Made by a program: the position numbers and the translations under genes
In this document: in pieces, positions 1-4,627 of the stretch
How positions within the stretch are numbered: the first letter of the stretch is position 1
Layout of the letters: every line of letters starts with the position of its first letter
Origin: a virus
Lineage: Duplodnaviria > Heunggongvirae > Uroviricota > Caudoviricetes
Reading direction: 5' to 3' (one strand)
Length of the DNA stretch: 4,627 nucleotides
IMG/VR virus record: IMGVR_UViG_2711768014_000008
The notes under the pieces: model-generated
What the model was told of the DNA's origin: nothing
Databases searched by the model: none
The model's input: the letters and a program-made list of their open reading frames with translations, nothing else

Positions 1-160
1 GCTTTGAACTCTTTAGAGTAACGTTGGGTTTTTCTGCTCATTATTAGCTCCTTCTGATGCCATTCTATTTCAGGAAGGAGTGTCCGTTAAACTCAGGCTA
101 CCTCAGGTTATTCGCTTCTGGGCATGGGCGGATCAACAAATGATAGACGGTAATGCAGAT

Positions 161-181
161 TGTAACGCTCGCGGCGTTACA
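161..181. repeat. Perfect inverted repeat TGTAACGC-N5-GCGTTACA, candidate initiator-binding site (ori iteron)
   Basis: Read directly: tgtaacgc (161-168), tcgcg, gcgttaca (174-181). The same 7-8-mer recurs at 371-389 and 406-412. Confidence 0.5.
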
Positions 182-370
182 AAAAGTGCAATAGATCGCA
201 TCACTTTTATGTCTGGTTTTGCTGATGCGTTAATTCAGGTTGGATGGCTGGTCGAAAATGACGGAGGGCTTTCTCTACCTAACTTTGAACGTCATAACGG
301 AAAAAGCTCTAAAAAAAACGGGCGGTTACAAACGAGCGAGTAACAAAAATACGCGAACTGAAACGAAAAG

Positions 371-389
371 GTAACGCTGCCAGCGTTAC
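371..389. repeat. 19-bp perfect palindrome GTAACGCTG-C-CAGCGTTAC, second copy of the GCGTTAC motif
   Basis: Read directly: gtaacgctg (371-379), c (380), cagcgttac (381-389); a further copy gcgttac lies at 406-412. Lies in an A-rich tract (296-410) inside the linker-coding part of the initiator gene. Confidence 0.5.
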
Positions 390-414
390 ACAAACGGATC
401 AAAAAGCGTTACCA

Positions 415-434
415 GAGGAAGAGGAAGAGGAAGA
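415..434 (+). repeat. Tandem hexamer (GAGGAA)x3 plus GA, encoding an EEEEEE acidic linker
   Basis: Read directly: gaggaa at 415-420, 421-426, 427-432, then ga. Confidence 0.9.
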
Positions 435-788
435 TCTAAATACTGATCTCCCCCTCGCCAAAAACGAGCGTCTAAAAAATTCGAGCCGGAGGCTATTGAG
501 CTGCCCGATTGGTTGCCGGAAACACTCTGGCATGAGTGGGTCCGGTTCAGACAGGCATTGCGAAAACCGATTCGAACGGAGCAGGGCGCTAACGGGGCGA
601 TACGGGAACTGGAAAAATTCCGTCAGCAGGGTTTTACACCTGAGCAGGTGATTCGACACAGCATCGCCAATGAATACCAGGGCCTGTTCGCGCCGAAAGG
701 TGTTCGGCCTGAGACGTTGCTCCGACAGGTTAACACCGTCTCGTTGCCGGACAGTGCGATCCCGCCAGGCTTCAGGGGGTAACGGACC

Positions 789-1219
789 ATGAAAAATATT
801 GCGACAGGCGGCGTTCTGGAACGCATCCGCCGACTGACCCCGCCACATGTAACCGCCCCATTCAGAACGGTAGCGGAGTGGCGCGAGTGGCAACTTGCTG
901 AAGGCCAGAAACGTAGCGAGGAGATCAACCGCCTGAATCGCCAGTTGCGGGTGGAAAAAATTCTGAATCGCTCAGGCATCCAGCCGTTGCACCGTAAATG
1001 CTCGTTTGCGAATTACCAGGTGCAGAACGACGGCCAGCGATACGCGTTAAGCCAGGCGAAATCCATCGCCGATGAACTGATGACCGGGTGTACAAATTTT
1101 GCGTTCAGCGGAAAACCTGGTACCGGGAAGAATCACTTAGCGGCAGCTATCGGGAATCGCCTGCTGAAAGACGGTCAGACAGTGATTGTGGTTACCGTGG
1201 CTGATGTTATGAGCGCCCT
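789..1219 (+). CDS. DnaC-like helicase loader (phage replication protein, AAA+ family); 3' portion lost in the N run
   Basis: ATG 789 lies 6 nt after the upstream TAA (translational coupling). The 143 readable codons include the P-loop FSGKPGTGKNHLAAAIGNRLL...VIVVTVADVMSA, which matches the E. coli DnaC Walker A region (GKPGTGKNHLAAAI, with the atypical Asn) as I recall it; the N-terminal part is diverged, so this is a phage paralog rather than chromosomal dnaC. Homologs are about 245 aa, so the real stop should fall inside 1220-1607. The track extension to 1727 is an artefact of reading through N. Confidence 0.85.
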
Positions 1220-1607
1220 NNNNNNNNNNNNNNNNNNNNNNNNNNNNNNNNNNNNNNNNNNNNNNNNNNNNNNNNNNNNNNNNNNNNNNNNNNNNNNNNN
1301 NNNNNNNNNNNNNNNNNNNNNNNNNNNNNNNNNNNNNNNNNNNNNNNNNNNNNNNNNNNNNNNNNNNNNNNNNNNNNNNNNNNNNNNNNNNNNNNNNNNN
1401 NNNNNNNNNNNNNNNNNNNNNNNNNNNNNNNNNNNNNNNNNNNNNNNNNNNNNNNNNNNNNNNNNNNNNNNNNNNNNNNNNNNNNNNNNNNNNNNNNNNN
1501 NNNNNNNNNNNNNNNNNNNNNNNNNNNNNNNNNNNNNNNNNNNNNNNNNNNNNNNNNNNNNNNNNNNNNNNNNNNNNNNNNNNNNNNNNNNNNNNNNNNN
1601 NNNNNNN
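1220..1607. other. Run of 388 N (assembly gap or masked sequence)
   Basis: Read directly. Confidence 1.
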
Positions 1608-1623
1608 AGTTTCAGGAGGATTT

Positions 1624-2046
1624 ATGGCGAAACCTTTTACTCCCGAACAGCGGGAAGAACTGAAGACGCGAATTGTGGAACTCGTGCATCAGGACGGTCG
1701 GGTCACGATTCGGCAGTTGTCAGATGAAACAGGTATCAGTCGTGCGTCTGTCGGTCGCTTATGCATAGAACTGGTCGCAAGTGGTGATGTATATAATTCT
1801 GGCTACGGCTTATTCCCGTCTGAACAGGCTCGCAAGGACTGGCAAAGCGCCCGCAAAAAACTCTCGAGAGTAAAGGTGAGGAAACCGGTTGTTGTTGATC
1901 CGGACCTTATCTGGTCATTACCTGACGGAGAAATACGCCGCTACGACAGGCGCCTGAATATAATCTGTCGCGAGTGCCGGAAGAGCGAAGCTATGCAGCG
2001 TGTACTGGCTTTCTATCAGGGTAATTTTCAGGAGGCGATACTGTGA
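1624..2046 (+). CDS. Ren-like protein (lambda Ren family, Rex-exclusion related) with N-terminal HTH
   Basis: ATG 1624 preceded by AGGAGGA (1614-1620); 140 aa; stop TGA 2044-2046. HTH-like segment RVTIRQLSDETGISRASVGRLCIELVASGDV. The C-terminal ICRECRKSEAMQRVLAFYQG resembles the lambda Ren C-terminus (FKECRQSAAMKRVLAVYG) as I recall it, and the position just after the replication genes matches lambda ren. Confidence 0.75.
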   Translation: MAKPFTPEQREELKTRIVELVHQDGRVTIRQLSDETGISRASVGRLCIELVASGDVYNSGYGLFPSEQARKDWQSARKKLSRVKVRKPVVVDPDLIWSLPDGEIRRYDRRLNIICRECRKSEAMQRVLAFYQGNFQEAIL

Positions 2047-2103
2047 ATGAAATTAGCTATCAGGCTTCAATTACCGCTGGCATTCGCATCAAAGGAGAGG
2101 AGC

Positions 2104-2460
2104 ATGGAAATAAAACCAGAAGATGAGTTAAGCAATATCGTTTTATTTCCGGTAAAAGAGGATGACCCTCGTAATCAGGTTAATTTTCTTTATGAGCCAT
2201 CGGAAAGACCATATTGCCATCACGCCTCTGTACGGGTTGACGAAAAAGAGCGTCAGGTCCGCTGTAAAATCTGCGGTGCGGTTGTGGAGCCGTTTGACTG
2301 GATGCTCTCTGTGGCAAAAAGAGAAACCAGACTGGCAGATGATGTAAGGCTATTGCGCCAGGAGGAACAGGAAAGGCGGAGAAATATAGAAAAGCTGATA
2401 CAGATTGAGCGTAACGCGAAAGCGCGGATACGCAGGGCGACAAAATCCAGAACTGAATAA
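2104..2460 (+). CDS. Hypothetical small protein with Cys/His cluster (possible zinc ribbon) and basic coiled-coil-like C-terminus
   Basis: ATG 2104 preceded by AAGGAGAGGAG; 118 aa; stop TAA 2458-2460. Motif YCHHASVRVDEKERQVRCKICGAV. An in-frame alternative start at ATG 2047 overlaps the upstream stop (TGAATGA) and would give 137 aa. Confidence 0.7.
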   Translation: MEIKPEDELSNIVLFPVKEDDPRNQVNFLYEPSERPYCHHASVRVDEKERQVRCKICGAVVEPFDWMLSVAKRETRLADDVRLLRQEEQERRRNIEKLIQIERNAKARIRRATKSRTE

Positions 2461-2607
2461 TTAAATTTAGCACTGTTAAAAATTTAATCCTTAACCGGAG
2501 GGATTTCTGCACCCTCAAATCATCAGGAGACCACCCGAAAGGGCGGGGAGCAGTCACACATCTGTTTCCGATAGCCCCGTTCTAATGCTACACTCTTTGA
2601 TATTTTT

Positions 2608-3294
2608 ATGACCCCAATAAACATATTTATGACAGTTGCTGATTTCAAACGGCCCAAATTGGAGCTCCCAAACGGGGCAAACAAACTACTACTGCACTCT
2701 TGCTGTGCTCCATGTTCCGGTGAGGTGATGGAGGCGCTTCAGGCCTCGGGAATCGACTACACCATCTTTTTCTACAACCCGAACATTCATCCTCAGAAAG
2801 AGTATTTAATTCGTAAGGATGAGAATATTCGCTTTGCTGAACAACACGGCGTGCCGTTTATTGATGCTGATTACGACACAGACAACTGGTTTGAACGAGC
2901 CAAAGGAATGGAATGGGAGCCCGAACGAGGGATCCGTTGCACCATGTGTTTTGACATGCGTTTTGAGCGGACAGCGCTGTACGCCGCTGAAAATGGTTTC
3001 AGTGTGATCAGCAGTTCACTGGGCATTTCACGCTGGAAAAATATGCAGCAGGTTAACGACTGTGGGCGGCGAGCCGTCGCGCATTATCCGGGCATGGTGT
3101 ACTGGGATTATAACTGGCGCAAGCAGGGCGGCTCGTCCCGTATGATTGAAATCAGCAAGCGCGAAAAATTCTATCAGCAGGAATATTGTGGCTGTGTGTA
3201 TTCTCTGCGCGATACCAATCTACACCGCAAATCTCAGGGACGCCCTCTTATCAAAATTGGTCAACTCCACTACGGTAAAGAAGAGAAGGAGTGA
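2608..3294 (+). CDS. queH: QueH/DUF208-like protein (putative epoxyqueuosine reductase-type Fe-S enzyme)
   Basis: 228-aa ORF, stop TGA 3292-3294. Contains [11 protein letters not shown] (CCAPC encoded at 2701-2715), [14 protein letters not shown] and EYCGC, the cysteine and NPN pattern I associate with the DUF208/QueH family. No Shine-Dalgarno before ATG 2608 or the in-frame ATG 2629, so the start is uncertain. Confidence 0.8.
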
Positions 3295-3443
3295 TTTTAT
3301 GGGGCACCTTTCTGATTGATTTCATATTGGCGAGGTAAGTAGAATGACTGCGGGTGCTTGAGGCTATCTGCTTCAGGCATGAACACCAAAAGGCAGATAG
3401 AGAAAAGCCCCAGTTAACATTACGCGTCCGGCAAGACGCTTAA

Positions 3444-3693
3444 NNNNNNNNNNNNNNNNNNNNNNNNNNNNNNNNNNNNNNNNNNNNNNNNNNNNNNNNN
3501 NNNNNNNNNNNNNNNNNNNNNNNNNNNNNNNNNNNNNNNNNNNNNNNNNNNNNNNNNNNNNNNNNNNNNNNNNNNNNNNNNNNNNNNNNNNNNNNNNNNN
3601 NNNNNNNNNNNNNNNNNNNNNNNNNNNNNNNNNNNNNNNNNNNNNNNNNNNNNNNNNNNNNNNNNNNNNNNNNNNNNNNNNNNNNNNNNNNNN
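3444..3693. other. Run of 250 N (assembly gap or masked sequence)
   Basis: Read directly. Confidence 1.
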
Positions 3694-3717
3694 CATCCTC
3701 AACGCACCCGCACTTAA

Positions 3718-3760
3718 CCCGCCCATCGCTGTGATCTCTCAGCGTTTCGGCGGGTTTTTT
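3718..3760 (+). terminator. Rho-independent terminator (GC stem with internal hairpin, followed by T6)
   Basis: CCCGCC (3718-3723) pairs with GGCGGG (3749-3754); nested CGCTG (3727-3731) pairs with CAGCG (3740-3744); TTTTTT at 3755-3760. No matching U-tract on the minus strand. Confidence 0.7.
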
Positions 3761-3780
3761 GTTGTTTATTTCCGGTGAAT

Positions 3781-3808
3781 TTGATTCGCGCACCTTCGCA
3801 GATAGAAT
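3781..3808 (+). promoter_or_regulatory. sigma70-like promoter: TTGATT, 16-nt spacer, TAGAAT
   Basis: -35 TTGATT at 3781-3786, 16-nt spacer, -10 TAGAAT at 3803-3808. Predicted start near 3815, about 75 nt upstream of ATG 3890 and directly after the terminator. Confidence 0.5.
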
Positions 3809-3889
3809 CGACTCACTTAAGTAGCGCGCAGGGAGAAGAGGGATGGACCCCGAACAGGGGAGAGCTATTTATCTGGAAGGATTCTGAAG

Positions 3890-4177
3890 ATGAAAATCGA
3901 AGAATTGCGTGAAATTTTTAGTGAAAATGGCCTCTATGCTGTGCGCGTTGAGAATGGAGCGATTGTCAGCCATTGCCGCATTAGATGTTTGCAATCTCAA
4001 CAAAGGAAGAGCGGTGCTGTGTTATTTTATTTTTGTAATGGACTTCTGACGGACGGTTTTATTTTGCGTGAGGACGAATTTGTCACATCATTACGGGTTT
4101 TGAAAGAGATTGGTTTTAAGGCTGGTTTTCTGCTTTTGCTGAAGAATAAACTCATCTACAATCTTGAGCAGGATTGA
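3890..4177 (+). CDS. Hypothetical 95-aa protein; lower-GC (about 40%) moron-like ORF
   Basis: ATG 3890 with GGAAGGA 8 nt upstream; stop TGA 4175-4177. GC counted by hand as 114/288. No family recognised. Confidence 0.6.
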   Translation: MKIEELREIFSENGLYAVRVENGAIVSHCRIRCLQSQQRKSGAVLFYFCNGLLTDGFILREDEFVTSLRVLKEIGFKAGFLLLLKNKLIYNLEQD

Positions 4178-4215
4178 ACTCCTGCTGTGTAACACCGTGC
4201 CACCGGAGAAAGCCG

Positions 4216-4569
4216 ATGGCACATATACAACTGGTCAAACAAACCTCTTCCGGATTACTTCTCCCGGCGACGCCGGAGAGTTGCGATTTTCTGCATCAAA
4301 TCAAAATAGGTGAGTGGATACACGCAGACTTTAAGCGTGTGTGTAACTACGCATTCCACAAGCGTTTTTTCAAACTCCTGCAACTGGGTTTCGATTACTG
4401 GACTCCGGTCGGTGGGGCGATCACGCCTCGCGAACGAAAACTGGTGTCCGGTTTCGTTGATTACCTGTGTGAATCAGTAGGCCGGGAACATACGCCAGCT
4501 CTGAGCGAAGCCGCAGAGCAATTGAGGTGTACTGGCAATAGCGGACACTACCATTTGTTCTTTTTTTAA
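4216..4569 (+). CDS. Hypothetical 117-aa phage protein (possibly a conserved nin-region family; not firmly recognised)
   Basis: ATG 4216 with GGAG 7 nt upstream, preferred over the track's TTG 4174. The stop TAA 4567-4569 is formed at the end of a T7 run (4561-4567), so the C-terminus may be artefactual. Confidence 0.65.
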   Translation: MAHIQLVKQTSSGLLLPATPESCDFLHQIKIGEWIHADFKRVCNYAFHKRFFKLLQLGFDYWTPVGGAITPRERKLVSGFVDYLCESVGREHTPALSEAAEQLRCTGNSGHYHLFFF

Positions 4570-4627
4570 GCAGCCATCTGATGATATTTTTCCCTGAAGG
4601 CTGCCGGGGAGATATTCCCCAGACGAG

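Follow-up and report, generated by a model that had tools for sequence, protein, structure and literature searches.

Copies of the heptamer GCGTTAC, read on either strand, are crowded into the early part of a putative replication initiator gene on a 4,627-nt stretch of Caudoviricetes DNA (IMG/VR record IMGVR_UViG_2711768014_000008; this whole stretch is called the window below). A first-pass annotation, made from the letters of the window, had taken them for a phage origin. We ask here whether the repeats are maintained as DNA, whether a replication origin is the best account of them, and what is left of that origin in this prophage.

Genomic setting

What the window contains is the part of a Rac-like lambdoid prophage devoted to replication. 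A ydaU-family initiator comes first, followed in order by ydaV (encoding a DnaC/IstB-like ATPase), a gene of the DUF977 type, an ORF with a zinc ribbon, queH and a gene of the DUF1367 type. The ydaV gene, annotated in relatives as the ydaV ATP-binding protein, follows the initiator and runs into an N-masked block. Two such blocks are present, at 1220-1607 and 3424-3693, the second being where relatives have hokD and other small features. The queH gene (epoxyqueuosine reductase; 2608-3294) is carried on the prophage. At the left end, positions 1-112 are 99% identical to the ‘IS3-like element IS600 family transposase’ found in >3000 E. coli genomes.

Arrangement of the repeats in the window

A search of the window located exact GCGTTAC/GTAACGC at 162-168 (-), 174-180 (+), 371-377 (-), 383-389 (+) and 406-412 (+). 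Approximately 0.30 copies are expected in all 4,627 nt, against five found within 250 bp, and the total of six copies in the window was reached in 0/200 dinucleotide-preserving shuffles; the clustering was thus rightly described as non-random. The sixth copy, GTAACGC at 2411-2417, is isolated inside the zinc-ribbon ORF (2047-2460), has no partner copies and is probably due to chance.

The first four copies form two pairs, palindromes A and B (Table 1), which lie 209 bp apart. They had been called perfect palindromes, and this holds for their arms (8 and 7 nt, respectively); the spacers, of 5 nt each, are non-symmetric, hence the pairs are inverted repeats in the strict sense. Two weaker copies had also been proposed. 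The one at 18-23 lies inside the IS600 end and is unrelated, whereas the one near 325 is a real, degenerate copy (325-331). The second degenerate copy, GAGTAAC at 339-345, is matched in the alignment by an exact GCGTTAC (gene nt 335) in three homologous loci (L047, L053 and L056). The last exact copy, 406-412, stands in a different codon phase from the others, as had been stated.

When placed on an AlphaFold model of the intact protein, palindrome A is coded in a loop of the N-terminal domain that is variable in length and of low confidence (residues 49-60; low pLDDT). Palindrome B, the single half-site and the polypurine tract that follows it are all coded within the predicted disordered linker (residues 121-160). 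The lambda-like placement in the linker-coding part that the first-pass annotation had suggested is therefore correct for cluster B and the polypurine tract, but not for cluster A, which belongs to the N-terminal domain.

Table 1. Features of the window discussed in the text, with their coordinates and strands (a point marks a feature given without strand).
Feature	Positions	Strand	Remarks
IS600 (IS3-family) element end	1..108	-	transposase start near 41; context, outside the origin
ydaU-family initiator remnant (PHROG 2509), pseudogene	105..782	+	from alignment with intact genes
Palindrome A, TGTAACGC-TCGCG-GCGTTACA	161..181	.	8-nt perfect arms; encodes peptide GNADCNARGVTK
Degenerate copies GGTTACA (325-331) and GAGTAAC (339-345)	325..345	.	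read from the sequence
Palindrome B, GTAACGC-TGCCA-GCGTTAC	371..389	.	7-nt perfect arms; linker-coding part
Single half-site GCGTTAC	406..412	+	23 nt past the previous copy; other codon phase; abuts the polypurine tract
Polypurine tract AGAGGAAGAGGAAGAGGAAGA, candidate DNA-unwinding element	414..434	+	purine run after the last repeat copy
Least stable 30-bp duplex of window 1-1200	419..448	.	contains GATC at 433 and 445
ydaV, DnaC/IstB-like ATPase, putative helicase loader	789..1219	+	Pfam IstB_IS21 and Bac_DnaA matches

The initiator gene of the window

The gene was compared with two intact 262-codon references, L001:3898-4686 (E. coli FDAARGOS_944) and L002:1228-2016 (Rac, strain 442/2). In the alignment, homology to intact ydaU-family genes begins at about position 105 of the window, the first ~103 nt of the initiator gene (34 codons) having been replaced by the IS600 end. 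The A-run at 311-318 carries an insertion of +2 (A8 versus A6 in the intact genes), and a 10-bp deletion after 448, between direct repeats TCCCCCTAAA, again shifts the frame. Owing to the IS600 junction and these frameshifting indels, ORFs 80-343 and 513-782 are fragments of the gene in different frames. As a consequence of the truncation, the insertion and the deletion, an intact cognate initiator gene in cis is absent from the window, and the alignment identifies the gene as a pseudogene here. The earlier placement of the repeats within a replication initiator gene is borne out by the match to PHROG 2509, with the amendment that in the window this gene is broken. Likewise, the two palindromes do encode similar peptides, as had been pointed out (CNARGVTK and GNAASVTQ), but the +2 insertion has put these into different frames.

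Since the initiator gene is truncated and frameshifted, and no cognate initiator is made in cis, any origin in the window is a relic, and no function can be claimed for this copy while its initiator is a pseudogene. The repeats themselves are identical in the alignment to those of the intact reference genes; those that survive could act only with an initiator of the same class supplied in trans. A further palindrome, U, which lies upstream of the gene in intact relatives, was lost from the window to IS600.

Conservation of the repeats among homologous loci

Homologous loci were drawn from records of phages, from viral contigs and from genomes limited to one for each species, giving a sample of 113 distinct genes with 42-100% protein identity in the N-domain. 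These derive from Enterobacterales, Pseudomonas, Burkholderiales, Planctomycetota, Verrucomicrobiota and others. In nearly all 113 homologues, the top strand-symmetric 7-mer of the first 600 nt was GCGTTAC or the overlapping CGTTACC, and the heptamers were clustered at gene nt ~149-197 and ~335-415. The alignment of homologous replication regions, proposed in the first-pass annotation as a check, thus gave a positive answer, with the heptamer or a concerted variant of it occupying the same two clusters. The GTAACGC class accounts for 99/108 full-length genes, with a median of 5 exact copies, and in 97 of the 99 both clusters are occupied.

The exact heptamer is strongly confined to the front of the gene, with a density of 9.0 per kb in the first 520 nt; the remainder of the gene has 0.09 per kb, the downstream DNA 0.07 and the upstream DNA 0.44. 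Most of the upstream copies (17/24) lie at <=120 nt from the start codon. An exact 19-bp palindrome is present in 128/171 loci, and it stands at one or another of the three positions U, A and B in all of these but L145, where the cluster lies deeper inside a longer gene. In enteric members, palindrome U is situated 14-44 nt before the start codon, in non-coding DNA, where it touches the ribosome-binding site. In L001, palindrome U reads TGTAACGC-TGCGA-GCGTTACA (3866-3884).

The spacing of the copies is regular. Neighbouring copies are separated by 11-12 bp (180 cases), 22-24 bp (63), 33-35 bp (19) or 45 bp (22), that is, by whole helical turns in multiples of ~11.4 bp. Both orientations and two codon phases are represented across the homologue set; 51% of copies belong to a palindrome, and the other 49% neighbour one another as direct repeats in convergent arrays, for example <<> or <>>. 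At the larger scale, the U-to-A distances (182, 192-193 and 202-203 bp) differ by steps of ~10 bp and are not multiples of 3, and from A to B most distances are 207-209 or 219-221 bp. These distances, which come from few independent lineages, hint at a helical phasing between the clusters.

Selection on the DNA and concerted change

Codon usage was examined by a column-based test on the protein alignment of 49 representatives with <80% identity, used instead of codon counts within pre-selected exact motif copies, which are circular. The peptide G-N-A-x-S-V-T is conserved in the N-domain in this alignment, and within the motif the choice of codon is close to invariant: Gly is GGT in 45/48 cases (gene-wide frequency 0.25), Asn is AAC in 38/39 (0.66), Ser is AGC in 30/30 (0.28) and Val is GTT in 39/44 (0.36). 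In the flanks, by contrast, Asp is GAC in 14/26 and Thr is ACC in 13/37, both at background. Synonymous sites are thus nearly fixed in the motif while the flanks drift, which upholds the earlier view that the repetition exists at the level of DNA and is not only that of a peptide.

In some lineages, the heptamer has been exchanged for another. GTCACGC replaces GTAACGC in L162, L125 and L165, GTGACGC is found in L170, GTTGCGC in L123 (8 copies) and GTAGACG in L166, and in the epsilon15-like phages SPN1S and BUCT711 the repeat is GTCCGC. The variant is present in both clusters in L123, L162, L165, L170, L166 and SPN1S/BUCT711. Moreover, the two central positions are complementary in 111/111 GTNNCGC-N4-6-GCGNNAC pairs. 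Within cluster A, this involves the covariation of a base that changes an amino acid with a synonymous base 12 nt away, such that AAC (Asn) goes with GTT (Val), CAC (His) with GTG (Val; 3/3), GAC (Asp) with GTC (Val) and TGC (Cys) with GCA (Ala). These comparisons show the repeats to be non-random, selected as DNA and subject to concerted change. What is unexpected in these alignments is the conservation of one heptamer across phyla, together with the codon covariation.

The polypurine tract

A run of purines of at least 12 nt (median 23 nt) is found in 45/49 representatives, and in ~35/49 it lies directly 3' of the last repeat copy. There the sequence reads (C)CAGAGAAGAGAAG... or, in enterics, CCAGAGGAAGAGGAAG.... 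The repeat unit is the pentanucleotide (GAGAA)n in most relatives, or the hexanucleotide (GAGGAA)n, and it is conserved across phyla at about gene nt 400. The same DNA is translated in two frames in different lineages, giving PEKRREEK versus REEKRRE, which argues that the tract is conserved as DNA. In the window, the nearest-neighbour free energy of the 419-448 duplex is -34.7 kcal/mol, as compared with a mean of -41.8 (sd 3.0) over window 1-1200. The A+T content of the tract is only 50-60%, which is below that of lambda. GATC (Dam) sites at 397, 433 and 445 lie on either side of the last repeat copy together with the polypurine tract, and the GATCAAAA-GCGTTACC arrangement is seen again in other enterobacterial members.

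The A-rich stretch that the first-pass annotation had regarded as the setting of the repeats was dropped as part of the element; it is not conserved in GC-rich relatives, and the conserved neighbour of the repeats is the polypurine tract. A second candidate lay further along, a C-run element of the form CCCCCC-TWA-CCCCCC (peptide PPLNPP), often followed by GGGG(G), which marks the start of the C-terminal module (window 441-456; ~4630-4660 in L010, the K-12 Rac locus). The 10-bp deletion of the window lies in it. The C-run element occurs in 11/49 representatives and in K-12 YdaU, across different classes of N-domain; on account of this limited occurrence it was assigned to one C-terminal module and rejected as a part of the origin. 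It may be a junction of module exchange.

The initiator protein

The intact protein is labelled ‘hypothetical protein’ in public databases, and matches PHROG 2509 ‘replication initiation protein’ with an E-value of 1e-89, and through its C-terminal half also the O-like PHROG 678. Searches of an intact homologue against Pfam (E<=0.01) and NCBIfam assigned no family, with only a weak DnaT match over the last 19 residues, and a profile of the N-domain gave nothing meaningful among PDB sequences. The two halves of the protein are found in other combinations. The N-domain (about residues 1-137) is reused with other C-termini in TL-2011b, ZX5 and Xanthomonas phages, and the C-domain is reused in the O-like proteins of Gifsy-2 and mEpX1 and shows 85% identity to K-12 Rac YdaU over 119 residues (144-262). 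The AlphaFold model (pLDDT 67.8) places helices at 16-25, 29-48, 61-68 and 73-80 and a hairpin at 84-91 in the N-domain, followed by a disordered linker and a helical C-domain, with low confidence in the loop 49-60. On the basis of this model, the N-domain is predicted to be winged-helix-like.

Comparison with known origins

In the accepted structure of ori-lambda, a set of iterons halfway along gene O has a purine-rich A/T tract after it (PMC7466680). The lambda sequence has four dyad-symmetric iterons of 18 bp in mid gene O, with ACAAAAGAAAAAAGAAAAGA after iteron 4. The intact loci resemble lambda and the Stx phages in having repeated dyad-symmetric sites of ~19 bp within the initiator gene and a purine-rich tract, the candidate for unwinding, directly after them. 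They would also share a two-domain initiator, the C-terminal part of which is inferred to engage a helicase-loading partner encoded by the next gene. The differences from lambda are several. The ydaU-family N-domain is unrelated by sequence, with no Phage_rep_O homology in Pfam at E<=0.01, and the repeat is GTNNCGC, compared with TCCCTC-N6-GAGGGA in lambda, so that the locus does not belong to the lambda O family. The sites form three clusters, which include the region coding for the DNA-binding domain and a site before the start codon, unlike the tight array of 4-6 of the lambda type; the tract that may unwind is a G+A repeat with a unit of five or six nucleotides; and the partner is DnaC-like and not lambda P. 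The analogy with the lambda origin drawn in the first-pass annotation nevertheless gains support from the repeats in the linker-coding part followed by the polypurine low-stability tract.

The Rac prophage is reported to have an active origin, oriJ (PMC3945230). The present module is like that of K-12 Rac in its ydaT-ydaU-ydaV order, its C-domain and the presence of repeats in the linker-coding part. It is unlike it in that K-12 YdaU has a DUF1376 N-domain and TGTTCAAACA repeats. The two modules accordingly fall apart as classes, with unrelated N-domains, an alignment limited to residues 144-262 and different repeats, and from its N-domain and repeats K-12 YdaU would have a different origin specificity. 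In K-12 Rac ydaU, TGTTCAAACA occurs three times within 66 bp of linker-coding sequence (L010 4512-4577), twice direct and once inverted; these repeats may be the iterons of oriJ.

This comparison indicates that the repeat sequence goes with the type of N-domain, as K-12 Rac YdaU combines the same C-domain with an unrelated N-domain and a different repeat. Such tracking is what would be expected of sites bound by the initiator. The repeats lie inside or beside the N-domain coding region, however, and mere linkage would be enough to hold the two together, so that co-inheritance does not fix the identity of the binder; what carries the argument is that every class has an over-represented repeat of its own at an analogous place.

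The iterons of plasmids such as pPS10 (RepA), R6K (pi) and F (RepE) are direct repeats of 17-22 bp outside the rep gene, adjoining DnaA boxes and an A/T-rich region. The loci studied here share with these plasmids an initiator that is predicted to be winged-helix-like, sites spaced by helical turns and, immediately before the initiator gene, an inverted repeat through which autorepression could act. They differ in having short, convergent half-sites inside the gene, and searches of Pfam and PDB sequences detected no homology to the Rep proteins of iteron plasmids.

Alternative explanations of the repeats

The repeats could be operators, through which the initiator or another phage regulator represses or blocks the transcription or translation of ydaU-ydaV, replication starting elsewhere. 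Rep proteins of iteron plasmids act on inverted repeats in their own promoters, and in intact relatives an exact palindrome abuts the ribosome-binding site 14-34 nt upstream of the start codon; palindromic repeats also dominate over direct ones. A sigma-70 promoter scan around the intact gene found nothing. Repression leaves unexplained both the two clusters deep within the coding region and the junction of the last copy with the conserved polypurine low-stability tract in the linker, and the motif is constant while neighbouring regulator genes differ between loci. We regard a purely regulatory function as unlikely on these grounds. The two roles are compatible, and palindrome U may be an autoregulatory site while B serves as the origin. 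It does count against an origin that the three clusters lie ~200 bp apart, unlike the single tight array of lambda, that cluster U, beside the ribosome-binding site, could serve autoregulation and not initiation, and that the polypurine tract is poorer in A+T than that of lambda.

That the palindromes act as hairpins, in RNA or single-stranded DNA, for mRNA stability or processing or as an antisense terminator, with complementary changes that keep the stem, is very improbable. Their folding energies lie between -10 and -12 kcal/mol (z between -3.3 and -3.8), palindrome B with the T-run that follows scores as terminator-like on the minus strand, and the central NN positions are always complementary. 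Independent stems need not match one another, yet those of U, A and B have one and the same sequence and change jointly in the variant lineages. Furthermore, roughly one copy in two is an unpaired direct repeat, spaced by helical turns, none of the 111 pairs is a variant of the G-U type, and there was no match in Rfam. Still harder to credit is the notion that the DNA itself has no role, the repetition being that of a peptide (xNA...SVT) or a product of chance or composition. The similar peptides encoded by 161-181 and 371-389, and the conservation of G-N-A-x-S-V-T in the N-domain, would agree with a peptide repeat. A constraint on the protein would not, however, fix synonymous positions within the motif and leave them free beside it, nor make a synonymous Val codon covary with an Asn, His or Asp codon 12 nt away; two orientations and two phases yield different peptides, and one copy lies outside the coding region. 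As for chance, none of the 200 shuffles reached the observed count.

Origin reading and its implications

We conclude from the sequence comparisons that the GTAACGC/GCGTTAC copies are probably the origin iterons of a Rac-like lambdoid prophage, situated inside its own ydaU-family initiator gene and preserved in the window as a relic. That the initiator binds these repeats, and that replication starts at them, is what we infer for the intact members. The half-sites would be bound by the N-terminal winged-helix-like domain, as convergent pairs (<< >>) about one helical turn apart. They would be offered in three clusters ~190-210 bp apart, with U before the start codon, A in the N-domain loop and B in the linker. 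Binding at cluster B may then stress the adjoining polypurine low-stability tract and lead to its unwinding, and the C-domain, common to K-12 Rac YdaU and related to O-like proteins, could bring in the DnaC-like loader YdaV together with host DnaB.

An origin inside its initiator gene is a well-known kind of element, whereas this initiator family and its repeat are undescribed in the literature searched, where no description of an origin, or of binding or replication data, was found for a ydaU-family initiator with GTAACGC repeats. A bolder reading, which we put forward tentatively and consider rather doubtful, is that the ydaU-like family represents an unrecognised, phylum-spanning type of phage origin, in which three phased palindrome clusters are bridged by the initiator into a looped complex, with (GAGAA)n as the unwinding element and a coupling of protein to site. 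Because one binding site would be written into a surface loop of the initiator, the protein sequence would be coupled to its own DNA site, and a change of origin specificity would force a different residue at position 51 (Asn, His, Asp or Cys) as well as synonymous changes at other places.

If the origin reading is correct, it locates the origin, and defines the binding specificity, of a prophage replication module that is very common yet unannotated and ranges over Rac-like prophages of E. coli and Shigella, epsilon15-like and TL-2011b-like phages and many Pseudomonas prophages. It would also allow origins of the family to be predicted by a simple rule, from arrays of GTNNCGC with a polypurine tract behind them, and would account for the repeat cluster of the window as the remains of an inactivated prophage origin. 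The coding sequence would be a clean example of constraint at the DNA level, in that synonymous codons are held fixed, a pentanucleotide repeat is translated in two frames and a binding site decides which amino acid is used.

In the SPN1S locus (L009), GTCCGC/GCGGAC arrays lie within the homologous gene at 1555-1618 and 1834-1874, and L007 is likewise arranged. Arrays of this type have four convergent copies at a spacing of 11-13 bp and end at CAGAGAAGAGAAG; by their sequence, they are a candidate for the origin of the epsilon15-like phage group.

Follow-up and report, generated by a model that had tools for sequence, protein, structure and literature searches.

Three mutations very probably disable a ydaU-type replication-initiator gene in a Rac-like prophage remnant of Shigella sonnei

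The ydaU-ydaV module and its intact counterparts

The window, by which we mean the whole stretch of 4,627 nucleotides analyzed here, carries part of a phage replication module near its left end. A megablast search with window positions 1-1219 against complete E. coli genomes, 680 of which covered at least 80% of the query, identified positions 105-1219 as the ydaU-ydaV replication module of a Rac-like prophage, with identities of up to 98.8%. Within the phage collection, the match was to ydaU/ydaV of Escherichia phage Rac at 93.5% identity. The module occupies the same position as Rac ydaU-ydaV of E. coli, between ydaT/cro-like genes and the DnaC-like ydaV, and DNA identity ranges from 93 to 99% with genes that bear the annotation ydaU or 'phage replication initiator YdaU family protein'. 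In all four of the E. coli homologs that were fetched, the intact initiator is encoded by one CDS, 783-789 nt long and flanked by a ydaT-family gene and ydaV, where annotation reads 'hypothetical protein' in three of the four and 'phage replication initiator YdaU family protein' in the other. Its downstream partner ydaV, a DnaC/IstB-like helicase-loader gene annotated 'ATP-binding protein' in homologs, is represented in the window by its 5' part (789-1219, plus strand), and the remainder is hidden by an N run. The gene is intact, at 248 aa, in S. sonnei loci.

Several other features of the window deserve description. Both of its ends, 1-105 and 4523-4627, are IS600 termini in the same orientation, such that the window corresponds to a 4.4-kb segment between direct copies of the element; the second copy (4523-4627) truncates a DUF1367 gene (4216-4522). 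An apparently intact gene for the epoxyqueuosine reductase QueH lies on the prophage at 2608-3294, and a small ORF at 2047-2460 encodes two CxxC pairs and, after them, a basic tail that resembles a coiled coil. Two N runs in the window also differ in length from the sequence present at these places in identical S. sonnei assemblies: 1220-1607 holds 388 N in place of 314 nt, and 3444-3693 holds 250 N in place of 287 nt. The runs mask a toxin gene of the hok/gef family (13312-13524 in S. sonnei locus L005) as well as the 3' part of ydaV.

Inspection of the initiator region itself (106-782) reveals a gene distributed over three reading frames. When the window is translated, with frames numbered by position mod 3, frame 2 closes at a stop at 341-343, and the open intervals of frames 1 and 0 are 313-648 and 447-779, respectively. 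When aligned with the four intact CDSs, three plus-strand segments of the window fall colinearly on one intact E. coli ORF. The first, in frame 2 at 106-310, corresponds to intact codons of about 36-103, as also evident from the repair in silico described below. The second, in frame 1 at 319-448, corresponds to intact codons of about 106-148 and includes an acidic linker. The third, in frame 0 at 456-782, ends at the native stop (780-782) and carries a domain resembling the C-terminal domain of DnaT at about 502-779. An earlier note on this DNA had described a three-frame layout and had assigned all three segments to one gene; the layout is real upon translation, and the assignment is borne out by the colinearity with a single intact ORF.

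The C-terminal part of the protein is best described as a DnaT-like domain on the strength of a sequence match that is weak but specific. Residues 170-262 of the intact protein align with residues 89-179 of the DnaT C-terminal domain (PDB 2RU8, E=9.5e-5, 25 bits; 9ZBT, E=3.2e-4), and the tail of the domain is near-identical (NTVS-PDS-IPPGFRG). The match to the NCBIfam DnaT tail model is sub-threshold, at 16 bits versus a cut-off of 201. The domain starts near window position 502, just after the second break, which is where it had been placed from the letters alone. Likeness to DnaT is confined to this C-terminal domain; the N-terminal part is unrelated, and the present protein is phage-encoded and known here by its sequence. 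A Pfam search with the intact 262-aa homolog at E<=1 returned no match, including to DUF1376 (PF07120). This domain is carried by the 285-aa K-12-type YdaU in locus L010, and the NCBI pipeline calls a 97.8%-identical gene 'YdaU family'. Three papers came up in a literature search on ydaU, the Rac prophage and replication, and none addresses the mechanism of the initiator in its title or abstract.

Three lesions in the initiator gene

Alignment of the window with the four intact genes yields three differences, namely expansion of an A6 run to A8, a 10-nt deletion and a replaced 5' end. The first of these lies at 311-318 on the plus strand, where the A8 run is 2 nt longer than the wild-type A6 of intact homologs and generates the stop at 341-343. 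A6 is found in the four aligned intact homologs and also in loci L016, L022 and L023, whereas A8 is found in all 15 S. sonnei-type loci that were read. The E. coli surveys of the A run and of the repeat discussed below used queries of 218 and 241 nt, with ~680 complete genomes covering the region; for the A run, the full-length matches listed were all 2 nt shorter than the query, the best at 98.6% identity. In the mechanism that we propose, replication slippage would have expanded A6 to A8, thereby creating the premature stop. The earlier note had sited the first break at this same run, and that position stands; its reading of the run as a contraction from A9 does not, as the run is an expansion of A6 instead. 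A separate observation concerns locus L015 (AGRD01000018, about 9762-9790), where a run of A9 takes the place of A8 and the 10-nt deletion is present as well, such that the run there is either unstable or miscalled.

In the second lesion, 10 nt (TCCCCCTAAA) have been lost between direct repeats, of which one TCCCCCT copy remains at 449-455 on the plus strand. Intact genes read CTGATC-TCCCCCTAAA-TCCCCCTCGCC over this interval, with the undeleted repeat in the form TCCCCCTAAATCCCCCT, and one unit is missing in the window. The same 10-nt unit is absent from all 15 S. sonnei-type loci read. In E. coli, the full-length matches listed for the repeat were all 10 nt longer than the query, the best at 96.0% identity. 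None of the E. coli matches listed has the exact window sequence, where the lists are ranked and a lower-ranked genome could carry one of the lesions. Slipped-strand deletion would have removed one unit of the short direct repeat.

The second break had previously been assigned to the A6 run at 474-479. This run (plus strand) is wild-type and carries no lesion: it is identical in intact E. coli homologs and encodes KK (AAA AAA) in the native frame, which corresponds to the KK of ...RASKKFEPE... in the intact protein. The Rac phage record reads AAACAA at this position. Window frame 0 matches the intact protein (PPRQKRASKK) from about position 450, and the true cause of the second break is the 10-nt deletion at 449-455, about 20-25 nt upstream of the A6 run. 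Comparison with intact homologs had been expected to uncover runs of A9 and A7; it uncovered A6 and A6, plus an extra copy of the 10-nt repeat. This shows that assigning a frame break to a homopolymer by eye can put it in the wrong place: here the break belongs to a direct-repeat deletion, while the 'slippery' A6 is wild-type.

The third lesion, missed in the earlier count of two breaks, replaces the 5' end of the gene. Window positions 1-105 give no alignment to ydaU; in E. coli they match, at 100% identity, ends that carry the annotation 'IS3-like element IS600 family transposase', and the IS600-end sequence occurs there at up to 43 places per genome. They represent the terminal 105 nt of IS600 (IS3 family) on the minus strand, with the ATG of transposase orfA at 41-39. 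The complete copy in L005 measures 1264 bp, is oriented on the minus strand and carries HTH_Tnp_1 and rve ORFs. The GGT at 106-108 (plus strand) is the right-hand copy of a 3-bp target-site duplication at ydaU codons 35/36, as evident from comparison of L005 with the intact gene: the junctions in L005 read ...GGGAAGGT to the left of IS600 and GGTTATTCG to its right, where the intact gene reads GGGAAGGTTATTCG. The element is identified as IS600 by its terminal identity, its length of ~1.26 kb, the presence of orfA/orfB and the target duplication of 3 bp. An exact scan of genome contigs from species representatives for the IS600/ydaU junction gave no match.

The insertion leaves the window copy without a start codon and without its first 34-35 codons. 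In loci with the exact window sequence, the first 107 nt of ydaU, including the ATG, sit directly beyond IS600, and the ORF that can be called in the window (80-343) begins at a GTG inside the IS600 end. We propose that IS600 transposed into codons 35/36 in one sublineage, with duplication of GGT, and that the insertion moved the promoter, the start codon and the first 107 nt about 1.26 kb away. Because IS-free strains (53G type, locus L020) already carry both indels, these most likely preceded the IS600 insertion. The two direct IS600 copies that bound the window could also promote deletion or composite-transposon-like movement of the 4.4-kb segment between them.

The three lesions were then reversed in silico, where IS600 and one GGT copy were excised, A8 was cut to A6, and TCCCCCTAAA was put back. 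The repaired gene is a 789-nt ORF, the product of which is identical over 262/262 aa to the E. coli FDAARGOS_944 protein WP_038340159.1. A single nucleotide difference, which is synonymous, separates the repaired gene from that of FDAARGOS_944. The damage to the gene consists of exactly three lesions, with no other coding change. On the basis of these sequence comparisons, we consider it very probable that window 106-782 is a ydaU-type replication-initiator pseudogene in a Rac-like lambdoid prophage remnant of S. sonnei, disabled by three real and independent mutations. A functional initiator is presumably not made from it.

Occurrence in S. sonnei and competing accounts of the frame breaks

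The non-N part of the window is 100% identical to the finished chromosome of S. sonnei FORC011 (CP010829.1) and to three other assemblies, and the identical sequence is also present in several 4.8-Mb contigs from different projects. CP010829 appears in an S. sonnei comparative-genomics paper (PMC5447701). Exact-sequence look-up extended this picture to individual products of the broken gene. The 87-aa product of ORF 80-343, which comprises the IS600 end and ydaU up to the A8-induced stop and depends on the IS600 junction as well as on the frame set by A8, was found on 492 contigs (the index lists 481 collection blocks, from which ten loci were fetched). It is named 'hypothetical protein FORC11_0721 [Shigella sonnei]' and 'putative bacteriophage protein [Shigella sonnei]'. 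The exact 113-aa product, which has the native ydaU start and the A8 frameshift but no IS, was found on 159 contigs; it equals SS53G_2911 [Shigella sonnei 53G] and is common to one E. coli-labelled UniRef entry. Locus L020 exemplifies this IS-free state, with A8 plus the 10-nt deletion.

These counts weigh on the explanation that both breaks arose in a draft from errors of sequencing or assembly at homopolymers and that the real gene is intact. The N runs of the window, which mismatch the real sequence in length (388 versus 314; 250 versus 287), suggest that the record may be a scaffolded draft, and the A9 reading in L015 likewise speaks for errors. However, the identical sequence recurs in a finished chromosome and in 4.8-Mb contigs of different projects, and the exact A8-dependent proteins recur on hundreds of contigs. 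Lesion 2 is a deletion of 10 nt that does not involve a homopolymer, lesion 3 is an IS insertion with target duplication, and the wild-type lengths predicted by this explanation (A9/A7) contrast with the A6/A6 of intact genes. With its prediction failed and the lesions reproducible in independent assemblies, the explanation, which the earlier note had favored among others, is refuted and retains very little probability. Because A8-dependent products occur both with IS600 (492 contigs) and without it (159 contigs), sequencing error is, for practical purposes, excluded as the cause of the frame breaks. Genuine inactivation in a cryptic prophage, likewise proposed beforehand, is strongly supported by the fixation of these lesions across hundreds of independent S. 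sonnei assemblies and by a prophage riddled with IS elements.

The surroundings of the gene show comparable damage. In S. sonnei, the neighborhood is a decayed prophage, adjacent to the mod operon, that contains three IS600 copies plus other IS; the ydaT, integrase and DUF1367 genes are shortened, and IS elements lie among the lysis genes. A further observation concerns the short-read S. sonnei draft contigs L010, L013 and L014, in which the same IS600 joins the segment to a K-12-type Rac prophage with recET, kilR, sieB, the 285-aa DUF1376 YdaU and a truncated ydaV. This join reflects either a second Rac-like prophage connected via IS600 or a chimeric assembly across the repeat.

In other loci, the initiator gene is broken by other means. 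S. flexneri SFBU1023 and ECMA0423, a 4.44-Mb assembly labelled 'E. coli', keep A6 and both TCCCCCT units and carry instead an 11-nt deletion between GGGCG direct repeats (loci L022 6660-7443 and L023 2145-2928, both on the minus strand). The deletion falls in the DnaT-like C-terminal domain and is an independent, convergent inactivation of the initiator gene. In locus L016 (UARW01000010, about 9990), the A6 run and the repeat are wild-type, but an extra G (GAGCCGGGAGG) splits the gene.

A second explanation holds that two successive -1 ribosomal shifts, or transcriptional slippage, at A8 and A6 restore a full-length initiator. Programmed -1 frameshifting operates in dnaX and in IS3-family transposases, and transcriptional slippage in Shigella mxiE. 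In common with these systems, the present gene has A-rich, slippery-looking heptamers that coincide with its two frame changes or lie close to them, and each change is -1 in direction. Specifically, A_AAA_AAC at 313-319 (AAA AAA AAC) and A_AAA_AAT at 474-480 (CTA AAA AAT) are formal X_XXY_YYZ heptamers in the frames used. The gene also differs from these systems. The requirement for a shift is not conserved, as every intact homolog examined is a single frame with A6. Sequences 3' of either site yield no stimulatory structure, where predicted folds are no better than shuffled sequence (z=+0.97 and -1.12), and an Rfam search of the whole window at gathering thresholds returned no family. The true lesion 2 lies off the slippery site, at 449-455, such that about 10 residues would be replaced if the frame shifted at 474-480. 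The start codon and promoter of the window gene have been lost to IS600, and S. flexneri and L016 inactivate the same gene by other lesions. We regard restoration by recoding as highly improbable, in agreement with the earlier judgment that a programmed double shift was unlikely; intact homologs have a single ORF. The apparent double frameshift is better described as a triple-hit pseudogene that is typical of Shigella genome decay, and it makes no case for recoding.

A more limited form of recoding can be imagined for IS-free S. sonnei of the 53G type, where a low-level double -1 shift, or slippage at A8 combined with a shift at A_AAA_AAT, could give traces of a near-full-length initiator. We assign this only a very slight chance. 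A leaky product of this kind could bear a 10-residue substitution in the linker, and, were it made, the origin of the cryptic prophage would be kept marginally active.

The least probable account, in which two or three small genes would exist independently in the native state, draws on gene callers that annotate ORFs of 87 aa, 113 aa and occasionally 89 aa as separate 'hypothetical/bacteriophage proteins' in S. sonnei, but it is ruled out by intact homologs. In a region that is covered in ~680 complete E. coli genomes, the CDS runs without interruption in every homolog aligned or annotated and in the Rac phage record, only the three lesions distinguish the split form from it, and none of the homologs examined ends at the equivalent of 343 and restarts as a separate gene. 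The pseudogenization is genuine and took place in a cryptic prophage, and it represents an ordinary kind of dead gene.

Mosaic organization, intragenic repeats and prophage decay

Comparison with the K-12-type Rac copy (L010) divides the initiator gene into two parts. From window position 525 onward, sequence identity to the K-12-type copy is 93% over the C-terminal part and ydaV, whereas window 106-524 has no DNA match to K-12-type Rac ydaU. As no K-12-type match precedes 525, the N-terminal half is a different allele from that of the 285-aa form. The present copy differs from Rac YdaU in this respect and in being a pseudogene with three lesions. This arrangement, together with the lack of a DUF1376 match, suggests that the initiator is a mosaic, where an exchangeable, origin-specific N-terminal module would be joined to a common DnaT-like C-terminal module.

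The N-terminal half also contains two 19-nt palindromes of the form GTAACGC-N5-GCGTTAC. GTAACGC-TCGCG-GCGTTAC at 162-180 encodes NARGVT (hairpin z=-3.3), and GTAACGC-TGCCA-GCGTTAC at 371-389 encodes NAASVT (hairpin z=-3.8). The peptide repeat NARGVT/NAASVT, to which the earlier note had drawn attention as a feature of the protein, reflects these two DNA palindromes. Six copies of the heptamer GCGTTAC are present in the window versus 0.3 expected, five of them within 162-412. A third copy of GTAACGC-N5-GCGTTAC lies just upstream of the ydaU ATG in all loci that cover that region (L002 1366-1384), which gives three conserved palindromes ~200 bp apart, one upstream of the ATG and two intragenic. 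Lambdoid origins lie inside the initiator gene. By analogy, the palindromes are candidate initiator-binding or origin sites of the Rac-type replication module.

The acidic-linker region contains an in-frame hexamer repeat, (GAGGAA)n, at 414-434 on the plus strand, the copy number of which varies among strains and intact genes. Measured up to the next GAT, the purine run is 13, 19, 25, 37 or 43 nt by locus and 19 nt in the window (414-432). Locus L019 contains dozens of (GAGGAA) copies, next to a gap. The repeat behaves like a VNTR and may serve in typing of S. sonnei, where the three lesions plus the variable (GAGGAA)n repeat provide lineage markers.

Pseudogene formation in Shigella driven by IS elements and indels is a form of reductive evolution. 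The initiator gene is a typical example of this process and shows no difference of substance from it: multiple copies of IS600 and other IS are present, the indels are of the slippage type, and the gene has been lost independently in S. sonnei and S. flexneri. The small S. sonnei ORFs annotated as 'bacteriophage proteins' are fragments of this pseudogene. That the same initiator was lost independently in S. flexneri illustrates the repeated loss of prophage replication functions.

Follow-up and report, generated by a model that had tools for sequence, protein, structure and literature searches.

We analyzed a 4,627-nucleotide stretch of DNA from a Caudoviricetes record in the IMG/VR database (IMGVR_UViG_2711768014_000008; this whole stretch is hereafter called the window) and found that it carries an intact gene, queH, for a predicted epoxyqueuosine reductase of the QueH family. 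With a probability of roughly 70%, we read the gene as a stand-alone moron that came from an Enterobacteriaceae chromosome and enables lysogens to turn epoxyqueuosine (oQ) into queuosine (Q) in tRNA without cobalamin. Morons of lambdoid prophages are cargo genes with a promoter of their own, among them bor, lom, hok/sok, and the prophage restriction–modification systems. An earlier interpretation of the window, made from the letters alone (the sequence-only reading), had proposed a stand-alone QueH in a lambdoid prophage whose simplest role would concern the Q status of host tRNA. This core proposal was borne out by the profile search, the predicted fold, the conserved cysteines, and the lack of partner genes in the prophage.

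A Canonical QueH Enzyme

On the forward strand, window positions 2608 to 3294 had been read as an intact open reading frame of 228 amino acids with the motifs HSCCAPCS, FFYNPNIHP, RCTMC, and EYCGC and assigned to QueH/DUF208. The frame and the four motifs are present, and the translation matches the Pfam profile for QueH (PF02677; IPR003828, formerly DUF208) far beyond chance, with an E-value of 1.9e-65 and a score of 220.6 bits against a cut-off of 23.5, over profile positions 1 to 174 of 175. The family assignment thus passed the check by profile search. A scan of the protein against NCBIfam gave no match, a result that is uninformative because PGAP names the protein nonetheless.

A sequence search against the whole Protein Data Bank (PDB) returned significant matches to Thermotoga maritima QueH entries only, with query residues 27 to 203 aligned to residues 4 to 178 of the chain in 7lc5 (E = 5.3e-22). 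The AlphaFold2 model, computed with 34 homologues, was of moderate confidence (pLDDT 73.7, pTM 0.74). In a Foldseek comparison of the model against the PDB, ranks 1 to 5 were taken by T. maritima QueH entries (E-values of 3.4e-10 to 1.8e-8; TM-scores of 0.75 to 0.79, normalized to the target), and the next matches were distant PP-loop/AANH enzymes (TtuA, LarE) with E-values of at least 2.7e-5. The comparison with the Thermotoga structure, which the sequence-only reading had put forward as a check, therefore agreed both in sequence (7lc5) and in predicted fold.

Residue conservation was assessed in an alignment of 41 full-length representatives of 50% clusters together with the window protein and the Thermotoga enzyme, a column being counted as conserved at 85% or more. 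The window protein agrees with the consensus at every one of the 34 conserved columns, including H23, N50, N52, P55, E58, Y59, R62, W87, E99, R103, K137, and Q184, and the crystallized Thermotoga QueH does so at 29 of the 34. All seven cysteines C25, C26, C29, C104, C107, C187, and C189 are present, in columns that are 98 to 100% conserved among the 41 representatives. A QueH enzyme would bind a [4Fe-4S] cluster and an adjacent metal, and we take Cys9, Cys10, Asp13, and further residues of the Thermotoga protein to be the cluster and metal ligands. The PDB includes C9S and D13N mutant structures of this protein, and these positions have therefore been probed by structural biologists. When conservation of the cluster ligands was checked, the cysteines proved to be kept, and the position of Thermotoga Asp13 was found to hold Cys, which is the family norm: Cys occurs there in 109 of 113 family representatives (CCxPC) and Asp in three.

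Compared with Thermotoga QueH (7lc5, 7lc7, 9deu), the window protein is homologous over the whole length at about 30% identity, shares the predicted fold, and contains all the cysteines of the CC..., RCxxC, and YCGC motifs. It differs in having Cys29 after CCAP (CCAPC) in place of Asp13 (CCAPD), in extensions of about 20 residues at both termini, and in a three-residue insertion after the first motif. In 2017, Zallot et al. reportedly complemented a queG mutant of E. coli with other QueH genes. Taken together, the sequence and the structural model make it a well-supported prediction that the window protein is a canonical QueH.

Gene Start and Feature Coordinates

The start codon at 2608, adopted in the sequence-only reading, had to be revised. 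PGAP places the start at 2629 in all E. coli records examined, and in the alignment the ATG at 2629 lines up with the N-termini of the chromosomal QueH orthologues; the ATG at 2608 is ATT in the copy of strain A10 and is not present in the chromosomal orthologues. On these grounds, the ATG at 2629 is preferred and is most likely, by sequence comparison, the real start of a protein of 221 amino acids. Nucleotide homology to the queH gene of Erwinia sets in only at window position 2617. The coordinates of the gene, its motifs, and the surrounding features are listed in Table 1.

Table 1. Features of the window (residue numbers refer to the 221-amino-acid protein)
Feature	Position	Strand	Remarks
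IS600	1-105 and 4523-4627		flanks the prophage remnant on both sides
ydaV (DnaC-like), 3' part	1220-1607		masked neighbor
Upstream segment co-traveling with queH in prophages	2558..2628	+	putative promoter and SD-less A/U-rich leader
Weak -35-like hexamer TTCCGA	2566..2571	+	17 nt 5' of the -10 hexamer; 3/6 match to TTGACA; inference only
Predicted extended -10 promoter element TGCTACACT	2586..2594	+	TG at 2586-2587, hexamer TACACT at 2589-2594; predicted transcript start at about 2601
In-frame upstream ATG (228-aa reading; also HannyBb annotation)	2608..2628	+	probably 5' UTR
queH coding sequence, preferred start	2629..3294	+	221 aa and stop; Pfam, PDB 7lc5, PGAP, orthologue N-termini, dN/dS
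HSCCAPCS motif	2695..2718	+	Cys25, Cys26, Cys29; Thermotoga Cys9, Cys10, Asp13 by 7lc5 alignment
FFYNPNIHP motif	2767..2793	+	N50, N52, I53, P55 in conserved family columns
RCTMC motif	2935..2949	+	Cys104, Cys107; Thermotoga Cys87, Cys90; columns 100% conserved
EYCGC motif	3181..3195	+	Cys187, Cys189; Thermotoga Cys169, Cys171; columns 100% conserved
hokD toxin gene	3444-3693		masked neighbor

Leader and Candidate Promoter

In a nucleotide search, most E. coli prophage matches started at window position 2558, which we take as the left edge of the conserved module. The predicted extended –10 element lies within this segment, and an extended –10 is found at the same distance, about 43 nt upstream of the gene, in the prophage copies and in the chromosomal queH genes of other Enterobacterales. 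To quantify this, we considered non-phage queH loci of many genera and with unrelated flanks that contained the motif TGnTAnnnT within 70 nt upstream of the gene. Of 20 such loci, 18 had it starting at –40 to –49 from the ATG, a positional enrichment with P = 7e-13, or P = 2e-8 when each genus was represented by a single locus. This comparative evidence, short of proof, suggests that TGCTACACT is a promoter independent of the phage operon. Given the conserved –10 element and the matches beginning at 2558, the mobile unit would therefore comprise the promoter, the leader, and the coding sequence.

In a strict two-hexamer scan for promoters and terminators over positions 2300 to 3443, nothing upstream of queH qualified as a promoter, with TGCTACACT falling short of the threshold, and neither flank of the gene held a terminator; the sole promoter placed on the forward strand was that of hok, at 3316 to 3345. 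As the strict scan gave no promoter and no terminator separates queH from the early operon, expression of the gene could be mainly lytic.

The remark that queH lacks a recognizable Shine–Dalgarno (SD) sequence is true on reading the upstream sequence. The nearest chromosomal relatives are also without one, so its absence is ancestral and not a peculiarity of the phage. The leader had further been called hairpin-rich, and this description did not stand: the fold of positions 2461 to 2640 had a z-score of –1.65, with 13 of 200 shuffled sequences folding at least equally well, and the leader is not unusually structured. Its only inverted repeat is an AT-rich one of 9 nt at 2460 to 2488.

Prophage Setting

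The window is a prophage remnant in which IS600 has truncated an O/P-like gene and a DUF1367 gene and left queH intact; a match to the sok antisense RNA family lies just downstream of queH. The best E. coli match, with 99.9% identity, is a lambdoid prophage of about 43 kb inserted between ybhA and pgl. Its left part runs from the integrase through cI-like, cro, ydaT, O-like, ydaV (DnaC-like), and DUF977 (Ren-like) genes to a gene for a 118-amino-acid zinc-ribbon protein, after which come QueH, hokD, a 95-amino-acid open reading frame, DUF1367, DUF1364, and DUF1133. The right part contains four tRNA genes, the lysis genes, the head and tail genes, and ipaH. The anticodons of the four tRNAs are CAT, TCT, TGT, and TCC, and none of them belongs to a Q-tRNA.

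Neither tgt, dpdA, queC/D/E/F, nor folE was found among the PGAP names of the complete prophage, and a Pfam search of its unnamed open reading frames gave no match to TGT, QueC, QueD, QueE, or FolE. The statement that no TGT/DpdA, QueC/D/E, or FolE partner is visible, made earlier from a window with masked neighbors, thus extends to the complete prophage with its flanks unmasked.

Across 80 prophage loci from IMG/VR, the gene upstream of queH was DUF977 in 64 and the zinc-ribbon open reading frame in 12; downstream, hokD was found in 65 and a Dcm methylase with an NgoMIV-type endonuclease in 13. Within the early-right region, queH occupies a fixed cargo site with a variable neighbor. The gene is also found at the same place in Escherichia phage HannyBb, an isolated and viable phage, in which the protein shares 97.7% amino acid identity with that of the window and is annotated as "hypothetical protein."

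Relatives, Origin, and Selection

The most similar chromosomal QueH proteins are those of Scandinavium (92% amino acid identity), Kluyvera (91%), and Enterobacter (89 to 90%), followed by Erwinia (86%) and Providencia (84%). In Scandinavium, Kluyvera, and Enterobacter, the gene is chromosomal and non-phage, in ordinary metabolic or regulatory neighborhoods. The Erwinia gene adjoins purL/glrK and the Providencia gene tmcA, and these contexts are absent from the other 80 species loci; queH changes position within chromosomes as well. A phage context was found in only one of the 80 species representatives, that of E. albertii. The generalization that enterobacteria use QueG for this step consequently holds for E. 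coli and fails for the order, given the chromosomal QueH of Scandinavium, Kluyvera, Enterobacter, Erwinia, and Providencia.

The prophage gene resembles its chromosomal counterparts in Enterobacterales in the near-identical protein, the equal length and N-terminus, and the extended –10 some 43 nt upstream, and its nearest chromosomal relatives share the SD-poor leader. The neighborhoods differ, with purL/glrK, tmcA, SDR, DeoR, a GH28 hydrolase, or LysR around the chromosomal genes and a lambdoid prophage around that of the window. Unlike the chromosomal queH of other Enterobacterales, the prophage gene resides in a host genome that already has queG. Pairwise dN/dS among the prophage queH copies was 0.025 to 0.054 with dS of up to 0.45, indicating long residence under strong purifying selection.

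Distribution in E. coli and Shigella

In total, queH was found in 995 of 5,426 complete E. coli genomes (18%), and 985 of the 995 copies were near full length. Because queG is present in all 5,426 genomes, queH in E. coli always supplements queG and never substitutes for it. The exact 221-amino-acid protein is encoded on at least 1000 contigs, including those of Shigella sonnei Ss046 and S. boydii. Its RefSeq name is [quoted passage not shown] and PGAP uses the name "epoxyqueuosine reductase QueH" in all E. coli records listed. In our view, too little notice has been taken of this second epoxyqueuosine reductase, which needs no B12 and is encoded on a lambdoid prophage in roughly a fifth of complete E. 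coli genomes and in Shigella sonnei. Its gene is under strong purifying selection and seems to have a promoter of its own.

A Cobalamin-Independent Route to Queuosine

In the mechanism that we propose, a lambdoid (Rac/Qin-like) temperate phage would have captured queH together with its native extended –10 promoter and its SD-less leader. The donor would have been the chromosome of an Enterobacteriaceae host, with Scandinavium, Kluyvera, and Enterobacter as the nearest relatives, and the captured gene would have come to sit after a DUF977/Ren-like gene and before a hok/sok or restriction–modification module. The enzyme would act alone on the oQ-tRNA supplied by Tgt and QueA of the host, reducing oQ34 to Q34 on tRNA-Asp, -Asn, -His, and -Tyr through its Fe-S center and without cobalamin. 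Expressed from its own promoter, the prophage QueH would make the completion of Q independent of the corrinoid supply.

Published work on the host pathway provides the background. QueG of E. coli works with cobalamin and a [4Fe-4S] cluster (PMC5175355), and where that paper cites Frey et al. (1988), it describes the reduction of oQ in E. coli and Salmonella as cobamide-dependent. E. coli lacks corrin-ring synthesis and is limited to the salvage of cobinamide (PMC6461909). QueH is a non-orthologous replacement of QueG, and E. coli is known to have the complete Q pathway (PMC5372724). As QueG depends on cobalamin and neither E. coli nor Shigella can build the corrin ring, the prophage gene would provide a parallel B12-independent route. 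We infer that QueH is active in vivo, that lysogens express it from a promoter of its own, and that it confers a fitness benefit when B12 is scarce. We know of no phenotypic difference between oQ and Q, however, which makes any benefit of a prophage queH uncertain; with corrinoids usually present in the gut, cells may seldom run short of B12.

Should the enzyme work in lysogens, E. coli strains limited for B12 would differ in the oQ/Q status of their tRNA depending on prophage content, and the prophage would be a simple case of one that alters the tRNA modification state of its host. Q affects the expression of Shigella VirF (PMC1950534), and prophage queH may matter for Shigella through this effect.

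The enzyme could instead serve the phage itself, with delayed-early transcription after induction topping up Q so that the late proteins are translated efficiently. The location of queH would suit such a role: it has the same orientation as the early-right operon and lies between the replication genes and the Q antiterminator with no terminator upstream or downstream, and the isolated phage HannyBb has it in that place. A codon test gave no sign of a phage-specific need for Q: the NAU fraction of the Asn, Asp, His, and Tyr codons was 0.54 in the prophage early and late genes and 0.565 in host genes, with no prophage–host difference in NAU/NAC bias. The conserved promoter-like element that queH seems to have of its own, and its intactness in an IS600-cut remnant without the upstream operon, also speak against a lytic role, and a short lytic cycle would leave scant time for remodeling the tRNA pool. 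Overall, we find a lytic function unlikely. The same remnant, cut by IS600 on both sides, and the duplication of the queG gene of every E. coli genome are what one might expect if queH were a neutral passenger or a decaying remnant with no current function. With dN/dS of 0.03 to 0.05 over dS of up to 0.45, 985 of 995 E. coli copies near full length, and all catalytic-type residues intact, we regard this as extremely improbable.

The variable cargo site is common to hok/sok and to the Dcm methylase with its NgoMIV-type restriction system, and the substrate tRNAs of QueH are those cut by colicin E5. By converting oQ to Q, a conflict gene could shift the susceptibility of host tRNA to anticodon nucleases (colicin E5, defense tRNases) or contribute to another defense. 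To our knowledge, however, cleavage by colicin E5 does not require Q; neither QueH nor its three neighbors matched a PADLOC family at E ≤ 1e-3, and no partner gene co-varies with queH. The consensus at 34 of 34 conserved columns and the identity of 89 to 92% to chromosomal QueH make the protein indistinguishable from a housekeeping enzyme and give no sign of neofunctionalization, and a function in conflict accordingly strikes us as very improbable. For a part of QueH in 7-deazaguanine modification of phage DNA, we see next to no probability: we know of no epoxyqueuosine in DNA, and the modification needs a DpdA/TGT-type transglycosylase and genes for preQ0 synthesis, none of which is in the complete prophage. 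Enzymes of the Q and archaeosine pathways do have a precedent in the DNA modification of phages, but QueA, QueG, and QueH were missing from the phage clusters covered by the survey that describes it (PMC6884629). The suggestions of the sequence-only reading concerning colicin E5 and DNA modification gained no support.

A broader claim would make the prophage QueH a selected conflict or virulence factor and not a simple back-up. In one version, cobalamin-free Q may let E. coli and Shigella lose or repress B12 uptake without tRNAs halted at the oQ stage, the BtuB uptake route being used by several phages and colicins. The enzyme may otherwise tune virulence regulators whose translation depends on Q (Shigella VirF) where intracellular niches are poor in B12, or it may change the susceptibility of tRNA to anticodon nucleases. 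Genomic context is the sole support for the three versions, and even jointly they appear improbable to us.

Comparison with Known Systems

Compared with QueG of E. coli, the prophage QueH would catalyze the same reaction on the same substrate (PMC5372724), and both genes occur in one cell. The two enzymes differ in having unrelated folds and cofactors, with cobalamin needed by QueG (PMC5175355), and also in distribution, QueG being core (5,426 of 5,426 genomes) and QueH accessory and prophage-borne (995 of 5,426). The phage clusters that combine DpdA with FolE, QueD, QueE, and QueC, as in phage 9g, are likewise phage-borne genes of the queuosine and archaeosine pathways, but they act on DNA, need DpdA, and are reported to be without QueA, QueG, and QueH (PMC6884629); the prophage of the window has a single late-step tRNA enzyme and no transglycosylase. 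A further parallel is with other lambdoid morons, in which, as here, a single gene of bacterial origin sits at a variable early or nin site with a promoter-like element and is maintained in lysogens. The queH cargo differs from these in encoding a tRNA-modification enzyme whose function the host already has, and not a surface, toxin, or defense protein.

Occurrence in Phage and Virome Records

The identification itself adds nothing new, as the family, the reaction, and the name of the exact protein are all public. The protein is a canonical representative of a known and annotated family, and its carriage by a prophage and its likely promoter are modestly interesting and not new in kind. Our literature searches pairing QueH or DUF208 with phage or prophage yielded no report of a QueH gene carried by a phage, and a published inventory of viral Q-pathway genes listed neither QueA nor QueG nor QueH (PMC6884629). 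The gene had earlier been described as not routine cargo. This is not so in E. coli, where it is common (18% of genomes) and annotated as QueH, and it is so among verified phage isolates, where it is rare and known from HannyBb only.

The QueH protein is encoded on 189 IMG/VR contigs, and in a collection of 50,697 phage records, HannyBb was the only credible phage carrier. A 49.6-kb contig named "Bacteriophage sp." that also encodes QueH was rejected as bacterial chromosome, as it contains ABC transporters, ArgH, ArgC, and topoisomerase I. We assume that the other unverified virome fragments with QueH and the "Acinetobacter phage" records of 330 to 380 kb are bacterial DNA too. The corresponding phage protein family, PHROG 3217, is labeled "unknown function"; as the PHROG profile begins only at Met34, the CCAPC motif is not part of it.

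Genes on either side of queH

Upstream of queH, the window encodes a protein with a basic coiled-coil tail (see table) that gave a weak match to the TFIIB zinc ribbon and belongs to PHROG 1621, a family labelled "unknown function." Of the 80 related IMG/VR prophage loci carrying queH, just 12 have its gene in the interval from DUF977 to queH, and the gene is therefore itself an optional insert. On the other side, queH is followed by a hok/sok module, in which sok was recognized by an Rfam match of 117 bits (equivalent to the window from ~3352) and the hokD coding sequence lies inside a masked stretch. The module's place is taken by a Dcm methylase and an NgoMIV-type restriction endonuclease in 13 of the 80 loci.

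Features around queH and in the intact relative
Feature	Location	Strand
IS600 end (IS3 family): orfA start and left inverted repeat	window 1-105	minus
Protein of 118 to 137 aa containing two CxxC pairs	window 2047-2460 (PGAP-equivalent start 2104)	
Type I toxin-antitoxin module hok/sok, immediately 3' of queH	window 3316-3693 (partly masked); L001 20892-21217	
Promoter-like site of the hok/sok module, TTGATT-18-TAGAAT	window 3316-3345	
IS600 end (IS3 family): right inverted repeat and orfB end	window 4523-4627	minus
Four tRNA genes, anticodons CAT, TCT, TGT and TCC, ahead of the lysis cassette	L001 23423-23733	
ipaH T3SS effector gene, far end of the intact relative prophage	L173 8761-10587	

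QueH in phage databases

The phage-protein family of the queH product, phrog_3217 (compared with window 2629-3291), is likewise labelled "unknown function." Its profile has 188 positions and starts at QueH Met34, downstream of the CCAPC motif; many of the phage gene calls for this family are probably truncated at the N terminus. Unverified "Bacteriophage sp." virome contigs with QueH-like proteins resemble bacterial chromosome: the one inspected, the 49.6-kb L176 (MT835504.1), encodes ABC transporters, argH, argC and topA. Tallies of "phage" QueH drawn from the phage collection would be inflated by such contigs.

Integrity of the segment in comparison with the intact relative

Two IS600 copies flank the prophage segment 106-4522, the left one truncating an O/P-like replication gene and the right one a DUF1367 gene, of whose Pfam profile only positions 1-102 of 198 are covered. 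The O-like gene is a single 262-aa open reading frame in L001, the intact ~43-kb lambdoid Escherichia coli prophage closest to the window, whereas window 80-782 holds it as two open reading frames in different frames (80-343 and 513-782), with a run of eight A (~312-319) and a (GAGGAA)3 repeat (417-434) lying between them. Alignment to L001 left 12 gap positions, and the window copy may be a frameshifted pseudogene.

The masked stretches also differ in length from their L001 counterparts, in prophages that are 99.8-99.9% identical: 1220-1607 is 74 nt longer and 3444-3693 is 37 nt shorter. Either the source DNA carries indels in ydaV and hok, or the masks themselves altered the length.

None of the four tRNA genes of the intact relative encodes a queuosine tRNA. 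The presence of ipaH in the same prophage suggests a Shigella/EIEC-type host.

What the first reader, a model, noticed from the sequence alone, without database searches (positions are those of the whole stretch)
3295..3760. Hairpin-rich non-coding stretch flanking the second masked gap and ending in a strong terminator: possible small RNA or hidden small gene
The 149 nt after the QueH-like stop have no ORF on the + strand and contain nested pairings: TGGGGC (3300-3305) with GCCCCA (3407-3412), enclosing CTATCTGC (3364-3371) paired to GCAGATAG (3393-3400), plus GCGTC (3424-3428) paired to GACGC (3435-3439). Then come 250 N, and 24 nt after the gap a rho-independent terminator. Either the QueH-like transcript has a long structured 3' UTR, or a small RNA or small ORF (up to about 80-100 codons) lies in the masked part and terminates at 3718-3760. 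Frame 1 has a TAA at 3715-3717 immediately before the terminator stem, which would suit a small gene ending there.
Basis: partly seen in the sequence, partly recalled or inferred. Interest (0 to 1): 0.5.

Follow-up and report, generated by a model that had tools for sequence, protein, structure and literature searches.

The report
Prophage hok/sok toxin-antitoxin locus
The hairpin-rich "spacer" and its terminator are the two ends of an ordinary, well-known hok/sok toxin–antitoxin cassette (a small membrane toxin gene kept silent by an antisense RNA), whose coding middle is hidden by the run of N.

Summary
The stretch 3295-3760 is not a QueH 3' UTR and not a new small RNA. It is a hok/sok-family type I toxin-antitoxin locus of the hokD/hokW type, sitting in a lambdoid prophage fragment.

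- **Unmasked relative:** E. coli FDAARGOS_944 is 100% identical on both sides of the mask. There the 250 N stand for 287 bases. These hold a 51-codon hok gene (Pfam HOK_GEF, 81 bits) nested in a 70-codon mok frame, and the 5' half and promoter of the antisense Sok RNA.
- **Visible left flank:** it carries the hok promoter, the mRNA 5' end (tac), a conserved hairpin, the ucb box and the 3' half of Sok. Rfam RF01794 scores 53.9 bits on the truncated window and 117 bits on the unmasked sequence.
- **Visible right flank:** it carries the fbi element, which pairs with tac over about 385 nt, followed by the terminator. This pairing covaries across 18 distinct loci.
- **Closest studied relative:** the locus is 91% identical to hokW-sokW of phage 933W/Sp5, which has been characterised experimentally. 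The Hok proteins match at 50 of 51 residues.
right that a small gene and a small RNA hide in the mask and end at the terminator. Wrong about the outer TGGGGC/GCCCCA pairing and about the TAA at 3715 being a stop codon.

Verdict: already known, low interest.

The parts
3316..3345 (+). Putative sigma-70 promoter of the mok/hok mRNA: -35 TTGATT (3316-3321), 18-nt spacer, -10 TAGAAT (3340-3345).
   Evidence: Promoter scan on the identical relative (L001 3717-3746). A TAnAAT-like -10 box sits at the same distance from tac in 30 related loci. Function is inferred, not shown.
3350..3363 (+). 5' end of the hok mRNA, the tac element (GCGGGTGCTTGAGG). It pairs with fbi in the full-length RNA and with ucb in the processed RNA.
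   Evidence: Rfam RF01794 starts at 3352. Inverted repeats I2 and I6 match 3697-3712. The full-length fold pairs nt 1-14 with the 3' end. Mean pairwise identity is 0.91 across 30 loci. Covariation with fbi is shown. The transcription start (about 3350-3352) is inferred from the -10 spacing.
3364..3400 (+). Conserved 5' leader hairpin (CUAUCUGCUU ... AGGCAGAUAG).
   Evidence: Paired in the Rfam RF01794 consensus and in every fold.
3405..3411 (+). ucb (anti-Shine-Dalgarno) box AAGCCCC. Its alternative partners are tac (3352-3359) and the mok SD GAGG inside the mask.
   Evidence: Rfam consensus stem. The 5'-fragment fold pairs it with tac. The full-length fold pairs GCC with the GGC of the mok SD region. 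Mean pairwise identity is 0.90.
3403..3443 (-). Visible 3' part of the antisense Sok RNA: half of its terminator hairpin, tipped by GCGTC/GACGC, plus GGGGCUUUU. Its 5' tail, -10 (TAACCT) and -35 (TTGCCT) lie in the mask (L001 3845-3909). On the + strand the same bases are the Sok target hairpin of the hok mRNA.
   Evidence: Mapped from the sokW misc_RNA annotated in 933W and VT2-Sakai through alignment A1 to L001 3804-3874. It folds as a 15-nt tail plus a long hairpin plus UUUU, z = -4.7. The -10 box coincides with the bases replaced in the promoter-less sokW mutant of PMC8621323 (primer YO-421).
3444..3693 (+). Masked stretch. The 250 N stand for 287 nt in the identical relative (L001 3845-4131). 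They hold the mok SD and start, the Sok 5' half and promoter (- strand), mok (70 codons, L001 3866-4078), hok (51 codons, L001 3923-4078) and a 3' UTR hairpin.
   Evidence: Pfam HOK_GEF 81.1 bits against a cut-off of 22. PGAP annotates it as 'type I toxin-antitoxin system toxin HokD'. The content is inferred from relatives that are identical in both flanks. The nearest other relatives differ at one masked position only.
3697..3711 (+). fbi (fold-back inhibitory) element CCTCAACGCACCCGC, complementary to tac.
3716..3761 (+). Intrinsic terminator of the hok mRNA: outer stem AACCCGCC/GGCGGGTT, inner stem CGCTG/CAGCG, then a T run.
   Evidence: Fold of -22.8 kcal/mol, z = -5.4; repeat I3. It lies outside the core conserved with 933W.

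Best explanation
The region is a complete hok/sok-family type I toxin-antitoxin cassette of the hokD/hokW subtype, carried by a lambdoid prophage fragment immediately downstream of queH.

Layout (shown at sequence level):
- A promoter at 3316-3345 drives a mok/hok mRNA of about 410-450 nt. It starts near 3350 and ends at the terminator 3716-3761.
- The masked middle encodes the 51-aa membrane toxin Hok. Its reading frame is nested in the 70-codon mok frame.
- On the opposite strand it also encodes a Sok RNA of about 71 nt, complementary to the mok translation-initiation region.

Mechanism (inferred by homology with R1 hok/sok and Sp5 hokW-sokW):
1. In the full-length mRNA the 5' tac element (3350-3363) pairs with the 3' fbi element (3697-3711).
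2. This long-range pairing locks the RNA in a closed form. The ucb box (3405-3411) sequesters the mok Shine-Dalgarno, so the RNA is neither translated nor bound by Sok.
3. Slow 3' trimming removes fbi. tac then pairs with ucb, which frees the mok SD and the Sok target.
4. Abundant but unstable Sok pairs with the target and the duplex is destroyed, with RNase III contributing.
5. If Sok transcription stops, for example on loss of the element or on prophage induction, the stable processed mRNA is translated. Hok then depolarises the inner membrane.

For: - **Unmasking:** the window is 100% identical to E. coli FDAARGOS_944 over 2600-4200 outside the mask. That record holds hokD at the masked position and shows the full sequence.
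- **Toxin:** Pfam HOK_GEF 81.1 bits against a cut-off of 22. It matches HokW at 50 of 51 aa. HokW was shown to be toxic, inner-membrane located and neutralised by sokW (PMC8621323).
- **mok:** a 70-codon ORF ends at the same stop as hok.
- **Leader RNA:** Rfam RF01794 scores 53.9 bits on the window, where it is truncated by the mask. It scores 117 bits, full length 1-157, on the unmasked locus against a gathering score of 59. The same model hits 12 of 12 related loci, on the hok strand and ending at the hok ATG.
- **tac/fbi:** complementary arms span the mask. The 449-nt fold closes nt 1-14 onto the 3' end, at -195 kcal/mol and z = -9.5. In 18 distinct loci from Escherichia, Kluyvera, Citrobacter, Photorhabdus, Pantoea, Erwinia and Kalamiella the 12 core pairs are almost always paired (89% over all 14 pairs, including the two poorly paired outermost ones). 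Compensatory changes occur at 3 pairs (U-A to C-G, G-C to A-U). Slid controls give 24-60% paired.
- **Sok:** sokW is annotated in 933W and Sakai. The homologous 71 nt fold into a tail plus hairpin plus UUUU. The -10 box matches the site mutated in the promoter-less construct.
- **Conservation pattern:** tac 0.91, ucb 0.90 and mok SD 0.89 are the best conserved non-coding parts. Identity collapses upstream of the -10 and after fbi.
- **Distribution:** 4713 of 5426 complete E. coli genomes carry a match. There are 110 matching phage records. hok genes are known to be enriched in prophages (preprint 10.1101/2025.08.07.668861).
- **Mechanism:** as described for R1 in PMC9841398.
Against: - The coding core of this very window cannot be read because it is masked. 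Its content is inferred from relatives identical in the flanks.
- The source genome was not found. Only two E. coli records cover the region, and neither has the IS600 junctions.
- The NCBIfam Hok subfamily model scores 55 bits, below its cut-off of 73.
- The thermodynamic fold of a 3'-trimmed RNA did not give the tac/ucb stem. It gave a hairpin of tac with the sequence just downstream, so the 'open' conformation is not reproduced in silico.
- The Sok promoter is a weak consensus match (TTGCCT-17-TAACCT) and the scan did not pick it up.
- Several chromosomal hok loci have been reported as unable to mediate post-segregational killing (preprint).
- No expression data are available.
Confidence: 0.95

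Rival explanations
1. It is a hok/sok locus by descent but is functionally dead in this genome. It could be mutated within the masked part, or silent like several chromosomal hok loci. It would then be a relic in an IS600-eroded prophage fragment rather than an active toxin-antitoxin module.
For: - The fragment is bracketed by two IS600 ends, and neighbouring genes are truncated or frameshifted.
- K-12 hokD has lost its whole leader. It matches only from L001 3909 onwards.
- Chromosomal hokA, hokB and hokC were reported unable to mediate post-segregational killing (preprint).
- The masked core cannot be inspected.
Against: - Every regulatory element visible in the window is intact and identical to the relative (promoter, tac, ucb, Sok 3' half, fbi, terminator).
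- The nearest relatives have an intact hok that matches the experimentally toxic HokW at 50 of 51 aa, with mostly synonymous differences.
- Those relatives differ from each other at only one masked position, which is non-coding.
Confidence: 0.15
2. The hairpins are a long structured 3' UTR of the queH transcript, which ends at the 3716-3761 terminator.
For: - There is no terminator between the queH stop (3294) and the hok promoter, so read-through from queH into the cassette is possible.
- A fold of 3295-3443 does use the TGGGGC/GCCCCA pairing, with z = -2.6.
Against: - The structured elements recur next to unrelated upstream genes. In 933W the neighbours are an Ea22-like gene and a hypothetical gene.
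- Homology begins only at the -10 box.
- They match the hok leader model.
- A promoter precedes them.
- TGGGGC is not conserved.
Confidence: 0.03
3. An unrelated trans-acting small RNA or a different small protein gene lies in the mask and merely shares the terminator.
For: Prophages of E. coli do carry many small RNAs. Nothing in the window alone identifies the masked bases.
Against: - The two flanks are the two ends of one hok mRNA: tac and fbi are complementary and covary.
- Every relative with these flanks holds hok between them.
- No other Rfam family matches, and there is no tRNA.
Confidence: 0.02

Closest known systems
hokW-sokW of Stx2 phages 933W / Sakai prophage 5 (Sp5)
   Same: - About 91% nucleotide identity from the -10 box to fbi.
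- Hok identical at 50 of 51 aa.
- The same mok overlap, the same Sok hairpin, the same Sok -10 box, and identical tac and fbi.
- Also prophage-borne.
- Shown experimentally to be a type I TA system, partly dependent on RNase III and Hfq. It aids lysis and phage release on induction (PMC8621323).
   Different: - **Sok 5' tail and mok start:** 6 of 15 positions differ, against about 2% in the flanking leader. Cross-neutralisation is therefore uncertain.
- **3' end:** the 3' UTR hairpin and the terminator differ.
- **Genomic position:** here it sits between queH and the DUF1367 nin-region genes. In 933W it sits between Ea22-like/hypothetical genes and a YgiW/YdeI-like gene.
hokD (relF) of the Qin prophage, E. 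coli K-12
   Same: Same Hok subtype and same PGAP name. It is 91% identical over the hok CDS, 3' UTR and fbi (H81).
   Different: The K-12 copy matches only from L001 3909 onwards. It lacks the promoter, tac, ucb, the Sok target and the Sok gene, because it lies downstream of relBE. The present locus has the complete leader.
hok/sok of plasmid R1 (the paradigm)
   Same: Same architecture and regulatory logic: mok/hok overlap, antisense Sok, tac/fbi closure, ucb/SD sequestration and 3' processing (PMC9841398). Same Pfam and Rfam families.
   Different: - It is distant in sequence. HokW is 44% identical to R1 Hok (PMC8621323), and no blastn match to R1-type loci beyond short segments was seen.
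- It is plasmid-borne and works by post-segregational killing, rather than being prophage-borne.

Membership tests
[quoted passage not shown] | Small (about 50 aa) hydrophobic Hok/Gef toxin ORF (Pfam PF01848) | tested here: met
   In the flank-identical relative: 51 aa, HOK_GEF 81.1 bits against a cut-off of 22, and 50 of 51 aa identical to HokW. It is masked in the window itself. The NCBIfam Hok subfamily model scores only 55 bits against a cut-off of 73.
[quoted passage not shown] | Overlapping upstream mok reading frame that ends at the hok stop | tested here: met
   A 70-codon ORF at L001 3866-4078 shares its stop with hok. It is preceded by GAGG 8 nt upstream. Translational coupling itself cannot be tested here.
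[quoted passage not shown] | Conserved hok mRNA leader sequence and structure (Rfam RF01794) | tested here: met
   117 bits, model 1-157, against a gathering score of 59 on the unmasked locus. The window alone gives 53.9 bits, model 1-58, below gathering because the mask cuts it.
[quoted passage not shown] | Long-range 5' tac / 3' fbi pairing that closes the full-length mRNA | tested here: met
   Arms 3349-3363 and 3697-3712. Present in the MFE and centroid fold, z = -9.5. 89% of cells paired over 18 distinct loci, with 3 pairs changed on both sides, against 24-60% in slid controls. Caveat: the fbi segments were located with a pattern, and most compensatory changes come from one clade (Photorhabdus).
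[quoted passage not shown] | cis-antisense Sok RNA gene complementary to the mok translation-initiation region, with its own promoter | tested here: met
   Homologous to the annotated sokW. It folds as a 15-nt tail plus hairpin plus UUUU. The -10 TAACCT aligns with the bases mutated in the promoter-less sokW construct. This is sequence-level evidence only, and transcription is not shown.
[quoted passage not shown] | Switch to a tac/ucb 'open' structure after 3' processing, which frees the mok SD and the Sok target | tested here: inconclusive
   The tac/ucb stem is the MFE of the 5' fragment and is the Rfam consensus. However, the fold of the RNA trimmed before fbi gave a tac-proximal hairpin instead.
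[quoted passage not shown] | Hok toxicity, neutralisation by Sok, and RNase III cleavage of the duplex | not testable with these tools
   Shown for the 98%-identical HokW and for sokW in PMC8621323, but not for this locus.

The most novel reading that the evidence does not exclude
This hok/sok copy may be insulated from the other hok/sok copies in the same cell by a divergent Sok 5' tail (6 of 15 positions differ from sokW). It may then act as the addiction or lysis-timing module that has kept this 4.4-kb, IS600-bracketed prophage fragment (queH, hok/sok, replication and nin genes) from being deleted. In short, a TA-stabilised, IS-flanked cargo block rather than just one more redundant copy.
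Probability: 0.1. Interest if true: 0.3.

Novelty: already known. Interest (0 to 1): 0.08.

Why it matters
It matters little beyond correct annotation.
- The locus type is textbook. It is annotated as hokD in RefSeq for the identical sequence, and matches are found in 4713 of 5426 complete E. coli genomes searched.
- One practical lesson is that the masked run hides a toxin gene and is not length-preserving. Structural or ORF reasoning across such gaps, such as the frame of the TAA at 3715, is therefore unreliable.
- A second is that Rfam's 'sok' model actually matches the sense hok leader.
- A minor biological point is that this copy retains the full regulatory leader that K-12 hokD has lost. 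It could therefore be active, for example in lysis timing on induction, as shown for hokW.

Tried and rejected
- **tRNA/tmRNA scan of the window:** none found, so the mask does not hide the tRNA cluster typical of lambdoid late regions. In the relative that cluster lies about 2 kb further downstream.
- **Other Rfam families:** only a spurious ceN48 match at E = 0.72.
- **Consensus terminator scan:** it found nothing because the terminator has a composite stem. Folding showed it clearly.
- **Consensus promoter scan:** it did not find the Sok promoter (3 of 6 match in the -10). I located it by homology instead.
- **NCBIfam:** the Hok models scored below their cut-offs.
- **Source genome:** I tried to find the exact source so as to read the masked bases directly. 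Only FDAARGOS_944 and FDAARGOS_943 cover the region, and neither has the IS600 junctions.
- **Plasmid search:** it gave hokD-type copies on P1-like and other plasmids, and only short matches to DUF5431/Hok loci of Klebsiella plasmids. That was not useful for alignment.
- **QueH 3' UTR reading:** considered and rejected, see the rival explanations.
- **29-codon GTG ORF at 3354-3443:** considered as a possible gene. It overlaps the conserved RNA leader and there is no evidence for coding.

Full report
**What is in the sequence**

I read the whole window and listed its ORFs. The genes around them show a lambdoid prophage:
- a DnaC/YdaV-like ATPase gene, interrupted by the first mask
- a DUF977 gene
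- a zinc-ribbon gene
- QueH (Pfam 220 bits)
- a 95-aa ORF with no family
- a DUF1367 gene

There is no tRNA.

**First clue from the window alone**

A permissive Rfam search gave a single hit. RF01794 ('sok antitoxin') matched at 3352-3411 on the + strand, at 53.9 bits and E = 2e-10. It covered model positions 1-58 of 157 and stopped where the N run begins.

An inverted-repeat search then showed that 3349-3363 (TGCGGGTGCTTGAGG) is complementary to 3697-3712 on the other side of the mask (I2 and I6). That is the signature 5'-3' closure (tac/fbi) of hok mRNAs.

**Unmasking**

Megablast against complete E. coli genomes found two records, FDAARGOS_944 and FDAARGOS_943, that are 100% identical over window 2600-4200 outside the mask. 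Both flanks of the finding match exactly.

In FDAARGOS_944 (locus L001) PGAP annotates 'type I toxin-antitoxin system toxin HokD' in the position of the mask. The 250 N correspond to 287 real bases (L001 3845-4131), so the mask does not keep length. The first mask (388 N) likewise replaces 462 bases.

The unmasked stretch contains:
- a 51-codon hok ORF (L001 3923-4078)
- a 70-codon mok ORF (3866-4078) that ends at the same stop

Hok scores 81.1 bits on Pfam HOK_GEF against a cut-off of 22. On NCBIfam the Hok subfamily model reaches only 55 bits, below its cut-off of 73.

On the unmasked DNA, RF01794 matches full length (1-157) at 117 bits, against a gathering score of 59. The match ends exactly at the hok ATG.

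Two further close relatives (L004 and L005) differ from L001 at only one masked position, which is non-coding. The inferred content of the mask is therefore robust, although it cannot be verified for this genome.

**Anatomy in window coordinates**

| Element | Position | Notes |
|---|---|---|
| hok promoter | 3316-3345 | TTGATT, 18 nt, TAGAAT |
| tac (mRNA 5' end) | 3350-3363 | pairs with fbi or ucb |
| ucb | 3405-3411 | AAGCCCC |
| Sok RNA, visible 3' part | 3403-3443, - strand | rest lies in the mask |
| fbi | 3697-3711 | complementary to tac |
| Terminator | 3716-3761 | -22.8 kcal/mol, z = -5.4 |

The antisense Sok RNA corresponds to L001 3804-3874. I mapped it from the sokW feature annotated in phages 933W and VT2-Sakai through a pairwise alignment. 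Its 71 nt fold into a 15-nt single-stranded 5' tail, a long hairpin and a UUUU end, with z = -4.7.

Relative to the Rfam consensus that tip is an insertion.

The Sok -10 box (TAACCT, L001 3886-3881) coincides with the bases replaced in the promoter-less sokW mutant of Takada et al. (primer YO-421; PMC8621323).

**Structure**

The 449-nt full-length RNA folds at -195.4 kcal/mol with z = -9.5. Its first 14 nt pair with the fbi segment, and the GCC of ucb pairs with the mok SD region.

The 5' fragment alone forms the tac/ucb stem, as in the Rfam consensus.

The RNA trimmed just before fbi folded with tac paired to the sequence immediately downstream. This resembles the metastable hairpin described for R1 rather than the 'open' form, so the processing-dependent switch is not reproduced by MFE prediction.

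**Comparative evidence**

A scan of species-representative genomes with Hok returned 47 loci. An alignment of 41 distinct loci shows a -10-like box at a fixed distance from tac, then tac, ucb and the mok SD.

Mean pairwise identity over 30 loci with a complete leader:

| Segment | Identity |
|---|---|
| tac | 0.91 |
| ucb | 0.90 |
| mok SD | 0.89 |
| hok CDS | 0.79 |
| Sok hairpin | 0.37 |
| after fbi | 0.25 |

For tac/fbi I extracted both elements, aligned 18 distinct combinations and counted pairs.
- 89% of cells are paired, against 24-60% when the partner is slid.
- The 12 core pairs are almost always paired.
- Changes on both sides occur at three pairs. GGGUGC:GCACCC in Escherichia, Kluyvera and Citrobacter becomes GGGCGC:GCGCCC in Photorhabdus and Pantoea. 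GAGG:CCUC becomes GAGA:UCUC.
- Caveats: I located fbi with a pattern, and the compensatory changes are largely one clade's.

RF01794 hits 12 of 12 tested relatives above gathering. Each hit is on the hok strand and reaches the hok start. The Rfam 'sok' model therefore describes the sense hok leader, which contains the Sok gene on its opposite strand.

**Relation to known loci**

The locus is about 91% identical to hokW-sokW of 933W/Sp5 from the -10 box to fbi, and Hok matches at 50 of 51 aa. Differences from hokW are concentrated in a few places:

| Segment | Differences |
|---|---|
| Sok 5' tail / mok start | 6 of 15 positions |
| Adjoining Sok hairpin region and Sok promoter/mok-only segment | about 2% |
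| 3' UTR hairpin | 30% |
| Upstream of the -10 | 88% |
| After fbi | 78% |

This pattern defines the boundaries of the module.

hokW-sokW was shown to be a type I TA system. HokW is toxic and located in the inner membrane. sokW neutralises it, with partial dependence on RNase III and Hfq. sokW disappears on mitomycin C induction, and the locus doubles phage release (PMC8621323).

K-12 hokD matches only from L001 3909 onwards (H81). It therefore lacks the whole leader, whereas this copy is complete.

Matches occur in 4713 of 5426 complete E. coli genomes, in 110 phage records and in 1523 plasmid records, of which 254 cover at least 80% of the query. Enrichment of hok genes in prophages has been described (preprint 10.1101/2025.08.07.668861). 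The R1 mechanism (tac/fbi, ucb/SD, 3' processing, Sok and RNase III) is summarised in PMC9841398.

- **Correct:** the inner hairpin, the small hairpin, the terminator, and the idea that a small gene and/or RNA hides in the mask and ends at the terminator.
- **Not supported:** TGGGGC (3300-3305) pairing with GCCCCA. TGGGGC lies upstream of the hok -35 box and outside the conserved module, and it is not conserved in 933W. GCCCC is ucb, which has conserved partners elsewhere.
- **Not supported:** the TAA at 3715-3717 as a gene stop. No ORF of 20 aa or more ends there, and hok and mok stop 53 nt inside the masked stretch.
- **Rejected:** the QueH 3' UTR reading. The elements have their own promoter and recur beside unrelated upstream genes. 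Read-through from queH cannot be excluded, because no terminator separates the two.

**Verdict**

This is a known, annotated hok/sok (hokD/hokW-type) type I toxin-antitoxin cassette. It is not novel and is of low interest. Confidence in the identification is about 0.95. Whether this particular copy is active remains open: I put the 'dead relic' rival at about 0.15.

Noticed in passing
window 1-104 and 4523-4627: Both ends of the window are IS600 ends, 100% identical to 'IS3-like element IS600 family transposase' elements. Positions 1-104 on the - strand are the IS600 left end with the orfA start. Positions 4523-4627 are the right end reading inward. The 4.4-kb prophage fragment 105-4522 is therefore bracketed by two IS600 copies in the same orientation, and the DUF1367 gene is cut at 4522.
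   Followed up: partly
window 80-782: The replication-initiator-like gene is a single 262-aa CDS in FDAARGOS_944 (L001 469-1257). In the window it is 98.8% identical but has two gap openings, and it is split into ORFs in different frames (80-343 and 513-782). It is probably a pseudogene. A-rich runs near 301-320 and 470-480 are the likely sites.
   Followed up: partly
window 1220-1607 and 3444-3693: Neither mask preserves length. The 388 N replace 462 bases inside the ydaV/DnaC-like ATPase gene. The 250 N replace 287 bases holding hok, mok and sok. Reading frames cannot be carried across the N runs.
   Followed up: yes
window 3781-3808: A second promoter-like site lies directly after the hok terminator: TTGATT, 16 nt, TAGAAT, with the same hexamers as the hok promoter (L001 4219-4246). 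It sits upstream of the 95-aa ORF 3890-4177, which has no Pfam or NCBIfam match.
   Followed up: no
L001 3860-3874 (inside the mask; Sok 5' tail / mok start): Compared with hokW-sokW of 933W, 6 of 15 positions differ here, against about 2% in the neighbouring leader. The same segment varies among E. coli-type loci. This could insulate co-resident hok/sok copies from each other's Sok. E. coli genomes carry up to 9 matching places.
   Followed up: partly
L001 4055-4068 (inside the mask; Hok Tyr47 codon): The Tyr47 codon sits in CUACGAA, flanked by the complementary UUCG/CGAA. This resembles the TadA (tRNA-Arg anticodon loop) A-to-I editing motif. A preprint states that hokC, hokD and hokE mRNAs are edited to give a cysteine near this position (10.1101/2025.08.07.668861).
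   Followed up: no
window 2608-3294: A QueH-type epoxyqueuosine reductase (Pfam 220 bits) is carried as prophage cargo right next to the TA cassette. It is 96% identical in many E. coli prophages.
   Followed up: no
Rfam RF01794, on all loci tested: The Rfam family named 'sok antitoxin' aligns to the strand of hok and runs from the mRNA 5' end to the hok ATG in 13 of 13 loci. It therefore models the sense hok leader rather than the antisense Sok RNA. Strand calls from it should be read accordingly.
   Followed up: yes
L047 262-289 and L048 876-965: Near the hok loci of Kalamiella and Erwinia, Rfam gathering-level hits appear to a CRISPR-DR4 repeat (50 bits) and to sRNA-Xcc1 (61.5 bits). They are unrelated to the finding.
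   Followed up: no

Follow-up and report, generated by a model that had tools for sequence, protein, structure and literature searches.

Prophages of the Rac, Qin and Gifsy type have short repressors that resist RecA cleavage, and their induction relies on small antirepressors. The closest described member of this group is Rem of the Qin prophage of Escherichia coli K-12, an antirepressor that relieves repression by DicA (Ragunathan et al. 2023, PMC10448788): ectopic rem raises expression of dicBp-lacZ 165-fold, and the filamentation that Rem induces requires dicB/dicF of Qin (PMC10448788). In K-12 the accompanying growth inhibition is lost when Qin is deleted. Activity from the native ribosome-binding site was proven for the K-12 type of rem, which is preceded by an upstream ORF of 3 codons, and spontaneous, urea- and heat-induced derepression of dicBp were all found to be independent of rem; the inducing signal of DicA-type prophages was stated as unknown (PMC10448788). 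A related arrangement occurs in Gifsy-1, -2 and -3, in the form of a module that consists of a terminator, a LexA-controlled promoter, dinI, an antirepressor gene (GfoA, GftA or GfhA) and irsA (Lemire et al. 2011, PMC3121763). LexA also controls the antirepressors Tum of phage 186 and AntC of N15, whereas FsoA of Fels-1 is controlled by the phage repressor and not by LexA; antirepressors can also work in trans on the repressors of other prophages (PMC3121763). The link proposed by Ragunathan et al. between Rem and the Gifsy antirepressors was made by transitive PSI-BLAST only (PMC10448788).

We have analysed a stretch of 4,627 nucleotides (the window), in which an earlier note had described a self-contained, moron-like cassette with two small genes of unrecognisable product. 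This cassette corresponds to the Rem antirepressor unit already described from Rac/Qin-type prophages of E. coli and Shigella, and is mostly ordinary and partly decayed. Our preferred interpretation, to which we assign a probability of roughly 0.8, is that a Rac/Qin-type lambdoid prophage has its induction (antirepressor) unit in this region, contained in a decayed fragment bracketed by IS600. All features described below are on the plus strand, with the exception of the IS600 end, for which no strand was assigned.

The first gene of the cassette (3890..4177) is a homologue of rem, present here as a frameshifted allele of 95 codons. Its product is 68% identical to K-12 Rem (b1561) over 80 residues (BLASTP, E = 2e-34) and matches phrog_340 with E = 6e-20; its homologues carry a precomputed PF27490 assignment in 77/77 cases, and phage records, including MN652886 and the PPompW phages, annotate the gene as rem or prophage antirepressor. 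Recognition came only from PHROGs and the precomputed PF27490, as searches of the local Pfam, NCBIfam and PADLOC collections gave no match for this protein. The Rem family is narrow: when 1.84 billion representatives were searched exhaustively by profile, only 54 matches came back, mostly fragments, and none of them linked the family to the Gifsy antirepressors. In a direct comparison with the Gifsy-1 antirepressor no BLASTP alignment was obtained and the hhalign probability was 0.3%; since no sequence similarity was detected, the parallel with Gifsy is positional only.

The normal rem product has 86 residues. At 4126..4129 the nucleotide alignment shows GCTGG-TTTTCT in the window and GCTGGNTTTTCT in all relatives, a 1-nt deletion whose −1 frameshift changes the C-terminus from ...GFSAFAEE* to ...GFLLLLKNKLIYNLEQD*. 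Residues 81-86 are thereby swapped for an unrelated tail of 15 residues, giving a protein of 95, and the conserved acidic C-terminus (…AGFSAF and acidic residues) is removed; a homologue with residues 1-80 identical to those of the window (P0003) retains the ending SAFAEE. The core of Rem, a helix and a four-stranded sheet, is predicted to be intact in the frameshifted allele, with AF2 pLDDT values below 50 for residues 84-95. The allele is widespread, its cluster being found on at least 999 contigs, and a similar C-terminal tail (…NKLIYNL…) occurs in two proteins of the K-12-like Rem lineage (P0044 and P0045). As the earlier note had judged by eye, the gene is lower in GC (39.6%) than its neighbours (48.6-54.8%) and the fragment as a whole (about 49%).

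Upstream of rem, the 5′ end of the hok mRNA and the sok region match Rfam RF01794 at 3352..3411 (53.9 bits, model positions 1-58, in a match shortened by an N mask), and form the context of the rem unit; in an unmasked, intact locus that is 99.9% identical to the window (L001) the full covariance model is matched with 117 bits, against a threshold of 59. The hok coding sequence is N-masked at 3444-3693 in the window and annotated as hokD in L001. By direct reading, the 3′ fold-back segment of the hok mRNA, CCTCAACGCACCC at 3697..3709, is complementary to the 5′ end of the same mRNA, GGGTGCTTGAGG at 3352-3363, and it is also kept in K-12 hokD and in Rac 442/2; we take this segment to be the fbi element of hok/sok. 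The intrinsic terminator of the hok transcript follows at 3716..3760, a strong hairpin with a U6 tract for which RNAfold gives −22.8 kcal/mol and z = −5.9, a value equalled by 0/200 shuffles. The terminator that the earlier note had placed at 3718-3760 is therefore real; a pattern scanner overlooked it because of its long loop, and alignment shows that the K-12/Rac terminator is CCCGC-UUCG-GCGGG and that the window copy is longer by an insertion of 23 nt, which has a small stem to itself. Judged by these features, the terminator before rem is the 3′ end of the hok/sok locus, a unit separate from rem: a type I toxin-antitoxin locus of the hok/sok kind (RF01794) supplies the terminator, and rem is distinct from it. 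Some relatives have other genes between hok and rem, such as a Doc-type toxin-antitoxin pair in L085.

The sigma70-like promoter proposed at 3781-3808 (TTGATT-16-TAGAAT, with the −35 element at 3781..3786 and the −10 element at 3803..3808) scores 9/12 in a promoter scan, which in the window alone finds 2 promoters against 1.1 expected, that is, chance level. It becomes significant through the comparison of homologous loci rather than through its score in the window. The −10 hexamer TAGAAT, with which the conserved module starts, is unchanged in all 33 distinct upstream sequences (drawn from 80 loci), and TTG is found at 16 or 18 nt from it in 7/7 upstream classes that are not homologous to one another (binomial P about 9e-10 at a background of 0.051). 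The scanner also calls the rem promoter in L004 (10/12) and L013, and the conservation profile climbs from <0.3 to >0.6 at the −10 element, reaching 0.86-0.94 by 3819-3847. Very probably, then, rem is driven by its own promoter just 3′ of the terminator, and the comparison of at least seven upstream contexts without mutual relation shows that selection maintains this promoter. Between −260 and +40 nt around the rem ATG, a LexA box (CTG-N10-CAG) is present in 0/33 promoter variants, and inspection by eye revealed no DicA-operator-like TTAG-N6-CTAA near the promoter. This motif occurs in dicA-dicC intergenic regions.

The predicted 5′ leader of rem (3815..3889, about 75 nt, with its start placed from the position of the −10 element) is nearly invariant from CTTAAGTAGCGCGC on, at 90% mean column identity. 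The 14-codon upstream ORF described in the earlier note, MDPEQGRAIYLEGF (3843..3887), is present with all of its stated attributes: an SD, GGAG at 3832-3835, 7 nt upstream of its ATG, a stop (TGA 3885-3887) 2 nt before the rem ATG at 3890, and a small CCCC/GGGG hairpin at 3848..3860. ATG 3843 is invariant across 33 distinct leaders, and in most of them the ORF stops somewhere from 2 nt ahead of the rem ATG to 1 nt inside it, including overlaps of the form TGATG. Its length varies (3, 8, 12, 14, 15, 22 or 25 codons, or an in-frame fusion to rem in 10/33 leaders), and as both length and frame change there is no conserved leader peptide; in several lineages the SD is weakened from GGAG to GGAT or GGAC. 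Despite indels in its variable loop, the CCCC/GGGG hairpin has 98.5% of its cells paired over 17 leaders, among which the covariation analysis found a single compensatory change, without statistical support; at 90% sequence identity the leaders make this test uninformative. The Shine-Dalgarno of rem itself, AAGGA at 3877..3881, is 8 nt before the ATG and kept in 15/17 leaders. The predicted fold pairs 3880-3885 with rem codons 4-6, partly covering the AUG, and is not better than those of shuffled sequences (z = −1.6). Six GGA motifs are found in the leader; two of them (3839 and 3877) have the form A[AG]GGAU and are 38 nt apart, one at the AUG of the mini-ORF and the other at the rem Shine-Dalgarno. 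Together with the retained hairpin and the constant SD-AUG of a mini-ORF of variable length, these motifs allow the conjecture, which we consider doubtful, that the invariant −10 and the leader could be a sensor that times Rem, an SOS-independent post-transcriptional trigger by which DicA-type prophages would be induced, for example CsrA-type or translation-coupled. An Rfam search of the leader matched no family, and a literature search for a link between CsrA and rem returned nothing relevant.

Downstream of rem, at 4167..4186, there is a conserved stem-loop without a U-tract, AGCAGGA-TTGAAC-TCCTGCT, in which 3/7 pairs show compensatory changes; its covariation score of 0.238 is above the mean of the shuffles (0.146) and is reached by 3/500 of them. 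No terminator was found after rem or after the second ORF. The description of the cassette as self-contained thus fails at both ends, since a 3′ terminator is missing and the 5′ terminator is owned by hok/sok, and the count of two small genes does not stand either. The second ORF (4216-4569, stop 4567-4569) is chimeric and joins codons 1-103 of a DUF1367/irsA-like nin-region gene (4216..4522) to 14 codons derived from IS600, and the 95 residues of the first gene are a product of the frameshift. The match to PF07105 (E = 9.8e-47) is partial, covering profile positions 1-102 of 198, and identifies a clear member of the family; the copy in the window also matches phrog_319, its product is 53% identical to Gifsy-1 STM2620 (irsA), and the gene is intact in L001, where it encodes 199 aa. 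Both products, the first through phrog_340 and PF27490 and the second as DUF1367/irsA, are hence recognisable. Homology to the intact prophage ends at 4522; from the junction at 4522/4523 on, 4523..4627 is an IS600 end with the inverted repeat TGAGGTGTACTGGCAATAGCGGACAC..., which has thousands of megablast matches under the annotation IS3-like element IS600. The fragment is bracketed by two IS600 copies, the left end of the window being also IS600.

In about 80 IMG/VR loci of related prophages the order hok, rem, YdfU or DUF1367, and Q is fixed, and the conserved block runs unbroken from the −10 element down to where the gene behind rem starts, irrespective of which gene that is. The intact L001 locus reads, to the left, DicA-like repressor, Cro/CI, YdaT, YdaU, YdaV, DUF977, QueH and hokD, and to the right of hokD, rem, DUF1367, DUF1364, DUF1133, tRNAs and lysis. 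Its repressor, of 135 aa and DicA type, is 62% identical to DicA, and a DicA-like repressor was found about 5.4 kb upstream in 25/25 loci with sufficient flank and a match. The window is without a dicA-dicC immunity region or cognate repressor gene. Its ydaU-like gene is split over two frames in comparison with the intact locus. Among the related loci there is no strict pairing between the types of Rem and DicA, which for this reason cannot be used as evidence of a specific partnership; the absence of co-variation is compatible with Rem binding where the repressor is conserved, and also with a role of lower specificity. The earlier note had proposed a check for presence or absence in syntenic prophages, and the result is mixed: the unit is present in the related loci, and phage vB_EcoS-666R9 has the DUF1367-YbcO-Q block without rem and its leader. 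Other degraded prophages often have deletion variants of rem, and mosaic variants occur as well. A search for the exact IS600 junction in species-representative genomes found nothing; the closest of these genomes, E. coli ECMA0423 and Shigella flexneri SFBU1023, match most of the fragment at 99.6-99.7% identity, and 105-1219 at 97%. In them a single IS600 copy interrupts DUF1367, about 60 bp deeper than the insertion in the window.

On the interpretation that we favour, the strong hok/sok terminator would halt transcription arriving from the early operon and hok, and about 20 nt further on the sigma-70 promoter would start a transcript with the conserved leader. This transcript would encode Rem, predicted to be a small protein of a helix and a four-stranded sheet, which by homology to K-12 would inactivate the short non-cleavable DicA-type repressor, presumably by binding it directly, with derepression of the early promoters. 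As no terminator follows rem, the transcript probably runs on into DUF1367/irsA, DUF1364/YbcO and the DUF1133 Q-type antiterminator. The unit in the window is a damaged copy, with the −1 frameshift in rem, DUF1367 cut after codon 103, and dicA-dicC missing. The comparison of loci supports the family membership, the fixed slot, the selection on the promoter, the frameshift and the truncation by IS600; derepression of a DicA-controlled promoter is experimentally shown for the K-12 homologue only (PMC10448788), and the window allele may retain some of this activity. Against this interpretation, the frameshift may have inactivated Rem, the window has no cognate repressor gene, the parallel with Gifsy is positional only, the types of Rem and DicA do not co-vary, and a moderately good promoter without a recognisable operator does not explain the off-state of Rem in the lysogen.

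The idea that the cassette is accessory cargo, a pair of small genes acquired and transcribed independently for the sake of some trait of the host, for example the exclusion of superinfecting phages, a toxin or a defence, would explain the promoter right behind a terminator, the low GC of the first gene and a rem slot that is exchangeable, as in vB_EcoS-666R9 or in the deletion and mosaic variants. We regard it as very improbable, and the family assignment already refutes it in large part: Rem is by family a regulator of the phage life cycle, whose K-12 member acts on the prophage's own repressor, and occupies the same position in related prophages, with no 3′ terminator and, in place of a pair partner, a truncated core nin gene. 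The low GC is common to the whole conserved module and is no local anomaly, and PADLOC has no defence family for either protein. According to the earlier note, cargo status would be undone if both genes were regular nin-region genes with known roles and the promoter were absent; the former was largely found for both genes, and the latter is contradicted by the comparison. A different view, compatible with an induction unit and in our judgement somewhat unlikely, is that 3781-3808 is mainly the entry for the rem, DUF1367, DUF1364 and Q block, with the strong terminator in front of it, no terminator to separate rem from the next genes, and conservation that continues to the next start codon. We hold just as tentatively the accompanying proposal that Rem would not be the primary trigger and would rather lock in the lytic state and induce co-resident DicA-type prophages; here the rem-independent derepression of K-12 dicBp (PMC10448788) and the precedent of FsoA, which answers to the phage and not to LexA (PMC3121763), fit well. 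However, a lysogen would be killed by constitutive transcription of Q from this promoter, so that control of the rem promoter would still be needed, and the covarying stem-loop directly behind rem might restrict read-through or coincide with a 3′ end made by processing.

It is also unlikely, in our opinion, that rem is controlled through its leader ORF, with ribosomes that end at TGA 3885-3887 opening the weak hairpin of the start region and reinitiating at ATG 3890. The invariant ATG with a good SD, the position of most stops and the predicted pairing that partly hides the rem AUG would suit such a mechanism, but in the K-12 type, for which activity from the native RBS is proven, the ORF has 3 codons, other lineages have 8, 12, 22 or 25 codons or an in-frame fusion, some have a weakened SD, the peptide is not conserved, and the fold neither exceeds the shuffles nor shows covariation. 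Quite possible, if short of an even chance, is that the unit is a dead remnant without any remaining activity in this genome, as might be expected from the frameshift, the truncated neighbour, the lost immunity region, IS600 at both ends of the fragment, the ydaU-like gene in two frames, and the deletion variants of rem that are frequent in other degraded prophages. Against this, the frameshift replaces only the last 6 residues and the core is predicted to be intact, the allele is widespread, a comparable tail exists in the K-12-like lineage, and an antirepressor could work in trans on the repressors of other prophages (PMC3121763); some residual activity may persist.

What the induction-unit interpretation adds to the 2023 description of Rem is a promoter of its own that is selected and always without a LexA box, and a conserved unit that extends from the −10 element through a near-invariant leader to the covarying hairpin behind rem; these additions direct experiments on the control of Rem. 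For the annotation of the window the lesson is that the terminator should be given to hok, that the first gene is a frameshifted rem, and that the supposed second gene is a DUF1367 gene truncated by IS600.

Phage morons are insertions of promoter, gene and terminator between conserved genes. The rem unit resembles them in its own promoter, lower GC and exchangeable slot, and differs in the missing 3′ terminator, in a product that serves the phage switch, and in a slot conserved across the phage group. With FsoA, Tum and AntC it shares the logic of a small protein that disables a repressor unable to cleave itself, although the families are different. The resemblance to the Gifsy module is one of architecture: a small antirepressor gene outside the immunity region and to the right of the replication genes, an intrinsic terminator and own promoter before it, irsA/DUF1367 after it (53% identity to Gifsy-1), and short non-cleavable repressors that share their architecture and have 30% similarity; unlike Gifsy-1, where the LexA box is TACTGTGTTTATATACAGTG, rem has neither such a box (0/33 variants) nor dinI. 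K-12 Qin Rem has unrelated upstream DNA and −35 element, an upstream ORF of 3 rather than 14 codons, ydfU instead of DUF1367/irsA as the next gene, and a C-terminus free of the frameshift, but it too lies directly behind hokD and has the same −10 element, leader and post-gene hairpin as the rem of the window.

By its sequence, the window (4627 bases) is a piece of a lambdoid prophage of the Rac/Qin type. A replication gene resembling ydaU lies in two frames (80-343 and 513-782); then come a partly masked DnaC/YdaV-like gene (from 789), a DUF977 gene (1624-2046), an ORF with a zinc ribbon (2104-2460), a QueH gene (epoxyqueuosine reductase; 2608-3294, Pfam E = 1.9e-65) and a hok/sok locus (sok at 3352-3411, Rfam) with its coding part masked. 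Two IS600 copies of equal orientation, whose ends occupy positions 1 to about 105 and 4523-4627 at the two ends of the window, flank this 4.4-kb prophage piece; the splitting of the ydaU-like gene into two ORFs, as against a single 262-aa ORF in an intact relative, is a further sign of prophage decay. That relative, E. coli FDAARGOS_944 (locus L001), holds an intact, 99.9% identical copy of the flagged region (3718-4569), and features falling in the runs of N at 1220-1607 (3' part of the ydaV-like gene) and 3444-3693 (hok coding region) were taken from it. Its gene order is DicA-like repressor, Cro/CI, YdaT, YdaU, YdaV, DUF977, a hypothetical protein, QueH and hokD, then a 95-aa hypothetical protein, DUF1367, DUF1364, DUF1133 (Q-type), four tRNAs and the lysis genes. 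Two close relatives (L087 and L088, from E. coli ECMA0423 and Shigella flexneri SFBU1023) have one IS600, about 60 bp deeper in the DUF1367 gene. The QueH gene lies in the early prophage region after a 147-nt gap, with the zinc-ribbon ORF on one side and hok on the other; it is a tRNA-modification gene and looks more cargo-like than the flagged region.

The flagged region, which the earlier note had read as a self-contained moron-like cassette of two small genes with unrecognisable products, is a known antirepressor unit in a decayed state. All the small features described there lie where they had been placed. The observation is partly confirmed and its interpretation partly supported: the independent promoter is correct, but the moron reading, the pair of small genes and the leader peptide are not. 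The first gene (3890-4177) is lower in GC than its neighbours, as had been noticed (39.6% versus 48.6-54.8%), and can be identified by homology as rem: it matches phrog_340, shares 68% identity with Qin-prophage Rem (E = 2e-34), and is named rem in phage records and "prophage antirepressor" in one of them. Ectopic Rem raises expression of a DicA-repressed dicBp-lacZ fusion 165-fold and causes cell filamentation via DicB and DicF, with no effect in a Qin-deleted strain; the signal that induces Rem was stated to be unknown (Ragunathan et al., PMC10448788). In the related loci the gene order is hok, rem, YdfU or DUF1367-DUF1364, and Q, and a DicA-type repressor is found about 5.4 kb upstream in 25 loci, that is, in all those whose flank reaches that far and yields a match; the repressor of the intact relative has 135 aa and 62% identity to DicA. 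No strict pairing of Rem types with DicA types was found among these loci, and the central CSPTWxLFGDEDK segment and C-terminal helix, conserved in all DicA variants, could be the common target of Rem. The family is narrow (54 matches among 1.84 billion representatives). The AF2 model of the product (pLDDT 71.6) combines a short helix and C-terminal helices with an antiparallel sheet of four strands, and no informative structural neighbour was found for it.

The claim that the gene has its own promoter holds, on evidence from outside the window. Within the window alone TTGATT-16-TAGAAT scores 9/12, which is at chance level (2 found, 1.1 expected). When 80 related IMG/VR loci, the K-12 Qin prophage and phage Rac 442/2 are compared, the TAGAAT -10 element is kept in all 33 distinct upstream sequences, while the DNA 5' of it falls into seven classes with less than 60% mutual identity; TTG nevertheless stands at the -35 position in 7/7 classes, with a spacer of 16 or 18 nt (background 0.051, binomial P ~9e-10). 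The conservation profile climbs at the -10 element and stays at 0.7-0.95 across leader and gene, as far as the following gene's start codon. The conserved module thus starts at the -10 element, and every upstream context has been under selection to complete a promoter.

The leader (~3819 to 3889) is nearly invariant (mean column identity 90%), and the upstream ATG at 3843 is invariant. In most leaders this ATG starts an ORF of 14-15 codons, whose end falls in the interval from 2 nt ahead of the rem ATG to 1 nt within it. In the K-12 type, in L078-type leaders and in locus L006 the ORF has only 3 codons; other leaders have 8, 12, 22 or 25, and in two the ORF is continuous with rem in the same frame. 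Because the length of the ORF varies in this way, its Shine-Dalgarno sequence is weakened in several lineages, and K-12 rem functions from its native RBS (PMC10448788) despite a 3-codon ORF, a conserved leader peptide is excluded; translational coupling of the ORF to rem is possible but unsupported. The CCCC/GGGG hairpin is kept despite loop indels, with a single compensatory change, and the whole-leader fold is not better than shuffles. Over 81 nt the leader has six GGA triplets. The motif A[AG]GGAT occurs twice with a spacing of 38 nt, at 3839-3844, where it falls on the invariant upstream ATG, and at 3877-3882, on the rem Shine-Dalgarno. A GGA-rich leader with a motif on the Shine-Dalgarno resembles CsrA-repressed leaders, and the idea of putative CsrA-type sites is suggested by this likeness; no link between CsrA and rem was found in the literature.

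The terminator (outer stem 3716-3723/3749-3756, inner stem 3727-3731/3740-3744, then U6) is real and strong (-22.8 kcal/mol, z = -5.9), but a complement of the 5' end of the hok mRNA adjoins it on the upstream side, the Rfam sok model scores 117 bits in the unmasked relative (threshold 59), and alignment with K-12 hokD and Rac 442/2, which have a plain UUCG-loop terminator, identifies it as the hok mRNA terminator with a 23-nt loop insertion; it is therefore part of the upstream toxin-antitoxin unit. The insertion (within 3716-3760) reads CCATCGCTGTGATCTCTCAGCGT and forms its own 5-bp stem. Downstream, immediately behind rem and ahead of the Shine-Dalgarno of the next gene, be this DUF1367 or ydfU, a conserved stem-loop (4167-4186) shows compensatory changes in 3/7 pairs and a covariation score above 497/500 shuffles. 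Lacking a U-tract, it is not a canonical terminator, and since the conserved block extends as far as the start codon of the following gene, whichever it is, the unit is open at its 3' end. Most simply, rem is read as co-transcribed with the nin/Q genes, and the hairpin could be a processing or stabilising element. The supposed second gene (4216-4569) is evidently half a gene: it covers only profile positions 1-102 of 198 of Pfam DUF1367, and its match to the intact 199-aa gene ends at 4522, immediately before the IS600 inverted repeat at 4523.

The rem copy itself is frameshifted. The window has GCTGG-TTTTCT at 4121-4131, where all relatives have GCTGGNTTTTCT, and this difference changes the C-terminus of the protein from ...GFSAFAEE to ...GFLLLLKNKLIYNLEQD; a related protein (P0003) is identical over residues 1-80 and ends normally. 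The 95-aa length is a frameshift lesion and not a feature; records of the identical 95-aa protein come chiefly from Shigella sonnei and S. flexneri. In two other leaders (L039 and L054; protein P0049) the G-run of the hairpin has gained 1 nt, which brings the upstream ORF into frame with rem and fuses the two, and gene callers give a 98-102-aa Rem with a MDPEQGECYLSGRILL extension. Internally deleted or mosaic rem genes occur in other prophages, with a 26-codon remnant in E423 and 57-58-aa forms in O45:H2 and Rac-SA53. In E. coli E423 (L085 683-1366) a toxin gene of the Doc family and its small partner lie between hok and the truncated rem, a true insertion in the slot. Proteins of 57-69 aa (P0067, P0075; L086 1649-1822, L090 1581-1757), very common in EHEC-type prophages (at least 1000 contigs), have the leader of rem and agree with Rem in residues 1-23, after which comes an unrelated C-terminal part …VVYTTLIPDDHVILSIEAF…; they may be a second protein family on the rem expression module. 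Rem and its leader are both absent from phage vB_EcoS-666R9, which has the DUF1367-YbcO-Q block in common (96% nucleotide identity) and carries in the region a KilA-N gene and a repressor of 139 aa that is only distantly related (31% identity). The slot can be exchanged, in keeping with the mosaicism of lambdoid phages; its occupant in the window is a phage regulatory gene. What retains interest is how Rem is controlled, independently of SOS, and the conserved -10 element, leader and hairpin are the obvious place to look.

The rem unit has a parallel in the induction modules of the Gifsy prophages. These modules are found outside the immunity region, on the downstream side of the replication genes, and follow terminator-like palindromes; a LexA-controlled promoter drives dinI and a small antirepressor gene, and strain names place irsA next (Lemire et al., PMC3121763). 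The Gifsy-1 record has dinI, a 73-aa ORF and STM2620 (DUF1367) in this order, and two terminators, a promoter and a LexA box can be recognized in its sequence. The DUF1367 gene is irsA-like and belongs to the nin region, and the Gifsy-1 copy shares 53% identity with it; the PHROGs name for the family, "NinB/Orf recombination mediator", is a database label only. The rem unit is alike in architecture and neighbour gene; it differs in having no LexA box (0/33 variants) and no dinI, and similarity between Rem and the Gifsy-1 antirepressor was not detectable. By analogy, the rem unit would work like a Gifsy module; it is not a member of that family.
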